Below are positions 1 to 64,000 of a DNA stretch of 64,000 bases, piece by piece. A program made the translations under genes and the position numbers. The stretch is from Bacteroidales bacterium UBA1402 (lineage in GTDB: Bacteria; Bacteroidota; Bacteroidia; Bacteroidales; UBA1402). The notes beneath the pieces were generated by a model, which had not been told where the DNA came from, did not search any database, and was given only the letters and a program-made list of their open reading frames with translations. The first letter of the stretch is position 1; each line of letters starts with the position of its first letter. Location: positions 20,835 to 84,834 of the forward strand of contig DBQE01000009.1 of NCBI GenBank assembly GCA_002305085.1. The letters are read 5' to 3'.

Positions 1-116
1 TTCTGGGAGAAGATGCCTTCTGGATGATTCTGCAAGAAAAAGATCCCACGCTCAACAAGGCTGTTTCGCTTATTCAAAATCTGGGGACTAACGTTCCTCT
101 TGACCATACTAGGTAA
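1..116 (+). CDS. 3' end of an upstream CDS (partial, product not determinable)
   Basis: Frame 3 is open from the window edge to TAA at 114-116 (LGEDAFWMILQEKDPTLNKAVSLIQNLGTNVPLDHTR*). Only 37 aa are visible. A Ctp/S41-type protease tail is a weak guess only. Confidence 0.3.
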   Translation, partial: LGEDAFWMILQEKDPTLNKAVSLIQNLGTNVPLDHTR

Positions 117-131
117 GTCCGTTAAATAGAG

Positions 132-680
132 ATGGAAAATCCGTCCGTGCAAAAAGAAAAGCTAAGAAAGACTCTGTGCTTACTTACAAAACAACAAGAC
201 CCCGCAGTGCTTGATAAAGAATCCAGGCTTATTTGCAACAAGCTGGAAGGGAGTCCTGAGTTTAAAGAAGCCCAAAACCTTTTGTTGTATTATTCCTTGC
301 CCGACGAAGTGAGTACTCTGGAATTGATCCAACGCTGGTACAAACACAAAAACATTCTGCTCCCTATAGTCGTAGACGAAAGCACCATGGTCTTGCGTCT
401 ATATACCGGAAAAAACACTTTGCAACTGAATCGCTGGGGTATAGCCGAACCCACCGGAGAAGATTTCTTGACTTACGACGAGATCGACCTGGCCGTTATT
501 CCCGGTGTGGCATTCGATAAACAAGGCTATAGATTGGGACGGGGTAAAGCATATTACGACCGTTTTTTGGGCCGGCTTCACTGTCCTGTGTTCGGCTTGT
601 GTTTTGCCCACCGCTATCTCAGGAACCTACCCGTTGAAGCCTGGGACGTCCCGGTTCAACGAGTGGTAAGCAGCATTTGA
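132..680 (+). CDS. 5-formyltetrahydrofolate cyclo-ligase (MTHFS)
   Basis: 182 aa with ATG at 132. Family-typical C-terminal half: GIAEPTGE...DLAVIPGVAFDKQGYRLGRGKAYYDRFL. Confidence 0.9.
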   Translation: MENPSVQKEKLRKTLCLLTKQQDPAVLDKESRLICNKLEGSPEFKEAQNLLLYYSLPDEVSTLELIQRWYKHKNILLPIVVDESTMVLRLYTGKNTLQLNRWGIAEPTGEDFLTYDEIDLAVIPGVAFDKQGYRLGRGKAYYDRFLGRLHCPVFGLCFAHRYLRNLPVEAWDVPVQRVVSSI

Positions 681-707
681 AGTTTTTGATTATGGATGCC
701 CACTCAA

Positions 708-2069
708 CTATTTTGCTTTATTCCCCTTTTTAGCAGCTCCTCCCTTTTTAACAGCTACCTGACGGTTGCCGGTGGGGCTTTCTTTTTTGTATTTCTTTAA
801 TTCCTTTTCGAGATCTGCAATTTTTAGTTCCTGGTTTTGTATGGTGGTCAATAAAGAATTTAATTCCTCGTTCCCCACCGATGAGGGGAACTGGGCGTTC
901 ACTCGCTCCATAAAGTCGCTCAGCACATTCATATAGTTTATAAAAGCTTCAAAGGGACTCTCGTAGGGGCTGAAGTAACGATACAAACCACCATCCGAAA
1001 AACTCTTTGTGCTCATATAATAAAAATGGTCGCTGGTCTGCAGGTAATTCCAGTCCAGATGCAAGCGGCGGTCTTTGCTCATCCGCACTCTTTCGGCCAC
1101 GCTATAGAGCTTATTGAAAGCCTCCTGCTGAAGGTCGTTCCCCAACCAGGCGCTCAAATCTCTCTCTTCGTCTGTCCAGGAGGTGGGGTTAGGAACACTG
1201 ATAGGGCCTGTTGCTTTTACCAGACTACTCACTTCGGAAGGTGTTGAGAACCCGATCCCTTTTTCAAAAGCGAACTTGGGCAGAGCCTTGAGAAACTCAA
1301 AAATGCCACTTTCCTTAGGTTGGAGGTTCCCGAAGGTTTCATAATTCATAAACAAATTGATAACCTGCTCTTTCTCCGGCGTTTTTTGAATCCAGTCGAT
1401 AAACTTTTCGGCCACCAATGGGTACTCGCTCCAATTGTAATTGGAAAAACGGAAAGCGATATCGTCGCTCAGCTTATCGTTCTTCAACAAAAGCTTCAGG
1501 TTGGGGTTTAAAGCACTGTGGTAGACAAAATTGGGGCTTTTCCACCCGAGCACAGCTTTGGCTCCCTCAGCGATAACGGTTTTGTAACCCATGGAATAGA
1601 TCATTTCTCCTAAATCGTCGGAATAGATCAATTCGGTGTTTCTAAAAGTCTTGGGCTTTTGGCCAAATAAGACCTCTATGCGTTTGCGGTGTTGCGTGAC
1701 CTGATTTTTAAATTCCTTTTCATCTACGATGGAAGACAGAGAATGAGCGTAGGTCTCACTCAGAAATTCGACTGCTCCGGTTTTGGCTAATTTCCGAAAA
1801 CTTTCGATGACTTCGGGGGCGTGTTGCTCCAATTGATCCAGAGCTACACCCGAAATGGAAAAAGCTACCCGGAATTTTCCTTCGCTCGACTGAATCAAGT
1901 CGTAGATAATCTGATTGGCCGGCAAAAAGGAATTGGCAGCAATTCGCTGAAGTATTTGCTCGTTGATGAAATCGTCGTAATAATAATGATCTGCACCTAT
2001 GTCAAAAAAGCGATATCGTTTAAGACGAAAAGGCTGGTGAATCTGGAAGTAAAAACAAATCGTTTTCAT
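708..2069 (-). CDS. Glycoside hydrolase family 57 (alpha-amylase-like)
   Basis: 453 aa. N-terminal FQIHQPFR (GH57 region 1), TFRNTEL and NYETFG segments. 17-nt gap to the upstream GT4 gene. Confidence 0.85.
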   Translation of the reverse strand: MKTICFYFQIHQPFRLKRYRFFDIGADHYYYDDFINEQILQRIAANSFLPANQIIYDLIQSSEGKFRVAFSISGVALDQLEQHAPEVIESFRKLAKTGAVEFLSETYAHSLSSIVDEKEFKNQVTQHRKRIEVLFGQKPKTFRNTELIYSDDLGEMIYSMGYKTVIAEGAKAVLGWKSPNFVYHSALNPNLKLLLKNDKLSDDIAFRFSNYNWSEYPLVAEKFIDWIQKTPEKEQVINLFMNYETFGNLQPKESGIFEFLKALPKFAFEKGIGFSTPSEVSSLVKATGPISVPNPTSWTDEERDLSAWLGNDLQQEAFNKLYSVAERVRMSKDRRLHLDWNYLQTSDHFYYMSTKSFSDGGLYRYFSPYESPFEAFINYMNVLSDFMERVNAQFPSSVGNEELNSLLTTIQNQELKIADLEKELKKYKKESPTGNRQVAVKKGGAAKKGNKAK

Positions 2070-2086
2070 AAGGCTTTATTTAATGA

Positions 2087-3352
2087 TTACTTTATTCCTA
2101 ACAGACGGTCGTAAATGGCTCTGACCTTTTTCCCGGCATACTCCCATTTGATCTCGTCCACTTCATTTTTGCCCTGAATCTTTAAGAATTCATGCATGGC
2201 AGGATTGGTGATTATTGAATAGATGGCATCGGCCATGGCATCAATATCCCAATAGTCGGTTTTAATGGCATAATTTAAGATTTCGGCACAACCGGATTGT
2301 TTCGAAATAATAGAAGGGACTCCTACCTGCATGGCTTCGAGCGGAGATATCCCAAAAGGCTCTGATACGGAAGGCATTACGTAAACATCACTCGATTTTA
2401 GCATTCTGTAAACCTGATTGCCTTTCAAAAAGCCCGGGAAATGAAACTTATCTGCAATTCCCCTCTTGGCCACCAGTTTTATCATGTCTTCCATCATGTC
2501 ACCGCTACCCGCCATTACAAAGCGGACCCCGGAGGTTTTCTGTAAAACGCGGCTGGCAGCTTCGACAAAATACTCCGGCCCCTTCTGCATGGTGATCCTA
2601 CCCAGGAAAGTGACAATCTTTTGATTTGTATGTCTTTCCGGTTGAATTTCCTCTATCGTTTTGCTTACTGGCTCAACAGCGTTATGAACGGCAGACACCT
2701 TGCGGGGATCCTGATGGTATTTACTAATCACAGTTTCTCTGGTCAGATTACTGACGCAAATAATGTGATCTGCGTGATCCATGCCGTTTTTTTCTATGCC
2801 GTAGACCTGTGGATTGACATTGCCCCGGCTGCGGTCGAAATCGGTGGCATGAACGTGGATGACCAAGGGTTTACCGCTGATGTTTTTGGCATGAATGCCT
2901 GCAGAATAGGTGAGCCAATCGTGCGAATGGATTATATCGTGTTGCTCGGTACGGGCAATAACCCCTGCACAAATGGAATAGTTGTTGATCTCTTCCATCA
3001 GATTGTCGGGGTAACGTCCGGAAAACTCGATACAACCCAAGTCGTTAGTGTATAAATACCTGAAATCGGCATAGATATGATCCCTCATATTGTAATAGTC
3101 CTGAGGACTCATATAAGAACCGAAACGACTTTCCAGGTGTTCCCAAGAAACATCTCTCCAAACCACCGGCGTGTTACAGGCTCCGATAATTTTGACGAAA
3201 CTCTGGTCCTCGTCTCCGTGAGGTTTGGGAATGACAAAAACAAGATCCATATCTTCTTGCATGGCCATTCCTTTGGTCAATCCATAACTGGCCGTTCCTA
3301 AACCGCCCAGAATATGTGGAGGGAATTCCCAGCCAAACATAAGTGCTCTCAT
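2087..3352 (-). CDS. GT4-family glycosyltransferase (glycogen-synthase-like)
   Basis: 421 aa. N-terminal WEFPPHILGGLGTASYGL loop and C-terminal GT-B signature MPSVSEPFGISPLEAM. The ATG overlaps the stop of the upstream debranching-enzyme gene (ATGA at 3349-3352). Confidence 0.85.
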   Translation of the reverse strand: MRALMFGWEFPPHILGGLGTASYGLTKGMAMQEDMDLVFVIPKPHGDEDQSFVKIIGACNTPVVWRDVSWEHLESRFGSYMSPQDYYNMRDHIYADFRYLYTNDLGCIEFSGRYPDNLMEEINNYSICAGVIARTEQHDIIHSHDWLTYSAGIHAKNISGKPLVIHVHATDFDRSRGNVNPQVYGIEKNGMDHADHIICVSNLTRETVISKYHQDPRKVSAVHNAVEPVSKTIEEIQPERHTNQKIVTFLGRITMQKGPEYFVEAASRVLQKTSGVRFVMAGSGDMMEDMIKLVAKRGIADKFHFPGFLKGNQVYRMLKSSDVYVMPSVSEPFGISPLEAMQVGVPSIISKQSGCAEILNYAIKTDYWDIDAMADAIYSIITNPAMHEFLKIQGKNEVDEIKWEYAGKKVRAIYDRLLGIK

Positions 3353-5307
3353 CCTTGTGTGGTATTAGCTGACATTACTTTAATTATTTGTTTTATCCGG
3401 AGTATCTCCGCAACACTCATGGCAAAGGAGACTGCTCCTCTGCCCCAGTAGGGAGGATTTCCGTCGTACAGTTCCGAAATAGTGCCTATGCCTCTGTCAG
3501 TCAGATCATCTTCAAAGCCATAAATAATGCGTTCTGCAAAGTTTAACCCGCGAATTTTATGAACTTTGAGGTAAGCTTCAACATATGGACCGATCAGCCA
3601 GGCCCAGGCTGTCCCCTGATGATATGCCCAGGTCCTGCGACTTTCGGATCCCTGGAATATAGGATTATAACCCAAACTCTTAGGGCTGAGTGTTCGTAAG
3701 CCCTTAGGTGTGAGTAATTCCTTGGTGACGATGTCGAGTACCTGTTTTTTTTGCATCTTGTCCAAAGGTGAAAAATCGAGCGAGACTGCAAAAATCTGAT
3801 TAGGACGAACGCTCCAATCTATCGTCTGCCCGTCCACAAAATCGTACAAATAACCGAAATCGTTGCGGAATACTTCTACAAAAGAGACTCCGGCCTTCTG
3901 TGCAAGTTCCGAGTATTTGGCTTGTAATTTCGCCTTGCCGGCCAGGGCGGCCATTTCTGAGGCAAAGCAAAGGGCGTTATACCACAAAGCATTGAATTCA
4001 ACCAAATAACCGGTTCTCGGCACCAGAGGTTTGCCGTACATCGTGGAATTCATCCAGCTGACAGGTTGCTCTTTGCCGTTGGTAAAGAGCAATCCGTTAT
4101 TGTGCAAAATAAGCTTATCGTGCTTTTGACCGATTATAAAATCCAGCGCATCAAACAGCAATTTATTGTATTTTCCGGCGCATTTTTCCGTGCCCTGATC
4201 TTTGGCGTATTGTTGAAGAGCCCATATCATCCACAACAAGACATCCGGTGCATCTATTTCAGTAATTGCACAATCGATTGGTTTGTGTTCCATAAAGTTT
4301 CGCAACCCTTTTTCGCCGGTTTCCATTATGGCATCAAATAAACCGGGATCCTCCGCTGCGAGGGTACAACCGGGAAGAGAAACAAACATATCCCTTGCCC
4401 GGCATTCAAACCAGGGGTAACCTGCCAGCAGGTAACGCTGTCCGTCGGGATGTTTGTTGTAAAACTGGTAAGCCGCGTTTTTCAGGCTGTTGGTAAAACT
4501 GTTTCTGGGTGTACGAATTGACTTTTCTTCCTCAAACATCTTCTGCATAGTTGCAGGCTGGATAGCTGAAATACCCGCCGAAAAATATATGCTTTCGTCT
4601 TTTTTAATAGGCAATTCAAAATAACCCGGAACAAACAAGTCCTCTTTGAAATCATAGCCTCTTTCCTGCTCTTTCAAATATTCTATATTCCTGTACCAGT
4701 CGGGAGAATAGTGAAATTCATTTTCTGCGGACAATTGCATATGCAACTCGGGATAACCATTGTAAAGACAAAGTTTAATCCCGTTATCCACAAGTTGATA
4801 TTCTTTATTTGCATAATTGTTTTCCTTACACAGGTCATTAATGCTGCGAAAAGCCAAAAAAGGTCTCAGCCTGAGTTTGGTGGGAGAATGCGCTTCGAGT
4901 AAAGTATATTTTATCAGTATGCGGTTCTCGTGCGAAACAAATATTTTTTCCTTAGAAAGAATTACACCTCCCACACGGTAAATAGTCGAAGGATTGGAAT
5001 CGCATTCAAATTCGCGAATGTATTTATGTCCCTGAGGGCTGTAATTGTCTCCTTCGTATTTGTGCAAACCAAGGTTGAATTCTGCTCCGTGTTGAATGAC
5101 GGTCGTATCCAGAGAAGAAATCAGCACGTGATTTTTCCCGTCCAGCTCAGGAACGGGAATCACCAACAAACCATGATATTTCCTGGTATTACAGTCGACT
5201 ATGGTCGAATAGCTGTAGGCTCCCGATTTGTTGGTTTGCAGCAACTCTTTGGTCAACGATTGCTGTAAGTTGACCATTAGGGCTTTGTCAAATTTCAAAT
5301 AGGTCAT
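3349..5307 (-). CDS. Glycogen debranching enzyme / amylo-alpha-1,6-glucosidase family protein
   Basis: 652 aa. The N-terminal region resembles the GDE N-terminal domain. The C-terminal region is (alpha/alpha)6-like (WYNALCF..., HQGTAWAWLIGPYVEAY). First gene of a GDE-GT4-GH57 operon. Confidence 0.8.
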   Translation of the reverse strand: MTYLKFDKALMVNLQQSLTKELLQTNKSGAYSYSTIVDCNTRKYHGLLVIPVPELDGKNHVLISSLDTTVIQHGAEFNLGLHKYEGDNYSPQGHKYIREFECDSNPSTIYRVGGVILSKEKIFVSHENRILIKYTLLEAHSPTKLRLRPFLAFRSINDLCKENNYANKEYQLVDNGIKLCLYNGYPELHMQLSAENEFHYSPDWYRNIEYLKEQERGYDFKEDLFVPGYFELPIKKDESIYFSAGISAIQPATMQKMFEEEKSIRTPRNSFTNSLKNAAYQFYNKHPDGQRYLLAGYPWFECRARDMFVSLPGCTLAAEDPGLFDAIMETGEKGLRNFMEHKPIDCAITEIDAPDVLLWMIWALQQYAKDQGTEKCAGKYNKLLFDALDFIIGQKHDKLILHNNGLLFTNGKEQPVSWMNSTMYGKPLVPRTGYLVEFNALWYNALCFASEMAALAGKAKLQAKYSELAQKAGVSFVEVFRNDFGYLYDFVDGQTIDWSVRPNQIFAVSLDFSPLDKMQKKQVLDIVTKELLTPKGLRTLSPKSLGYNPIFQGSESRRTWAYHQGTAWAWLIGPYVEAYLKVHKIRGLNFAERIIYGFEDDLTDRGIGTISELYDGNPPYWGRGAVSFAMSVAEILRIKQIIKVMSANTTQG

Positions 5308-5507
5308 AACAGTACATGTTTTGCTTATTGCGATTAATAACCTGCATTAGTAACAAATCCTGTGTACTTATGCAAAAAAAACGATAGACGAAGATAAGTT
5401 TTTTTTGGGAATTACAAGCGACAAGATCCTAAATAAAGAGCAAAAAGAATATGTTTTACATCATCTTTTAGCCTGTTTTTGGCCGGTTTGCTCTTTATGG
5501 CGGGGAT

Positions 5508-5540
5508 TTTGTTGACAATTGCAGAATTTTAGTACTTTTG
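5508..5540 (+). promoter_or_regulatory. Bacteroidetes-type promoter (-33 TTTG 5508-5511, -7 TACTTTTG 5533-5540)
   Basis: Matches TTTG-N21-TAnnTTTG. The box ends 39 nt upstream of ATG 5580. Confidence 0.55.
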
Positions 5541-5579
5541 CATTCTCATTTTATACATTTACTCACGACACTCCGCACT

Positions 5580-6572
5580 ATGGAAAAACGACAAAAAGAA
5601 CTCAATCTTTCCGAACTTCTGGTGCTTTTGTTCAAAAGTATCGGCAATTTGATCAAGTGGCTGTGGAATCTTTTTATACAAGCTTTGCGCTTGAGCTACC
5701 GAAAAAAATGGATTGTTCTGGCATCTATTGTGGCCGGACTTGCATGGGGATATTTTGCTTCCACACCCGATAAACAGATACATAAAGCGTCCATCACGCT
5801 AAAAACCGTCATTAAAGGGAGTCCATACAGCAAAGATTTTATTAAAACATTGAATGCCGATTGCGGGAAAAAAGACAAGAGCAGTTTTGCAAAAAAACTG
5901 AATATCTCCGAAGATGAAGCCAAAAAAATTGTCTCCCTAAAATCTTTCTATCTAGTTGACATCAGTACTGATGGTATTATTGACCAGGTCGATTACAAAG
6001 AAAGTTTTAAAGGTGACACAGTCAACACTTGGAGTGGTAATTACTTATACGTTGAAATTTTATCCAAAGATGAAACACTATTTCCTACAATAAGGGAAGG
6101 CATCGTCTACGCATTGAACAATGATGCATCTGTGCAAAAAGAGAAAGCCTTCATGAATATGCAACATTCCGACTGGATTTCTATGCTTGATGAAGAATTG
6201 GAAAAGATCAAGGAATTACAATCAAAAATGTTTGCAGAAGACGTAAGCAACATCACTTCTCTGAGTTTAAGACAAAAGCCCAAACAACAATGGTCCGATC
6301 CCAACGTAATGACTGTGTTGGGCGAAACAAAAATGCAAATGTTTACCCAAGACAAAGTTCGCTCCATGGAGGCTATAAATAGTCATAAGCGTGCGATTAA
6401 AGAACTTGACGAAGGCGCCATACGCGTAGAATTACCCATTTTATACCTGGGAGTGACAAATCCCCGGTACAAAGTGATGATCGTGCGAGCTTTCCTATGC
6501 TATCTTTTGGGCCTGGGACTCTGCGCTTACCTGGAAAACCGTAAAAGGATCATTGCTTTTCTGGAAGCATAA
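5580..6572 (+). CDS. Hypothetical bitopic membrane protein with Wzz/PCP-like topology
   Basis: ATG at 5580; the track start 5538 is TTG inside the -7 box. One N-terminal TM (WIVLASIVAGLAWGYF), a ~260-aa charged and coiled region, and one C-terminal TM (VMIVRAFLCYLLGLGLCAYL). No catalytic motif recognised. Sampled 60-nt lines give about 32-35% GC. Confidence 0.6.
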   Translation: MEKRQKELNLSELLVLLFKSIGNLIKWLWNLFIQALRLSYRKKWIVLASIVAGLAWGYFASTPDKQIHKASITLKTVIKGSPYSKDFIKTLNADCGKKDKSSFAKKLNISEDEAKKIVSLKSFYLVDISTDGIIDQVDYKESFKGDTVNTWSGNYLYVEILSKDETLFPTIREGIVYALNNDASVQKEKAFMNMQHSDWISMLDEELEKIKELQSKMFAEDVSNITSLSLRQKPKQQWSDPNVMTVLGETKMQMFTQDKVRSMEAINSHKRAIKELDEGAIRVELPILYLGVTNPRYKVMIVRAFLCYLLGLGLCAYLENRKRIIAFLEA

Positions 6573-6659
6573 CAACCATCCGGACTGCCCAGATCATTTC
6601 ACTGGAAAACCGAAAGTTAAGGACAATTGTAGTTGGCAGAAACCTGCTGAAAAAAGGTA

Positions 6660-8411
6660 CTACAGACCCAAAGATTTCATTATCTTCTTAAATTTTTCTT
6701 CGGCCAACTTGCATTTGGCGGGATATTCAGAGTGCGATTTCAACACATCGCGTACTTCGATGTAAAATTTAATCTTAGGTTCCGTACCCGAAGGACGTAT
6801 AGACACCTTTGTTCCGTCCAGGCTGAAGTATTGTAACACATTGGAGGTTTCCGGCATTTTAAGATCAAAACTTTCTCCGCTTTCAGGCTTATAAGCTTTC
6901 AGGCCCATATAATCCTTAACCAAAATTACCGGAGAACCCGCCAGTTCATTCACCGGCTTGGATCTAAAATTGTCCATCATGGACTTGATTTGTTCAGCTC
7001 CCGATTTCCCTTTTTTAACAACGGAAATGCCTTTCTCTCTCGAAAAACCGTATTCCATGTAAATATCCAGCAACAATTCATACAAGCTTTTCCCTTGTTC
7101 TTTGGCCCAAGCAAGTATTTCGGCCATCAAAGCACAGGACGAAACAGCGTCTTTGTCGCGAACAAAATCCTGAGGCAGGAAGCCATAACTTTCCTCACCT
7201 CCGCCTATGTATTGCCGTTTACCTTCGAATTCCCTGATTACAGCCGCTATCCATTTAAAGCCGGTATACGTGTCAAACATATCCACCTTATGCCTGTCGG
7301 CAATTTCTTTGATCAATTCGGTAGTAACTATGGTTTTGACAATAAACTCCTTGCCGCTTTCGAGCATCCCCAGCTCGGAACGTCTTTTAATCAGGTAGTA
7401 GATAAAGATAAGGGCGGTCTGATGTCCGTTGACCAGCATCCATTCTTCCCGGTCGTTTTTGATCGCTATTCCGAGGCGGTCGGAATCCGGATCGGAAGCC
7501 ATTACAATATCGGCATCTACTTCGGCCGCTCTTTTCAGCGCCAACGACAAAGCTGCCGGTTCTTCGGGATTGGGCGAAACAACCGTAGGAAAGTCCCCGC
7601 TGACCACATCCTGTTCGGGCACATTGATGATGTTTTTGAAACCAAAAGCCCGGAGACAAGCAGGAATAATTCTGACACCGGTACCGTGAATGGGTGTATA
7701 TACTATTTTCAGGTCTTCGTGTTTTCGAATGGCCTCGGGCGATAGAGAAATGGTCTTGATCTGTTTAATGTATTTCTCATCGATCTCGGCGCCAATCAAC
7801 TTAATGAGTTCCTTATTTCCCTCAAAGCGGACAGAGCTGATATCCTTGATAGCCTGTACTTCGTTAATGATATTGTGATCGTGAGGAGGCACCACCTGAG
7901 CCCCGTCGTCCCAATAAGCTTTATAACCGTTGTATTCCTTAGGATTGTGCGAAGCCGTCAATATAACTCCGCTCTGGCATTTCAGATGACGTATGGCAAA
8001 AGACACTTCGGGGGTGGGACGTAAATCGTCGAATAAATACACATAAATGCCGTTGGCCGAAAATACGTCGGCACAGATTTCTGCAAAAAAACGGCTGTTG
8101 TTTCTGCAATCGTACCCGATTACCACAGAGATCCGGGGCAAGTGAGCAAAAGATTTATTCAGATAATTGGCCAAGCCCTGAGTGGCGGCTCCAACTGTGT
8201 ACTGATTCACTCTGTTGCTGCCGGGTCCCATTATTCCACGTAGCCCACCTGTACCGAATTCCAGGTCCTTGTAAAAAGATTCAATTAATTCTGTTTTATC
8301 TTCCTTATCAAGCATAGCTTGAACTGCAGCCCTGGTTTGCTCATCGTAATCCTCTGTCAGCCAACGCTTGGCTTTGGCTGTGACTTCTTTTATCAACTGT
8401 CTGTTTTCCAT
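6660..8411 (-). CDS. pgm: Phosphoglucomutase / phosphomannomutase (PgcA-type, alpha-D-phosphohexomutase)
   Basis: 583 aa. Phosphoserine loop TASHNPKEYNGYK, metal loop ASDPDSDR and sugar loop GGEESYG. Confidence 0.9.
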   Translation of the reverse strand: MENRQLIKEVTAKAKRWLTEDYDEQTRAAVQAMLDKEDKTELIESFYKDLEFGTGGLRGIMGPGSNRVNQYTVGAATQGLANYLNKSFAHLPRISVVIGYDCRNNSRFFAEICADVFSANGIYVYLFDDLRPTPEVSFAIRHLKCQSGVILTASHNPKEYNGYKAYWDDGAQVVPPHDHNIINEVQAIKDISSVRFEGNKELIKLIGAEIDEKYIKQIKTISLSPEAIRKHEDLKIVYTPIHGTGVRIIPACLRAFGFKNIINVPEQDVVSGDFPTVVSPNPEEPAALSLALKRAAEVDADIVMASDPDSDRLGIAIKNDREEWMLVNGHQTALIFIYYLIKRRSELGMLESGKEFIVKTIVTTELIKEIADRHKVDMFDTYTGFKWIAAVIREFEGKRQYIGGGEESYGFLPQDFVRDKDAVSSCALMAEILAWAKEQGKSLYELLLDIYMEYGFSREKGISVVKKGKSGAEQIKSMMDNFRSKPVNELAGSPVILVKDYMGLKAYKPESGESFDLKMPETSNVLQYFSLDGTKVSIRPSGTEPKIKFYIEVRDVLKSHSEYPAKCKLAEEKFKKIMKSLGL

Positions 8412-8423
8412 AGCTTATTTGTA

Positions 8424-10229
8424 TTATTCTGCGTTAAACATCCACTCCCTGTAATTTTCATTGCCACACTTATCCTTTACATAAATCTGCAAAAGATTGC
8501 CCACCGGCAACAAACCAATCCGCTCGTCTTTTAAATCGGCCGTCAAGGTATTGGTCTTGTAATCGTATTCAAACAAAACCCACTTAGCGTTGATAGTACA
8601 GCGGTAAGTGTCTAAGCCCGATTCATCGTCACGGACAAGTATGCGAATTAAAGTATTATTTTGGTTCTTTTCAAGTTGAGGATGAAAAATTTTTGGAGGC
8701 AGACTGTCGCCTAATACGACATAATTCCCAAAGTTCAGGATTTCACCTTCCATAAAACCCTCTGTATATGTTGCTTCTATATATTCTATCTTATTATTGG
8801 ATAATATTCTGACCAGATAGTAGCGATTCTTTTCACTTAAAATGTCGTCGTTAATCTTTATACGGATAAACGCCGCCTGATGCAGCGGAACAGTGGGATG
8901 GTGAATTTTGTGTACACCCGTGTATAAACGATGATTTCTGAGCCCGGGATTCTTAACATTCTTCGGAGGTGTATAATCGTACTCGAAAGCCAGCTTATTG
9001 TAAAACGAAGCTACCGGAAACTCCAGATATATGTCTTTGGAGGTATAGGTGTTTTTGTATGCCGGATAAAAAAATAAAGCCGTGGTGTCTTCCTGAGGAA
9101 AAGGAAGCTGTTTACCCTGCAATTTAAAACGGTACTCGGCTTTGTTCCCCGATATATCGTACAATTCGTATGTAAAATCGTATTCCCGCTCTTGATTTAC
9201 ATCAATGTGACCGTTGTTGATCTTAACCGGATAAATATCGAGCTTATTGAAAGGCTCCACAAAAGATTTCATAATCCAGGAACGGTTTTGCACCCACTCT
9301 TCATAATCGACCAAGGCATTCAAATAACGGCTTTCCTCGAAAGAAAAGCGGCCTATGTCTTGCTGAAATATTTCTTCACCATCCAGGAATAAGCGAATCC
9401 GGCTCAAACCGTATAGATTGTTGGTGCCGTTCATATAGTTGTAGGCTTTAATACCCAAGCCTATTTTGCCCCAGACCAAGGGTAATTTGCTGTCTGGAGC
9501 TACTGTCCCACCCTGTCCGAACTGTATTATTTCTTTTGCAGACAGCCGTCCGCCGTGATTTAGCAAAATTCCCTGCCCATCAATAGCATAGATGGCCAAG
9601 GCCAACATTTTCGGAGGACTGGTGTCTTTGATGCGATCCTTATACCAAAACATGGGATCGACCGGGTCTTCGGATTCCGTCTGACGAATTTCGAAATGCA
9701 AATGGGGGCCGCCCGAGCTACCTGTATTTCCGCTATACCCTATCAACTCACCGCGCTCAACGGGTATTTGTTCATCGGAAAACAACAAATTCTGCTCATA
9801 AGACTCAGCCGCATATTGGGCCGCTTTAACTATAGAATCCAACCTTGGAGAAAAAGATTCTAAATGCCCGTAAACACTGGTATAACCATTGGGATGATCT
9901 AAATAAACAGCCTTTCCGAATCCTTTTACACGTATGCTGACACGCGAAACAAAAGCCGGAGCTATAGCATATACCGGTTTATCAATCACACCCTGAGTTT
10001 TAAAATCCAGGCCGGAATGAAAGTGATCCTCGCGTAATTCGCCGAAATTGGCACTGAGGTAGGGAGGAATACGTAAGGGTAAATCGAAATAAGAAGGTGA
10101 GATACTGTCCTGCAACCTATGCGACTGCACAAATAAAACAGCTTGCTCCAACAAATCAGCCTTGTCTTTTTGCGCATTAAGAATAAAAGCAACACAAGCC
10201 GACAACACTAATAATGTAAGCCGCTTCAT
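8424..10229 (-). CDS. M23/LytM-family metallopeptidase (large, secreted or lipoprotein)
   Basis: HSGLDFKT and GSSGGPHLHFEIR zinc motifs. N-terminal MKRLTLLVLSAC. ATG at 10229; the track start 10235 is GTG. Confidence 0.85.
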   Translation of the reverse strand: MKRLTLLVLSACVAFILNAQKDKADLLEQAVLFVQSHRLQDSISPSYFDLPLRIPPYLSANFGELREDHFHSGLDFKTQGVIDKPVYAIAPAFVSRVSIRVKGFGKAVYLDHPNGYTSVYGHLESFSPRLDSIVKAAQYAAESYEQNLLFSDEQIPVERGELIGYSGNTGSSGGPHLHFEIRQTESEDPVDPMFWYKDRIKDTSPPKMLALAIYAIDGQGILLNHGGRLSAKEIIQFGQGGTVAPDSKLPLVWGKIGLGIKAYNYMNGTNNLYGLSRIRLFLDGEEIFQQDIGRFSFEESRYLNALVDYEEWVQNRSWIMKSFVEPFNKLDIYPVKINNGHIDVNQEREYDFTYELYDISGNKAEYRFKLQGKQLPFPQEDTTALFFYPAYKNTYTSKDIYLEFPVASFYNKLAFEYDYTPPKNVKNPGLRNHRLYTGVHKIHHPTVPLHQAAFIRIKINDDILSEKNRYYLVRILSNNKIEYIEATYTEGFMEGEILNFGNYVVLGDSLPPKIFHPQLEKNQNNTLIRILVRDDESGLDTYRCTINAKWVLFEYDYKTNTLTADLKDERIGLLPVGNLLQIYVKDKCGNENYREWMFNAE

Positions 10230-10231
10230 CC

Positions 10232-10585
10232 TCACTTAATCAGTCTGTTGGTCGCGGTGTCGGGAAAAATAATACAGGGTTTAAATGTGCGTGCCTCTTC
10301 CGCATCCATCAAAGCATACGATAGTATAATCACGACATCGCCGGGTAAAGCCCTGCGAGCCGCAGCTCCATTAAGACAAATAACGCCGGAACCTCTCTTC
10401 CCTTTGATAACGTAAGTTTCGAAACGTTCTCCGTTATTGTTGTTCAATACCGTAACCTTTTCGTTGGGAATGAGGTTGGCAGCCTCAATCAGGTCTTCGT
10501 CGATAGTGATACTACCGATGTAATCCAGGTTGGCTTCCGTTACACGCACCCTGTGAATTTTTGATTTTAGGACCTCAATCAGCAT
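10232..10585 (-). CDS. panD: Aspartate 1-decarboxylase
   Basis: 117 aa. [29 protein letters not shown] with the Gly-Ser self-processing site. Overlaps the panC stop by 11 nt. Confidence 0.95.
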
Positions 10586-11426
10586 TTTTATATACTATGT
10601 TATCTATTAAACGCACAGATCCGCAATATACCGCTATACATCCAACTACGCAGGCAGAATCTGTCCATTCTTGTATGCTTTGCAAGGTAGTTCCGTTAAC
10701 AATTTCGAAATAATCCAGACGAAGCATCGGCTCGGCATTGACCCCGTTAACTACAAACTCTTTGATTTCTGCCGGCCTTTTCTTCGAAACAAAGGTAAGG
10801 CTTTCAAATAAATATTTGGATATGAGGGCAGCTTTTCTTTTTTGCTCCGCTGTTAAAAGCTCATTGCGGCTGCTCATGGCTAATCCGCTCTCTTCCCGTA
10901 CAATGGGACAGGATACTATTTGAACTTTCATGTTCAGTTGTTCGACCATTTTGCGAACTATGAGCAATTGTTGAAAATCTTTTTGGCCAAAATAGGCCTT
11001 ACCGGGTTGCACCGCTTCAAAAAGCTTGCTTACAATTTGAGCGACTCCGTTGAAATGCCCTTTTCTGTACACACCCTCCATCACCTCTTCGAGGGGACCG
11101 AAATAAAAAAGACGAGTATCTTTTTCGGGGTACATTTCCTGTTCATCGGGCATGAATAACAAGCTGCAACCGGCTTTTTGCAACACTTCGGCGTCTTTTT
11201 CCGGTCGCCTGGGGTATTTGATTAAATCATCTTTATCGTTAAACTGCGTGGGATTTACAAAAACACTGCAAACACTAAAATCATTCTCCTGAACACAACG
11301 TTCTACCAAAGAAATATGCCCCCGATGTAAAGCTCCCATTGTGGGAACAAGCCCTACACTACAGCCTTTGCTGCGTTCTGCATCTAAAATTGTTCTTAGT
11401 TGATTTTTTGTTTTTACTACTTGCAT
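10575..11426 (-). CDS. panC: Pantoate--beta-alanine ligase
   Basis: 283 aa. [15 protein letters not shown] nucleotidyl-transferase motif, FGQKDFQQ and SSRN. Confidence 0.95.
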
Positions 11427-11542
11427 AAACGTCTGGAAGTTTGCTCGAATTCTCCCTTACAAGGAGGGCGCAAAAGAACCAATTTTTTACCATTTAAAAA
11501 AATAAAACGCTCATTTCTTGCACATCCACCTATTTTTTTTAG

Positions 11543-11550
11543 TATCTTTG
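11543..11550 (+). promoter_or_regulatory. -7 box TATCTTTG (TAnnTTTG)
   Basis: 30 nt upstream of ATG 11581. Confidence 0.5.
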
Positions 11551-11580
11551 CAGCCATATGTTTACAATCTTTATGTTTTT

Positions 11581-12393
11581 ATGAAACCGGCGAAAGTACT
11601 GTTCATCTGTCAAGAAATTATGCCTTATGTTCCCGAAACGGAACTTTCGTCCATCTGCCGCCGTTTACCTCAAATTGTTCAGGATAATGGTAATGAAATC
11701 AGGACTTTTATGCCTAAATACGGCTGTATAAACGAACGCAGAAACCAATTACACGAAGTAATCAGGTTGTCGGGCATGAACCTGATTATTGACGACAACG
11801 ATCATCCGCTGATTATCAAGGTCGCTTCCATCCAGGCGGCTCGTATGCAGGTTTATTTTATCGATAACGACGATTTTTTTCAACGCAAAGCCCTGGTTTG
11901 TGATGAATCGGGAGTTGATTTTGTTGATAACGACGAGAGGTCGATATTTTTTGTACGTGGAGTCATCGAAACAGTTAGAAAACTGCGCTGGACTCCCGAC
12001 ATTGTGCATTGCCACGGGTGGTTTTCAGCCCTAGCTCCCCTGTACATCAAAAAAGCTTTCGACGATGACCCCTATTTCAGAGAAGCCAAAGTAATTTATT
12101 CTATCTACGACGATGCTTTCGATAGCAACTTCCGGAAGCTTTTCAATCGCAAGTTGTTGCTGGAGGGCATAGAACAGGAAGACATAGAAGAAATCAAAAA
12201 TAAGACTGATTACGTTAATCTGTCGAAATTGGCCATTCGCCACGCTGACGGCATTATTCAGGCAAGCCAAAAAATCAACAGCAAAGTTAAGAAAGCAGCT
12301 GAAGAGTCGGGAAAGCCCTTTATGGTTGCCAACGAAAGTGAGGACTTCTCTGATTACGGCGAATTTTACGATCTTCTTTTAGAACAAGCCTAA
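11581..12393 (+). CDS. Short glycogen/starch-synthase-like protein (N-terminal GT5 half only)
   Basis: 270 aa from ATG 11581; the track start 11518 is TTG. MKPAKVLFICQEIMPYVPE... and VHCHGWFSALAPLYIK resemble the GlgA N-terminal domain. There is no KTGGL loop and no C-terminal GT-B half. Confidence 0.75.
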   Translation: MKPAKVLFICQEIMPYVPETELSSICRRLPQIVQDNGNEIRTFMPKYGCINERRNQLHEVIRLSGMNLIIDDNDHPLIIKVASIQAARMQVYFIDNDDFFQRKALVCDESGVDFVDNDERSIFFVRGVIETVRKLRWTPDIVHCHGWFSALAPLYIKKAFDDDPYFREAKVIYSIYDDAFDSNFRKLFNRKLLLEGIEQEDIEEIKNKTDYVNLSKLAIRHADGIIQASQKINSKVKKAAEESGKPFMVANESEDFSDYGEFYDLLLEQA

Positions 12394-12394
12394 T

Positions 12395-13747
12395 ATGCCC
12401 AAGCATTTAATCCCCGGCGTGTTGGTCACGCTATTGTTTACAGCGTTATCGTGCACGGAAGGTCAGTATACCGGAGGCAGCATACAACCGCCCGGCGATG
12501 TTGTATCGACCGATACGGCCAGTTTCTTTTTAACCACGGAAACCGTAAAAGTCGATTCCATTCTCTACAAAAACAGTGTCGCTCTTTTGGGAGAGTTCAC
12601 CGATGCTTTTTTTGGAACTACCCGGGCGGAATTTTTGGCTCAGGTATATTGTCCCTTTAATTTTACCTTCGATGCAAGCATCCGGCAAATCGATTCTGCT
12701 TATTTGTATTTATATTACAACGATTGGTTTGGCGATTCCCTGGCCTTGATGGAGATGAGCGTATATGAACTTACAAAAGCCATAGACCATACGAAGCCTT
12801 ATTACACCAACATCAATACGGACGATTACTACGATAAATCGATAAAATTAGGTTCAATCAGTTATTCTACAGGAGAACCCTTTACCGATATTAAAACATC
12901 GAGCGATTATTCCTGCATCCGGGTTAATATAGATACGGCCTTTGCCGGGGAAATACTCCGGAAAAACAGGAATCACCCGGAGTTTTTTACCAATCCGAGA
13001 GTTTTTGCCGATTCAGTGCTTCACGGCATTGCTGTCAGCCCCAGTTTCGGGAACGGAAACCTGATGTACATCAAACACGCCGAATTTGAATTCTGCTATC
13101 GATACAGCTACACCGATACTATGGGTGTGGTGAAAGACACTACCGGAGCGTGCTACTTCCCGGTAACCAAAGAGGTAAGGCAAATAAACAAGTATCAGCA
13201 CCCCGATCTGGCCGGCTACCTGCCCTTGAACAGCGGCGACTCTCTGAATTATATTTTTTCACCCGCAGGCTTGTTTACACGTATTGAATTGCCCATTGAA
13301 GAAATTCTTTCCAGGCTCGAAGGGAAAAACATCAACAGTGCCAGAATAAAAGCGGTAGTCACCAATCTTGACAACAGCAAATGGGGGATGCTCCCACCCG
13401 ATAACCTCTTGCTCCTGAAAGAAGAAGACGTCCACGATTTTTTTGCCGGCTACAACAACGCCGATAAGCTTTACTCCTTTTTAGCGGACTACAATACCCG
13501 AAACGATCTTTTTTCTTTTGATTTAAGTTCTTTCCTGCAAAAAACCGTGCGCAACGATAGCAGCAGCTTTAGACCCTATAACAAGTTGCTGATGATTCCC
13601 GTGAGCAAGATTAGATTGAATAATGTCTCGACGAGTACGCTTTTTTTGGTTCAAAACATTTTGCCTAACGCAGCCAAGATTCGCAGCGCAACACATCCTC
13701 AAAAACCCATGAAACTTGAGATTGTTTACAGCAACAAAGTTGAGTGA
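12395..13747 (+). CDS. Lipoprotein of unknown function (DUF4270-like by position and recollection)
   Basis: 450 aa with lipobox LFTALSC. Starts 1 nt after the short-GlgA stop. The family name comes from memory of Bacteroidetes synteny and has not been verified. Confidence 0.6.
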   Translation: MPKHLIPGVLVTLLFTALSCTEGQYTGGSIQPPGDVVSTDTASFFLTTETVKVDSILYKNSVALLGEFTDAFFGTTRAEFLAQVYCPFNFTFDASIRQIDSAYLYLYYNDWFGDSLALMEMSVYELTKAIDHTKPYYTNINTDDYYDKSIKLGSISYSTGEPFTDIKTSSDYSCIRVNIDTAFAGEILRKNRNHPEFFTNPRVFADSVLHGIAVSPSFGNGNLMYIKHAEFEFCYRYSYTDTMGVVKDTTGACYFPVTKEVRQINKYQHPDLAGYLPLNSGDSLNYIFSPAGLFTRIELPIEEILSRLEGKNINSARIKAVVTNLDNSKWGMLPPDNLLLLKEEDVHDFFAGYNNADKLYSFLADYNTRNDLFSFDLSSFLQKTVRNDSSSFRPYNKLLMIPVSKIRLNNVSTSTLFLVQNILPNAAKIRSATHPQKPMKLEIVYSNKVE

Positions 13748-13749
13748 AA

Positions 13750-14217
13750 TTATAGATTGAAGGATAAAGGCAATAAACTTGCAACCGATTCTGCCACAGC
13801 CACTTCTTTTTCTCCGCAGAGCAACAGCCTGATTGCTGAGTTTTGCCGATGCTCGCTTTCGAGTAAAACCTGCCTGCAACTTCCGCAGGGACTGATTGGA
13901 TTTTCAGTGAAAATTCCTTCTTTGTTGGCCGCCACGGCTAAACTAAGAACTCTGTTTTGGGGATATGTCGCATTAGCATAAAACAGCACAACACGTTCAG
14001 CGCAAAGTCCCGAAGGATATGCGGCATTCTCCTGATTATTAGCCACCAATATTTCCCCATTGTCAAGCAACAATGCCGAGCCCACTTTAAATCCCGAATA
14101 GGGCGCATAAGCATCTAAACTGGCCTTTTTGGCAGCTTCAATCAATTCTTTTTCCTGCTTGCTCAATTCATCAAAGGAACAAAATGTTATATTTGTCTTG
14201 ATTTCTTTTTTGTACAT
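13750..14217 (-). CDS. cdd: Cytidine deaminase
   Basis: 155 aa. Zinc motifs CAERVVL and PCGSCRQVL. Confidence 0.9.
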   Translation of the reverse strand: MYKKEIKTNITFCSFDELSKQEKELIEAAKKASLDAYAPYSGFKVGSALLLDNGEILVANNQENAAYPSGLCAERVVLFYANATYPQNRVLSLAVAANKEGIFTENPISPCGSCRQVLLESEHRQNSAIRLLLCGEKEVAVAESVASLLPLSFNL

Positions 14218-14243
14218 CTGGACTGATTTTTACGTCTTCAGCA

Positions 14244-14251
14244 CAAAAATA
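14244..14251 (-). promoter_or_regulatory. -7 box (CAAAAATA on + strand, TAnnTTTG on - strand)
   Basis: 26 nt upstream of the cdd ATG (14217). Confidence 0.45.
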
Positions 14252-14259
14252 CCATTTCT

Positions 14260-15426
14260 ATGAGCAGATTTACATTTTTAACTTTATTTGTTTTAAGCTT
14301 TTTTTGTCTCCCTCTACAGGCACAGGAACGCTTGAAGCCTTATGAAGACTATATCCGAAAATACACCCCGCTGGCGATGACACAACAAGTCGTATACGGC
14401 ATACCTGCCAGCATAACTCTTGCGCAGGGCCTGCTGGAGTCGGGTGCAGGCAACAGCACCCTGGCAAAAAACAGCAATAATCACTTTGGGATAAAATGCC
14501 ACAACGACTGGAAAGGAAAAACCTATTCTCATTTTGATGACGGAGAAATGAGCTGCTTTAGAAAATATTCCAAGGTAGAAGAATCTTATAAAGATCACTC
14601 CATATTTCTGAGTGAGAGAGAGCGTTACGCCTTTTTATTTGATTTGAACATAAAAAACTACAAAGGCTGGGCCAGGGGTTTAAAGAAAGCCGGTTATGCC
14701 ACAGATCGCCATTACGATAAGAAACTGATAAAAATTATTGAACAGTACGATTTGAACAAGATAGATAAACTGGCACTCAACAAACGAAGGGCAAAAAAGC
14801 TTATCCGGAACTGGGATAAGGAATATCCCGAAGAAATTGCGAAGGCCGAAAAACCGTCCGTCCAAACGGGGTCAAAAACCAGAACTCAAAAGGAGAAATC
14901 ACCAAAGGTTGAAAAAAGCAGTAAAAAACAAGAACCCGCAATCGGCAAAAAAATCCAGCCTGCCGAAAAAGCCAAAGATTATAGCTACATTGCCGAAACC
15001 AGCAGAGAAAGACAAATTCAGCGCAACGAACGTAACGAACGCACCGACAACCTGCCCCACGTTATTAACGCCGTACAAAACCACACGATTTTATATAAGG
15101 GTCTGACACCGTATATCATTGCACAATACGGAGATAACTTCGACAATATCTCCGATGAATTCGGCTTAAGCCCTCAGCGCCTAAAAAAATGGAACGAATG
15201 GCCTCCAAGGTATAAAATTTCGGTAGGAGACATTGTCTTCCTGAGTAAAAAAGCTCAGTCATGGGACGGCGAAGACGGTGTCTATGTGGTTCGCGAAGGA
15301 GACAGCATGCACAGTATTTCACAACAGTTCGGACTTCGGGTAAGCGCGATTTACCAATTGAATGGAATGGAATTTGGCGAAAGTCTCGAGGTTGGTCAGG
15401 AATTAAAATTGAGGGCTCAGGAATAA
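14260..15426 (+). CDS. Peptidoglycan glucosaminidase (GH73-like) with two LysM repeats
   Basis: Signal peptide. TLAQGLLESGAGNS...NHFGIKC glucosaminidase region, a K/E-rich linker and two C-terminal LysM-like units (YIIAQYGDNFDNISDEFGL; YVVREGDSMHSISQQFGL). Confidence 0.85.
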   Translation: MSRFTFLTLFVLSFFCLPLQAQERLKPYEDYIRKYTPLAMTQQVVYGIPASITLAQGLLESGAGNSTLAKNSNNHFGIKCHNDWKGKTYSHFDDGEMSCFRKYSKVEESYKDHSIFLSERERYAFLFDLNIKNYKGWARGLKKAGYATDRHYDKKLIKIIEQYDLNKIDKLALNKRRAKKLIRNWDKEYPEEIAKAEKPSVQTGSKTRTQKEKSPKVEKSSKKQEPAIGKKIQPAEKAKDYSYIAETSRERQIQRNERNERTDNLPHVINAVQNHTILYKGLTPYIIAQYGDNFDNISDEFGLSPQRLKKWNEWPPRYKISVGDIVFLSKKAQSWDGEDGVYVVREGDSMHSISQQFGLRVSAIYQLNGMEFGESLEVGQELKLRAQE

Positions 15427-15445
15427 AAAATAGCAAAGCTTTTCA

Positions 15446-15453
15446 TACCTTTG
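15446..15453 (+). promoter_or_regulatory. -7 box TACCTTTG
   Basis: 28 nt upstream of the guaA ATG (15482). Confidence 0.5.
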
Positions 15454-15481
15454 CACTCCAAATAGTGTCAATTCCCCCATT

Positions 15482-17002
15482 ATGCAAGAAAAAATTGTCG
15501 TACTCGATTTCGGGTCTAAGACCACTCAACTTATTGCCAGGCGCATAAGAGAACTTAAAGCCTTTTGTGAAATCTATCCTTACAACAAATTCCCCGAAAA
15601 TACCGACGGTATTAAAGGGGTCATCCTATCGGGCAGCCCCTTTTCAGTTTACGACAAAAACGCCTTCGACTTTGATTTAAAATTGATAAGAAAGAAATTC
15701 CCTTTGCTGGGTATTTGTTACGGAGCCCAATTGATTGTCCACAAAGCCGGCGGGAAAATAGAGGCCTCCAAAAACAGAGAATATGGAAGGGCATTTTTTG
15801 AATCAGTCAACACCAACGATGTCTTGTTCAAGGGACTTAATCCCCTGGCTCCTGTTTGGATGTCGCAAGGGGATAATATCACCCAACTGCCCGCTGAATT
15901 CGAAAAAATCGCTCTGACCACGGATATTCCGGTTGCTGCGTTCAAAGCCCGGGGAGAAGCCACCTGGGGCGTTCAATTTCACCCCGAGGCGCTCCAAACC
16001 GAAGAAGGCAGTAAAATTCTGAGCAACTTTTTGGATCTTTGTAACTGTGCCCGAAACTGGACACCGGCTTCGTTTATCGAATCGACGGTGGTTGAATTGA
16101 AAAGAACCCTGGGAAACGATAAGGTGGTCTTAGGCTTGTCCGGCGGGGTAGATTCCTCTGTCACTGCCTTGCTGCTCAACAAAGCCATCGGCAAAAATCT
16201 TACCTGCATCTTTGTAGATCACGGGCTTTTACGCAAATACGAATTTGAAACGGTATTGAAAGATTATGAATCTTTCGGATTGAACGTGATCGGTGTAGAA
16301 GCCAAAGAAAAATTCTATCGCGAACTGGCAGGTGTCAGCGATCCCGAACAAAAAAGAAAAATCATAGGCAAAGGATTTATTGATGTTTTCGACGAAGAAG
16401 CCAAAAGGCTGGACAACATTCAATGGTTGGGACAAGGCACCATTTATCCGGATATTATCGAATCATTGTCCATTACAGGAACAACTATAAAAAGCCATCA
16501 TAACGTGGGCGGCTTGCCGGAAGTAATGAAACTTAAACTGGTTGAACCATTGAAACTTCTGTTCAAGGACGAAGTTCGCCGTGTCGGCGCCGCTTTGGGT
16601 ATGCCCAAAAGATTTATCGACAGACATCCCTTCCCGGGGCCCGGATTAGCTGTCCGCATTTTAGGTGATATTACACCCGAGAAAGTGCGTATCCTGCAAG
16701 ACGCCGATCATATTTTTATATCCCTTCTGCACGAGTGGGGTCTCTACGATAAAGTCTGGCAGGCATTGACAGTCTTGCTTCCTGTCCGCTCCGTGGGTAT
16801 CATGGGCGACGAACGCACCTACGAAAATGCAGTGGTTTTGCGGGCTGTTACTTCGACCGATGCCATGACCGCAGAATGGTCTCCATTGCCTTATGACTTT
16901 TTGGCAAAAGTATCTAACGACATCATAAACAAGGTAAAGGGCGTGAATCGCGTTACCTACGACATCAGTTCGAAACCCCCTGCTACCATTGAATGGGAAT
17001 AA
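15482..17002 (+). CDS. guaA: GMP synthase (glutamine-hydrolysing)
   Basis: 506 aa. GATase [10 protein letters not shown]...QFHPE and ATP-pyrophosphatase LSGGVDSS. Confidence 0.95.
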
Positions 17003-17005
17003 ACA

Positions 17006-17836
17006 TCAGGGGTTCATATTGATCAGACCGCCGTTACCGCTGCCCGTCATCGTAATTTTAGGATATCCCAGGTAATAAATATTACCGCTGCCGTTGACAA
17101 TAATGTTCAGTTCGTTGCTCACATTAATGTAAGCGCAACCTGAGCCGTTGACGCGGATGTCGTACCTTTTGGTAAACAAGTCGCTGGCTTCAAGTTTTCC
17201 GGTTCCCTCTATCCTAAGATCCACATAATCACATAGTCCGCTCAGGTTGATGCCACCCGAGCCGTCTATATCAATGTCCAGTTTTTCCGAGGAAATGCTA
17301 TCGACGGTGCAAACTCCGCTACCATCGATATCAATATTGGTTTGTCCGGATTTTACATACGGCGCATTGATTTTACCGGAACCGGAAATATCCATAGTAA
17401 GGTTCTCACATTCTGCAGACTCGTTGTAAATGATTTCTCCGGAGCCTGACAAGGATAAGGTGAGATTGCCGGAATGTAATTCATCAACGACCATTCTACC
17501 CGATCCGCTGAGTTCCGCAAATTTAAGCAAGGGAGTGGCCGCGTAAACTTTAATTGGCATATTGTTGGCTATCAACACATTGTTCTTTTTATCTACAACC
17601 AGCTTATTTCTAACAAATTTTGTTACTACGTATTGCAGAATATTCGATTCACACTCTACTTCCACTTTGCAACTATCAGCATAATATAAATACACTTCAA
17701 ATCCACCCCTTGAATCCACTTCGCTAAAAGAACCACTGGAACGCATTGCTTTAACAAGCACTCCATCGCCTTCGATTCTGGTGCATGAGCAAATCATACT
17801 CATGATAAAAATGATGGCACCTAAATACTTTAACAT
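17006..17836 (-). CDS. DUF2807/GIN-domain beta-helical protein (putative lipoprotein)
   Basis: 276 aa with N-terminal IMSMICSC. Nine ~20-aa rungs each centred on G-S/T-G (LSGSGRM, LSGSGEI, ISGSGKI, IDGSGVC, IDGSGGI, IEGTGKL, VNGSGCA, VNGSGNI, MTGSGNG). Confidence 0.7.
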   Translation of the reverse strand: MLKYLGAIIFIMSMICSCTRIEGDGVLVKAMRSSGSFSEVDSRGGFEVYLYYADSCKVEVECESNILQYVVTKFVRNKLVVDKKNNVLIANNMPIKVYAATPLLKFAELSGSGRMVVDELHSGNLTLSLSGSGEIIYNESAECENLTMDISGSGKINAPYVKSGQTNIDIDGSGVCTVDSISSEKLDIDIDGSGGINLSGLCDYVDLRIEGTGKLEASDLFTKRYDIRVNGSGCAYINVSNELNIIVNGSGNIYYLGYPKITMTGSGNGGLINMNP

Positions 17837-17865
17837 AAGATTTCGTGTATTAATAAATGTAGCCT

Positions 17866-17906
17866 CCTTTAAAAGAAACGTTGTCCGGGTTAATACCCGA
17901 ACAACG
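17866..17906 (-). terminator. Intrinsic terminator of the M16 peptidase gene
   Basis: On the minus-strand RNA there is a 12-bp stem (cguuguucgggu/acccggacaacg, one G-U) with loop auua, followed by UUUCUUUU. The same stem on the plus strand would have a C-A mismatch. The stem includes the stop codon (17890-17892). Confidence 0.65.
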
Positions 17907-20790
17907 TTTCCAATTCTAATTTAGTTACCGGTCCATACTGAGCTAAGTTATCGAAATCCACCTCTTTTTCATCACCCAGCACGCAATAGCTGTAGGAGCG
18001 GTTTTTAATCCATTGTTGCTGGAAGTTTTTAAGGTCTTCCAGATTGAGATCGGTCAGACTTTCATATAAATATTTGCGGGAATCTTCTTCCAATCCGTAA
18101 TCAAGGGCATCCAGATAAGCCCAGAGTATGTTGGAACGTAAAATCCTTTCGGTGCGCAGTCTGGAAAAAAGACCGTCTTTGGCAAGTTTGAAGGCGGCTT
18201 CCGATTCGGGCATATCTTCGATAATTTGATTGAAGGCTTGCAAAGCATCGTCCATTTTGTCGGTTTGCGTTGCAATGACGCTAACCATGGAATAGGGGCG
18301 GCCGGCCCTGGACGGAGTCACATAAGCAGCGGCGGCCATGTAAGCCAGACCTCTGGCTTCGCGCATTTCCTGAAATACTATGGAGTTCATGCCTCCGCCA
18401 AAATATTCATTATACAAAGTGGTCAAAGGTTCCTTTTGCAGATCAAATACTTCCCCATTATTGGAATACATAGACAAATAGAGCTGTTTGGCATTGTATT
18501 GGGCAAATAAGACCTGGTTGTTCTCTGTCAATAAATAGGGGAATTCTTTGGGGACCGGCAATTCAAACAATGTCTCCGGTACCAGGTGTTTTTCTTTTAA
18601 TACACTTGTCAATTGTTCTTTTGAATCCGGACCATAATACAATACTTTGTGACTATAGGAGGTCAGTTTATTTAAAACTTCGATTAATTCTTCGGGTTTA
18701 AGATTTAACAGCTCCTGATCACTTAAAACATTCGTGGCCGGGGAGCCGGGTCCGTAAACAGCGTAATTGCGCAACATGTTGAAAATACGGCTTTGGCTCA
18801 ACTTGGCATTGCCCCTGCTTTTTAGGACATCCTGGATCATGTTGTCAAATGCCTGTTGATTGACCTGAGCATCAAACAGTAATTTTTCAAGTAAATTCAA
18901 TGCTTCGGGCATATTTTCTCCCAGTCCCGTCAGTCGAATCTGTGCTTTTTCGGAACCGACAGACAAATTGTAAGAACAGGCCATTTTGTAGAACTCGCTT
19001 TTAATTTGTTCTGCGGTAAATTCGGAAGTACCCAAATAATTCAAATACGAAAAAGCCAAACTCAATAATTTGTTGGTATTGGTACCCATATCAAACCAAT
19101 AAGTCAATTCAAAAAGATCATCGGTTTGATTTTGGATGTATAACACAGGAAGGTCGGCTTGTACCATGAAACGCGAAAAATCTTTTTTGAAATCCAAAAA
19201 GACGGGCTGTATGGGTTTTACTATCGTCTGCTGAATCTCTTTCAGGAAAGCACTGACGGTATCCCGGTTGGTCAGAATGGGAGTGATTTCGGGTTTTGCA
19301 ATCTTTTTTTCGTTTGGGTCGATTCCCTGCCGTTTGTAGACTAAAGCATAGCCATCGTTGAACCATTTATTGGCAAAAGCCACCACGTCTTCTTTGCTGA
19401 TCTTGCTCAGATCATCCATCCGTTTAACTTCGTCCGCCCAATCCAACTCATTAATAAAGGCTCTGACATACATATCGGCGCGGCCGTTGTTGCTTTGCAT
19501 TTCTCTGATTCTACTCAACTTTAAATTATTGATACTGGCCTCAAGCAAATAATCATCGAAGGCTCCGGCTTTCAATTTGGCCATTTCTTCCAATAACAAA
19601 TCTTTGACTTCTTCGAGGCTCTGCCCTTCTTTGGGCCTGCCCTGTATGACATAAGCGCTGTAATCGGCCATCTCATAAGCTCCGGAAAAGGCGTTCAGCA
19701 CTTTCTGTTGCTGGATAAGGTCCAGGTCGATTAAACCGGCTTTGCCGTTGCTTAAAATCATATCGGTCAGGGTAAGCAGATTGAACTCTTCGTCACCAAT
19801 GCCCACACAACCCCAGCCTAAGGTGACGTTTTCGGCATCGTTACCCAAAACCTCACAAACAACCGGCTCACTCAAGACCTTCCCCTCTTCATATTCCAGT
19901 TCAGGTATGGAAACGGCAGGCTTCATCTCTCCAAAATATTTTTTTATCACCTGAATCATTTCTTTGGGATTGAAATCTCCCGAAAGACAAATGGCCATGT
20001 TGTTAGGCACATAATAAGTGCTGTAATAATTCTTGATGTTGGTAATAGAGGGGTTTTTCAAGTGTTCCTGGGTACCGAGCACTGTTTGGGTACCGTAGGG
20101 ATGGTGCGGAAAAAGTATGGCTAATACCTTCTCGTACACTTTACGGGAATCGTTGGTCAAGGACATGTTTTTTTCTTCATAAACGGTTTCCAGTTCTGTA
20201 TGAAAACCACGAATCACATTGTTTTGAAAACGGTCTGCCTGGATTTTTGCCCAATTCTCAATTTGATTTGAAGGAATATCCTCGGTATAAACAGTCATAT
20301 CAAAGCCCGTATAGGCATTGGTTCCCGAAGCGCCAATGGCTGTCATGAGTTTGTCATACTCGTTGGGAATAAATAACTTGGAGGCTTCATAAGAAAGGCT
20401 GTCGATTGTTTTGTAAATAGCTTTGCGTTCTGCCTCGTCAGTCTTAGACCTGTATTCTTCGAACAGGGCTTCAATCCGGTCAAGTATCGGTTTTTCCAGT
20501 TCGTAGTTCATGGTCCCGAACTGCTTGCTGCCTTTAAACATGAGGTGTTCAAAATAGTGGGCCAAACCTGTGGTTTCGGCAGGATCGTTCTTTGCTCCCA
20601 CTTTGACTGCGATATAAGTTTGTATACGAGGCTCGTCTTTATTTACGGTCATATACACTTTAAGGCCGTTGTCCAAGGTGTATATTCTGGTATTCATAGG
20701 ATCTCCGGGTACACATTCATAACCCCGATCGCATGCGCTGAAAAGCAAGATTAACAGCCAAGCCAGACTTAAAAATTTGATTGTTTTCAT
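17890..20790 (-). CDS. M16 (pitrilysin/insulinase) family zinc peptidase, double-unit
   Basis: HYFEHLMFKGS (HxxEH). About 965 aa. Signal and lipobox LLILLFSAC. ATG at 20790; the track start 20829 is TTG. Confidence 0.85.
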   Translation of the reverse strand: MKTIKFLSLAWLLILLFSACDRGYECVPGDPMNTRIYTLDNGLKVYMTVNKDEPRIQTYIAVKVGAKNDPAETTGLAHYFEHLMFKGSKQFGTMNYELEKPILDRIEALFEEYRSKTDEAERKAIYKTIDSLSYEASKLFIPNEYDKLMTAIGASGTNAYTGFDMTVYTEDIPSNQIENWAKIQADRFQNNVIRGFHTELETVYEEKNMSLTNDSRKVYEKVLAILFPHHPYGTQTVLGTQEHLKNPSITNIKNYYSTYYVPNNMAICLSGDFNPKEMIQVIKKYFGEMKPAVSIPELEYEEGKVLSEPVVCEVLGNDAENVTLGWGCVGIGDEEFNLLTLTDMILSNGKAGLIDLDLIQQQKVLNAFSGAYEMADYSAYVIQGRPKEGQSLEEVKDLLLEEMAKLKAGAFDDYLLEASINNLKLSRIREMQSNNGRADMYVRAFINELDWADEVKRMDDLSKISKEDVVAFANKWFNDGYALVYKRQGIDPNEKKIAKPEITPILTNRDTVSAFLKEIQQTIVKPIQPVFLDFKKDFSRFMVQADLPVLYIQNQTDDLFELTYWFDMGTNTNKLLSLAFSYLNYLGTSEFTAEQIKSEFYKMACSYNLSVGSEKAQIRLTGLGENMPEALNLLEKLLFDAQVNQQAFDNMIQDVLKSRGNAKLSQSRIFNMLRNYAVYGPGSPATNVLSDQELLNLKPEELIEVLNKLTSYSHKVLYYGPDSKEQLTSVLKEKHLVPETLFELPVPKEFPYLLTENNQVLFAQYNAKQLYLSMYSNNGEVFDLQKEPLTTLYNEYFGGGMNSIVFQEMREARGLAYMAAAAYVTPSRAGRPYSMVSVIATQTDKMDDALQAFNQIIEDMPESEAAFKLAKDGLFSRLRTERILRSNILWAYLDALDYGLEEDSRKYLYESLTDLNLEDLKNFQQQWIKNRSYSYCVLGDEKEVDFDNLAQYGPVTKLELETLFGY

Positions 20791-20826
20791 AAGAACAGTA
20801 TTTACGGGTATTAGCTTATATTGTGC

Positions 20827-20834
20827 CAAAAGTA
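20827..20834 (-). promoter_or_regulatory. -7 box (CAAAAGTA on + strand)
   Basis: 36 nt upstream of the M16 ATG (20790). Confidence 0.45.
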
Positions 20835-20847
20835 ATGTTTTTTTTCG

Positions 20848-20855
20848 TTCCTTTG
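20848..20855 (+). promoter_or_regulatory. Imperfect -7 box TTCCTTTG (one mismatch to TAnnTTTG)
   Basis: 26 nt upstream of the helicase ATG (20882), the same spacing as the perfect boxes elsewhere. Confidence 0.3.
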
Positions 20856-20881
20856 CATAGATTATTTAATTCTTTGGTTGA

Positions 20882-22165
20882 ATGAAATTCGAAGAACTCG
20901 ATTTAGAAGAAGAACTCCTTGACGGATTGTGGGCTATGAATTTTCGGGAATGCACGCCGGTGCAGGAATTGGCTATTCCTGTTTTGCTCGAGGGCAATGA
21001 TTTAATCGGTTGCGCTCAAACGGGTACCGGTAAGACAGCCGCTTATCTTCTGCCGATTCTAAATAATCTTGTGTTGGACAAACATGCACACGATGCCATC
21101 CGGGCTGTGATTATGGTGCCTACCAGAGAATTAGCCCAGCAAATAGATCAACAAGTGGAAGGTTTTGCTTATTATTTACCGGTGTCGTCCATTGCCGTTT
21201 ACGGCGGAAACGACGGCATGGTGTGGGAGCAACAGAAAAAAAGTCTGGATATGGGCGTCGACATCGTTATTGCTACTCCGGGACGTTTGCTTTCGTATAT
21301 AAAATTGGGATTGATCGACCTGAGTCAGGTTAAATACTTTATCCTCGACGAAGCCGACCGCATGCTCGACATGGGATTCATCGACGACATAATGCTTATT
21401 ATCAAAGAATTGCCTACCAAACGACAAACCATGTTGTTTTCGGCAACCATGCCTTCAAAAATCAGAGAACTGGCAAAAAAAATAATGTATCAGCCCAAAG
21501 AAATAAGGCTAGCCGTCTCCAAACCCAACGAAAACATCGATCAATCGGTCTACATTTGCTATGAACGACAAAAACCTGAATTGGTTAATATCTTGTTTAG
21601 TTCTATGCAAACAGGCGAAAAAGTACTCATCTTTGCCTCTTCCAAAATCAAAGTAAAAGAAGTTCGCCGCATTCTGAAACGTCTGAATCTTTCCGTTATC
21701 GAAATGCATTCCGATTTAGAGCAAGCCGAGAGAGAAAAGGTGATGCTCAGTTTCAAAACCGGCAAAGTCAATATTCTGGTAGCAACCGACATTGTCTCCC
21801 GGGGAATAGATATTGATGACATTGCCCTGGTAATTAACTACGATGTCCCCCACGACCCGGAAGACTACGTTCACCGCATCGGACGTACTGCCCGCGCAGG
21901 CGAAAAAGGCAGAGCTGTTACCTTTGTTTCCGAACAGGACCAATACAAGTTCCTGCAAATTGAGCGCTTTCTGGAAAAAGAAGTGGTAAAAAATACGCTC
22001 CCGGGAAAATTAGGCGAAGGACCTCCCTATCAACCGCAAAAAGCCAGGCGAAGCCGGTTTGTTAACAAAGTGAAGTCCGAAAACAAAAAAGCGACGACAC
22101 GAGGCAGGAACAAAAAAAGCGGGCCCCGTAAACCTTTTAAGGGAGGAACCCGCTCTAAAACCTAA
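20882..22165 (+). CDS. DEAD-box ATP-dependent RNA helicase (RhlE-like)
   Basis: AQTGTGKT, PTRELA, DEAD, SAT and HRIGRTARAG motifs. Lys/Arg-rich C-terminal tail. Confidence 0.9.
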   Translation: MKFEELDLEEELLDGLWAMNFRECTPVQELAIPVLLEGNDLIGCAQTGTGKTAAYLLPILNNLVLDKHAHDAIRAVIMVPTRELAQQIDQQVEGFAYYLPVSSIAVYGGNDGMVWEQQKKSLDMGVDIVIATPGRLLSYIKLGLIDLSQVKYFILDEADRMLDMGFIDDIMLIIKELPTKRQTMLFSATMPSKIRELAKKIMYQPKEIRLAVSKPNENIDQSVYICYERQKPELVNILFSSMQTGEKVLIFASSKIKVKEVRRILKRLNLSVIEMHSDLEQAEREKVMLSFKTGKVNILVATDIVSRGIDIDDIALVINYDVPHDPEDYVHRIGRTARAGEKGRAVTFVSEQDQYKFLQIERFLEKEVVKNTLPGKLGEGPPYQPQKARRSRFVNKVKSENKKATTRGRNKKSGPRKPFKGGTRSKT

Positions 22166-22182
22166 ATAATAATACCTTCCGC

Positions 22183-22431
22183 TTAGCTTTCTTCCTCACT
22201 AAAGGCTTCCGGAATCTGATCGATCAAAGATGAGGCCTTTTCAATATCCTCTTCCATTACGTGCAATAACACTGTAGAGCTAGCCGAAAAAAATCCGGGT
22301 GTAAACACACTGGTTTCGTTGCTCAAAAAACAGGCTATCCCGTTAGATTCGAGCATACTTCTAACAATGTTGGCTTCAGTGGCGGTATTATACCCCCTTA
22401 GCACCACCGATTTTCGCTGATCTTTTTTCAT
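22183..22431 (-). CDS. Small DUF2007-like protein (putative signal-transducing fold)
   Basis: 82 aa, 18 nt downstream of pnp on the same strand. The family assignment is from memory of the sequence style (ANIVRSMLESNGIACFL). Confidence 0.5.
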   Translation of the reverse strand: MKKDQRKSVVLRGYNTATEANIVRSMLESNGIACFLSNETSVFTPGFFSASSTVLLHVMEEDIEKASSLIDQIPEAFSEEES

Positions 22432-22449
22432 TATTCTGGATTTAATGTC

Positions 22450-24690
22450 TTACCTGTCGCGATTTGAATCCGGACGGCGACGACCACCCCTGCCTCTACC
22501 GGCATCGTCGCCTCCCTGACGCTTATCCGGTCTGGGGCGACGCTCCCTTTCGGGGCGTTCTTCGTATCCTTCGGGTTTCTCGAGCAATGCCTTGTGAGAT
22601 AATTTGAATTTTCCGGTTTTGGGATCTATGTCGAGCAACTTCACATCTATCTCGTCCCCTTCTTGCAGTCCGGCTTCTTCAATAGCTTCCAGGCGCTTCC
22701 AGGTAATCTCGGAAATATGCAGTAATCCGTCTTTTCCGGGCATAAATTCAACAAAGGCTCCATATGGCATGATGGAACGGACTTTACCCCGGTAAACTTC
22801 TCCGGGTTCCGGCATAGCCACAATGCTTTTAATTTTCATTATGGCGGCGTCTATACTGGCTTTGTTGACGGCAGCAATTTCTACCCTACCCTGGTTGTCA
22901 ATCTCATCAATAGTAATGATGGCACCGGTTTCTTCCTGCATTCCCTGAATAATCTTTCCACCCGGGCCAATAACTGCACCAATAAATTCTTTGGGTATCC
23001 ACATAAGTTCAATGCGAGGCGCATTGGGTTTGAGTTCGGGGCGGGGAGCCGGCATAGTTTCAGTAATCTTACCGAGGATATGCATACGGCCTTCGCGAGC
23101 CTGCATCAAAGCCTTTTCCAGTATTTCGTAAGGCAGTCCGTCCACTTTGATATCCATTTGAGTAGCCGTAATGCCGTCCTTGGTTCCTGTTACCTTAAAA
23201 TCCATGTCTCCCAAATGGTCTTCGTCTCCCAAAATATCCGACAAGATGGCGAATTTTTTGTTATCGGTAATGAGCCCCATGGCAATACCGGAAACCGGTT
23301 TCTTTATAGGTACCCCTGCATCCATCAGGGCCAGGGTTCCGGCACATACCGTAGCCATGGACGAAGAACCGTTCGACTCCAAAATATCGGAAACCACGCG
23401 GATTACATAGGGATATTCTTCGGGTAACATTCTTTTCAAGGCACGATGGGCCAAATTGCCGTGACCGATCTCGCGACGTCCCACCCCGCGGCTGGCACGG
23501 GCTTCGCCAGTTGAAAAGGGAGGAAAGTTATAATGTAACAGAAATCTTTCGGTGCTTTGGTTCAGAGCATCGTCTACAATTTTTTCGTCCAGTTTGGTTC
23601 CCAGAGTAACCGAAGTGAGCGATTGGGTTTCCCCACGAGTAAAAATGGCAGAACCATGACAGCCGGGTAGACAATCTATTTCTGACCAAATGGGGCGAAT
23701 TTCTGTGGTCGTTCTGCCATCCAGGCGTTTGCCTTCGTCAAGAATACTGCGACGCATGGCTTCTTTTTCCACTTCATGGTAATAACGGGAAATCATCTCG
23801 GCTTTTTCCAAAGCTGTTTCTTCGTCCATAGCGGCTATATATTCTTCGTATATCGCCTTGAAGTTGGCTTCTCTCTGATGTTTGTCGGGATTGGCCGAAG
23901 TGGCTTCTGCGTAAGCCTTGGCATAAGTTTTATCCCAAATATCCTTGCGCAACTCTTCGTCGTTTTCTTCGTGACAATACTCGCGTTTAACGGTTTTACC
24001 GGCCAATTCAGCCAACTCAAGCTGGGCACGGCATTGGACTTTGATAGCTTCGTGTGCAATTTTGAGTGCCTCGAGCAAATCACTTTCTTGCACCTCGCTC
24101 ATCTCTCCTTCAACCATCATGATATTCTCCAGAGTGGCACCTACCACAATATCCATGTCGGCTTTTTTGAGTTCAGCCGAAGTGGGATTCAATTTAAATT
24201 GTCCGTCAATACGAGCTATGCGGACTTCTGAAATGGGACCGTTAAAAGGAATATCCGAAACAGCCAAAGCTGCCGAGGCAGCCAGCCCGGCCAAAGCATC
24301 GGGCATATCTCCGTTGCAGTCGTTATCGGCAGAAAAAAGGATCACGTTAACAATGGTATTGGCGTGAAAATCTGCGGGAAACAAGGGGCGTAAAGCCCGG
24401 TCGACTAAGCGTGAGGTCAAAATTTCAGAATCTGAGGGACGTCCCTCTCTTTTAAGAAAACCGCCGGGAAAACGTCCCGAGGAGGCGAATTTTTCTCTGT
24501 ATTCAACCTGTAAAGGCATAAAATCGGTTCCGGGAACTGCTTCTTTGTCGGCACAAACAGTAGCCAGCAATACAATATTGTTCATGCGGACAACTACAGA
24601 GCCGTCTGCCTGTTTGGCTAATTTACCGGTTTCAATGGTAATGGTCCTTCCATCACCCAATTCAATTGTTTTGACAATCGGTGTCATCAT
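22450..24690 (-). CDS. pnp: Polyribonucleotide nucleotidyltransferase (PNPase)
   Basis: Two RNase PH-like halves, a KH domain and an S1 domain ([15 protein letters not shown]), with an R/G-rich tail. The N-terminus [31 protein letters not shown] matches the usual PNPase start. In-frame ATGs also occur at 24726 and 24687, so the start is ambiguous. Confidence 0.93.
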
Positions 24691-24755
24691 AAAAATTTTC
24701 TTTAAATTGTCTCTGTGGGCCTTCATCGCCCATTTTAATCACTATAAAAATCCCG

Positions 24756-24763
24756 CAAATGTA
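24756..24763 (-). promoter_or_regulatory. -7 box (CAAATGTA on + strand)
   Basis: Upstream of pnp: 29 nt from ATG 24726 and 65 nt from ATG 24690. Confidence 0.45.
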
Positions 24764-24776
24764 AGGAAAAATTCAC

Positions 24777-24784
24777 TACTTTTG
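24777..24784 (+). promoter_or_regulatory. -7 box TACTTTTG
   Basis: 83 nt upstream of the NSS transporter ATG (24868). Confidence 0.45.
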
Positions 24785-24867
24785 CCGCTTTATTGCAATT
24801 AATTCTCAATGAATCAGCTCTGAGTTTTTGAAAGTTAGTTTATGACTGTTCAAAAATTGTAAGCACT

Positions 24868-26703
24868 ATGAGTAAGACACAAGCAAAAGAAGCCTGGGGC
24901 ACCCGATTAGGACTAATCCTTGCCATGGCAGGAAATGCCGTTGGACTGGGCAATTTTCTACGTTTCCCGATTCAGGCCATACAAAACGGAGGAGGAGCTT
25001 TCATCATTCCCTATCTTGTTTCATTCGTACTCTTGGGTATCCCTCTGATGTTGGTGGAATGGAGTACCGGCAGGTATGCGGGCCTCCGGGGACATCATTC
25101 TTCCCCTTTTGTGCTTCAAAGCCTCGACAAGCGACCCTATTGGAAATACATTGGAGTCATCGGCCTTTTTTCTAACATCGTGATTGCTTCGTACTATTGC
25201 TACATCGAAAGCTGGACACTCTCTTATGTCTACCACTCCATAATACGCACCTTCGACGGAATGACCGAAATACAGGTCTCCGACTTCTTCGACGATTACC
25301 TAAGAATAAGCACCTCAACCACAGGCATCCCCTACGAATCAATTCTTTTTTATATCCTTTGCCTGAGCATCAATGTTTGGATACTGAGCCAGACCCTCCG
25401 CAAAGGCATAGAAAGAGCAGCCAAATTTTTCATGCCCCTGTTGATATTATTCGGTCTTTTTCTGGTAGTAAAAATAGTCACTATCAAAGCCGGTGAACAG
25501 GGGGCAATTTACGATGGCTGGGTAGGTCTGGAGTTTTTATGGACGCCCGATCTCAAGTCTTTATCCGATCCCAAGGTATGGCTATCGGCCGCCGGCCAGA
25601 TATTTTTTACCCTATCGCTGGGTATGGGCTGCATACAATGCTATGCTTCTTACCTGAAAGAAAATGATGATGTGGTACTCAACTCTATGACAGCCGGTTT
25701 TATGAACGAATTCGTCGAAATTGTCATCGGCGGATCCATCATCATTCCCATTTCCATCGGTTATTTTGGCATAGACAAAGTGATGGATTTGTGCCAGATC
25801 GGAGGTTTTGGTCTGGGATTCCGTACTATGCCCTATTTGTTTGAACAATGGGGAGATGTCCTGGCCAGTTTGGCGGGGATAGCCTTTTTCGGCTTACTGT
25901 TCGGGGCAGGAATTACTTCCTCATTGGCTATGGGGGCACCAATTGTCGGCTTTTTAAAAGATAATTTCGGCTGGTCGAGAAAAAAAGGAGCACTTGCCTT
26001 CGGCAGCATTATCTTAGCATTTGGAATTCCAACAGTGCTGTTTTTCTCCAAAGGAGTATTCGATGAGTACGATTACTGGGGAGGTACCGTTGCCCTGGTA
26101 CTTTACGCCACTGCCGAAATCATTTTGTTTTCCTGGATTTTTGGAGTTGACCGCGGCTGGAAACTTATTCACCAAGGAGCCGACATGCGTATGCCCGGGA
26201 TTTTTAAATTTATACTCAGGTACATTACTCCCACCATGTTGATACTTATTTTACTAGCCTCTGCAGTAAAACCCAAAAACGACGATTGGAGTTTGTTGAG
26301 TCTGCAGGGTTGGGAACTGGATAAAAACAGCATTATCGGAGAATTGTCGCATAAAGACATCGGCCCCAACAACACATGGTTTGCCAAAGAATACTTCGCC
26401 GAACGCGACGGTTTGGTTCATAAAATTACAGCAACAGGAAAGGGAAATATGCTTGAAATACTGTCTGCCAACACCATTAAGAGCTATCACTTACCAAGCC
26501 GGCACACATTGATGGTTTCAGAAGGAGACAGAATCAAGGCAGGAGATGTGCTTTATAAGGGTAAAATCGTAAATACCGTCTTTTATATTGACAGTGCCAG
26601 AATCGGCTTGTTAATCTTGTTTTTGATGCTTTGTTTTTTTGTTTGGAAAGCCGCCAACAAGAAATCTCATAATTACTTTGATATAGAACAACTAAACCAA
26701 TAA
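24868..26703 (+). CDS. Neurotransmitter:sodium symporter (NSS/SNF) family transporter with an extra domain between TM11 and TM12
   Basis: 611 aa. TM1 motif AGNAVGLGNFLRFP and a LeuT-like 12-TM pattern. About 110 hydrophilic residues (468-577) precede the last TM. Confidence 0.9.
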   Translation: MSKTQAKEAWGTRLGLILAMAGNAVGLGNFLRFPIQAIQNGGGAFIIPYLVSFVLLGIPLMLVEWSTGRYAGLRGHHSSPFVLQSLDKRPYWKYIGVIGLFSNIVIASYYCYIESWTLSYVYHSIIRTFDGMTEIQVSDFFDDYLRISTSTTGIPYESILFYILCLSINVWILSQTLRKGIERAAKFFMPLLILFGLFLVVKIVTIKAGEQGAIYDGWVGLEFLWTPDLKSLSDPKVWLSAAGQIFFTLSLGMGCIQCYASYLKENDDVVLNSMTAGFMNEFVEIVIGGSIIIPISIGYFGIDKVMDLCQIGGFGLGFRTMPYLFEQWGDVLASLAGIAFFGLLFGAGITSSLAMGAPIVGFLKDNFGWSRKKGALAFGSIILAFGIPTVLFFSKGVFDEYDYWGGTVALVLYATAEIILFSWIFGVDRGWKLIHQGADMRMPGIFKFILRYITPTMLILILLASAVKPKNDDWSLLSLQGWELDKNSIIGELSHKDIGPNNTWFAKEYFAERDGLVHKITATGKGNMLEILSANTIKSYHLPSRHTLMVSEGDRIKAGDVLYKGKIVNTVFYIDSARIGLLILFLMLCFFVWKAANKKSHNYFDIEQLNQ

Positions 26704-26837
26704 TGAATACGACTGCTTTGTTAATCATGCTGAGTTCACAGATTGGTGTCAGTCTGTTTCTGGCCTATTTTTTGTACCGGATATTTAAAGCCCGGGGCGA
26801 TAAATCTAAACAGAATCGCTCCCAAAATAGCGCATGA
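26703..26837 (+). CDS. Small single-TM ORF, candidate MetS-like NSS transporter small subunit
   Basis: 44 aa: MNTTALLIMLSSQIGVSLFLAYFLYRIFKARGDKSKQNRSQNSA. Its ATG overlaps the transporter TAA (TAATG at 26701-26705). It is below the 60-aa cutoff of the ORF track. Its 3' end overlaps the convergent LytTR gene by 32 nt. Confidence 0.45.
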   Translation: MNTTALLIMLSSQIGVSLFLAYFLYRIFKARGDKSKQNRSQNSA

Positions 26838-27669
26838 CCTTTTGTGAATACCCTTTGGAAACAGGAATGGATTTAACCTTTTCCGAATCAAGGTCAATGT
26901 AAATACCTTCTTTTTCTTTGCGGATTACCTTTACCTTGTCCGAATTGATAATATAGGATCGGTGACAACGCATCAATGAGCTGTTAGCAAAACTTTCCTC
27001 TATGGTTTTGAGCTTACAACGCAATAAATAATTGCACATGGCACCTTTGTTCATGTAGTACACCTTAATGTAATTGTCGTGTGATTCTATATAATAAAGA
27101 TTATCCAGTTTTATGGACAGTTTCAGATTGCCATAATTATCGGTCAAATGGATCAATTCCTTGTCTTTGTTAGCCAATTCATCGTCGGAGACAAAATCTT
27201 TATAATTGAGCAAGCGCAAAGTTCTGTTTTTATCGTTCAGTGCACAATACAAAATAGAAATCGTGTCAGGTATAATCAGGATTACCGAAGTATATAAAAA
27301 TGCCCGGGGGAAAACAGTCCAAAAAGAAGCATCCGTTTGTTCGATAAAGGTAATGGTGACAAAGGTGTAAAGCGTGGTTATCAGTACAATCTCGGCAAAC
27401 AACCAAACGAAAAAACCTAAGAAAGTAAGTTTGAACCACTTTTTACTGTTGAATACCAAGATTCTGCTTAAGATTAAAATCAATGTCGATGCAGCCAAAA
27501 CACCTACGGTGAAGAAAAAAAAGTCGGATTTTCCCAAATCAAACCAGGCTGTGGACGAAAAAGGGGTATAAATATTTAAAAAAATGATGGAAAAAAGTAT
27601 TGTAAACAGCAAAGACCCAAGTATTTGGTTCTTTTGCAACAGGTATGAGGGTACTTTTTGAGTGATCAT
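26806..27669 (-). CDS. Membrane-anchored LytTR-domain DNA-binding protein (4 TM + LytTR)
   Basis: ATG at 27669; the track start 27702 is TTG. Four N-terminal hydrophobic helices. C-terminal LytTR pattern: LYYIESHDNYIKVYY...LKTIEESF...LMRCHRSYIINSDKV. Confidence 0.8.
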   Translation of the reverse strand: MITQKVPSYLLQKNQILGSLLFTILFSIIFLNIYTPFSSTAWFDLGKSDFFFFTVGVLAASTLILILSRILVFNSKKWFKLTFLGFFVWLFAEIVLITTLYTFVTITFIEQTDASFWTVFPRAFLYTSVILIIPDTISILYCALNDKNRTLRLLNYKDFVSDDELANKDKELIHLTDNYGNLKLSIKLDNLYYIESHDNYIKVYYMNKGAMCNYLLRCKLKTIEESFANSSLMRCHRSYIINSDKVKVIRKEKEGIYIDLDSEKVKSIPVSKGYSQKVMRYFGSDSV

Positions 27670-27709
27670 TTTATCCTGTTTTTGAGCTAATGCAATCAAC
27701 AAACAGAGA

Positions 27710-27717
27710 CAAATGTA
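27710..27717 (-). promoter_or_regulatory. -7 box (CAAATGTA on + strand) for the LytTR gene
   Basis: 40 nt upstream of ATG 27669. Confidence 0.45.
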
Positions 27718-27723
27718 AAAACT

Positions 27724-27799
27724 ATTTGGTCACAAATAGCAAGATTTGGCCACCGATATTCATGTTTTCGCCACATTTCCGTTTTTATTCACCACATAA
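27724..27799. promoter_or_regulatory. Four phased direct repeats (putative LytTR operator array)
   Basis: TTGGTCACA at 27726, TTGGCCACC at 27746, TTCGCCACA at 27767 and TTCACCACA at 27788. Start-to-start spacing is 20, 21 and 21 bp. Invariant positions are TT---CAC. Confidence 0.5.
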
Positions 27800-27825
27800 A
27801 CTTGGCCGGGAGCCCATATCAGAGC

Positions 27826-27833
27826 TACATTTG
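27826..27833 (+). promoter_or_regulatory. -7 box TACATTTG for the fab operon
   Basis: 26 nt upstream of the fabH ATG (27860). Confidence 0.5.
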
Positions 27834-27859
27834 CGGCCTCAAATTCATGGAAATTAAAA

Positions 27860-28819
27860 ATGAAAATTATAGGAACCGGGAGTTCTTCTCCCTCCCTAAC
27901 CGTCAGCAACGATATGCTGGCCACATTTTTGGATACCAGCGATGAGTGGATCCAAACCAGAACAGGAATAAAAACCAGACAAGTTATTTCGACGGAGCGA
28001 CTGGAAGATTTGGCAGCGCAAGCTTGCTCAATAGCAATTCACGAAGCAGGCATTAAGGCAGAAGATTTAGATTATATCATTTGCTCCAACACACTCAATG
28101 AATACGTGACTCCTGCGCTGAGCTGTATTCTTCAGGGTATGCTGGGAGCCGATTGCCCTTGTATCGACCTTAATGGAGCCTGCGCCGGTTTCATTTACGC
28201 ACTGGATATGGCTGACGCCTTGTTCGAAAGGGGCAACATGGAACATATTCTGGTTGTTTGCGCCGAAGAACCCACCCGCATGGTGGATTGGACCAAACGC
28301 GACACTTGCGTCCTTTTCGGGGATGGAGCCGGAGCTGTAGTCCTTGGTAAAGGGGAAGGTTTTAAATCTTTCAAACTTTCCACTTTCAGCAATACCGAAG
28401 CCTTGTATCAAATCCGCAAATTGCAGGATACACCTTTTATAAAAAGGGAAGAAACAGAAGGAAACGATGCATTGGTAATGAAGGGACAGGACGTTTTTAA
28501 ATTGGCGGTAAACTGTTCTCTGAACGATATCAAAGATGTCTTGAAACTGGCAGGGGTCAAAGCGGACGAGATCGATCATTATTTGCTGCACCAGGCAAAC
28601 ATGAGAATTCTCGACACAATAATGAGGTATTTGGGGCAAAGCGAAAAAAACTTTCCCCACAACATTGAACGCTACGGAAATACCTCGTCGGCCAGCATTC
28701 CCATGTTGCTCGACGAATTGAATAAAAATAATAAATTAAAAACCGGACAAAAACTGGTTTTCAGTGCTTTCGGAGCAGGTTTCACCACGGGTGCCTGTCT
28801 GCTGGAATGGACTATGTAA
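27860..28819 (+). CDS. fabH: 3-oxoacyl-ACP synthase III
   Basis: 319 aa. Cys-His-Asn triad contexts NGACAGF, LLHQANMRI and YGNTSSASIP. Confidence 0.9.
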   Translation: MKIIGTGSSSPSLTVSNDMLATFLDTSDEWIQTRTGIKTRQVISTERLEDLAAQACSIAIHEAGIKAEDLDYIICSNTLNEYVTPALSCILQGMLGADCPCIDLNGACAGFIYALDMADALFERGNMEHILVVCAEEPTRMVDWTKRDTCVLFGDGAGAVVLGKGEGFKSFKLSTFSNTEALYQIRKLQDTPFIKREETEGNDALVMKGQDVFKLAVNCSLNDIKDVLKLAGVKADEIDHYLLHQANMRILDTIMRYLGQSEKNFPHNIERYGNTSSASIPMLLDELNKNNKLKTGQKLVFSAFGAGFTTGACLLEWTM

Positions 28820-28830
28820 GACGATTTAAT

Positions 28831-29781
28831 ATGATTAAAACTCGAATAAATACCTTACTGGGAATTGAGTTTCCCATTTTGCAGGGGGGCATGGCCTGGA
28901 TTTCAGAATCCAACCTGGCCTCAGCTGTTTCCAATGCCGGAGGTTTGGGGCAAATTTCCTCGATCAATGCCGGTGTCGATGTCGTGAGACAGGAAATTCG
29001 TAAATGCAAAGCAAAAACTTCCAGGCCTTTTGGTGTCAATATAATGCTTATGAGCCCGATTGCCGACGATATTGCCCAAATGGTCATAGAAGAAGAGGTT
29101 CCGGTGGTGACCACCGGAGCCGGTATGCCCGGTAAATATATGAGCGACTGGCTAAATGCCGGTATTAAAGTGATTCCCGTTGTTTCCTCATCGGCCATAG
29201 CCAAACGCATGGAAAATATGGGAGCCTGCGCTGTGATTGCAGAGGGAGGAGAATCGGGAGGACATATCGGCGAAATCAACACTATGGCTTTGGTCCCGCA
29301 AGTATGCAACGCTGTGAGCATCCCAGTGATAGCTGCCGGAGGAATCGCCGACGGCAGGGGTTTTGCCGCCGTACTTATGCTGGGGGCCGAGGGGGTGCAA
29401 TGCGGAACACGCTTTCTGCTTTCCTCGGAATGCATAATCCACGAAAATTACAAAAATAAACTTCTGGCCGCCAAAGATTCAGACACTATCGTCACAGGCA
29501 AAAGCCTGGGACATCCCGTTCGTTCCCTTAAGACTCCCTTTTCCAGGAAGTTTGCCGAAATGGAAAAAGATCCTACCTTTACCACTAAAGACATTATGGA
29601 TTTTGGCACAGGATCGCTTAGAAAAGCTGTACAAGAAGGAGATCAATTAATGGGCAGCTATATGGCAGGACAATGCGTAGGAATGGTCAAGGATATTCTT
29701 CCGGCAAAACAAATTATCGAAGAACTTGTTCATGATGCAAAGCATCTTTTGTCAAATACCAATAAATGGATGGAAAAATGA
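28831..29781 (+). CDS. fabK: Enoyl-ACP reductase II (FMN-dependent, NPD/nitronate-monooxygenase fold)
   Basis: The start MIKTRINTLLGIEFPILQGGMAW matches the FabK N-terminus as I remember it. AEGGESGGHIG is present. An alternative ATG at 28807 would overlap fabH. Confidence 0.85.
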   Translation: MIKTRINTLLGIEFPILQGGMAWISESNLASAVSNAGGLGQISSINAGVDVVRQEIRKCKAKTSRPFGVNIMLMSPIADDIAQMVIEEEVPVVTTGAGMPGKYMSDWLNAGIKVIPVVSSSAIAKRMENMGACAVIAEGGESGGHIGEINTMALVPQVCNAVSIPVIAAGGIADGRGFAAVLMLGAEGVQCGTRFLLSSECIIHENYKNKLLAAKDSDTIVTGKSLGHPVRSLKTPFSRKFAEMEKDPTFTTKDIMDFGTGSLRKAVQEGDQLMGSYMAGQCVGMVKDILPAKQIIEELVHDAKHLLSNTNKWMEK

Positions 29782-31004
29782 AAAGAGTTGTAATTACCGG
29801 CATGGGAGCCATCTCTCCTGTCGGAAACGATATCCCCACATTTTGGAATAATCTTAAAAACGGAGTCTGCGGAATCGATACTATCCGCAGTTTTTCCACC
29901 GATGATCTGCCGGTAAAGATAGCGGCAGAAGTCAAGGATTTTAAACCGGACTCCTATGGAATAGACGCTGCCACAGCCCGTAAAAACGACCGGTATGCCC
30001 TATTTGCACTAGCCGCCTCCAATCAGGCCATGAAAGACAGCGGTCTTCAAATTGAGCCGGAGCGTCTGGGTGTGTACATAGGATCAGGAATCGGCGGAAT
30101 GAATACCTTTATTGCAGAAACCACCAAAATGATACAAAAAGGCCCGCAATGGATCTCACCGCTTTTTGTGCCAATGATGATATCCAATATTGCCTCGGGC
30201 AATGTCGCCATTGAGCACAACGCACAAGGAGTCTGCCTTCCTATTGTTACAGCCTGTGCCACAGGCACTCACTCCATAGGCGAGGCCTTCAAGGCAATCA
30301 AACACGGCTACGCCGATGCCATCATTACCGGGGGAGCCGAAGCTGCAGTAGTCCCATTGGCTATCGGAGGTTTTGCCAACAGCAGAGCCCTTTCACGCTC
30401 CGAAGACCCCATGCAAGCCTCTCTGCCTTTTGATAAGAGAAGGCAAGGTTTTGTAATCGCCGAAGGTGCCGGCATTCTTGTACTTGAGGAATACGAACAT
30501 GCCCGTGCCAGAGGAGCTAAAATGTACGCTGAAGTGTGCGGTTACGGCAATACCTGCGATGCTTACCACTATACTGCACCCAGACCCGACGGTTCCTCAG
30601 CAGCAAGAGCCATTCGGTTTGCTCTGACTGAAGCCGGTTTTAAAACAGGAGAATTGCTGCACATTAACTCCCACGGAACCGGAACCCCTTTGAACGACAA
30701 ATCGGAAACAGCTGCTATTAAAATAGCTTTGGGCGAAAAGGCCGCCTACAAAGCCATCATCAATTCGACCAAATCCATGACTGGCCATATGTTGGGAGCC
30801 GCCGGAGGAATAGAGCTGATTGCCACAGCTCTGGCTCTGAAAGAGGGTATAATTCCTCCAACAGTACATCTGGATGAACCCGATCCCGAATGCGATCTGG
30901 ATTATACCCCCAATCAGGCTAGAAAAGCCGATATTTCAATTGCTGTTTCCACCTCCCTGGGTTTTGGAGGACACAACGGTTGTATTGCACTTAGAAAAAT
31001 ATAG
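29778..31004 (+). CDS. fabF: 3-oxoacyl-ACP synthase II
   Basis: MKRVVITGMG start, whose ATG overlaps the fabK TGA (ATGA at 29778-29781). Active-site contexts ACATGTHSIG, SHGTGTPLND and GHMLGAAG. Confidence 0.95.
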   Translation: MKRVVITGMGAISPVGNDIPTFWNNLKNGVCGIDTIRSFSTDDLPVKIAAEVKDFKPDSYGIDAATARKNDRYALFALAASNQAMKDSGLQIEPERLGVYIGSGIGGMNTFIAETTKMIQKGPQWISPLFVPMMISNIASGNVAIEHNAQGVCLPIVTACATGTHSIGEAFKAIKHGYADAIITGGAEAAVVPLAIGGFANSRALSRSEDPMQASLPFDKRRQGFVIAEGAGILVLEEYEHARARGAKMYAEVCGYGNTCDAYHYTAPRPDGSSAARAIRFALTEAGFKTGELLHINSHGTGTPLNDKSETAAIKIALGEKAAYKAIINSTKSMTGHMLGAAGGIELIATALALKEGIIPPTVHLDEPDPECDLDYTPNQARKADISIAVSTSLGFGGHNGCIALRKI

Positions 31005-31007
31005 AAC

Positions 31008-31445
31008 ATGAAAAGAGAGGAAATTAAAACGTACATCCCGCACAGGGAACCCATGTTGTTGGTCGATGAAATCAACATCGACGAAAATCACGTTGCACAC
31101 GCCACCTACAAGGTCAGAGGCGATGAATTCTTTTTACAGGGACATTTCCCGGATTTCCCGGTAGTGCCCGGTGTAATCCTGTGCGAAATCATGGCTCAGT
31201 CTTGTTCTCTTCTGGTTGGTGATTTTTTGAAAGGCAAAACCCCTTTCTATGCAGGCATAGATAAAGCCCGCTTCAAATCTTCCGTTTATCCGGGTGATTT
31301 GATAGAAATTACCGCCAAAATTGTGAATCGCCGATCTATGGTCTTTTTTATTGAGGCCGTGGCCAAAGTAAAGGAAAAAATCTGTGTACAGGCCAATTTG
31401 TCCTTTGCCTTGGTCGACAATGCCGATTTGGAACAAAGGAAATAA
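31008..31445 (+). CDS. fabZ: 3-hydroxyacyl-ACP dehydratase (stand-alone)
   Basis: 145 aa. HFPDFPVVPGVILCEIMAQ hot-dog active-site motif. 3-nt gap after fabF. Confidence 0.9.
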   Translation: MKREEIKTYIPHREPMLLVDEINIDENHVAHATYKVRGDEFFLQGHFPDFPVVPGVILCEIMAQSCSLLVGDFLKGKTPFYAGIDKARFKSSVYPGDLIEITAKIVNRRSMVFFIEAVAKVKEKICVQANLSFALVDNADLEQRK

Positions 31446-31507
31446 ATCCTGCCTTGGTGATTTTATCTGTACGCCGATAGAAGTGCAAGGATAATGTTAA
31501 GTACGAC

Positions 31508-31531
31508 CGAAACAAGATTTATCTTGTTTCG
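31508..31531 (+). terminator. Hairpin downstream of fabZ (possible terminator)
   Basis: Perfect 9-bp stem cgaaacaag/cttgtttcg with loop atttat, 62 nt after the fabZ stop. No clear U-tract. Confidence 0.35.
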
Positions 31532-31558
31532 CCAAACGTAATTGTCTTTCCAAACGTA
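31532..31558 (+). repeat. Direct repeat CCAAACGTA x2 upstream of the dedA promoter
   Basis: Identical 9-mers at 31532-31540 and 31550-31558 with 18-bp spacing, 38-64 nt upstream of the -7 box. Confidence 0.4.
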
Positions 31559-31595
31559 GTCCTAAAAACAAAAATTCCCATTAGAAAAATAGCAT

Positions 31596-31603
31596 TATCT
31601 TTG
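31596..31603 (+). promoter_or_regulatory. -7 box TATCTTTG
   Basis: 28 nt upstream of the DedA ATG (31632). Confidence 0.5.
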
Positions 31604-31631
31604 CGGTTTTATTTCTCTCTTGCCCCTGCTT

Positions 31632-32270
31632 ATGGAATCCGTCGGCTTTATTCAATGGTGTCTCGATAACTTGAACTATTGGACCATCACCCTTTTGATG
31701 ACGATCGAAAGTTCATTTATACCCTTTCCCTCAGAAGTAGTGGTACCCCCTGCTGCCTATAAAGCCGCCGCCGGGGAACTCAATATTTTCCTGGTCGTAT
31801 TGTTCTCTACTATAGGGGCTTGCCTGGGAGCCGTCATCAATTATTGTCTGGCTCTATGGATAGGCCGCCCGCTGGTGTACAAGTTTGCTGCAAGCCGACT
31901 GGGGCATTTGCTTCTGTTGAGTGAAGCTAAAATCGAAAATGCCGAAAAGTATTTTGTGAAACACGGAATAATCTCAACCCTGATCGGACGCCTGATTCCC
32001 GCCGTAAGACAGCTAATTTCCATCCCCGCCGGCCTGGCAAAAATGAGGTTCGGCATCTTTCTGCTCTTTACCGCCCTTGGGGCAGGTCTCTGGAATGTTA
32101 TTCTTGCCGTAATCGGCTACTCACTCCACGCTGTCGTCCCCAAAGATCAGCTGATGGAAAAGGTGTACGAATACAGCCACGAGATCGGCTATGTTTTTAT
32201 CGGGCTGGGAGTACTGCTGGTTGGTTTCCTTGTTTACAAGTCACAACAAGGCCGGAAAGCCTCCAAATAA
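31632..32270 (+). CDS. DedA/SNARE-associated family membrane protein
   Basis: ATG at 31632; the track start 31620 is TTG. Typical DedA features: ESSFIPFPSEVVVPPA, a GR..P loop (IGRLIPAVRQLISIPAG) and several TMs. Confidence 0.85.
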   Translation: MESVGFIQWCLDNLNYWTITLLMTIESSFIPFPSEVVVPPAAYKAAAGELNIFLVVLFSTIGACLGAVINYCLALWIGRPLVYKFAASRLGHLLLLSEAKIENAEKYFVKHGIISTLIGRLIPAVRQLISIPAGLAKMRFGIFLLFTALGAGLWNVILAVIGYSLHAVVPKDQLMEKVYEYSHEIGYVFIGLGVLLVGFLVYKSQQGRKASK

Positions 32271-33958
32271 GCTTCTTCCTTAACATCCAAACCCCTGATA
32301 TAGGTTTCGTGCCTGCTGATTTCCGATTCGGCGTATTGCACATACACTTTGGCCGATGAGCGCAGGCTTTCTGCCGTTGCGGCATCTTTCAGGAGCAACT
32401 CCGACATGATGATGTGTCCTGCCATTTCCACCAACCTACGGGCACAGAAGTCCAGAAAACTGTCCTGTTGGACTCCTGTAACGTAAGCGACCATTTCCTC
32501 ATATTTAGCGGTCATTGCCAGCAAGCGCTGACGCAATTCGCTAAATTCGGGAAACACTTCCTCCTGTTGATAAGCTTTAATCTTCTCCAAATAGGCGCCG
32601 GTTGTCACGTAACGTATGGCAGCAATCACCTGCAACTGAGTTGTTCCTTCATAAATAGAGGTAATACGGGCATCACGGTACCAACGCTCGCAGGCATAAT
32701 CTTTCATATAACCGGAACCACCGTGAATCTGAACAGCATCGTAAGCATTCTGGTTAGCAAATTCACTACCCATCCCCTTAGCCAGAGGGGTATATGCGTC
32801 AGCCCAACGGGAATAGGTTTTCATCTCGGTTCTTTCTTCGGGACTCAAGTTGCGCTCCCTTGCAATATCTTCAAGACATTTGTAAATATCCACAAAACGC
32901 GAAGTTTCGTACAGAAGACTGCGTGTAGCATCCAATTTGCCCTTCATCAATGCCAGCATTTCATAAACCGGCGGGAATTCAATGATGGCTTTGCCGAATT
33001 GCTTGCGTGAAAGGGCATAAGAGAGAGCTCCCCGGTAAGTGGCCTCACAAAGCCCCACCGATTGAGCGGCAATTCCAAGCCTGGCTCCGTTCATCAGAGC
33101 CATTACATATTTGATCAGCCCCAGTCTGCGGCTACCGCAGAGCTCTGCTTTAGCGTCTTTAAAGACCAATTCACAAGTAGGCGCGCCCTTAATCCCCATC
33201 TTGTTTTCGATGCGACGAACAGTCAAGCCTCCGTTGCGTTTGTCGTAAATAAACATCGACAATCCGCGACCGTCTCTGGTGCCTTCCTCGGAGCGGGCCA
33301 AGACTAGGTGGATATCGGCATCTCCGTTGGTGATAAAACGCTTCACGCCGTTCAATCGCCAGGTGTTATCGCTTTCGTCCAGGGTGGCTTTCAGCATCAC
33401 CGCCTGCAGATCGGAGCCGGCGTCGGGCTCAGTAAGGTCCATCGACATGGTTTCTCCTGCACAAACTCGTCCCAGATAGGCCTGTCTTTGTTCTTCGGTT
33501 CCAAATTCGTACAAGGTTTCGGCACATTCCTGCAAACCCCAAATATTTTCAAAAGCGGCATCGGCCCGGCTAATCAGTTCCGCGGCCATGATGAACGGAG
33601 TTACCGGGAAATTGAGCCCACCGTAGCGCCTGGGAACAGCCATGCCCATAAGGCCGGCCTTGGTGGTAGCTTCGAGATTGCGCAAGGTACCCTCTGCGTA
33701 TTCTACCCGGCCGTTTTTGCACACCGGCCCCTCCTGATCGATAACCTCTGCATTCTCTTCCAAAATATCCGCACAAATCTCTCCACAGATTTCCAGCACT
33801 TTTTCGTAGCTGTCCATACAATCTTCCGCATCCAGGGGAGCATAGTCATAAGCAGCGGCATCGCTGAAATTACGTTCTTTTAGTTCCATTATCCGTTGCA
33901 TCAACGGATGCTGCAAATAATGCTTAAGTACAGGGTTGTCGGTAAAATAATTGCCCAT
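32234..33958 (-). CDS. Acyl-CoA dehydrogenase family protein (long, ~570-aa type)
   Basis: 574 aa. An ACAD middle beta-domain and C-terminal helical domain (IYEGTTQLQ), plus an extra C-terminal extension. 2 nt downstream of etfA. Confidence 0.85.
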   Translation of the reverse strand: MGNYFTDNPVLKHYLQHPLMQRIMELKERNFSDAAAYDYAPLDAEDCMDSYEKVLEICGEICADILEENAEVIDQEGPVCKNGRVEYAEGTLRNLEATTKAGLMGMAVPRRYGGLNFPVTPFIMAAELISRADAAFENIWGLQECAETLYEFGTEEQRQAYLGRVCAGETMSMDLTEPDAGSDLQAVMLKATLDESDNTWRLNGVKRFITNGDADIHLVLARSEEGTRDGRGLSMFIYDKRNGGLTVRRIENKMGIKGAPTCELVFKDAKAELCGSRRLGLIKYVMALMNGARLGIAAQSVGLCEATYRGALSYALSRKQFGKAIIEFPPVYEMLALMKGKLDATRSLLYETSRFVDIYKCLEDIARERNLSPEERTEMKTYSRWADAYTPLAKGMGSEFANQNAYDAVQIHGGSGYMKDYACERWYRDARITSIYEGTTQLQVIAAIRYVTTGAYLEKIKAYQQEEVFPEFSELRQRLLAMTAKYEEMVAYVTGVQQDSFLDFCARRLVEMAGHIIMSELLLKDAATAESLRSSAKVYVQYAESEISRHETYIRGLDVKEEAYLEAFRPCCDL

Positions 33959-33960
33959 GG

Positions 33961-34974
33961 CTATTTAGTGTTTTTTTTGTAATACTGAATCATTTTGGGG
34001 ATAACGTCTTCCACTCTGCCCACAACGACGTAATCGGCAATACTGTTTATGGGAGCGGAACGATCGCTGTTGATGGAAATAATAATCGCGCTTTCCTGCA
34101 TCCCGGCCAAATGTTGTATTTGACCGGAGATTCCGCAAGCAATATACAACTTGGGCCTGACCGTCAGGCCGGTTTGTCCGATTTGCCGGTCATGTTCACA
34201 AAAACCGGCATCGACGGCGGCTCTGGAGGCACCCACTTCGGCATTAAGCACCGCGGCCAAATCGTATAAAAGTTGAAAATTTTCTTTTGAACCAACGCCA
34301 TAGCCTCCTGAAACAATAATAGAAGCGCTGTTGAGCTTGTTTTTGCTCTTTTCGATATGACGGTCTATCACTTTAACGACAAAGTCGCTGTCGCTCACAT
34401 AATCTTCTACTTTATGTTTGATGACTTTGCCTCTGTAGCCGGGGTCGAGTATCTCCTTTTTCATAACTCCCTCCCGTACCGTAGCCATTTGAGGACGGCA
34501 TTCCGGATTGACGATGGTAGCAACAATGTTACCTCCGAAGGCCGGACGGATTTGATACAGCAATTCCTCATAGGTTTTATCACGTTCTTTGTGACTTCCG
34601 ATTTCAAGGGCTGTACAATCGGCTGTCAGTCCGCTTCTCAAAGCAGAAGAAACTCTGGGGCCCAGATCGCGGCCAATAACCGTTGCGCCCATCAGACAGA
34701 TCTGAGGTCTTTCTTCCTTAAACAATTTGATTAAGATCGAAGCGTGAGGCAAGGTGGTGTAGGGATACAAGGTCTTGTGATCAAACAAGTGCAAAACATC
34801 AACGCCGTAAGGCAAAACCTGACTGCTAATCTCGTCCAACTCATGTCCAATAACGACTGCTTCAAGTTTACAGCTGAGTTCATCGGCCAATTTCCGGCCT
34901 TTGGTGAGCAATTCCAAACTCACTTCTGCGATTTGTCTCTCTTCAATTTCGCAATAAACAAACAAGTCATTCAT
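33961..34974 (-). CDS. etfA: Electron transfer flavoprotein alpha subunit (FixB family)
   Basis: 337 aa from ATG 34974; the track start 35049 is GTG, too close to the -7 box. MNDLFVYCEIEE... start and C-terminal FAD motif PKLYIACGISGQIQHLAGM. Confidence 0.85.
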   Translation of the reverse strand: MNDLFVYCEIEERQIAEVSLELLTKGRKLADELSCKLEAVVIGHELDEISSQVLPYGVDVLHLFDHKTLYPYTTLPHASILIKLFKEERPQICLMGATVIGRDLGPRVSSALRSGLTADCTALEIGSHKERDKTYEELLYQIRPAFGGNIVATIVNPECRPQMATVREGVMKKEILDPGYRGKVIKHKVEDYVSDSDFVVKVIDRHIEKSKNKLNSASIIVSGGYGVGSKENFQLLYDLAAVLNAEVGASRAAVDAGFCEHDRQIGQTGLTVRPKLYIACGISGQIQHLAGMQESAIIISINSDRSAPINSIADYVVVGRVEDVIPKMIQYYKKNTK

Positions 34975-35057
34975 GCCTAAAAGGGTATAACTAAAACAAT
35001 ACTCTGCCGGAGAAAAACGCCTCTCCGATTCAAGGCATGCAAGATTCACAATTTTTT

Positions 35058-35080
35058 GTCAAATCTACAAGAGATTTGAC
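35058..35080. promoter_or_regulatory. Perfect palindrome GTCAAATCT-N5-AGATTTGAC over the etfA -7 box (candidate operator)
   Basis: 9-bp arms at 35058-35066 and 35072-35080. The left arm contains the minus-strand -7 box (CAAATCTA, 35060-35067). Confidence 0.5.
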
Positions 35081-35180
35081 TATTAATTTTCCGCTTGGCG
35101 ACGGCTGTTTTGATTTTTTATAGAATTTCGGCTTACAGCAAAATCTCCTGACACCGGTCTTTGTAATTGCCGTCTTTGCT

Positions 35181-35188
35181 TATCTTTG
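35181..35188 (+). promoter_or_regulatory. -7 box TATCTTTG
   Basis: 48 nt upstream of ATG 35237. Confidence 0.5.
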
Positions 35189-35236
35189 CACAGAAACAAT
35201 CAACTATTTGGTGCAAGCTTCATTTACGAACACTCC

Positions 35237-37066
35237 ATGAAAGCCTATTACGAGCATATTTCTTCTCCTCCTAAGCACAAAAGCCCATGTATAGGCTTGT
35301 CGGCAAACTTTGACGACAAGCAGGCTTTGCTGGCCAAAGCTTATTTTGAAGCGCTGGCTCTAGCCGGTGGCTCTCCGCTGATTATTCCGCCCTTCAAAGG
35401 CAAAGAACAAGTCGAAAGTCTGCTGGACAGGCTGGATGCCATTATTTTTACCGGCGGAGGTGATTTTGATCCGGCTCTATTGGGAGAAGAACCCCACGAG
35501 GCCTTGGGTAGTTTCAATTCCGTCCGCGATGAATTTGAATTACGGCTCCTTAAATTGGCTTTGGATAAACAACTTCCCATACTCGGCATTTGCAGAGGAA
35601 TACAACTTATCAATTTAGGCATGGGAGGCTCCCTTTATCAGGACATCTACAGTCAGCGTCGCAAACAGTGCATCAACCACAACCAAACCGGCGAACGATC
35701 GGAAACCTCTCATTATGTTGAGCTTATGCCGGACACTTTACTTCGTTCCTTATTCAACAAAGACGAACTGGCTGTAAATTCTTTTCATCACCAGGCTATC
35801 AAAGAATTGGCCGGAGGACTGAAAGTATGCGCCTTAAGCTCAGATGGTATAATCGAAGCTGTGGAATCGGATCAAGGGAAAGCCATTCTGGGCTTGCAAT
35901 GGCATCCCGAATGCCTGGTATCACACAGCAAAGAGCCCATGCTGCCCGTTTTCAACTGGCTGGTTAAAGAAGCAGGGCTGTACAGGAATTGTCGCGATCT
36001 GTGCCAAAGCAACATCACCTTGGATTCACATTGCGACACGGCTCTCTATTTTACCAAAGAACAACACATCGAAGTGGAATTGTATTCCCCCGGTTTTGAT
36101 TTTTATTCCGGTATCAGCGCTAACAACGCCAACGGTGAAGCTCTCTCTTCTATTCCCGAAAACAAAGTGGATTTAAGAAAAATGCAAAACGGAGGGCTCG
36201 ATTGCGCTGTCATGGCCGCCTATATCAAACAGGGAAGCCGCGACAGGCAAGGATTAGAGAAGGCCGGGCAAACTTGCCGGAATATGTTGGAAAGCATTCA
36301 GAAGCAGGTCGCAAACTATCCTCATTTAGCCGGACTCGCCCGAACTGCCGAAGATATCAGGAAACTCAAGTCCCAAGGTAAAAAAGCCATCCTGCTGGCC
36401 ATCGAAAACGCCTACGCTCTGGGGACCAATCTGAACCTGCTCAAGGAATTTGACAAGGCCGGCGTGTGTTACATCACCCTTTGCCACAACGGACACAACG
36501 ACGTATGCGATTCCGCCTCCGACGAAAATAATCCCGAGCACCACGGATTGAGTCCGTTTGGGAAAGAGCTGGTCAAATCCATGTCTGCTATGGGTATCTT
36601 GCCTGATGTCTCGCATGCTTCCGAAAAGACCTTTTACGACGTGCTTGAGTATTGTCCGGCTCCGGTTATCGCTTCTCACTCCTCCGCCAAGGCCTTGTGC
36701 AAGCATCCCCGCAACCTTAGTGACGATCAGATACTCGCTCTTGGCAAGCATAAGGGTTACATAGGCATCTGCCTTTATGAAGGTTTTCTGGCCAAAAACC
36801 GGCGGGCGGGGATCAGGGATGTTATTGCACACATCAACCATATCCGCTCACTGGCCGGTGTTGAAATAATCGGCATAGGCAGCGATTTTGACGGCGGCGG
36901 CGGCATACCCGGTTGCCAAAACGCCGGTGAATTCATCCATTTACTGAGAGCCCTCAAAGCCGAAGGCTATCGTGACGAAGAAATCGCTCTGATAACCGGA
37001 GGTAATTTTATCAGAACTCTGGAACTCGCTCAACTTTATGCTGAAAACCTCAAAAAAGCACCGTAA
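35237..37066 (+). CDS. Fusion protein: peptidase C26 / class-I glutamine amidotransferase (gamma-glutamyl hydrolase-like) + M19 membrane-dipeptidase-like domain
   Basis: ATG at 35237; the track start 35186 is TTG inside the -7 box. N-terminal half: ILGICRGIQLIN and LQWHPE (Cys-His-Glu triad). C-terminal half: LDSHCDT, LAIENAY, DVSHAS, IASHSSA and GIGSDFDGGG (M19-type metal and substrate motifs). No signal peptide. Confidence 0.8.
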   Translation: MKAYYEHISSPPKHKSPCIGLSANFDDKQALLAKAYFEALALAGGSPLIIPPFKGKEQVESLLDRLDAIIFTGGGDFDPALLGEEPHEALGSFNSVRDEFELRLLKLALDKQLPILGICRGIQLINLGMGGSLYQDIYSQRRKQCINHNQTGERSETSHYVELMPDTLLRSLFNKDELAVNSFHHQAIKELAGGLKVCALSSDGIIEAVESDQGKAILGLQWHPECLVSHSKEPMLPVFNWLVKEAGLYRNCRDLCQSNITLDSHCDTALYFTKEQHIEVELYSPGFDFYSGISANNANGEALSSIPENKVDLRKMQNGGLDCAVMAAYIKQGSRDRQGLEKAGQTCRNMLESIQKQVANYPHLAGLARTAEDIRKLKSQGKKAILLAIENAYALGTNLNLLKEFDKAGVCYITLCHNGHNDVCDSASDENNPEHHGLSPFGKELVKSMSAMGILPDVSHASEKTFYDVLEYCPAPVIASHSSAKALCKHPRNLSDDQILALGKHKGYIGICLYEGFLAKNRRAGIRDVIAHINHIRSLAGVEIIGIGSDFDGGGGIPGCQNAGEFIHLLRALKAEGYRDEEIALITGGNFIRTLELAQLYAENLKKAP

Positions 37067-38100
37067 TGCTCCTTGCTCCAAAAACATCCCAACGATTATC
37101 GCTTAAAGAAATCAGTGTCATACTTTCCTTGGCTGCTGTTTTGTTTTTACTCCTTTTGATGACCTCCTGCATGTCGGGACAAAAAAAGAACTCTCCCTCC
37201 GAACAAAACCTTAAGGTGGTGCCTGTTTTTAATGAAGACTCGGCCTATCATTACCTGGCAAGGCAACTTGATTTCGGTCCCCGGGTTCCCAATACGGAAG
37301 GACATAAGGCCTGCGGCGATTACCTGGTAGAAAAAATGCGCTCGCTTGGCGGAATCCTTACCGAACAGCCTATGCAACTGGTGGCCTTCGACGGCAGCGT
37401 CCTAAGAGCCAGAAACATTATTGCATCGTTTGATCCGGAAAAAACGCGAAGAATTTTACTCTTTGCCCACTGGGACACCCGCCCCTGGGCTGACGAAGAT
37501 CCCGACCCGCAAAACCATACGAAGGCCATTCCCGGAGCCAACGACGGGGCCAGCGGAGTGGCTGTCTTGATGGAGATTGCCCGGCATCTGGGGACGACAG
37601 CCCCTGCTTCTTTGGGGGTGGACATTATTTTGTTCGATGCCGAAGATTACGGGCAGCCCTCTTTTTCAGGCAGATCGAGGGTGGAAGATTCCTGGTGCCT
37701 TGGTTCTCAGTACTGGGCAAAAAATCCTCATGTCAGCAATTATTCCGCTGAATTCGGCATTTTGTTGGATATGGTCGGTGCTAAAGAGGCTGTTTTTGCC
37801 AAAGAATATTTTTCTCTGCGTTATGCAGCACCTATTGTCAACAAGGTTTGGAACACGGCCGCAAGGATAGGTTACAGCCCTTATTTTGAAAACTCGGAGG
37901 GTGGCGCCATTACCGACGATCATCTGTACATTAACCGCCTGGCAGGTATCCCGAGCATCAACATCATCGACTACCGCAGCGACACTCCAAATGGATTTTT
38001 CCCTTATTGGCATACCCTGGAAGACAGTCTGGACAAAATTGACAAAAAAACCCTCAAAGCAGCAGGCCAAACCCTGTTGGAATTGATTTATACCGAATAA
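37066..38100 (+). CDS. M28-fold glutaminyl-peptide cyclotransferase-like lipoprotein
   Basis: 344 aa with lipobox [47 protein letters not shown] and a DDH motif. The ATG overlaps the upstream TAA (TAATG at 37064-37068). Confidence 0.75.
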
Positions 38101-38102
38101 AC

Positions 38103-38759
38103 ATGCTCTTGCCTTTTCTACAGGAAGGACGTATCGAAGCCGGCTGTGACGAAGCCGGCCGGGGTTGTCTGGCCGGGCCGGTCTTTGCGGCTGCAGTTGT
38201 AACGGGAGCCGACTTTGACTGTCCGGAAATCAACGATTCCAAACAACTCAGCTACAAAGAACGCTATCGCCTGAGAGCCGAAATCGAAAAGCGAGCGCTG
38301 GCCTGGGGTATCGGCACTGCCAGCCCCGAAGAAATCGATAAAATCAATATCCTCAACGCAGCTCTCCTGGCTATGCACAGGGCTGTGTTGCATCTACAGC
38401 TTAGTCCCGACTACTTACTCATCGATGGAAATCGCTACCGCAAGCCTTCACAATTACCCATACATAAGATATCCGTAAGTGTCGATGAATTCAGTAAAAT
38501 TGAACATATCCCGGCCGGTTGTTTTGTAAAAGGAGACGGAAGATTTGTATCCATTGCTGCAGCCTCCATACTGGCCAAAACATACAGAGACGATTATATG
38601 CAGCATTTACACAAGCAATACCCTCAATATGCCTGGAACAAAAACCGAGGCTACCCTACCGCAGAACATCGCCGGGCCATTGCAGATTTCGGAATCAGCC
38701 CTTTCCATCGAAAGACATTCAGGCTGTTGCCGTCAGAACAGCAATTAAGTCTATTTTAA
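38103..38759 (+). CDS. rnhB: Ribonuclease HII
   Basis: 218 aa. [14 protein letters not shown] (DEAGRG catalytic motif), DSKQLS and LLIDGN. Confidence 0.9.
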
Positions 38760-38761
38760 GT

Positions 38762-40090
38762 ATGGCTGCAATAAAAGACTTAACCCGGGGACCCATCGGT
38801 AAACAGCTTTTTTATCTCTCCCTTCCCATTATCAGCACTTCTTTTATTCAAATGGCTTACAGCCTGACGGATATGGCCTGGGTTGGCCGTCTGGGTCCCG
38901 AATCGGTAGCTGCCGTCGGAGCTGTCGGCATCTTAGTCTGGCTTACCAATTCGGTCTCTCTGTTGAACAAAGTGGGGGCCGAAATCAGCGTGGCTCAGGC
39001 CATAGGAACTCAGGATTTGGACAAGGCCCGTTGCTACGCTTCGCACAACGTCAGCATCTCGCTAATTATTTCCCTGATTTGGGCCGGTTTTTTGTTTGCA
39101 TTTTCCTATCCCCTGCTGGGTATTTATAAAATAGAAGCCGCTATTGAGCTGGAAGCCGTAACTTACTTAAGAATTGTGCTTTTCGGGTTTCCTTTTCTGT
39201 TTTTGTCTGCCACCTTCACCGGAATCTACAACGCGGCCGGACTGAGCAAAATTCCCTTTTACATCAACAGCATCGGTTTGATTTTAAACTTAGTACTCGA
39301 TCCTGTATTTATTTTTGCCTTAGATATGGGTACGGCTGGAGCAGCCTTAGCAACATTGATTTCGCAGGTGGTGGTCTGTCTCTTATTTTTCGCCCGGATA
39401 AAGCTTAGGGACAGGCTATTAGGAAGTTTTCCTTTTTTTGTCCGGCTGCAACCGGACTGCGTCCGTAAAATTGTAAACCTGGGGCTGCCCGTAACACTTT
39501 TCAACGGCTTTTTTGCCATTATCAATTTATTAATGGGACGGATCTCATCGATCTTCGGAGGACATATTGGGCTGATGACTCTTACTGCCGGAGGCCAAAT
39601 CGAGGGCCTGGCCTGGAATACCTCGCAAGGTTTCAGCACCGGTCTGAGTGCTTTTGTTGCCCAAAACTACGCTGCCGGTAAAAAATCGAGAATTTTACGC
39701 GCATATCGCTCGGGGCTGGCCATAACCACTGTTTTCGGATTGCTGTTGACCCTGTTATTCGTTTTTTACGGAGGCGAAGTTTTTACCCTCTTTGTTCCCG
39801 GGCAAATCGCCTTCGATGCAGGGCAATTGTTTCTGCGGATCGAGGGTTATACGATGCTTTTTATGATGGTGGAAATCACCATTCAGGGAGTGTTTTTTGG
39901 GACAGGGAGAACCCTACCCCCTGCCCTGATCAGCTCCGTATTCAATCTGCTCCGCATACCCCTGGCCATTATCTTGGCCAAAAACGGTATGGGTCTTGCC
40001 GGTATCTGGTGGGCCATCAGCCTTACCAGCCTGTTGAAAGGGCTAACTGCTTTTAGTTGGTTTCAGGCAATTAAAAAACGCATTTTGTAA
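38762..40090 (+). CDS. MATE family efflux transporter
   Basis: 442 aa from ATG 38762, 2 nt after the rnhB stop. N-terminal GPIGKQLFYLSLPIISTSFIQMAYSLTDMAWVGRLG and a 12-TM pattern. Confidence 0.85.
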   Translation: MAAIKDLTRGPIGKQLFYLSLPIISTSFIQMAYSLTDMAWVGRLGPESVAAVGAVGILVWLTNSVSLLNKVGAEISVAQAIGTQDLDKARCYASHNVSISLIISLIWAGFLFAFSYPLLGIYKIEAAIELEAVTYLRIVLFGFPFLFLSATFTGIYNAAGLSKIPFYINSIGLILNLVLDPVFIFALDMGTAGAALATLISQVVVCLLFFARIKLRDRLLGSFPFFVRLQPDCVRKIVNLGLPVTLFNGFFAIINLLMGRISSIFGGHIGLMTLTAGGQIEGLAWNTSQGFSTGLSAFVAQNYAAGKKSRILRAYRSGLAITTVFGLLLTLLFVFYGGEVFTLFVPGQIAFDAGQLFLRIEGYTMLFMMVEITIQGVFFGTGRTLPPALISSVFNLLRIPLAIILAKNGMGLAGIWWAISLTSLLKGLTAFSWFQAIKKRIL

Positions 40091-40151
40091 CACAGGTTTA
40101 CGAATGCTCTTGATTTGTATTTTTTGTTAATGTTTTAAATATAAATAAATC

Positions 40152-40814
40152 ATGAGGAAGACATTTTACATTTTCGTGTTTCTTGTTGCTTGTTTTTATT
40201 CTCATGGACAAACAGGTGAGGCGATTTATTCGATTATTAACGAAGAAATTGTCGAAAAACCTAAATTCATTGATTCAAACCCTATAGACAACTCTTCTGC
40301 AGTTGAGCCATATATACCATATGGATGCGACTCTGTCAGCACTGATTATGGGTCATTTTGTGTCAAATTATCAAAATACAGTGGATATAACGACGAACCC
40401 GGATTCAATGTGGTAGAGATACAAAGGAATAATTTGACGATTTTTAAACTTGAAAACTCTAATGGATATGCCAATCTATCCTCTTATGTGCCATCAGAAC
40501 ATTTAAACTTTTCTTGGGTCAAATTGTCTCCTGTGAGATGTGCTTTGATTTTTAATGGGTATATATTTGCGAGCCAGCCGTCAATGGTGAGTATTGTGGT
40601 AATACATAAAAACGAGGCTAAATTAGTATTTAACAAACCCCTGTTTATCCATTCTATTTCAAAAAGTACGACTGATTATTTTTTAAATATTACTCTCCAG
40701 TCGAACACTGTCGAATACGGAGGAACACCGGAATCCCCCGTAGCGCTGGGGACTCCTTCGCTTCACACAATTTGGTGGGATGGAAACGTTTTACGTTATG
40801 TCAAACAGCGTTAG
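40152..40814 (+). CDS. Hypothetical secreted protein
   Basis: 220 aa with an N-terminal signal peptide (FIFVFLVACFYSHG). No motif recognised. Sampled lines give about 33-42% GC, below the flanks. Confidence 0.6.
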   Translation: MRKTFYIFVFLVACFYSHGQTGEAIYSIINEEIVEKPKFIDSNPIDNSSAVEPYIPYGCDSVSTDYGSFCVKLSKYSGYNDEPGFNVVEIQRNNLTIFKLENSNGYANLSSYVPSEHLNFSWVKLSPVRCALIFNGYIFASQPSMVSIVVIHKNEAKLVFNKPLFIHSISKSTTDYFLNITLQSNTVEYGGTPESPVALGTPSLHTIWWDGNVLRYVKQR

Positions 40815-40842
40815 CCGTGAACTTTTCGAGGTTCACGGCTAA
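40811..40842. terminator. Perfect 12-bp hairpin between convergent genes (bidirectional terminator candidate)
   Basis: ttagccgtgaac / ttttcgag / gttcacggctaa. The left arm includes the stop codon (40812-40814) of the + gene. Confidence 0.5.
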
Positions 40843-40886
40843 CGCCGGCACTTAAAAGTATCTGTTAACAGATCAAAGGAAGATTC

Positions 40887-41861
40887 TTATTCCCAATAAG
40901 TAATTTCGCGACGCTCATCGGTATAACTGCTCCACTCGGGTCCGTTTTTGTAACGGTATTTACGACTGGTCCAGTTGTTGTGAGTATCGTATACGTAATC
41001 GGAATATTCTTGGATATACTCGCCTTCGGCTATCTGAGTCAGGTCTTTTTGTGTATTGTAAGTATAATTACTTGTGTAGGAGCTTGGTTGTTCTTGACCA
41101 GGATAAACATCCTCATACCGGTAATTGTCAATCAGCATGAATTCATCGTCTTTCTTGTAAGTGTAAGTTCTTGTACTTGTATAGGCGTTATCACCGGTCC
41201 CAAAGAAACCTTCGGAATAGACATCAAACATTCCGTTCTCCTGATAACTGGCATTCATAAATTCTCCCCAGGAATTACCTTCAGAAAATATATGTTCTGT
41301 TCTGGAAGACACTGGGTATTTTCCGGAATAAAGAATTTTGGTAGTATCCACATAGGTGTTTTCATCGGCGTTGTCACTGTATTGGACGGTGTTGATGATA
41401 AATAGGGTATCTCCCACAAACGTATAACTTGTGCGGGCTCTCTCATCATTAATTGCGGAAAGGTTAGGAGCCAAACCGGCAAAATTCATATGGAAATGAC
41501 CCCTTGGAACATACTTGCCGTGGTCGGCATATTCGAAAGTAGTAGTTCCGGCCTGAATCAATTGTCCTGAGGTATTGTACGTATAATTGGTCAAAAAATC
41601 ATTGCCCTGCCCTGTGTTTTCAATCTTAAGAATTCTTCCGATTTCATCGAATGTGGTCATTTTGTAAGTGGTGTCTGAATAAAACTCTTTGACCATTTTC
41701 ACAGGCCCTCTCAATTGGGCATGCGTAAGGGCTGAACGCTCCCAATAATTTTTGGGAGCTTCGGGATCATCCCCTCCGTCCCCGTTTCCATTTACCGGAT
41801 CGCAAGATAGCATCGTATAAGCAAATAAGCCTAATGCTATAAACAATATTCCTTTCTTCAT
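40887..41861 (-). CDS. Hypothetical Tyr-rich lipoprotein with YD-repeat-like segments
   Basis: 324 aa with lipobox YTMLSC. Recurrent YTYN..G.L and YVYDTHNNW-type segments. 39 nt downstream of the T9SS cargo gene. Confidence 0.6.
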   Translation of the reverse strand: MKKGILFIALGLFAYTMLSCDPVNGNGDGGDDPEAPKNYWERSALTHAQLRGPVKMVKEFYSDTTYKMTTFDEIGRILKIENTGQGNDFLTNYTYNTSGQLIQAGTTTFEYADHGKYVPRGHFHMNFAGLAPNLSAINDERARTSYTFVGDTLFIINTVQYSDNADENTYVDTTKILYSGKYPVSSRTEHIFSEGNSWGEFMNASYQENGMFDVYSEGFFGTGDNAYTSTRTYTYKKDDEFMLIDNYRYEDVYPGQEQPSSYTSNYTYNTQKDLTQIAEGEYIQEYSDYVYDTHNNWTSRKYRYKNGPEWSSYTDERREITYWE

Positions 41862-41900
41862 GATTAAAAATTTAATTATAATTGAATACTAATTTTGATA

Positions 41901-44087
41901 TTATCGTTTTCTGAATTTGAGTACTTGTTTTTGCTCTCCCGCTTGTAGTTCGAGCAGATAAATGCCGCTTTGAAGCCCGCTAACATCCACCTGACCCCGG
42001 TTCGTCTGGGCATTGAGTAATACCCTGCCGCTCAAGTCGATAATTCTTACTTGAATTGTCCCTTCAATACCGCTTATCAACAAGGTGTTGCCCTGATGTA
42101 TTAAATAGCTTCCCGGTGCTTTTGGACGGACTCTTTCTATGCTGCTTTGCATCGTAGCCACAATGCCTTCTCCGGTAATTTCGTAATCCACGTTTTCTAC
42201 GATGCTGGCATCGGACGATAAGACTACGGTATTTACCGAAGTCATGGCTTTACCCTCCACATTCAACAACACATCGTAGGAACCGGCAGGTATGCGATCA
42301 AAAAGATAAACCCCCTCTTGGTTACTGGTGGTAAAAGATTTCACCTGACTATGGTCTGAAGATGCCACCAAATACAAATCATAGGTCGGTAAAGACGCAC
42401 TGCGCAAACCGCCTTCATTATCGATCAGACGGATTGTTCCTCTGATTTGCCCGCTGGCGCCTGCGCTGACAGATAAATCAACCGTCTGAATGCTTATAAT
42501 TAATGCATCTATCTCGTCCGTTGTGAACGACACTATACCGGCATTCTCCCAAAGTAATTCGCTTGGGAGATAGGTACTCAAACTGCGTAGAGTTTCCGAC
42601 TGTACTTTCCCCTGACTGCGCAAGGCATATTCTCCTTCTCCAACCACAAACGCTCCCCGGCCGTCGATCAATTCCAAAGTATCGAGTACAATAAATCCTT
42701 CCTCGCCCAAGCCTAATAATTCAATGTTATCGTTCCCCGGAGCATCACCCATTTGGGCAATAACGGGAAGATTTCCAACTTTATAATAGCTCGTGAAATA
42801 ATCGTAATCATTCATATCGGTTGCAATGAGCCGGCCATAATTTTCATCCGGAAAACGGAGTACGACTTTACCCCCGGAAAAATCATTGTTTTCAACCAGT
42901 TTTAAATCCCAATTTTCGAAGATCGTATCTCCGTCTTCTGTGAATATTTGCAGACCCCCGTTGGGACATTCGCGCACAATTTCAATTTTATCGTCACTTA
43001 CAATGTCGTGCATATTTACCCAAACAACACTGTGCATATTGTCCTGTTCAAACGCCAGGCTTTTGTACAGGCTACGATCTTCGTTATAAATTCGGACAGT
43101 GTCGTTGTTATAATCAACCAGTTTGGCCAGACCCTGGCTATCGTAAAAAATCCCGCCGGAAACCCATTCTTCGTAATCGGGCAGGGAGTATATGGTGTTA
43201 GAGTATTTCTCCTTCATGCAGTATTGTCCGACCGAAGATAAATGGTAAAATTCTCCGACCCAGTAATCCGACAGACTGTCAACGGCCGTTTTATATAATG
43301 AGCCGTCCAAATTGTATAAAAGCAAATCGTATTCTTTATACAAATGCTCGTAGGCAGCGGCAATGTTGTTGTTTCTGCCCAAAATACGCCTTTGTCCTTC
43401 GTCAAAGGTGATGCCTTCGTACATTATTCCGTGCGGCATTTGCAATTCGAGAGCTCCGGTGGATAAATCGTATACCTGCCCGGTGTAAACATCGGTGGTA
43501 AACCAGCTTCCTCCCCCGAAAAAAGCAGTGTCTTTGGAACAGACTCGGTTCACAGCCAATTTGACCTGCCCATTTACTTCGAATGTTTCAAAGCCGTGAA
43601 AATTACTTAGAACGGTAAATAACGAATCTCCACTTTCATCGAGCACACCGACAAAGACGCTCCAGTTTTCGTCTGTAAATTGCGAAACATACGCACTGTC
43701 GTATACAGAAAACTTATAAATCAAAAACTGCTTTAATGTGTCGTTGACCAGGCTATTAACCAACTCAAGGCCTCCGGCCCAGTAATTCAATTGTGCCTCC
43801 TCAACAGGCAGTCTCAATGCAAAACTCTTAATCAGGTTAAGGTCAGGCTCATATAAGTTGAGGTAAGCAGGCTCCGGCATTTCGGGATTTGAACTACGTA
43901 ACATGTTTTCCTGTATCAACTGAAAATAAACAGACGTAGAGCCGTTGGGGCGAAATAGGCCATGCGTCAATAAATCGTTGTTATTGGCCGAGGGCACTTT
44001 GTTGCCTTCCAGATACTGAGATGCGGAAAGCTGACTGCTGCTTGCAAAAAACATTGTCAGCAGCAAAATATGTACTATATTTTTCAT
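41901..44087 (-). CDS. T9SS-secreted protein of unknown function (N-terminal unknown region + CarboxypepD_reg-like domain + T9SS C-terminal sorting domain)
   Basis: 728 aa with a signal peptide. GVYLFDRIPAGSYDVLL is CarboxypepD_reg-like. The C-terminus VRIIDLSGRVLLNAQ...LQSGIYLLELQAGEQKQVLKFRKR is a type-A Por/T9SS CTD pattern. Confidence 0.75.
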   Translation of the reverse strand: MKNIVHILLLTMFFASSSQLSASQYLEGNKVPSANNNDLLTHGLFRPNGSTSVYFQLIQENMLRSSNPEMPEPAYLNLYEPDLNLIKSFALRLPVEEAQLNYWAGGLELVNSLVNDTLKQFLIYKFSVYDSAYVSQFTDENWSVFVGVLDESGDSLFTVLSNFHGFETFEVNGQVKLAVNRVCSKDTAFFGGGSWFTTDVYTGQVYDLSTGALELQMPHGIMYEGITFDEGQRRILGRNNNIAAAYEHLYKEYDLLLYNLDGSLYKTAVDSLSDYWVGEFYHLSSVGQYCMKEKYSNTIYSLPDYEEWVSGGIFYDSQGLAKLVDYNNDTVRIYNEDRSLYKSLAFEQDNMHSVVWVNMHDIVSDDKIEIVRECPNGGLQIFTEDGDTIFENWDLKLVENNDFSGGKVVLRFPDENYGRLIATDMNDYDYFTSYYKVGNLPVIAQMGDAPGNDNIELLGLGEEGFIVLDTLELIDGRGAFVVGEGEYALRSQGKVQSETLRSLSTYLPSELLWENAGIVSFTTDEIDALIISIQTVDLSVSAGASGQIRGTIRLIDNEGGLRSASLPTYDLYLVASSDHSQVKSFTTSNQEGVYLFDRIPAGSYDVLLNVEGKAMTSVNTVVLSSDASIVENVDYEITGEGIVATMQSSIERVRPKAPGSYLIHQGNTLLISGIEGTIQVRIIDLSGRVLLNAQTNRGQVDVSGLQSGIYLLELQAGEQKQVLKFRKR

Positions 44088-44151
44088 AAAGCCGTATTAA
44101 AGTATGATTAAAATTGGATTCTTCCTAAGAGTCTCTTTTTTCATTGAAAAG

Positions 44152-44159
44152 CAAAATTA
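44152..44159 (-). promoter_or_regulatory. -7 box (CAAAATTA on + strand)
   Basis: 64 nt upstream of the T9SS cargo ATG (44087). Confidence 0.4.
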
Positions 44160-44235
44160 TAACTTGGAGCCCTGAGTGCCTAGGCAAAAGGTAAAATTGA
44201 GGCCGTAAAAGATACATTTTTCGACGCAAAATACA

Positions 44236-44243
44236 TACTTTTG
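44236..44243 (+). promoter_or_regulatory. -7 box TACTTTTG
   Basis: 17 nt upstream of the AraC-type regulator ATG (44261). Confidence 0.45.
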
Positions 44244-44260
44244 AAAACAAATCAAAGTTT

Positions 44261-45436
44261 ATGCTTAAAACGATTTTATTACTGACTCCCGTGTATGTAA
44301 CCTTGTTTTGGACTTTAGTTCTGAAAACGGCAAACAGACACAATAACGATCGAGCCAGGCTGTTTCTGGGCAAATTTATGTTTTTTGCTTGTATCCTGTA
44401 TTTTTCCCATTTTCTTTTTTTCTATCCTCTACCTCAGGTTTATATTTATTTCGACGCACTTTACCAATATGCCTCTTTGATGGTATACCCCCTTTTTTAC
44501 ATCTACATTCGCCTATTGACAGTGGATAAAAAATTTGAACTTAAAAAGCATTACAAGTACATCGCCGTACCCAATCTGCTTTTGATCGCCTATTTGATAG
44601 GCATACTGTTCAGCCCTTATGAACACTACCGGAGACTGATCGCCGACTATGAAAACAGCCCCTGGAATTTCCTGAAAATAGTTTTAACCTGCATGCAACT
44701 TGCCTTTTTAATACAGGTAATTCTTTGTGTCACAGGCAACACCATCTTATTGAAAAAATACAAACACAGCGCCGGACAATACTATTCCGATATAGAGGAC
44801 AGCAGAATCTACAAGGCCGAATTACTCAATCTGTGCATTATTCTTACAGGTATCTCCTCTTTTATACTCGGAATACTGGGACGTGATTTCTTTTTTGCCG
44901 AGCCTGTAGCTATGGGCATTGCTTCCTTGGTTTTTTCCACCTTGCTTTTTGCTATTGGTTTACTCGGCAATGTGCAGAAAGTAGTCAATCCAAGTTATGA
45001 AACCGACAGCGGCGTCCAGCCTTCAGCAAGCCTTGCCACAGATCAGGAAATGGAACACTTCAAAGCTGAGGTTTCTCCCAAAATTCTGCGCTTGTTTGAT
45101 GAAGACAAAATCTATCTAAACAGCAAACTCACCATCAGAGATGTGGCTCAAATAGTCGGAACGAACCGTACTTACGTATCGAACTTTATTAACACTCATT
45201 TTAATCAAAACTTTTGCAGTTTTGTAAATCGTTACAGACTCGAAGAGCTAGAACGAACCATCCGTAAACACCCGGAATACACCGGCAACACCCTGGCCGA
45301 ACTCTGTGGTTTCGGTTCAACGGACTCCCTGAAAAGGGCTGTAAGGACTAGTTTTGGTGTGTCTTATTCAGAATGGAGAAAAAGTTTGTCTGTCCAAGCA
45401 GACAAACATCAAGACAATTTGAACGCCAAGGCGTAA
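44261..45436 (+). CDS. Membrane-bound AraC/XylS-family transcriptional regulator
   Basis: 391 aa. About six N-terminal TM helices, then a C-terminal HTH_18-like region (LTIRDVAQIVGTNRTYVSNFI...LAELCGFGSTDSLKRAV). Confidence 0.8.
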   Translation: MLKTILLLTPVYVTLFWTLVLKTANRHNNDRARLFLGKFMFFACILYFSHFLFFYPLPQVYIYFDALYQYASLMVYPLFYIYIRLLTVDKKFELKKHYKYIAVPNLLLIAYLIGILFSPYEHYRRLIADYENSPWNFLKIVLTCMQLAFLIQVILCVTGNTILLKKYKHSAGQYYSDIEDSRIYKAELLNLCIILTGISSFILGILGRDFFFAEPVAMGIASLVFSTLLFAIGLLGNVQKVVNPSYETDSGVQPSASLATDQEMEHFKAEVSPKILRLFDEDKIYLNSKLTIRDVAQIVGTNRTYVSNFINTHFNQNFCSFVNRYRLEELERTIRKHPEYTGNTLAELCGFGSTDSLKRAVRTSFGVSYSEWRKSLSVQADKHQDNLNAKA

Positions 45437-45825
45437 TTGCGAATTTGCTTGAGCATCGCCGCAAAACCATTGGATCTGGTGGGCGACAAATGCTCCTTGA
45501 GTCCAATGCGTTCAATAAAATATAAGTCGGTCTTCAGTATTTCGTCCGGTGTCCGGCCCGAAAGAACCTTCAGCAACAGGTAAACCAGGCCTTTTACAAT
45601 AACGGTATCGCTCTCGGCCTCAAAAAACACCTTACCCTCCTTGTATTCGGCGTGTATCCATACCCGGCTTTGACATCCTTCTATCAGGTATTGAGGTTTT
45701 TTGTACTGCTCATCCAGCGGACCTAAAGAATTGCCCATGTCGATTAATAATTGGTACTTGTCCATCCAATCTTCAATCTCATCGAAGGCCTGAATGATGT
45801 CGTCCTGAACTTCGTCTATACTCAT
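45409..45825 (-). CDS. sufE: Cysteine desulfuration protein SufE
   Basis: 138 aa. Conserved IEGCQSRVW and GLVYLL...G.TP.EI pattern. Confidence 0.85.
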   Translation of the reverse strand: MSIDEVQDDIIQAFDEIEDWMDKYQLLIDMGNSLGPLDEQYKKPQYLIEGCQSRVWIHAEYKEGKVFFEAESDTVIVKGLVYLLLKVLSGRTPDEILKTDLYFIERIGLKEHLSPTRSNGFAAMLKQIRNYALAFKLS

Positions 45826-45834
45826 TTCAATCTG

Positions 45835-47061
45835 TTAATTAAACATTTTGTAGATTTTCTTTAAAGCAGCCTGTAAACGATCTACTTCTGAGCTTGTATT
45901 GTAAAAAGCAAAAGAGGCGCGAACACAGCTATCTACTGCCAAACGCTCCATCAGCGGTTGAGCACAATGGTGCCCGGTGCGTACGGCAATGCCGAGTTTA
46001 TCGAGCAACAAGCCAACATCATACGCATGAATGCCTTTTAATTGAAAAGGAATTATGGCATGCCTCTCAGGTATATTTCCCAACAACTGAAAACCTTCCA
46101 CTTTGCTCAGCTCCTGCAAGGCATAGTTCACCAACTGCTTTTCGTAGTCTGCAATCTTATCCAGGCCTATCTCCTGAATAAAACGTAATGCCTCGGCCAA
46201 GGCCGCTGTTCCGATAAAATCGGGTGTTCCAGCCTCGAATTTAAATGGAATCCGATTGTATGTTGTTTTTTCAAAATGAACTTGGTCAATCATTTCTCCT
46301 CCCCCTTGGTAAGGAGGCATTTGCTCCAAAAAAGAGCGTTTCGCGTATAAGACTCCTACTCCGGTGGGCCCAAAAACCTTGTGGGACGAAAAGGTATAAA
46401 AGTCGGCGTCCAGAGCTCGAACATCTACCGGCATATGGGCAACTGCCTGAGCTCCGTCAACCAGCACAGGAACACCTTGCTTGTGGGCTTTTTCAATAAT
46501 CTGCTTTATGGGATTCTCGATTCCCAGTACATTGGAAACATGGGTAATGGCCAGTAATTTTACCTTGGGTCCCAATAATTTTTCGTATTCATCGACCAAC
46601 AAACAACCGTTATCGTCAATGGGAATCACTTTAAGAGTCATTTTTTTACGCTCACACAAGAGTTGCCAGGGAACAATGTTAGAGTGGTGCTCCATGCTTG
46701 AAATCAAAATTTCATCACCCTCCCGGCAAAAAGCTTCGCCAAAGGAAAAGGCCACCAGGTTGATAGATTCGGTGGTTCCCCTGGTGAAAACAATTTCATC
46801 GGGTTCTGCCGCATTGATAAATTGCTGCACCACAACTCTGGCCGCCTCGTGAGCTTCGGTAGCCTGTTGGCTCAATAAATGCACCGCCCGGTGAACATTC
46901 GCATTATGGCTGAAGTAGGCCTCTTCTATCTTTTTTACCACGGAACGCGGTTTTTGGGTAGTGGCTGCGTTATCCAGATAGACCAAAGGATGCCCGTAGG
47001 CTTTTTGTTCCAGAATAGGAAAGTGCTTTCTTATGGAAGCTACATCAAATTTCGATTCCAT
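45835..47061 (-). CDS. sufS: Cysteine desulfurase, SufS subfamily
   Basis: ATG at 47061; the track start 47100 is GTG. PLP-lysine context FSSHKVFGPTG and catalytic Cys context RTGHHCAQP. Confidence 0.9.
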   Translation of the reverse strand: MESKFDVASIRKHFPILEQKAYGHPLVYLDNAATTQKPRSVVKKIEEAYFSHNANVHRAVHLLSQQATEAHEAARVVVQQFINAAEPDEIVFTRGTTESINLVAFSFGEAFCREGDEILISSMEHHSNIVPWQLLCERKKMTLKVIPIDDNGCLLVDEYEKLLGPKVKLLAITHVSNVLGIENPIKQIIEKAHKQGVPVLVDGAQAVAHMPVDVRALDADFYTFSSHKVFGPTGVGVLYAKRSFLEQMPPYQGGGEMIDQVHFEKTTYNRIPFKFEAGTPDFIGTAALAEALRFIQEIGLDKIADYEKQLVNYALQELSKVEGFQLLGNIPERHAIIPFQLKGIHAYDVGLLLDKLGIAVRTGHHCAQPLMERLAVDSCVRASFAFYNTSSEVDRLQAALKKIYKMFN

Positions 47062-47077
47062 GACCTCAGTTTTATTC

Positions 47078-48415
47078 TCAACAAATATCGCAGCCGGCAC
47101 AAGCGCTCATCTGTTTACGAAATCGCTTGCCCACCAGATTGTGGATTCTGTTTTTCAAGGGAATTAGTTGAATCCCCTCAATCACGTCTGCCACAAAGGC
47201 AAATTTAAGCATCGCCCGGGCTTCCTGCTCCGAAAGACCTCTCGATCGCATATAAAACAAAGCGTTCTCGTCAATTTGGCCGGTGGCGGAACCATGGCTG
47301 CACTTGACATCATCGGCGTAAATCTCGAGTTGAGGCAAAGCATTCATCCTGGCCCGGGATGAATTGCAGAGATTGGCATTGGACTGATAAGCAGAAGTTT
47401 TTTGCGCGTTGGGATGCACCAGCACTTTTCCGGCAAACACCCCTCTCGATTCATCGTCCAGAATATATTTATACAGTTGACGGCTGGTGCATTGGGGTAC
47501 TACATGCTCCACATCAACATGATAATCGGCAAACTGATGACTATCGAGCAGACAAAGACCGGACAACATAGACTCAGCCTGTTCTCCTAACATTCTCAAA
47601 TTTAAATTGTTGCGTGAAACTCCATTGTTCAAGGTAATACCGTTAACGAATACCGAAGAAGAGGCCTGTTGGTCGATAAAAGTATTGCTTAGCCTTGCAT
47701 TATTAGGATGTGTCATTTCCAATTCATAGTATTCCAGCCGGGCCTTTTTACCGACAAAAACCTCGGTTACCTGATTCGAAAAACAAGAGCTCTGAGTCAT
47801 GCTGTGATCACATATCATCAGCTTGGCCGAAGCTCCGTCTTCGATAATAACCAAGTTTCTTCGGTTAGCCATTTGCTCGATTTCACCGTGAAATAGTTGA
47901 ATCAGTTGCAAGGGCTGTTCAATTTCAACACCCGCAGGCACAAACAAAAGAAAACCATCCTGGGCCATGGCTGTGTTTAATGCGGCAAAAGCATCGGCAG
48001 ATTGTCCGGCTATACGGTCGTAATATGGGGCCATGAGTTCTGGATACTCACGGAGTATGGCGTTGATGCTGCCATACAAGACGCCTTCGGATAATTTTTG
48101 CGGATCGGGATCGGGATAATATACGTCGTTGACCACAAAAAACAATTTGGTCGATAAACTGGGAACTTCGCAACGAAAAACCTTACTGGGATGGGGCGGA
48201 GCCGACAAGCGATAGAGGTTCATTCCGTAATCAATTTCCAACAAAGCATCCAGCCGGCATTGCCGGTAAGCTTCGTCTTTGGGGCCCGGAAAGCCGGCCT
48301 TTTCAAAAAGCCCAATGGCAGCCTCCCGTTTTGAGTCCATCAAAGGAGCAGAATACTGCCTGAGCACTTCCCGGTAGTTCCTGAATAAATTTAGGTAGGT
48401 CGTTTCTTTTCCCAT
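47078..48415 (-). CDS. sufD: Fe-S cluster assembly protein SufD
   Basis: 445 aa. Beta-helix SufB/D family C-terminal region (EIYADDVKCSHGATG-like: EIYADDVKCSHGSATGQ). Positioned between sufC and sufS. Confidence 0.9.
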   Translation of the reverse strand: MGKETTYLNLFRNYREVLRQYSAPLMDSKREAAIGLFEKAGFPGPKDEAYRQCRLDALLEIDYGMNLYRLSAPPHPSKVFRCEVPSLSTKLFFVVNDVYYPDPDPQKLSEGVLYGSINAILREYPELMAPYYDRIAGQSADAFAALNTAMAQDGFLLFVPAGVEIEQPLQLIQLFHGEIEQMANRRNLVIIEDGASAKLMICDHSMTQSSCFSNQVTEVFVGKKARLEYYELEMTHPNNARLSNTFIDQQASSSVFVNGITLNNGVSRNNLNLRMLGEQAESMLSGLCLLDSHQFADYHVDVEHVVPQCTSRQLYKYILDDESRGVFAGKVLVHPNAQKTSAYQSNANLCNSSRARMNALPQLEIYADDVKCSHGSATGQIDENALFYMRSRGLSEQEARAMLKFAFVADVIEGIQLIPLKNRIHNLVGKRFRKQMSACAGCDIC

Positions 48416-48416
48416 T

Positions 48417-49172
48417 TTAATCTTTCAATTCTTGCTTGACCCAATCGTATCCTTGTTTTTCCAAGTCTTTGGCCAATTGAAAATCCCCACTTTTGACTAT
48501 ACGCCCCTCGAAAAGCACATGCACCCGGTCGGGAACAATATAATTCAACAATCGTTGGTAATGGGTAATGACTATACAGGATTTCTGAGGAGTGTGTATT
48601 TTATTTACCCCTTGGGCAACAATGCGTAAGGCATCTATATCTAGACCGCTGTCGGTCTCGTCGAGAATAGAGAGTACGGGATCGAGCATGGCCATCTGAA
48701 ATATTTCGTTGCGCTTTTTTTCTCCTCCCGAAAAACCCTCGTTGACCGAACGGCCGGCCAAGGTATTATCCAACTCAACCAATGCCTTTTTTTCTCGCAT
48801 CAGTTTCAAAAAGTCCGAGGCGTTCATGGCTTCCTGTTTGCGGTATTTACGGTGCTCATTAATGGCTGTGCGCATAAAATTCACCATACTTACCCCGGGG
48901 ATTTCCACCGGATACTGAAAACTCAAAAACAAACCTTCACGTGAACGATCTTCGGGAGTCATACTTAAAAGATCCATGCCTTTGAAGTGAACCGTACCTT
49001 GGGTAACAGTAAAGGCCGGATTTCCCGAAAGTACAGCTGAAAGCGTACTTTTCCCCGAGCCATTGGGTCCCATAATGGCATGTATTTCTCCTTCTTTCAC
49101 CGATAAATTCAGGCCTTTCAGGATTTCTTTATCTCCTGCGGAAGCATGTAAATTTTTTATTTCCAACAACAT
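48417..49172 (-). CDS. sufC: Fe-S cluster assembly ATPase SufC
   Basis: 251 aa from ATG 49172; the track start 49250 is GTG. Walker A GPNGSGKST, signature FSGGEKKR and Walker B ILDETDSGLD. Confidence 0.93.
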   Translation of the reverse strand: MLLEIKNLHASAGDKEILKGLNLSVKEGEIHAIMGPNGSGKSTLSAVLSGNPAFTVTQGTVHFKGMDLLSMTPEDRSREGLFLSFQYPVEIPGVSMVNFMRTAINEHRKYRKQEAMNASDFLKLMREKKALVELDNTLAGRSVNEGFSGGEKKRNEIFQMAMLDPVLSILDETDSGLDIDALRIVAQGVNKIHTPQKSCIVITHYQRLLNYIVPDRVHVLFEGRIVKSGDFQLAKDLEKQGYDWVKQELKD

Positions 49173-49224
49173 AAATATCGTCTTTACGGCCTTGGCCAAT
49201 CTGTTTTTATTCTTTGTTTGTTTT

Positions 49225-49575
49225 CTATCTCCTCCCGGTCTTTTTTCCACGTTTTACGGACTTCGGCGCAGGAGAATACCTTGATGGCTTTCTTTTTGCT
49301 TTACCCTTTTTCCTCGTCGTTTTTTTGAACCAGCCCTGAACAAACACCAATAATCCTACAACCAGCAACATCAAGGCAAGGGCACTCACCAAAAGCCGCT
49401 GCCTGTTTCCCTCTTCTTCCAAAGGCAGGGTACTAAACAACAAATAACCCAAGCCTGCCAGGATCAAGAGAATAAAGATGGCGACCCAAATGGCTCCTCT
49501 GCTCTTTTGAATAGGAGCTTCGTTGTCGTCAGTTCCTCTATTTTGTGCGGTTTTTGTTTCCCTTTTTGATTTCAT
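49225..49575 (-). CDS. Hypothetical small 2-TM protein with polybasic C-terminal tail
   Basis: 116 aa from ATG 49575. Two hydrophobic helices (IWVAIFILLILAGLGYLLF; LLVSALALMLLVVGLLVFV), then KKTTRKKGKAKRKPSRYSPAPKSVKRGKKTGRR. It fills the pnuC-sufC gap and overlaps the pnuC 3' end by 38 nt. Whether it is coding is unproven. Confidence 0.4.
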   Translation of the reverse strand: MKSKRETKTAQNRGTDDNEAPIQKSRGAIWVAIFILLILAGLGYLLFSTLPLEEEGNRQRLLVSALALMLLVVGLLVFVQGWFKKTTRKKGKAKRKPSRYSPAPKSVKRGKKTGRR

Positions 49576-50215
49576 CCTGCTGTTTATATTGTTTATTCCA
49601 ATCAACTATTGCTCTTAACGCTATCAAAGTAAAGACGGCAAAAAGCAGCGCTGTAAAAAACAACCCCATATAAGCATAAAGGGCTGTGCTCAACACGTCG
49701 ACAACTATCCAGATAATCCAGTTATCCTTTACTTTTCTTGAAAGCAAAAACTGCCCCATTACACTAGCCGCTGTCAACATGGCATCCAACCTGGGAAAGG
49801 CTGGAGGATCAATGTATTCGGGAAACCTGGACTGAAAATAAATAATTCCTTCGCTCCACAAGCCGCCGAACACCAAAACTATCACTATCACCAGAGCCCA
49901 CTGGCTCTTATTTAATCGCCGTATGCGCAGCTCTCTGTTTTTCCCTTCTTGTCCGGGCGCCGGGTGCTTCCAGTGATAATACCCATAGAGGCTGAATGAG
50001 AAATACACTACCTGCAGCAGCATGGCTGAGTATAAATGTGCCTGATAAAACACAACAAAGTACACCACATTGTTGAGCAAACCAAACAAAAAATTAACAG
50101 AGAGCGCTCTTGAGGCCAAATATACAGCCACCAGCCCGCTAACCAATCCGATCAATTCCAGCAGGTTCATGGAATGGCCCCATAACGAAAACAACACTAC
50201 ATCCTGAATCGACAT
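49538..50215 (-). CDS. pnuC: PnuC-family nicotinamide riboside (or related vitamin) transporter
   Basis: ATG at 50215, 1 nt after the sufB stop. Strong resemblance to PnuC as I recall it: LYSAMLLQVVYFSFSLYGYYHW and LSRKVKDNWIIWIVVDVLSTALYAYMG. Confidence 0.85.
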   Translation of the reverse strand: MSIQDVVLFSLWGHSMNLLELIGLVSGLVAVYLASRALSVNFLFGLLNNVVYFVVFYQAHLYSAMLLQVVYFSFSLYGYYHWKHPAPGQEGKNRELRIRRLNKSQWALVIVIVLVFGGLWSEGIIYFQSRFPEYIDPPAFPRLDAMLTAASVMGQFLLSRKVKDNWIIWIVVDVLSTALYAYMGLFFTALLFAVFTLIALRAIVDWNKQYKQQDEIKKGNKNRTK

Positions 50216-50216
50216 A

Positions 50217-51668
50217 TTATCCAACACTCCCTTCCAGAGAAACCTGCAACAATTTTTGTGCCTCAACGGCAAATTCCATGGGAAGCTTATTGATTACTTC
50301 TTTAGCATAGCCATTCACTATCAACCCTATAGCTTCTTCTGTAGAAATACCGCGCTGATTGCAATAAAACAATTGATCCTCGTTGATCTTAGAAGTAGTC
50401 GCTTCGTGCTCAACTACGGCTGTTTCGTTGTTTATTTCAATATAAGGGAAGGTATGTGCCCCACAGGTGTCCCCCAGCAACAAACTGTCGCATTGGGAGT
50501 GATTGCGGGCGTTGGAAGCTTTAGGAGCAATTTTTACCAACCCACGGTAACTGTTTTGGCTTTTACCGGCCGATATACCTTTGGAAACAATAATGCTGCG
50601 GGTGTTTTTGCCCAAATGAATCATTTTGGTTCCCGTATCGGCCTGTTGGTGGTTGTTAGTAACGGCAACCGAGTAAAATTCTCCCACAGAATTATCCCCC
50701 GCCAAAATACAGGAAGGGTACTTCCAGGTTATGGCTGAGCCCGTTTCAACCTGAGTCCAGGAGATCTTGGCCGATTCACCTTTACACAAACAACGCTTGG
50801 TAACAAAGTTATAAATACCACCCTTGCCTTCTTTATCGCCCGGATACCAGTTTTGTACAGTAGAATATTTGACTTCTGCCCGGTCGTGGACAACAATCTC
50901 CACTATAGCCACATGCAATTGGTTCTCGTCGCGTATCGGAGCCGTGCAGCCTTCCAGGTAGCTGACGTAGCTATCGTCATCGGCCACTATCAATGTGCGC
51001 TCAAATTGACCCGTATTGATGGCATTAATTCTGAAATAGGTTGACAACTCCATAGGACAACGCACCCCCTTAGGTATGTACACAAAGGAACCATCGCTGA
51101 AAACGGCACAATTCAGGGCCGCGTAATAATTATCCGTATAGGGTACGACCGAGCCCAGGTAACGCTTGATTAATTCGGGATGCTCTTGCACCCCCTCGCT
51201 GAAAGAGCAAAAAATGATGCCCTTCTTTGCCAGGCTTTCCTTGAAGGTGGTCTTGACGGAAACACTATCCATTACGGCATCTACGGCCATGCCTGCCAGT
51301 TGCTTGCGCTCTTGCAAGGGTATGCCCAGTTTCTCGAAGGTTTTTAGCAAATCCGGATCAATGTCTTCCTCGTTATCTCCGGAAGTTTTGCTCTTAGGGG
51401 CGGCATAGTAGACCATTTTTTGATAGTCAATTTCGGGAATGTCCAAATGCGCCCATTGGGGCTTTTCCATGCTTTGCCAATGACGAAAAGCCTTGAGGCG
51501 AAACTCCAACAGCCAGTCCGGCTCCATTTTTTTGGAAGAAATCAAACGAATAACATCTTCATTTAACCCCTCGGGAATAGTTTCGGTTTCAATATCGGTC
51601 ACGAAACCATACTTATATTCACCGGCAGTTACCTGTGTAATGATATCCTTGTCTTCGGTTGATTTCAT
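50217..51668 (-). CDS. sufB: Fe-S cluster assembly scaffold SufB
   Basis: 483 aa, SufB-typical throughout (YGF..D.E....[26 protein letters not shown]). Confidence 0.95.
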
Positions 51669-51671
51669 ACA

Positions 51672-52217
51672 TCATATACTCTGAGGGACAGGTGTTGATT
51701 GTTGTAAAGTTTCGGGTTTTTTTGTGTTCCAGTCTTCAAAGTGGATAAAGGGCAGCACGGCGGGAGCAAAATCGGAAAGCGGGCCGTAAAAACGAGAAGT
51801 ACTGCTTTTTTCCCGATGAAAAGAAGACTTCCCTTTGTCAAAATAGTCAAACACATTAACGACTATACTCAACACAAAAAGGTAAAGCACCACGGCAAAT
51901 AAACCTCCGGCAATGCGGTTGAGCCAGCCGAGCATCACCATTTTGACCAGCTTGCCCAGTAAAACCGCTACAAAATGAAACAAGATGACCGTCAGCACAA
52001 AAAGTACTATAAACGAAACAACCTGCACCACTTTTAGGCTCGCCGACTCAAAAAGTTGGGAAATGTAAGGAGCCACCAAATACGAGAGTGCTTTGGCTGC
52101 AAAGATTCCACAAACAACGCCTGCTATAGTTCCAATGGTCTGTATCAGACCTCTGCGCAAACCATCAATTAAGCCTAACAAAGCAACGATCAAAATAATG
52201 ATGTCGTAGAGATTCAT
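51672..52217 (-). CDS. cvpA: CvpA family membrane protein
   Basis: 181 aa. N-terminal MNLYDIIILIVALLGLIDGLRRGLI and four TMs. 3-nt gaps to infB and sufB. Confidence 0.8.
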   Translation of the reverse strand: MNLYDIIILIVALLGLIDGLRRGLIQTIGTIAGVVCGIFAAKALSYLVAPYISQLFESASLKVVQVVSFIVLFVLTVILFHFVAVLLGKLVKMVMLGWLNRIAGGLFAVVLYLFVLSIVVNVFDYFDKGKSSFHREKSSTSRFYGPLSDFAPAVLPFIHFEDWNTKKPETLQQSTPVPQSI

Positions 52218-52220
52218 ACG

Positions 52221-55175
52221 CTACAGGGTCTGTTTTACTTCTATTTCTTCGTAGGCTTCGATTAAATCGCCCACCTTGATGTCGTTATAATTGTTAATAC
52301 TCAATCCACACTCATAACCCGAGGCAACTTCCTTGACATCCTCCTTGAAGCGCTTTAATGAGCTCAATTCTCCGGTAAATACAACTATACCGTCACGAAT
52401 AAGCCTAATTTTAGTACCTCGCTTGATTTTTCCTTCTTTAACCATACAGCCGGCAACTGTACCGACCTTAGTAATCCTAAATACTTCACGAACCTCGGCT
52501 GTGGCAGTAACTTCCTCCTTGATTTCGGGAGAAAGCATACCTTCCATAGCCGACTTAATTTCTTCGATGGCATCGTAGATAATTGAATAAAGACGAATGT
52601 CCACGCCATCGCGCTCGGCCATCTTGCGGGCGGCCATAGAGGGGCGTACCTGAAAACCGACAATAATGGCATCGGAAGCAGAAGCCAGTGTTACATCCGA
52701 TTCGGAAATCTGACCGACCGCCTTGTGTATCACATTCACCTGAATTTGCTCTGTGCTCAAACCTATCAGAGAATCCGACAAAGCTTCAATAGATCCGTCC
52801 ACATCTCCTTTTACAATGAGATTCAGTTCTTTGAAATTGCCAACGGCTATACGGCGGCCGATTTCGGCCAGTGTCAGAATTTTACTGGTGCGCAACCCTT
52901 GTTCTCTTTGCAATTGCTCTCTTTTGGTGGCAATCTCTCTGGCTTCCTGTTCGGAGTCGAGTACGTTGAAATTGTCGCCTGCCTGAGGAGCCCCATTCAA
53001 TCCAAGGATCAATACAGGTTCGGCGGGCCCTGCCGATTCCACGCGCTGCCCTCGTTCATTGAACATAGCCTTTATGCGTCCGTGATTAACGCCGGCAACG
53101 ATGTTGTCTCCGACTTCCAACGTGCCGTTTTCCACCAATACTGTCGCCACGTAGCCACGCCCCTTTTCGAGTGTAGACTCTATGATGGACCCCACAGCAC
53201 GTCTTGAGGGATTGGCCTTGAGTTCCAACATTTCAGCCTCGAGCAAAACCTTTTCGAGCAATTCCTTCACATTGATGCCTTTTTTGGCTGAAATATCTTG
53301 TGATTGGTATTTTCCGCCCCATTCTTCGACCAGGTAATTCATATTAGCCAGTTCCTGCTTAATTTTTTCGGGGTCGGCTGCCGGTTTGTCTATTTTGTTA
53401 ATGGCAAATACCATGGGGACGCCGGCTGCTGAAGCGTGGTTAATGGCCTCAACTGTTTGGGGCATAACGTTGTCGTCGGCTGCCACAATAATAATGGCAA
53501 TATCCGTTATTTTGGCTCCGCGGGCGCGCATGGCCGTAAAAGCCTCGTGGCCCGGAGTGTCCAGAAAAGTCATTTTCCGTCCGTCTTTCAGAGTAACATT
53601 GTATGCTCCGATGTGCTGAGTTATACCTCCAGCCTCACCTGCAATCACATTAGAATTGCGGATGTAGTCGAGCAGAGAAGTTTTACCGTGGTCCACGTGT
53701 CCCATTACCGTGATAATGGGAGGACGAGGCACCAAATCTTCTTCGTCGTCCTCTTCTTCCTGAATGGCCTCCAATACTTCAGCACTGACATACTCTGTTT
53801 TAAAGCCGAATTCGTCGGCTACAAAATTAATGGTTTCTGCGTCCAGGCGTTGATTGATCGACACCATCTGACCTATGGCGATACAAGTGGAAATTACGTC
53901 GACAACCGGCACATCCATCATGGTAGCCAGGTCGTTAACGGTAACAAACTCGGTTATTTTAAGCACGCTCTTTTCCCGCATTTCTTTTTGTTCGAGTTCT
54001 TGCATACGTTGAGATGCCGCCTCTCGTTTTTCTCTGCGGTATTTTGCTCCTTTTTTGGGCCTGCTGGTCAGGCGGGCAAGTGTTTCTTTAATTTGTTTGG
54101 AAACATCCTCTTCGCTGACTTCTGTTTTAAGAACGGGTTTCTTGAGGCGGCCTTTGGTCCTGTCGCCCCTGGAGACCGGAGCGCCGAATTCTCCATCGAC
54201 CTTTATCTTGACATCCTTGATGCGACTGCGCCTTTTCTTTTTGGAATCTGAAACTTCGGTTTTCCCCTCGGTTCTCCCTTTAAGAGTTTCGGCTTTTTTC
54301 CTTTCTTCGCGCAAGGCCTGTTCTTGTGTTTTTTTGTCTTCCTGTTCCTTGAGTCTTTCTTGTTTGGTTTTCCTTTTGGGCCTGGTATTTTGATTCAACG
54401 CATCCAGATCAATGGTGGTAACCACCTTGATGTTGGGTTTAATAGTCCTTTTCCCCAGGGTGAATATTTCGGGCTCTTCAGATTTTTTATCCTCTTGGGC
54501 GTCTTCCTGTTCTTCGATTTTTTGAGGAGGTATTGTTTCAGGAATTTCTTCTTTTTCTTCGACAATTGTCTTCTCTTCCGTGCGGACGGTTTCCTTCTGA
54601 GGGGTGGGTTTTTCCTCTTTTTCAGCCATATCGGCTGCAGGTGTTCGGCTCACAGGAGCTTCTGCTGCCGGGGCTTTTTTTGCAGATTCCTGAACGGGGG
54701 ATTCTTCTTTTTTTATTTTTTCGGCTGCTTCAGGCTCGGTTGATGCCGGGCTTGCGACAGCAGTAATAACTTCCTCAACAGTTTTTGCGGGTTTTTCTTC
54801 CTTAGGAAGGATTTCTTCCTTTTCCTCTTTTTTCGGTCCTGTTGCTTTGGGTTTAGCAACAGCATCCAGGTCTATTTTACCCAGAGTCTTGAATTGTTGT
54901 TTGCGAGTGCTTACGACAGGTTCTTCGGGAGCCTCTTGCTTAACAGGCTCAGGAGTTACCTGTTCCGTTTCTCTGATCTTGGGTTTCTCCTTTTTGGGAA
55001 TTAAAAGCTCCTGCCCATCGCCAAATTCTTCGACGAGAAGCATATAGGCCTCTCCGCTGATTTTGGCGTTGGGGTTATTTTCAACCTCAAATCCCTTTTT
55101 TTGTAAAAATTCCACCAAAGTGCCGATACCCACATTCAGCTCTCTGGTTATTTTATTCAATCGAACACTCGACAT
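52221..55175 (-). CDS. infB: Translation initiation factor IF-2
   Basis: ATG at 55175; the track start 55181 is TTG. N-terminal [16 protein letters not shown], a long E/K/P-rich low-complexity region, then the GTPase motifs [20 protein letters not shown] and NKID. Confidence 0.95.
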
Positions 55176-55189
55176 AAGCAAATAATTTA

Positions 55190-56461
55190 TTAATCTTCAA
55201 ACTCTGCATGAAGTATACGCAAGACTTCATCCACAGTACTTTCCTCCAAATCGGCTTTTTCAACTAAAGTTTCTCTTGGTAAAGCCAACACATTCCGAGC
55301 AGTATCGCAACCTATGGCTTTTAGGGCTTCAATAACCCATTCATCTATTTCGTCCTTGAATTCATCCAGGTAAATATCATCCTCTTCCAGTTCCTGGTCG
55401 GTTTCTCTGAAAACATCTATGGTATAATTCGTCAACATGCTGGCAAGCTTTATGTTCATGCCCCCTTTGCCAATTGCCAGTGAAACTTCTTCGGGCTTGA
55501 GCCATACCTCAGCTTTTTTGTTGACTTCGTCCAGCCTGATAGAAGAAATTTTGGCAGGACTCAAGGCTCTTTGAATAAACAAACTGGTGTTTGAGGTATA
55601 GTTGATGACGTCGATATTCTCGTTGCGCAATTCACGTACTATACCATGGATTCTGGAGCCTTTCACACCCACACAGGCTCCGACCGGATCAATACGTTCA
55701 TCGTAAGACTCCACGGCGATTTTTGCTCTTTCTCCCGGAATGCGGGCTACCCTTTTGATGGTAATGAGCCCGTCGTGGATTTCGGGAACTTCCAATTCAA
55801 AAAGCCTCTCAAGAAAAACAGGAGAGGTACGCGACAAAATTATCTTGGGGTCAACAGCTTTGGGATTGTTAGTCTTGTTTTCAACGCGCTCTATGACGGC
55901 ACGAACCGTTTCTCCCTTACGGTAAAAATCGCTGGGTATCTGCTCACTCTTGGGTAGAATCAGTTCATTATTTTCATCGTCCAAAAGCAGAATTTCTTTT
56001 TTCCAAATCTGGTAGACTTCGGCACTTATCAATTGTCCCACTTGTTCAATGAAACGGTTGTAGAGGCTTTCCTTTTGTAATTCCATGATTTTTGAAGCCA
56101 GGGTTTGCCGCAAATTCAAAATGGCGCGACGTCCGAAGGCACTGAAATGTACCTGGTCGGTAACTTCCTCACCTACTTCGTAATCGCTTTCTATTTTACG
56201 GGCTTCTGTCAGGCTGATTTGGTGTTCGGGATCCTCCACCTGGTCGTCTTCTACTATTTCGCGATTGTGCCAAATTTCAAAGTCCCCGCTGTCGGGGTTG
56301 ATAATAACATCGTAATGTTCGTCAGAGCCAAACAGTTTTGCTATGACTCCACGAAAAGATTCTACAATCACATTTATCATTGTAGAACGGTCTATGTTTT
56401 TAGACTCTTTGAATTCCGAAAAAATTTCGACCAGATTGATTCGTTCTTCTGTTTTTGCCAT
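55190..56461 (-). CDS. nusA: Transcription termination/antitermination factor NusA
   Basis: N-terminal domain, S1 and two KH domains ([11 protein letters not shown]). [23 protein letters not shown] fits the usual N-terminus. An in-frame ATG four codons upstream (56473) is also possible. Confidence 0.93.
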
Positions 56462-56507
56462 TGTTATCGACATTGTGTTGAAATATCTATTAATTCTCTC
56501 GTATTTA

Positions 56508-56975
56508 TCAGAATATTATTTTGGAACATACGGAGGCCGTTTCCGCTTGCAAATAGCACTCTTGCTGCTCAATAATTTTGGGCCTTTTGGCACCCTCGGG
56601 CTTTATTTTTCGCATAACGTTGACAGTAAATTTGTCCTCGTCACAGCTTAATAACGTACCTGAAAACTTTTGTCCGTTTTTTAGACGAACCTCAACCTCC
56701 TTGTTTATGTGTTTTTGATATTGCCTAAATACTTTAAAGGGTTGACCTATGCCTGCTGAAGAAACTTTCAGGGCAAAATCCAGATCCTCATTGCTCAGAC
56801 GGGACTCTATATGCCTGCTCAACTCTGCGCAATCGCCTATACTTACATTGCCTTGAACAGATTCAATTTCTATGGCAATACTAAAATCGGGGCCGATATT
56901 GAGGTCAACCAAAAAAAAGGGCTTGTTATTAATCCACTCTTCAATGTACTGATTGATAATCTCTTTACTAATCAT
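56508..56975 (-). CDS. rimP: Ribosome maturation factor RimP
   Basis: 155 aa immediately upstream of nusA, with the conserved ...LEVSSPG-like segment as ALKVSSAGIGQPF. Confidence 0.85.
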   Translation of the reverse strand: MISKEIINQYIEEWINNKPFFLVDLNIGPDFSIAIEIESVQGNVSIGDCAELSRHIESRLSNEDLDFALKVSSAGIGQPFKVFRQYQKHINKEVEVRLKNGQKFSGTLLSCDEDKFTVNVMRKIKPEGAKRPKIIEQQECYLQAETASVCSKIIF

Positions 56976-56990
56976 CCTTTTGTGTTAAGT

Positions 56991-57019
56991 AAAAAATGAG
57001 GGGAACTTTTGTCCCCCTC
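56991..57019 (-). terminator. Intrinsic terminator/attenuator in the rimP-nusA-infB leader
   Basis: Minus-strand RNA: gaggggga/ttcccctc stem (8 bp including one G-U), loop caaaag, then AUUUUUU. It lies between the -7 box (57039-57046) and the rimP ATG (56975). Confidence 0.55.
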
Positions 57020-57038
57020 GCCTGTATCCTAACGGCCG

Positions 57039-57046
57039 CAAAATTA
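57039..57046 (-). promoter_or_regulatory. -7 box (CAAAATTA on + strand) for rimP-nusA-infB
   Basis: 63 nt upstream of the rimP ATG. Confidence 0.45.
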
Positions 57047-57107
57047 CACAATATCAAGTGATTTGCAAAAAAAACGCAGATTATTTTAATCTGGAGGCTA
57101 AAAAATA

Positions 57108-57115
57108 TACTTTTG
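57108..57115 (+). promoter_or_regulatory. -7 box TACTTTTG
   Basis: 25 nt upstream of ATG 57141. Confidence 0.5.
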
Positions 57116-57140
57116 CGCGGACTTTGATCCGAAATATTGT

Positions 57141-57797
57141 ATGAAAAGCGTTTTTTATCCCCTTTTGATATTTTGGAGCTGTTTTACATTGTTCTGCTCT
57201 TGCTCTACCATTTCGAATATTGTAAAAAAAGAATTTGCTGAAAGGAATCCCGAAGACATCCTCCAAAACACCGCTGCCGAATACATTGTAAATTCGGGCA
57301 TCGAGGGAGAAGCCGGCCAGTGGATTGCCTCACAAATGGAGATCCTGAAAATCATGCTAAGCGAACAAATAGGCGATTCCGTGATGATTCGCCAACCCGA
57401 AGAAGGCCTTTTGCTGGTTTTTGACTCCGACCGGCTTTTTAAACAAGGCCTTCAGTATGTAAATGATTCTTCCATCGAGACCTTAGAAGTACTTGCAACA
57501 TCCCTGCAAGATTTTCCTAACACCAGATTGTATATCCTTGTCCACACCGACAACAGTAGTTCAGAATTCATAGCGCTTTCCTTATCGGACAAGAGAGCCA
57601 AAAACATAAAAAGAATTCTAGTATCAAAGGGCGTGAAACGCAGTCATATCACAGCCGAAGGACGAGGGTTTATGGTGCCCGTTATTTCGAACGAAAGCCC
57701 GGAAGGCCGTAAAATAAACCGCCGGGTAGAAATGGCTGTAACGGCCAACCATAAAATGATTCGCCAAGCTATAAAAAGCACTAAAACAAAAAGATAA
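57141..57797 (+). CDS. OmpA-family (OmpA_C-like) lipoprotein
   Basis: 218 aa with lipobox LFCSCS. C-terminal OmpA-like peptidoglycan-binding region (HTDNSSS...LSDKRAKNI...GRKINRRVEM). Confidence 0.8.
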   Translation: MKSVFYPLLIFWSCFTLFCSCSTISNIVKKEFAERNPEDILQNTAAEYIVNSGIEGEAGQWIASQMEILKIMLSEQIGDSVMIRQPEEGLLLVFDSDRLFKQGLQYVNDSSIETLEVLATSLQDFPNTRLYILVHTDNSSSEFIALSLSDKRAKNIKRILVSKGVKRSHITAEGRGFMVPVISNESPEGRKINRRVEMAVTANHKMIRQAIKSTKTKR

Positions 57798-57812
57798 TTC
57801 AGCCGAATTGCT

Positions 57813-57820
57813 TACCTTTG
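57813..57820 (+). promoter_or_regulatory. -7 box TACCTTTG
   Basis: 24 nt upstream of the gpmI ATG (57845). Confidence 0.5.
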
Positions 57821-57844
57821 CGCCCGATATTTTAGATAACTATT

Positions 57845-59371
57845 ATGAGCAAGAAAGCAATGCTGATGATTCTCGACGGTTGGGGTATTGGCAACCGTGG
57901 GAAAGAAGACGTTATATACAACACCCCTACTCCTTACTGGGACTATCTGATAAAAAACTATCCGAACTCGCAACTTCAGGCATCGGGCGAAAACGTGGGT
58001 TTACCCGACGGTCAAATGGGCAATTCCGAAGTGGGACATCTCAACATCGGAGCCGGCAGAGTGGTTTACCAGGATTTGGTGAAAATCAATATTTCCTGCC
58101 GCGACAACAGCATTCTCGAAAATCCCGGCATCAAGGCAGCCTACGGTTACGCAAAACAATCGGGCAAGCAAATCCACTTTCTGGGCCTGGTTTCAGACGG
58201 CGGCGTACACAGCTCGCTCGACCATTTGTTTAAGCTTATTGAAATCTCCAAGCTTTACGGCATAAAGAAATCCTTTGTGCATTGCTTTATGGACGGCCGG
58301 GACACCGACCCCAAAAGCGGTAAGTCGTTCATAGCCGCTCTGCAAAAGCACCTGGATCGAAACACAGGGGCCATAGCCTCTATTGTGGGCCGTTACTATG
58401 CCATGGACAGGGACAAACGCTGGGAGCGCATCAAAGAAGCCTACGATTTGCTGGTAAAGGGCAAAGGAGTGAAAGCACAAGACATGGTTCAGGCTGTTCA
58501 GGCATCGTACGATCAGGGAGTAACCGATGAATTCATAAAACCCATTGTTCATACGGATGCTCAAGGCCAACCTCTGGCCACCATTCAGGACGGCGACGTG
58601 GTGCTCTTTTTCAATTTCCGCAACGACAGAGCCAGAGAGCTCACCATAGTACTGACCCAGGAAGACATGCCACAACACGGTATGCAGACGCTCTGCCTGG
58701 AATACTACACCATGACCCCTTACGATGCCACCTTCAAGGGCATAAACGTACTTTTCGATAAAGAAAACGTCGACAATACCCTGGGTGAAATTGTGGCAAA
58801 AGCCGGCAAAAAACAACTGCGTATAGCAGAAACCGAAAAGTACGCTCATGTAACCTTCTTTTTCTCGGGCGGACGCGAAAAAGAATTCGAAAACGAAGAC
58901 CGCATACTGATACCATCGCCCAAAGTGGCCACCTACGACCTGAAACCCGAAATGAGCGTTAACGAAGTGGGCGACGCGCTGAAGCAAGCCATAGAAACCG
59001 AAAAATACGATCTGATTGTCGTAAACTATGCCAATGGCGATATGGTCGGCCACACGGGAGTCTATTCGGCCATTCAGGCCGCCGTCGTAGCTGTGGACGC
59101 CAATATTAAAAAGGTTGTTGAAGCAGCCAAAAGCAAAGACTACGAAGTAATCATAATTGCCGATCACGGCAACGCCGACAATGCGTTGAATCCCGACGGT
59201 TCTCCCAACACGGCCCATTCTCTGAATCCGGTTCCTTTTGTGTACATAAGCCGGAATAGTTCAGCCGAAGTCAGCGATGGCATACTGGCCGATGTGGCGC
59301 CCTCGCTCTGCCACATCCTGGGCATAAAACAGCCTGCGGAAATGACCGGACGCTGTCTTATACACGACTAA
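57845..59371 (+). CDS. gpmI: 2,3-bisphosphoglycerate-independent phosphoglycerate mutase
   Basis: 508 aa. [30 protein letters not shown] and ADHGNA motifs. Confidence 0.95.
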
Positions 59372-59380
59372 TTACGGAGC

Positions 59381-59968
59381 ATGCTACAAATCGATAAAAC
59401 CATCGTCAGCCTCGATATAATCAATCAAACGTTTTGCTGCGACCTGAACAAATGCAAAGGCAGGTGTTGTGTGGAAGGGGTGTCGGGTGCTCCGCTGGAA
59501 GAAGACGAAATTGCCGAACTGGAAAAGGCTCTACCCGCAGTATGGGACGAACTTTCGCCCCGAGCCCGTCAACTCATTAACGAACAGGGAGTTTGTTACA
59601 AGGATGCTTCGGGCGAAACCGTTACTTCCATCGTAGACGGTAAAGATTGTGTCTTTACTTATTACGATGAAAAGGGCGTTTGTTATTGTGCTCTTGAAAA
59701 GGCCTGGAGAGAAGGTAAAAGCTCATTTATCAAACCCGTCTCCTGCCACCTCTACCCCATAAGACTTTCCAAACTGACTTCCGGAGTCGTTGCTCTCAAT
59801 TACCAACAATGGCATGTCTGTGTTCCCGCCCTGGCCAAAGGAAAAACTTTAGGCTTGCCGATTTATCGCTTTCTCAGGGAGCCCTTAATCCGTAAATTCG
59901 GACAGGACTGGTACGATCAGCTCTGCGAAGCCGCCAAAATGCTCGAGGATTATCCCCGGGATGTTTAA
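59381..59968 (+). CDS. Cys-rich protein of unknown function (DUF3109-like)
   Basis: 195 aa with a CCDLNKCKGRCC cluster and further conserved Cys residues. 9 nt after gpmI. The family name is from memory. Confidence 0.6.
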   Translation: MLQIDKTIVSLDIINQTFCCDLNKCKGRCCVEGVSGAPLEEDEIAELEKALPAVWDELSPRARQLINEQGVCYKDASGETVTSIVDGKDCVFTYYDEKGVCYCALEKAWREGKSSFIKPVSCHLYPIRLSKLTSGVVALNYQQWHVCVPALAKGKTLGLPIYRFLREPLIRKFGQDWYDQLCEAAKMLEDYPRDV

Positions 59969-60427
59969 TTACCGACTCCTACCCCTTTTACGGTTATTGT
60001 TCGGATTTGTTTTTTCTCTGATTTTATCCCAGGCATAAGTGCCGGCTTTTTGCCGTTCGGAACTGTTTATATCCAACGTTTTAAACGATAAAATATGCAC
60101 GGTGACCCCCAGAGCGATCAAGAGTAATAAAATTTTAAGCCAACAAATTTCCAGAAAAAAAAGAACTGCAATCAGGATGCTTATCCACAACAAAACAACC
60201 GAGAATATTTTGGTGCCCAAAGGAATCGCCTTATGTTTTCTGTAATTTTCTATATAGCGCCCTAAACAGGGATGTTGCATCAGCCAGCGGTAATAACGAT
60301 CGGAACCCTTATAGAAAAGAGAAGCGCTCAGCAACAAAAAAGGCGTGGTTGGTAAAAGCGGCAAAAAAACACCCAGTATCGCCAATGCCAAAAACAAAAC
60401 TCCCAGCACGTTATAGACAACTTTCAT
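59969..60427 (-). CDS. ybaN: YbaN/DUF454 family inner-membrane protein
   Basis: ATG at 60427; the track start 60448 is GTG. ILGVFLPLLPTTPFLLLSA matches the YbaN N-terminus. Confidence 0.75.
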   Translation of the reverse strand: MKVVYNVLGVLFLALAILGVFLPLLPTTPFLLLSASLFYKGSDRYYRWLMQHPCLGRYIENYRKHKAIPLGTKIFSVVLLWISILIAVLFFLEICWLKILLLLIALGVTVHILSFKTLDINSSERQKAGTYAWDKIREKTNPNNNRKRGRSR

Positions 60428-60447
60428 TCTTTTCCGGAATTGGAGCA

Positions 60448-60455
60448 CAAAAGTA
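60448..60455 (-). promoter_or_regulatory. -7 box (CAAAAGTA on + strand)
   Basis: 20 nt upstream of the ybaN ATG (60427). Confidence 0.4.
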
Positions 60456-60495
60456 GTTTTTTACACCGAGTCTTTAAAATTCTGGCAGAATCCTT

Positions 60496-60503
60496 TATAT
60501 TTG
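60496..60503 (+). promoter_or_regulatory. -7 box TATATTTG
   Basis: 24 nt upstream of ATG 60528. Confidence 0.5.
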
Positions 60504-60527
60504 CTCTGATCTTAACTCATTTAAATC

Positions 60528-61454
60528 ATGAAAAAACAACCGATCATATTATGTTTTTTTCTGTGGACAGCTTTGGCTGCCTTCGCACAAGAGAGAATAG
60601 ACCTGCCTTTATGGCCGGATGGAGTTCCCGAAAGTAACGGCATTACTGCCGAAGAAATCAACGAAAACAATTATTTTTCCAACGTCAGTGTTCCAGCCAT
60701 GTCGGTTTTCAAAGCTAATCCCGACAAAAATACGGGTACGGCCCTGATTATTTGTCCGGGAGGAGGCTACGCCCGGCAGGCTGCCGGACACGAAGGCTTT
60801 CAGCTGACCGGCTGGCTCAACGAAAACGGCATTACCGCCATAATCCTGAAATACCGTTTGCCCAACGGACACGATTTCATTCCTTCTAAAGACGCCTTGC
60901 AGGCCATCAGAATAGTACGAAGCAAGGCCGAAGAATGGGGAATCAACCCTTCCAAAATAGGTATTTCCGGCTTTTCGGCGGGCGGCCATCTGGCTTCGAC
61001 CGCAGGCACTCACTTCGATTACGGCAATCCCGAAGCCGAAGATCCCATCGCCCGTCAAAGCAGCAGGCCGGATTATATGATCCTCTTCTATCCGGTTATT
61101 TCCATGAAAGAGGGTGTCACACACGTCGGTTCCAAACGCAACCTATTGGGTGACAACCCAACGAAAGAACAAATGTTGGAGTATTCCAACGAACTTAAGG
61201 TAAGCGCTGAAACACCGCCAACCTTGCTGCTGCTCAGCGACGACGACAAAGGAGTAATACCGCAAAACAGCCTTGATTTTTATGCAGCGCTAAAAAACCA
61301 TAAGGTCCCCGCTGCTATGTATATTTTCCCCGAAGGGGGCCACGGCTGGGGCTACAAGGAGAGCTTCCGCTATCACCATGTCTGGCGCATCCTGATGATA
61401 GAATGGATGATGCAGCAAAAGATTCTGCCCGACATGATCAGGCAACAAAATTAA
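60528..61454 (+). CDS. Secreted alpha/beta-hydrolase (esterase/lipase type)
   Basis: 308 aa with a signal peptide. Oxyanion-like CPGGGY, nucleophile elbow GFSAGGH and a late GGHGW. Confidence 0.8.
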   Translation: MKKQPIILCFFLWTALAAFAQERIDLPLWPDGVPESNGITAEEINENNYFSNVSVPAMSVFKANPDKNTGTALIICPGGGYARQAAGHEGFQLTGWLNENGITAIILKYRLPNGHDFIPSKDALQAIRIVRSKAEEWGINPSKIGISGFSAGGHLASTAGTHFDYGNPEAEDPIARQSSRPDYMILFYPVISMKEGVTHVGSKRNLLGDNPTKEQMLEYSNELKVSAETPPTLLLLSDDDKGVIPQNSLDFYAALKNHKVPAAMYIFPEGGHGWGYKESFRYHHVWRILMIEWMMQQKILPDMIRQQN

Positions 61455-61459
61455 AGAGC

Positions 61460-63940
61460 TTACCTTTCGACTCTGCCGGCCTGTATTCTTAAATGTTGAA
61501 TCAGATTGTTGCCCTGCTGATCGTAAATACTAAGTGTGTGATTTCCGGGGGCAGGGCTGATGCTCATTTGGTGTATCCTGCGTGTATTACCTATCCACTC
61601 GTCGTCGAGATGCCAAAACAAAAGGGCATCTGCTTTGCGGTGTACCACTTCGATTACCAGCTTGCCCGGACTGCCGTCAAGCTCTCTGGGGATATACAAA
61701 CTGTATGGATTACGGGGATACAATATTTCCATCTGCTTGTATTCTTTTTCTTCACCACAGCTTTCCATAAGGGGAGGCAGGCCCCGGTAAGACGGGTGAG
61801 TTTTGCGGTAAAACCACTCCATAGCCGGCGGTAACACAAAGATTGAATCACTGCGGATAAGTTCAAGCGGATAGCAAGAGGCATTCACCCTGAATTTTCC
61901 GTCTTTGGATACATGTACCAGCCGGTGATAAGGACATAGTTCCGTTTTTGAGCCTGATGCAGGAACCATTTGCAAGCTCTTCCGGGTGCAATAACCCGAA
62001 GCTTTACAGCCACTTTCCATACATATTTCTTCCAGGTTCATCTCGCTGTCAGGCTGTTCAAACCAAGCTCCGCTCTGCGGTAATAAATCAAAAAGATCAA
62101 ACAGGGCGGGAGCGGCCGCTCTCAAGCCTGTAAGCCCGGGACGTCCCTCGCCGTCGGCATTGCCCGCCCATACGGCTACTACGTGTTCGGGAGTAGCTCC
62201 CAGGGCCCAAGCGTCGCGTAAACCAAAACTGGTTCCGGTTTTCCAGGCAATCCGCCGGCTGCTTTCAAAGTGCTTCCAGCCGCTACGTTCTCGGGGACGA
62301 TTTACTTGTCGCAAGGCTTCCATGGTGCACCATATGGAAGCAGCCGACAGTAAAGGTAAAGATTCCTCGTTTTCGGAGGCGGACTTTCGGCCTTTGCTAA
62401 CAGCATTCTTCCTTTTATTCGGGAATATTTCCGGCCAAAAGCGACTGATGTTTGTCTCATGAAATGCCTTTGTATCGCTCTTTTTTTCGGGACTATTTTC
62501 TCTGAAAAGTCGTAAAGGACGGTAATCTTCCGACGAATATTCCTGAACGGATCCAAAGCGGTTTAGTACCCTGGCCAAAGAAGCATAGGCCCCGGCCAAT
62601 TCGAGCAGGTTGCATTCTCCTCCGCCCAAAATCAGCGACAAACCATAATGCTGGGACGGATAAACAAAAGTGGTGAAACCCAGGTTTTTCAGAACATCCA
62701 GAAAACGAGCTTCTCCAAACTGATGTAGCATTTCTACAGCCGGCACATTAAGGGATTGGCTCAAGGCCTCAGAAGCCGGAACTGCCCCCTGGTAGTTAAG
62801 ATCAAAATTTTTGGGGCTGAAACCCGAAAAATTCACCGGAACATCGGCAATAAGAGTATTAGGGAGAATTTCTCCCTGATGCAGCATCGAGGCGTACAAA
62901 AATGGCTTAAGAATGCTTCCGCTGCTGCGTGGGGTCTGCACGATATCCACAAAAACATCGAGTTGAGCCACCGCGCTGATGTTGCCCGCATAGGCCAGAA
63001 TACTGTTTTGCTTTACATCGCAGACCAGGGCAGCCAAATTATGGATTTCACTTTGCTCCAGTTCTTTGCTCCGCTGTTCCAGCAAAGCGATGCATTTTTC
63101 CTGTAGCGGATAATCTATGCTTGTATAGACATTTTGGCCCGGAAACTGTTTATGGGCTTTTTCCACAACATGCAAGGCTAAACCGGGCAAAGGTAAAGGT
63201 GCCTGCGGTAGTGATTCGGCCAAAGCCAACTGATAACTAAGACTGTCAATGTGTTTTTTTTGATAAAGCTTCCCAAGTAAAGCATCCCTTTTTTGTTTCA
63301 ATTCGGCTGCGTTTCTGCCGGGATGAATCAGAGCGGGAGCATTAGGCAAAACGGCCAAAGTAGCTGCTTCGGCCCAGGACAACTTTTGATGCGGATGGTT
63401 AAAATAACGCCAGGAAGCAGCTGTGATACCCACCACATTGCCGCCGAAAGGAGCCATCCCGGCGTAAAGAGCCAAAATTTTATCTTTGGAATAACACAAT
63501 TCGAGTTTCAAAGCCATCAGAATCTCGAGGCATTTTCCGCTCAGGGTTCTGGGAGGATTATTGCGAGACATTCTGGCCACCTGCATACTCAGGGTGCTTC
63601 CGCCACTGACGATGCGTCCGGCTTTGAGATTTTGAACAAGCGCCCTGCCCAACGAAACCGGATTGACGCCCGGATGATAACGAAAATAGTTATCCTCGTA
63701 AAGAATCAGAGCCTTGACGTAATTGTCGGGGATTTCTCCCTCGGGACTAAAGCGCCACTGGCCGTCAGCGGCTATTCTTGCACCCAACAGCTCCAAATTG
63801 GCGGCATAAACCACAGTAGAGCAGGGGTACTTGAATTTAGGAAGAGGTACCAGCAAAAACAACACAACAAGCAGCAGGAACAAGCCGGTAAGTATTTTCA
63901 GCCGCTTTGTCCCTTTTGAGCTTTGGTTTTTCAAACACAT
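61460..63940 (-). CDS. pbpC: Penicillin-binding protein 1C (bifunctional-type, GT51 + transpeptidase + PBP1C C-terminal domain)
   Basis: 826 aa. GT51 motifs EDNYFRYHPGVNP and GGSTLSMQ. Transpeptidase motifs SSGSILKP (SxxK), SLN and KTGTS. Confidence 0.88.
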   Translation of the reverse strand: MCLKNQSSKGTKRLKILTGLFLLLVVLFLLVPLPKFKYPCSTVVYAANLELLGARIAADGQWRFSPEGEIPDNYVKALILYEDNYFRYHPGVNPVSLGRALVQNLKAGRIVSGGSTLSMQVARMSRNNPPRTLSGKCLEILMALKLELCYSKDKILALYAGMAPFGGNVVGITAASWRYFNHPHQKLSWAEAATLAVLPNAPALIHPGRNAAELKQKRDALLGKLYQKKHIDSLSYQLALAESLPQAPLPLPGLALHVVEKAHKQFPGQNVYTSIDYPLQEKCIALLEQRSKELEQSEIHNLAALVCDVKQNSILAYAGNISAVAQLDVFVDIVQTPRSSGSILKPFLYASMLHQGEILPNTLIADVPVNFSGFSPKNFDLNYQGAVPASEALSQSLNVPAVEMLHQFGEARFLDVLKNLGFTTFVYPSQHYGLSLILGGGECNLLELAGAYASLARVLNRFGSVQEYSSEDYRPLRLFRENSPEKKSDTKAFHETNISRFWPEIFPNKRKNAVSKGRKSASENEESLPLLSAASIWCTMEALRQVNRPRERSGWKHFESSRRIAWKTGTSFGLRDAWALGATPEHVVAVWAGNADGEGRPGLTGLRAAAPALFDLFDLLPQSGAWFEQPDSEMNLEEICMESGCKASGYCTRKSLQMVPASGSKTELCPYHRLVHVSKDGKFRVNASCYPLELIRSDSIFVLPPAMEWFYRKTHPSYRGLPPLMESCGEEKEYKQMEILYPRNPYSLYIPRELDGSPGKLVIEVVHRKADALLFWHLDDEWIGNTRRIHQMSISPAPGNHTLSIYDQQGNNLIQHLRIQAGRVER

Positions 63941-63961
63941 TCCCTATGAGCTTGCCCCGTT

Positions 63962-64000
63962 TTAGCGTTCTACTTTTACCTTAGCCCCGCCTTTTCTGGC
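63962..64000 (-). CDS. 3' end of an upstream CDS (partial, product unknown)
   Basis: The minus-strand frame is open from the window edge to TAA at 63962-63964 (...ARKGGAKVKVER*). Only 12 aa are visible. An alpha-2-macroglobulin gene often precedes pbpC, but that cannot be judged here. Confidence 0.2.
   Translation of the reverse strand, partial: ARKGGAKVKVER

Follow-up and report, generated by a model that had tools for sequence, protein, structure and literature searches.

The window analysed here is a stretch of 64,000 nucleotides from Bacteroidales bacterium UBA1402 (assembly GCA_002305085.1, contig DBQE01000009.1, positions 20,835 to 84,834 of the forward strand), and all coordinates below are counted from its first letter. 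It contains a gene for a one-component regulator that is divergent from a fatty-acid-synthesis (FASII) operon, with the following gene calls:

26806-27669, minus strand: regulator of 287 aa, with four transmembrane (TM) helices and a LytTR domain
27860-28819, plus strand: fabH, beta-ketoacyl-ACP synthase III (NCBIfam NF006829, 334 bits versus a cut-off of 249; Pfam ACP_syn_III)
28807-29781, plus strand: fabK, enoyl-ACP reductase II (TIGR03151, 444.6 bits, slightly below the cut-off of 453.1; Pfam NMO)
29766-31004, plus strand: fabF, beta-ketoacyl-ACP synthase II (TIGR03150, 569 bits versus a cut-off of 494)
31008-31445, plus strand: fabZ, 3-hydroxyacyl-ACP dehydratase (NF000582, 122 bits versus a cut-off of 113), the last conserved gene of the cluster

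These calls agree with those of an earlier first-pass annotation, which had named four hydrophobic helices and a LytTR domain followed by FabH, FabK, FabF, and FabZ; the target is identified as FASII by FabH, FabF, and FabZ scores above the NCBIfam cut-offs, with FabK not quite reaching its own. fabH comes first in the operon, fabH and fabK overlap by 13 bp and fabK and fabF by 16 bp, and the gene order fabH-(K)-F-Z is kept in related loci. Since acpP, fabD, and fabG are missing from the operon, it may not be the whole FASII set of the cell.

In the regulator, four TM helices take up the N-terminal 145 aa, and a disordered linker separates them from the LytTR domain at about aa 165-287 (Pfam PF04397, E = 7e-16, 58.6 bits versus a cut-off of 22.6); hydropathy and charge distribution place the N terminus inside and the LytTR domain in the cytoplasm. 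In the AlphaFold model (mean pLDDT 75), Foldseek matched the LytTR domains 3d6w, ComE 4cbv, and AgrA 4g4k/3bs1 (E 2.5e-6 to 3.5e-4), with TM-scores of 0.70 to 0.77, normalised to target length, against these isolated domains. Hydropathy, model, and structural matches thus agree on the fusion of four TM helices and a LytTR domain in one component that had been proposed earlier. No Foldseek match was obtained for the TM domain, and the Pfam search of the regulator returned LytTR alone, with no match for the TM domain and no receiver (Response_reg) domain; a two-component LytTR response regulator of the AgrA/AlgR/LytR/BtsR type was rejected on the missing receiver domain, and the BtsR equivalog model reached only 32 bits against a cut-off of 246, with the match confined to the LytTR part. 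Seven residues of the TM domain are invariant (W42, F43, S68, W89, E93, Y101, and P134). A TTG at 27702 was considered as an alternative start and discarded, as homologues begin at the residue equivalent to the ATG at 27669. The downstream neighbour of the regulator gene is a convergent SNF symporter gene, and there is no co-transcribed partner.

The region between the regulator gene and fabH contains two predicted promoters and four 9-mers (R1 to R4):

27710-27717, minus strand: predicted -7 box of the regulator promoter, TACATTTG, which fits the Bacteroides TAnnTTTG consensus (as used in PMC6193735)
27726-27734, plus strand: R1, TTGGTCACA, a weak copy (6.2 bits) that is kept in the close relative L001
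27746-27754, plus strand: R2, TTGGCCACC, a weak copy (6.6 bits), 20 bp past R1
27767-27775, plus strand: R3, TTCGCCACA, the consensus copy (18.0 bits), 21 bp past R2
27788-27796, plus strand: R4, TTCACCACA, the promoter-proximal copy (13.3 bits), at about -49 to -41 of the fabH promoter
27801-27804, plus strand: probable imperfect -33 element of the fabH promoter, CTTG, placed by its position 21 bp upstream of the -7 box
27826-27833, plus strand: predicted -7 box of the fabH operon promoter, TACATTTG (1.62 bits per column over 25 loci)

All four copies lie on one strand, with start-to-start distances of 20, 21, and 21 bp and spacers of 11, 12, and 12 bp. The first-pass annotation had described these four same-strand 9-mers, the two -7 boxes on opposite strands, and an array ending about 30 bp upstream of the fabH -7 box; repeats and boxes are all where it placed them, and the distance from the end of R4 to the box was measured as 29 bp. 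In the regulator's own promoter, R1 occupies the spacer that separates the -7 region from the -33 region, and it starts 8 bp from the -7 box. As a correction to the annotation, the copies differ in strength: only R3 and R4 are consensus-like, R1 and R2 being weak. The degeneracy of the distal pair in the window (about 6 bits each) was counted against reading the array as an operator.

When the intergenic region was dinucleotide-shuffled 20,000 times, a phased chain of four TTNNNCAC matches at 20- to 22-bp spacing arose 0 times; the longest chain in the shuffled sequences was two, seen in 64 of the 20,000, and R1-R4 is the only chain of three or more such matches in the real 64 kb. A chance origin of the phased array is excluded. 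The degenerate pattern TTSRYCACM occurs 16 times in the window against 8.7 expected, with 4 of the 16 in the 71-bp repeat stretch and the remainder isolated. Tandem Repeats Finder reported no array at R1-R4, and the spacers between the copies are unrelated, indicating discrete sites and not a tandem duplication. An RNA element as the cause of conservation was rejected, as an Rfam scan of 27400-28100 (E <= 1) was empty. Further strong matches to a position weight matrix (PWM) of the motif at 23699, 28640, 28954, 58800, and 62677, all on the minus strand, are single, and those checked lie within ORFs, so we attribute them to chance; the PWM scan found no additional regulon member in the 64-kb window.

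Relatives of the regulator were collected from 80 species-level loci, 60 of which have FASII genes within 4 kb: the regulator gene is divergent from fabH in 30, from fabK in 1, and from fabF in 23, and lies beside a convergent fab operon in 6. All organisms compared are uncultured and known from metagenome-assembled genomes. Conservation wherever the gene pair is kept had been named beforehand as a test of the array, and the 31 species-level Bacteroidales genomes with a divergent LytTR-fabH/fabK pair passed it without exception, each of these other intergenic regions having at least two motif copies (2 to 4 in 31 of 31) with the shared core TTCRCCACA. De novo motif discovery recovered TCGCCAC from 25 of the 31 fabH-type regions analysed. 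Training and scoring of the PWM used the same intergenic regions, which is mitigated by a test with TTCRCCACA as defined from R3 and R4 of the window alone: this pattern has 35 occurrences in 11.6 kb of orthologous intergenic strand-bases and 7 in 481 kb of flanks (an enrichment of about 190-fold), with matches in 23 of 30 loci. The TTCGTCCCT-type is that of the orthologue L077. In an anchored alignment of 25 loci, column information was 1.58 bits in the site, 1.62 bits in the -7 box, and about 0.2 bits in the spacers, and the orthologous intergenic regions show no sequence conservation beyond sites and promoter boxes.

The strong sites are directed toward the fab genes in 75 of 79 cases and point the opposite way in 4. 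Adjacent sites among the orthologues are spaced by 20, 31, 40/41, 51/52, 60/61, or 71 bp, a periodicity with a Rayleigh R of 0.91 at a period of 10.2 to 10.3 bp; the 20-bp spacing (11-bp spacer) dominates with 18 cases and is found for the distal pair. The distance to the promoter is equally strict, as in 24 loci the promoter-proximal 9-mer ends 28 bp ahead of the fabH TAnnTTTG and in 3 loci 29 bp ahead of it, giving the promoter-anchored alignment TTCGCCACAnnnATTTT-N19/20-GTAnTTTTGC. At the -33 position of fabH the orthologues keep ATTTT, with the full TTTG in 5 of 25 loci, and the proximal 9-mer core ends 5 bp upstream of this ATTTT without overlapping promoter elements. On the regulator side, the CAAAnnTA box lies 5 to 8 bp from the first repeat in 14 loci, 30 bp in 5, and 31 bp in one. 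The repeats thus depart from randomness, are conserved between species, favour one strand, follow the helical period, and hold a fixed place relative to the promoter.

The more distant relatives are different. Twenty-three of them adjoin fabF, with intergenic regions of 50 to 260 bp, and the many short ones among these (about 50 to 130 bp) contain two back-to-back promoter boxes and no repeats; the array is thus not universal across the protein family, and linkage to fab does not always come with this operator. Apparent sites directly after the LytTR gene in fabF-type loci were rejected as a coding artefact, being the start of a DUF4293 gene (ATG TGG CAA AG = MWQR...), a partner gene found in fabF-type relatives only.

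The canonical LytTR site consists of 9-bp direct repeats with 10 to 13 bp between them, and the majority of these regulators are activators that bind upstream of -35 (PMC11347149); R1-R4 fits the corresponding definition of at least two imperfect direct repeats of about 9 bp with 10- to 13-bp gaps (PMC11347149). In LytTR regulatory systems the repeats lie 4 to 11 bp upstream of -35 (PMC6193735), and the array stands 5 bp upstream of its -35-equivalent element, so the LytTR-like architecture claimed for it earlier (9-bp repeat, 11- to 12-bp spacer, just upstream of -33) is indeed the published layout. Judged from sequence and comparative data, the array is probably the operator through which the 4TM-LytTR protein controls the fab operon, and the suggestion that the repeats are LytTR sites forming a fabH control module gains support from both conservation and shuffles. 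The protein is thereby a strong candidate for a regulator of fatty-acid synthesis in the phylum. In the mechanism that we propose, cytoplasmic LytTR domains would bind the same-strand 9-mers with core TTCRCCACA, which at 20 to 21 bp apart all lie on one face of the helix, probably as two dimers on R1+R2 and R3+R4. The proximal copy sits immediately upstream of the imperfect -33 element at a distance fixed to the base pair, and regulator bound there would most likely recruit RNA polymerase and activate fabH-fabK-fabF-fabZ; a site clear of promoter elements, together with a -33 element that is complete (TTTG) in just 5 of 25 loci, argues weakly for activator dependence. The distal pair lies within and just upstream of the regulator's divergent promoter and so would probably repress the regulator gene, but its position 30 to 31 bp from the regulator's -7 box in six loci indicates that autorepression is not general. 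The conserved TM domain would set the activity of the protein in response to a membrane or lipid cue, such as bilayer state or membrane-partitioned fatty acids; we offer a signal of this kind tentatively, as a conjecture.

The sign of the regulation could also be the reverse. The same protein at the same sites might use the array as a repressor operator, with oligomers on R1-R4 occluding both divergent promoters and a membrane signal such as incorporated exogenous fatty acids modulating occupancy, as for FabT, FapR, and CoxC. CoxC, the sole characterised membrane-bound LytTR regulator, does repress via three direct repeats (PMC11347149), but its operator overlaps -35 (PMC11347149), whereas activating LytTR sites stand 4 to 11 bp upstream (PMC6193735), and here the 9-mer core stops 5 bp upstream of -33 and not over it. 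The conserved WWW-ATTTT after the 9-mer could put the -33 element within reach of a LytTR domain bound there, and R1 is inside the spacer of the regulator promoter; against this, 20 of 25 loci have an imperfect -33 element, a feature typical of promoters that depend on an activator. Most of the known FASII regulators, FabT among them, are repressors and respond to exogenous fatty acids. On balance we consider repression at fabH unlikely, and activation moderately probable from the position of the proximal site.

A further explanation would keep the array and dispense with the regulator: an unlinked transcription factor, for example of the AraC or OmpR type (which also use direct repeats), would bind the repeats, and the LytTR gene would be a mere neighbour. 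Array and regulator gene are indeed separable, in both directions. In the lineage of L036, L040, and L073 the LytTR gene is located past fabZ, at the operon's opposite end, and the metagenome contigs L086 and L117, collinear with these three and standing in for them upstream of fabH, have a four-copy array there. The array thus keeps its place at fabH without an adjacent LytTR gene, as an unlinked factor would allow, but the gene is still within 4 kb; the short fabF-side regions without motif likewise fit such a factor. In the other direction, a motif-only scan of metagenomes returned at least 80 loci, which are a sample and not a census of the regulon; among the matches listed, most of 80 loci are coding tandem repeats or lone matches, and only 4 have an ORF with a LytTR domain, each a 4TM-LytTR protein (24 to 28% identical). 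In all four of these listed loci a repeat pair lies 0 to 10 bp past the stop codon, toward unrelated non-fab genes, which is hard to reconcile with mere neighbourhood. More distant orthologues have drifted motif pairs, at 20- to 21-bp spacing, beside their own genes and next to acyl-CoA-synthetase-like or DUF6051 genes, and a 9-bp repeat with an 11- to 12-bp spacer is the LytTR signature (PMC11347149, PMC6193735). An unlinked factor is therefore very unlikely; the motif appears to accompany 4TM-LytTR genes in unrelated contexts, which makes it a candidate for sequence-specific binding by these proteins.

It is less likely still, to the point of being highly improbable, that the array is structural DNA in which phased A/T-rich tracts cause intrinsic curvature or an UP-like promoter boost without a dedicated protein. 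Phasing at about 10.3 bp and A/T-rich flanks would suit this, but the conserved part is the G+C-rich CGCCAC (the three C positions carry 2.0, 1.81, and 1.83 bits) and the A/T flanks of the motif hold only 0.35 to 1.0 bits; nor does it explain the 75-to-4 strand bias, the roughly 190-fold rarity of the motif in flanks, or its absence from fabF-type promoters. A functionless chance similarity or remnant of local duplication, to which only 5 of 9 invariant positions among the four window copies and the silence of Tandem Repeats Finder speak, is already refuted by the 0 of 20,000 shuffles, by 31 species that keep the motif with unconserved spacers, and by the fixed promoter distance.

Bacteroidota are a dominant part of the gut and rumen microbiota, and to our knowledge the transcriptional control of their membrane-lipid synthesis is essentially undescribed. 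For Bacteroidota, our literature search, which was of incomplete coverage, turned up neither a paper that connects LytTR with FASII nor a FASII transcription factor, in line with what had been stated at first pass. An operator reading of the array with the 4TM-LytTR protein as its ligand yields a testable pair of features, the motif TTCRCCACA at multiples of about 10.3 bp and a 9-mer end 28 bp ahead of TAnnTTTG, and a regulator family with a conserved membrane domain that is linked to fabH, fabF, acyl-CoA-synthetase-like, and DUF6051 genes. A bolder proposal, which we regard as possible but rather doubtful, is that with this family Bacteroidota would have their first dedicated transcriptional regulator of FASII, and lipid homeostasis a sensor of a new kind: embedded in the bilayer, the protein would read membrane or lipid state, or membrane-partitioned exogenous fatty acids, directly via its TM domain and would activate fabHKFZ from the membrane by way of the phased four-site array. 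It would need no soluble acyl-CoA, acyl-ACP, or malonyl-CoA ligand, in contrast to every known FASII regulator. If the TM domain does sense the bilayer or fatty acids directly, this would be a new logic in bacterial lipid homeostasis, unlike the soluble sensors of acyl-thioesters or malonyl-CoA in known systems, and the recently recognised CoxC-type class of membrane-bound one-component LytTR regulators would extend to a new phylum, sensor domain, and pathway. The fixed geometry of the operator could also serve as a regulated promoter part in Bacteroides engineering.

Among known systems, the LytTR operators of the AgrA/ComE/PlnC/HdrR-BrsR type in Firmicutes share with the window the LytTR fold, imperfect 9-bp direct repeats with an 11- to 12-bp spacer and a period of about 21 bp, and a proximal repeat a few bp upstream of -35/-33. 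The resemblance is also one of layout, as the agr P2-P3 divergent region, where AgrA dimers occupy two repeat pairs (PMC4227749), likewise has its two pairs flanked by divergent promoters, with the regulator's own gene under one of them. In contrast to these systems, the window regulator has no receiver domain or histidine kinase and is itself an integral membrane protein; its promoter is of the Bacteroidetes -33/-7 type; its target is fatty-acid synthesis and not quorum sensing or bacteriocins; and all window copies share one orientation, so that the pair by the regulator's promoter faces away from that promoter. The first-pass annotation had called the motif unlike the LytTR consensus, which holds for TTCRCCACA against the AgrA and ComE consensus sequences, but not in general, since read as RCCACWWWW it resembles the LRS repeats GCCACTTAA / ACCACTTAT (PMC6193735).

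CoxC is closer in protein architecture: in both it and the window regulator, one polypeptide combines a multi-pass membrane sensor at the N terminus with a LytTR domain at the C terminus, the two joined by a disordered linker, and the CoxC operator, likewise at the promoter of a neighbouring metabolic operon, also has more than two direct repeats (TTNNNGCN, 12- to 13-bp spacers; PMC11347149). CoxC, however, has 7 TM helices with three MHYT motifs and senses Cu/CO, whereas the window regulator has 4 TM helices and no MHYT motifs; CoxC represses from an operator that overlaps -35, whereas the proximal site in the window stops 5 bp short of -33; and the two proteins belong to different phyla and different target pathways.

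The LRS-like regulators of B. thetaiotaomicron and B. ovatus also have TM segments ahead of LytTR and TAnnTTTG promoters (PMC6193735). These Bacteroides TM-LytTR operons have a DUF2154/NfeD membrane partner and 11-bp repeats that differ in sequence from those of the window, TCCGGTATTCA (PMC6193735), and what the window would share with them, and with LRS in general, is LytTR autoregulation through direct repeats (PMC6193735). Assignment of the window locus to the LytTR regulatory systems themselves was rejected, as these are two-gene operons of a regulator and a co-transcribed membrane inhibitor and the regulator here is followed by the convergent SNF symporter gene.

The established regulators of bacterial fatty-acid genes, FapR, FabT, FabR/DesT, and FadR, are soluble proteins of the helix-turn-helix type; what they sense is malonyl-CoA, acyl-ACP, or acyl-CoA, and their binding sites are palindromes. 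The window regulator would have in common with them a dedicated factor, autoregulated and encoded beside the fab operon that it controls, but it is membrane-embedded, has the LytTR beta-fold, is a putative binder of phased direct repeats, and belongs to none of those families. LytTR direct-repeat operators and the membrane-bound precedent of CoxC were already known; the proposed link between LytTR and FASII in Bacteroidota has no counterpart in the literature searched.

The four 9-mers that the first-pass annotation had read as a LytTR-site module controlling fabH are present on the + strand as it described them, spaced 20, 21, and 21 bp start to start, and both -7 boxes, each matching the Bacteroidetes consensus TAnnTTTG, were found at the positions it had assigned. 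The features lie between and within the regulator gene and fabH as follows.

26806-27669, - strand, regulator gene (287 aa)
27710-27717, - strand, regulator -7 box, TACATTTG
27726, + strand, R1, TTGGTCACA
27746, + strand, R2, TTGGCCACC
27767, + strand, R3, TTCGCCACA
27788, + strand, R4, TTCACCACA
27826-27833, + strand, fabH -7 box, TACATTTG
27860-28819, + strand, fabH, first gene of the divergent operon

When the intergenic region was shuffled 20,000 times with dinucleotide composition preserved, a chain of four TTNNNCAC 20 to 22 bp apart never arose; no shuffle exceeded a chain of two, reached in 64 of them, and in the real 64 kb only R1 to R4 form a chain of at least three at this spacing. 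For the looser pattern TTSRYCACM, 8.7 matches would be expected in the window and 16 are present, 4 of them in the array and the others scattered. Tandem Repeats Finder and Rfam found nothing at the array, which rules out a duplication or an RNA element and leaves discrete short sites.

The regulator has four hydrophobic helices (approximately aa 16-36, 50-72, 79-103, and 122-144), a linker (aa 151-169) of low confidence in the structural model, and, spanning aa 185-281, a LytTR domain (Pfam E = 7e-16); the C-terminal part of that model resembles solved LytTR domains (B. cereus 3d6w, ComE 4cbv, and AgrA 4g4k/3bs1). The N-terminal end and loop 2-3 carry positive charges, indicating an N-in topology with a cytoplasmic C-terminus, and neither a receiver nor an MHYT domain was found. 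The regulator gene has no cotranscribed partner in the window, the gene downstream of it being a convergent SNF-family symporter gene. In the divergent fabH-fabK-fabF-fabZ operon, fabK shares 13 bp (28807-28819) with the end of fabH and 16 bp (29766-29781) with the start of fabF, which suggests translational coupling; fabZ starts 3 bp after fabF, and the operon does not include acpP, fabD, or fabG. A DedA/VTT (UptA-like) gene (31620-32270) follows fabZ after a 174-bp gap.

Both the regulator architecture and its linkage to fab genes recur among relatives. All 398 regulator relatives detected at E <= 1e-5 are ~280 to 300 aa long with the same architecture, and their transmembrane (TM) domain is well conserved, with W42, F43, S68, W89, E93, Y101, and P134 invariant. 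A scan taking one genome per species yielded 80 loci, every one from uncultured Bacteroidales or Bacteroidota MAGs, and FASII genes lie within 4 kb of the regulator relative in 60 of them: the regulator is divergent from fabH(-K)-F-Z in 30, from fabK in 1, and from fabF in 23, and the fab operon is convergent with it in 6. The fabH- and fabK-type intergenic regions (31 loci) cannot be aligned apart from a shared motif, at least two copies of which are present in all 31, so that the conservation expected of a functional array is borne out; by de novo k-mer counting, TCGCCAC occurs in 25/31 fabH-type regions, a set in which the window's own region was counted. A motif matrix that left out the window and its near-twin L001, and was trained on the same regions that were scored, gave the consensus ww-T-T-C/T-G/A-C-C-A-C-A-w-w-t, on which R3 scores 18.0 bits, R4 13.3, R1 6.2, and R2 6.6. 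As a check free of this circularity, the core TTCRCCACA was taken from R3 and R4 alone; the 11.6 kb of orthologous intergenic strand-bases contain 35 occurrences and the 481 kb of flanks 7 (~190-fold enrichment), with matches in 23/30 loci. Elsewhere in the window, a lone match without a phased partner (aaaTTCGCCCCAttt, 23699, - strand, 17.5 bits) lies within a 758-aa ORF (22450-24726) that, by eye, we take to be polynucleotide-phosphorylase-like; this match is probably due to chance.

The array is phased and coupled to the promoter. The fab-directed strand carries 75 sites of at least 10 bits, compared with 4 on the opposite strand, and neighboring sites are spaced by multiples of the helical repeat (20 bp, 18 times; also 31, 40/41, 51/52, 60/61, and 71 bp), with a mean resultant of 0.91 at a period of 10.2 to 10.3 bp. 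In 24 loci exactly 28 bp separate the end of the promoter-proximal copy from the TAnnTTTG box downstream, and in 3, including the window, 29 bp. Anchoring 25 loci on this copy gave TTCGCCACA-nnn-ATTTT-(19-20 n)-GTAnTTTTGC, with column information of 1.58 bits at the site, 1.62 at the -7 box, and ~0.2 in the spacers; the proximal 9-mer therefore ends 5 bp before the -33 element, at which a full TTTG is found in just 5/25 loci. Upstream lies a strongly conserved 20-bp-spaced pair, whose distance from the proximal copy is 3, 4, 5, or 6 helical turns. At -20/-21, many loci show a weak partner copy, which also appears as a small bump in information; the ancestral layout is therefore two pairs, or a four-copy run like the window's. 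In 14 loci the distal pair starts 5 to 8 bp from the regulator's -7 box (8 bp in the window), so that its first copy falls within the spacer of the regulator promoter; the distance is 30 bp in 5 loci and 31 bp in one further locus.

In some genomes the array and the regulator gene are found apart. The regulator gene of one lineage (L036, L040, and L073) is found on the far side of fabZ, in convergent orientation to the operon, and two metagenome contigs collinear with it at 82 to 86% nucleotide identity carry three perfect TTCGCCACA and one weak TTGGACACA in the usual place upstream of fabH (L086, 1860-1990; L117, 515-625). Neither contig has an adjoining LytTR gene, the divergent neighbor encoding an unrelated secreted protein; the array thus belongs to the fabH promoter. 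A motif-only metagenome search for TTCRCCACA-N11/12-TTCRCCACA returned at least 80 matching loci; among the matches listed, four have a LytTR-domain ORF, in each case a 4TM-LytTR protein 24 to 28% identical to the window's. In these loci, from marine and other metagenomes, a TTCACCACA pair lies 0 to 10 bp after the LytTR stop codon, aimed at the next gene (L089, 8178-8206; L090, 1690-1718; L142, 2337-2365; L150, 4487-4516), which in L089 and L090 encodes a secreted 312-aa cupin-domain protein. This suggests that a TM-LytTR/TTCRCCACA module is widespread in Bacteroidota, beyond FASII. Other matches (L141, L145, L148, L152, L155, and others) hold multiple copies at 21- or 36- to 42-bp periods in long arrays, probably tandem repeats, coding or otherwise, that have nothing to do with the regulator system. 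At L063, small ORFs downstream of the LytTR gene surround two TTTACCACA 22 bp apart (5500-5560, - strand), with no adjoining fab gene; a fabG-like gene is at 8113-8838.

Remoter orthologues (35 to 42% identity) have motif pairs at 20- to 21-bp spacing whose sequences have drifted, e.g., to TTTACCCCW. Two are divergent from an AMP-binding, long-chain acyl-CoA-synthetase-like gene, with TTTACCCCA/TTTACCCCT at 20-bp spacing (L047, 1558-1897) or TTCGTCCCT twice at 20-bp spacing (L077, 3803-4001), a second tie of the family to lipid metabolism. The other two (L071, 3780-4001; L080, 3802-4001) are divergent from a DUF6051 gene (function unknown) and carry repeats of TTTGCCCCA, ATCGTCCCT, or TTTACCCCG type ~21 bp apart. 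The repeat architecture thus moves and drifts along with the 4TM-LytTR family, and both separations of array and gene point to the LytTR protein as the candidate binder.

The operator is not universal in the family, since most fabF-type relatives have short intergenic regions (~50 to 130 bp) in which the -7 boxes stand back to back and repeats are absent. Thirteen with ~50- to 75-bp regions lack TTCRCCACA (L013, L033, L034, L043, L048, L052, L055, L058, L064, L066, L070, L074, and L075), and where checked (e.g., L033) the opposed TAnnTTTG-type boxes are 12 to 13 bp apart, which places each promoter's -33 region within the other gene's leader. A DUF4293 membrane-protein gene (start MWQRIQTLY) is conserved after the LytTR gene in fabF-type relatives, beginning ~10 to 25 bp after its stop codon (L013, L033, L043, L052, L055 [4870-4890], L066, L074 to L076, and L078); in L025 it precedes the LytTR gene (3547-3975). 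Its product may be an LRS-like partner. Matrix matches ATGTGGCAAAG in fabF-type loci were rejected as binding sites, being the DUF4293 start-codon region.

Together, the sequence comparisons give good support to the prediction that the array at this FASII operon is a conserved LytTR operator, locked to the promoter, and that it belongs to a family of one-component 4TM-LytTR regulators. The membrane-anchored regulator would bind the phased copies on one DNA face, probably as two dimers. With a copy at approximately -49 to -41, beside an imperfect -33 element, we favor activation of fabHKFZ; most regulators that use canonical LytTR sites are activators binding upstream of -35 (PMC11347149), and the repeats of LytTR regulatory systems are found 4 to 11 bp upstream of -35 (PMC6193735). 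Repression of fabHKFZ is less likely. CoxC, the prototype membrane-bound one-component LytTR regulator, is a repressor, and its three repeats overlap -35 (PMC11347149). Alongside fabHKFZ activation, the regulator would most likely repress its own gene via R1/R2 in its own promoter. Tentatively, a cue from the membrane or its lipids might set the regulator's activity through the TM domain. In the literature searched (full text, incomplete coverage), we found no report of a LytTR protein tied to FASII or of a FASII regulator in Bacteroidota, and the predicted array makes transcriptional control of fatty acid synthesis in this phylum directly testable.

As canonically defined, a LytTR site consists of two 9-bp direct repeats with 10 to 13 bp between them (PMC11347149). 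The divergent promoters P2 and P3 enclose two repeat pairs at which AgrA binds as dimers (PMC4227749). The GCCACTTAA- and ACCACTTAT-type repeats of some LytTR regulatory systems resemble RCCACWWWW of the window array (PMC6193735). The TM-containing LytTR proteins noted in Bacteroides have another motif and a partner gene (PMC6193735).
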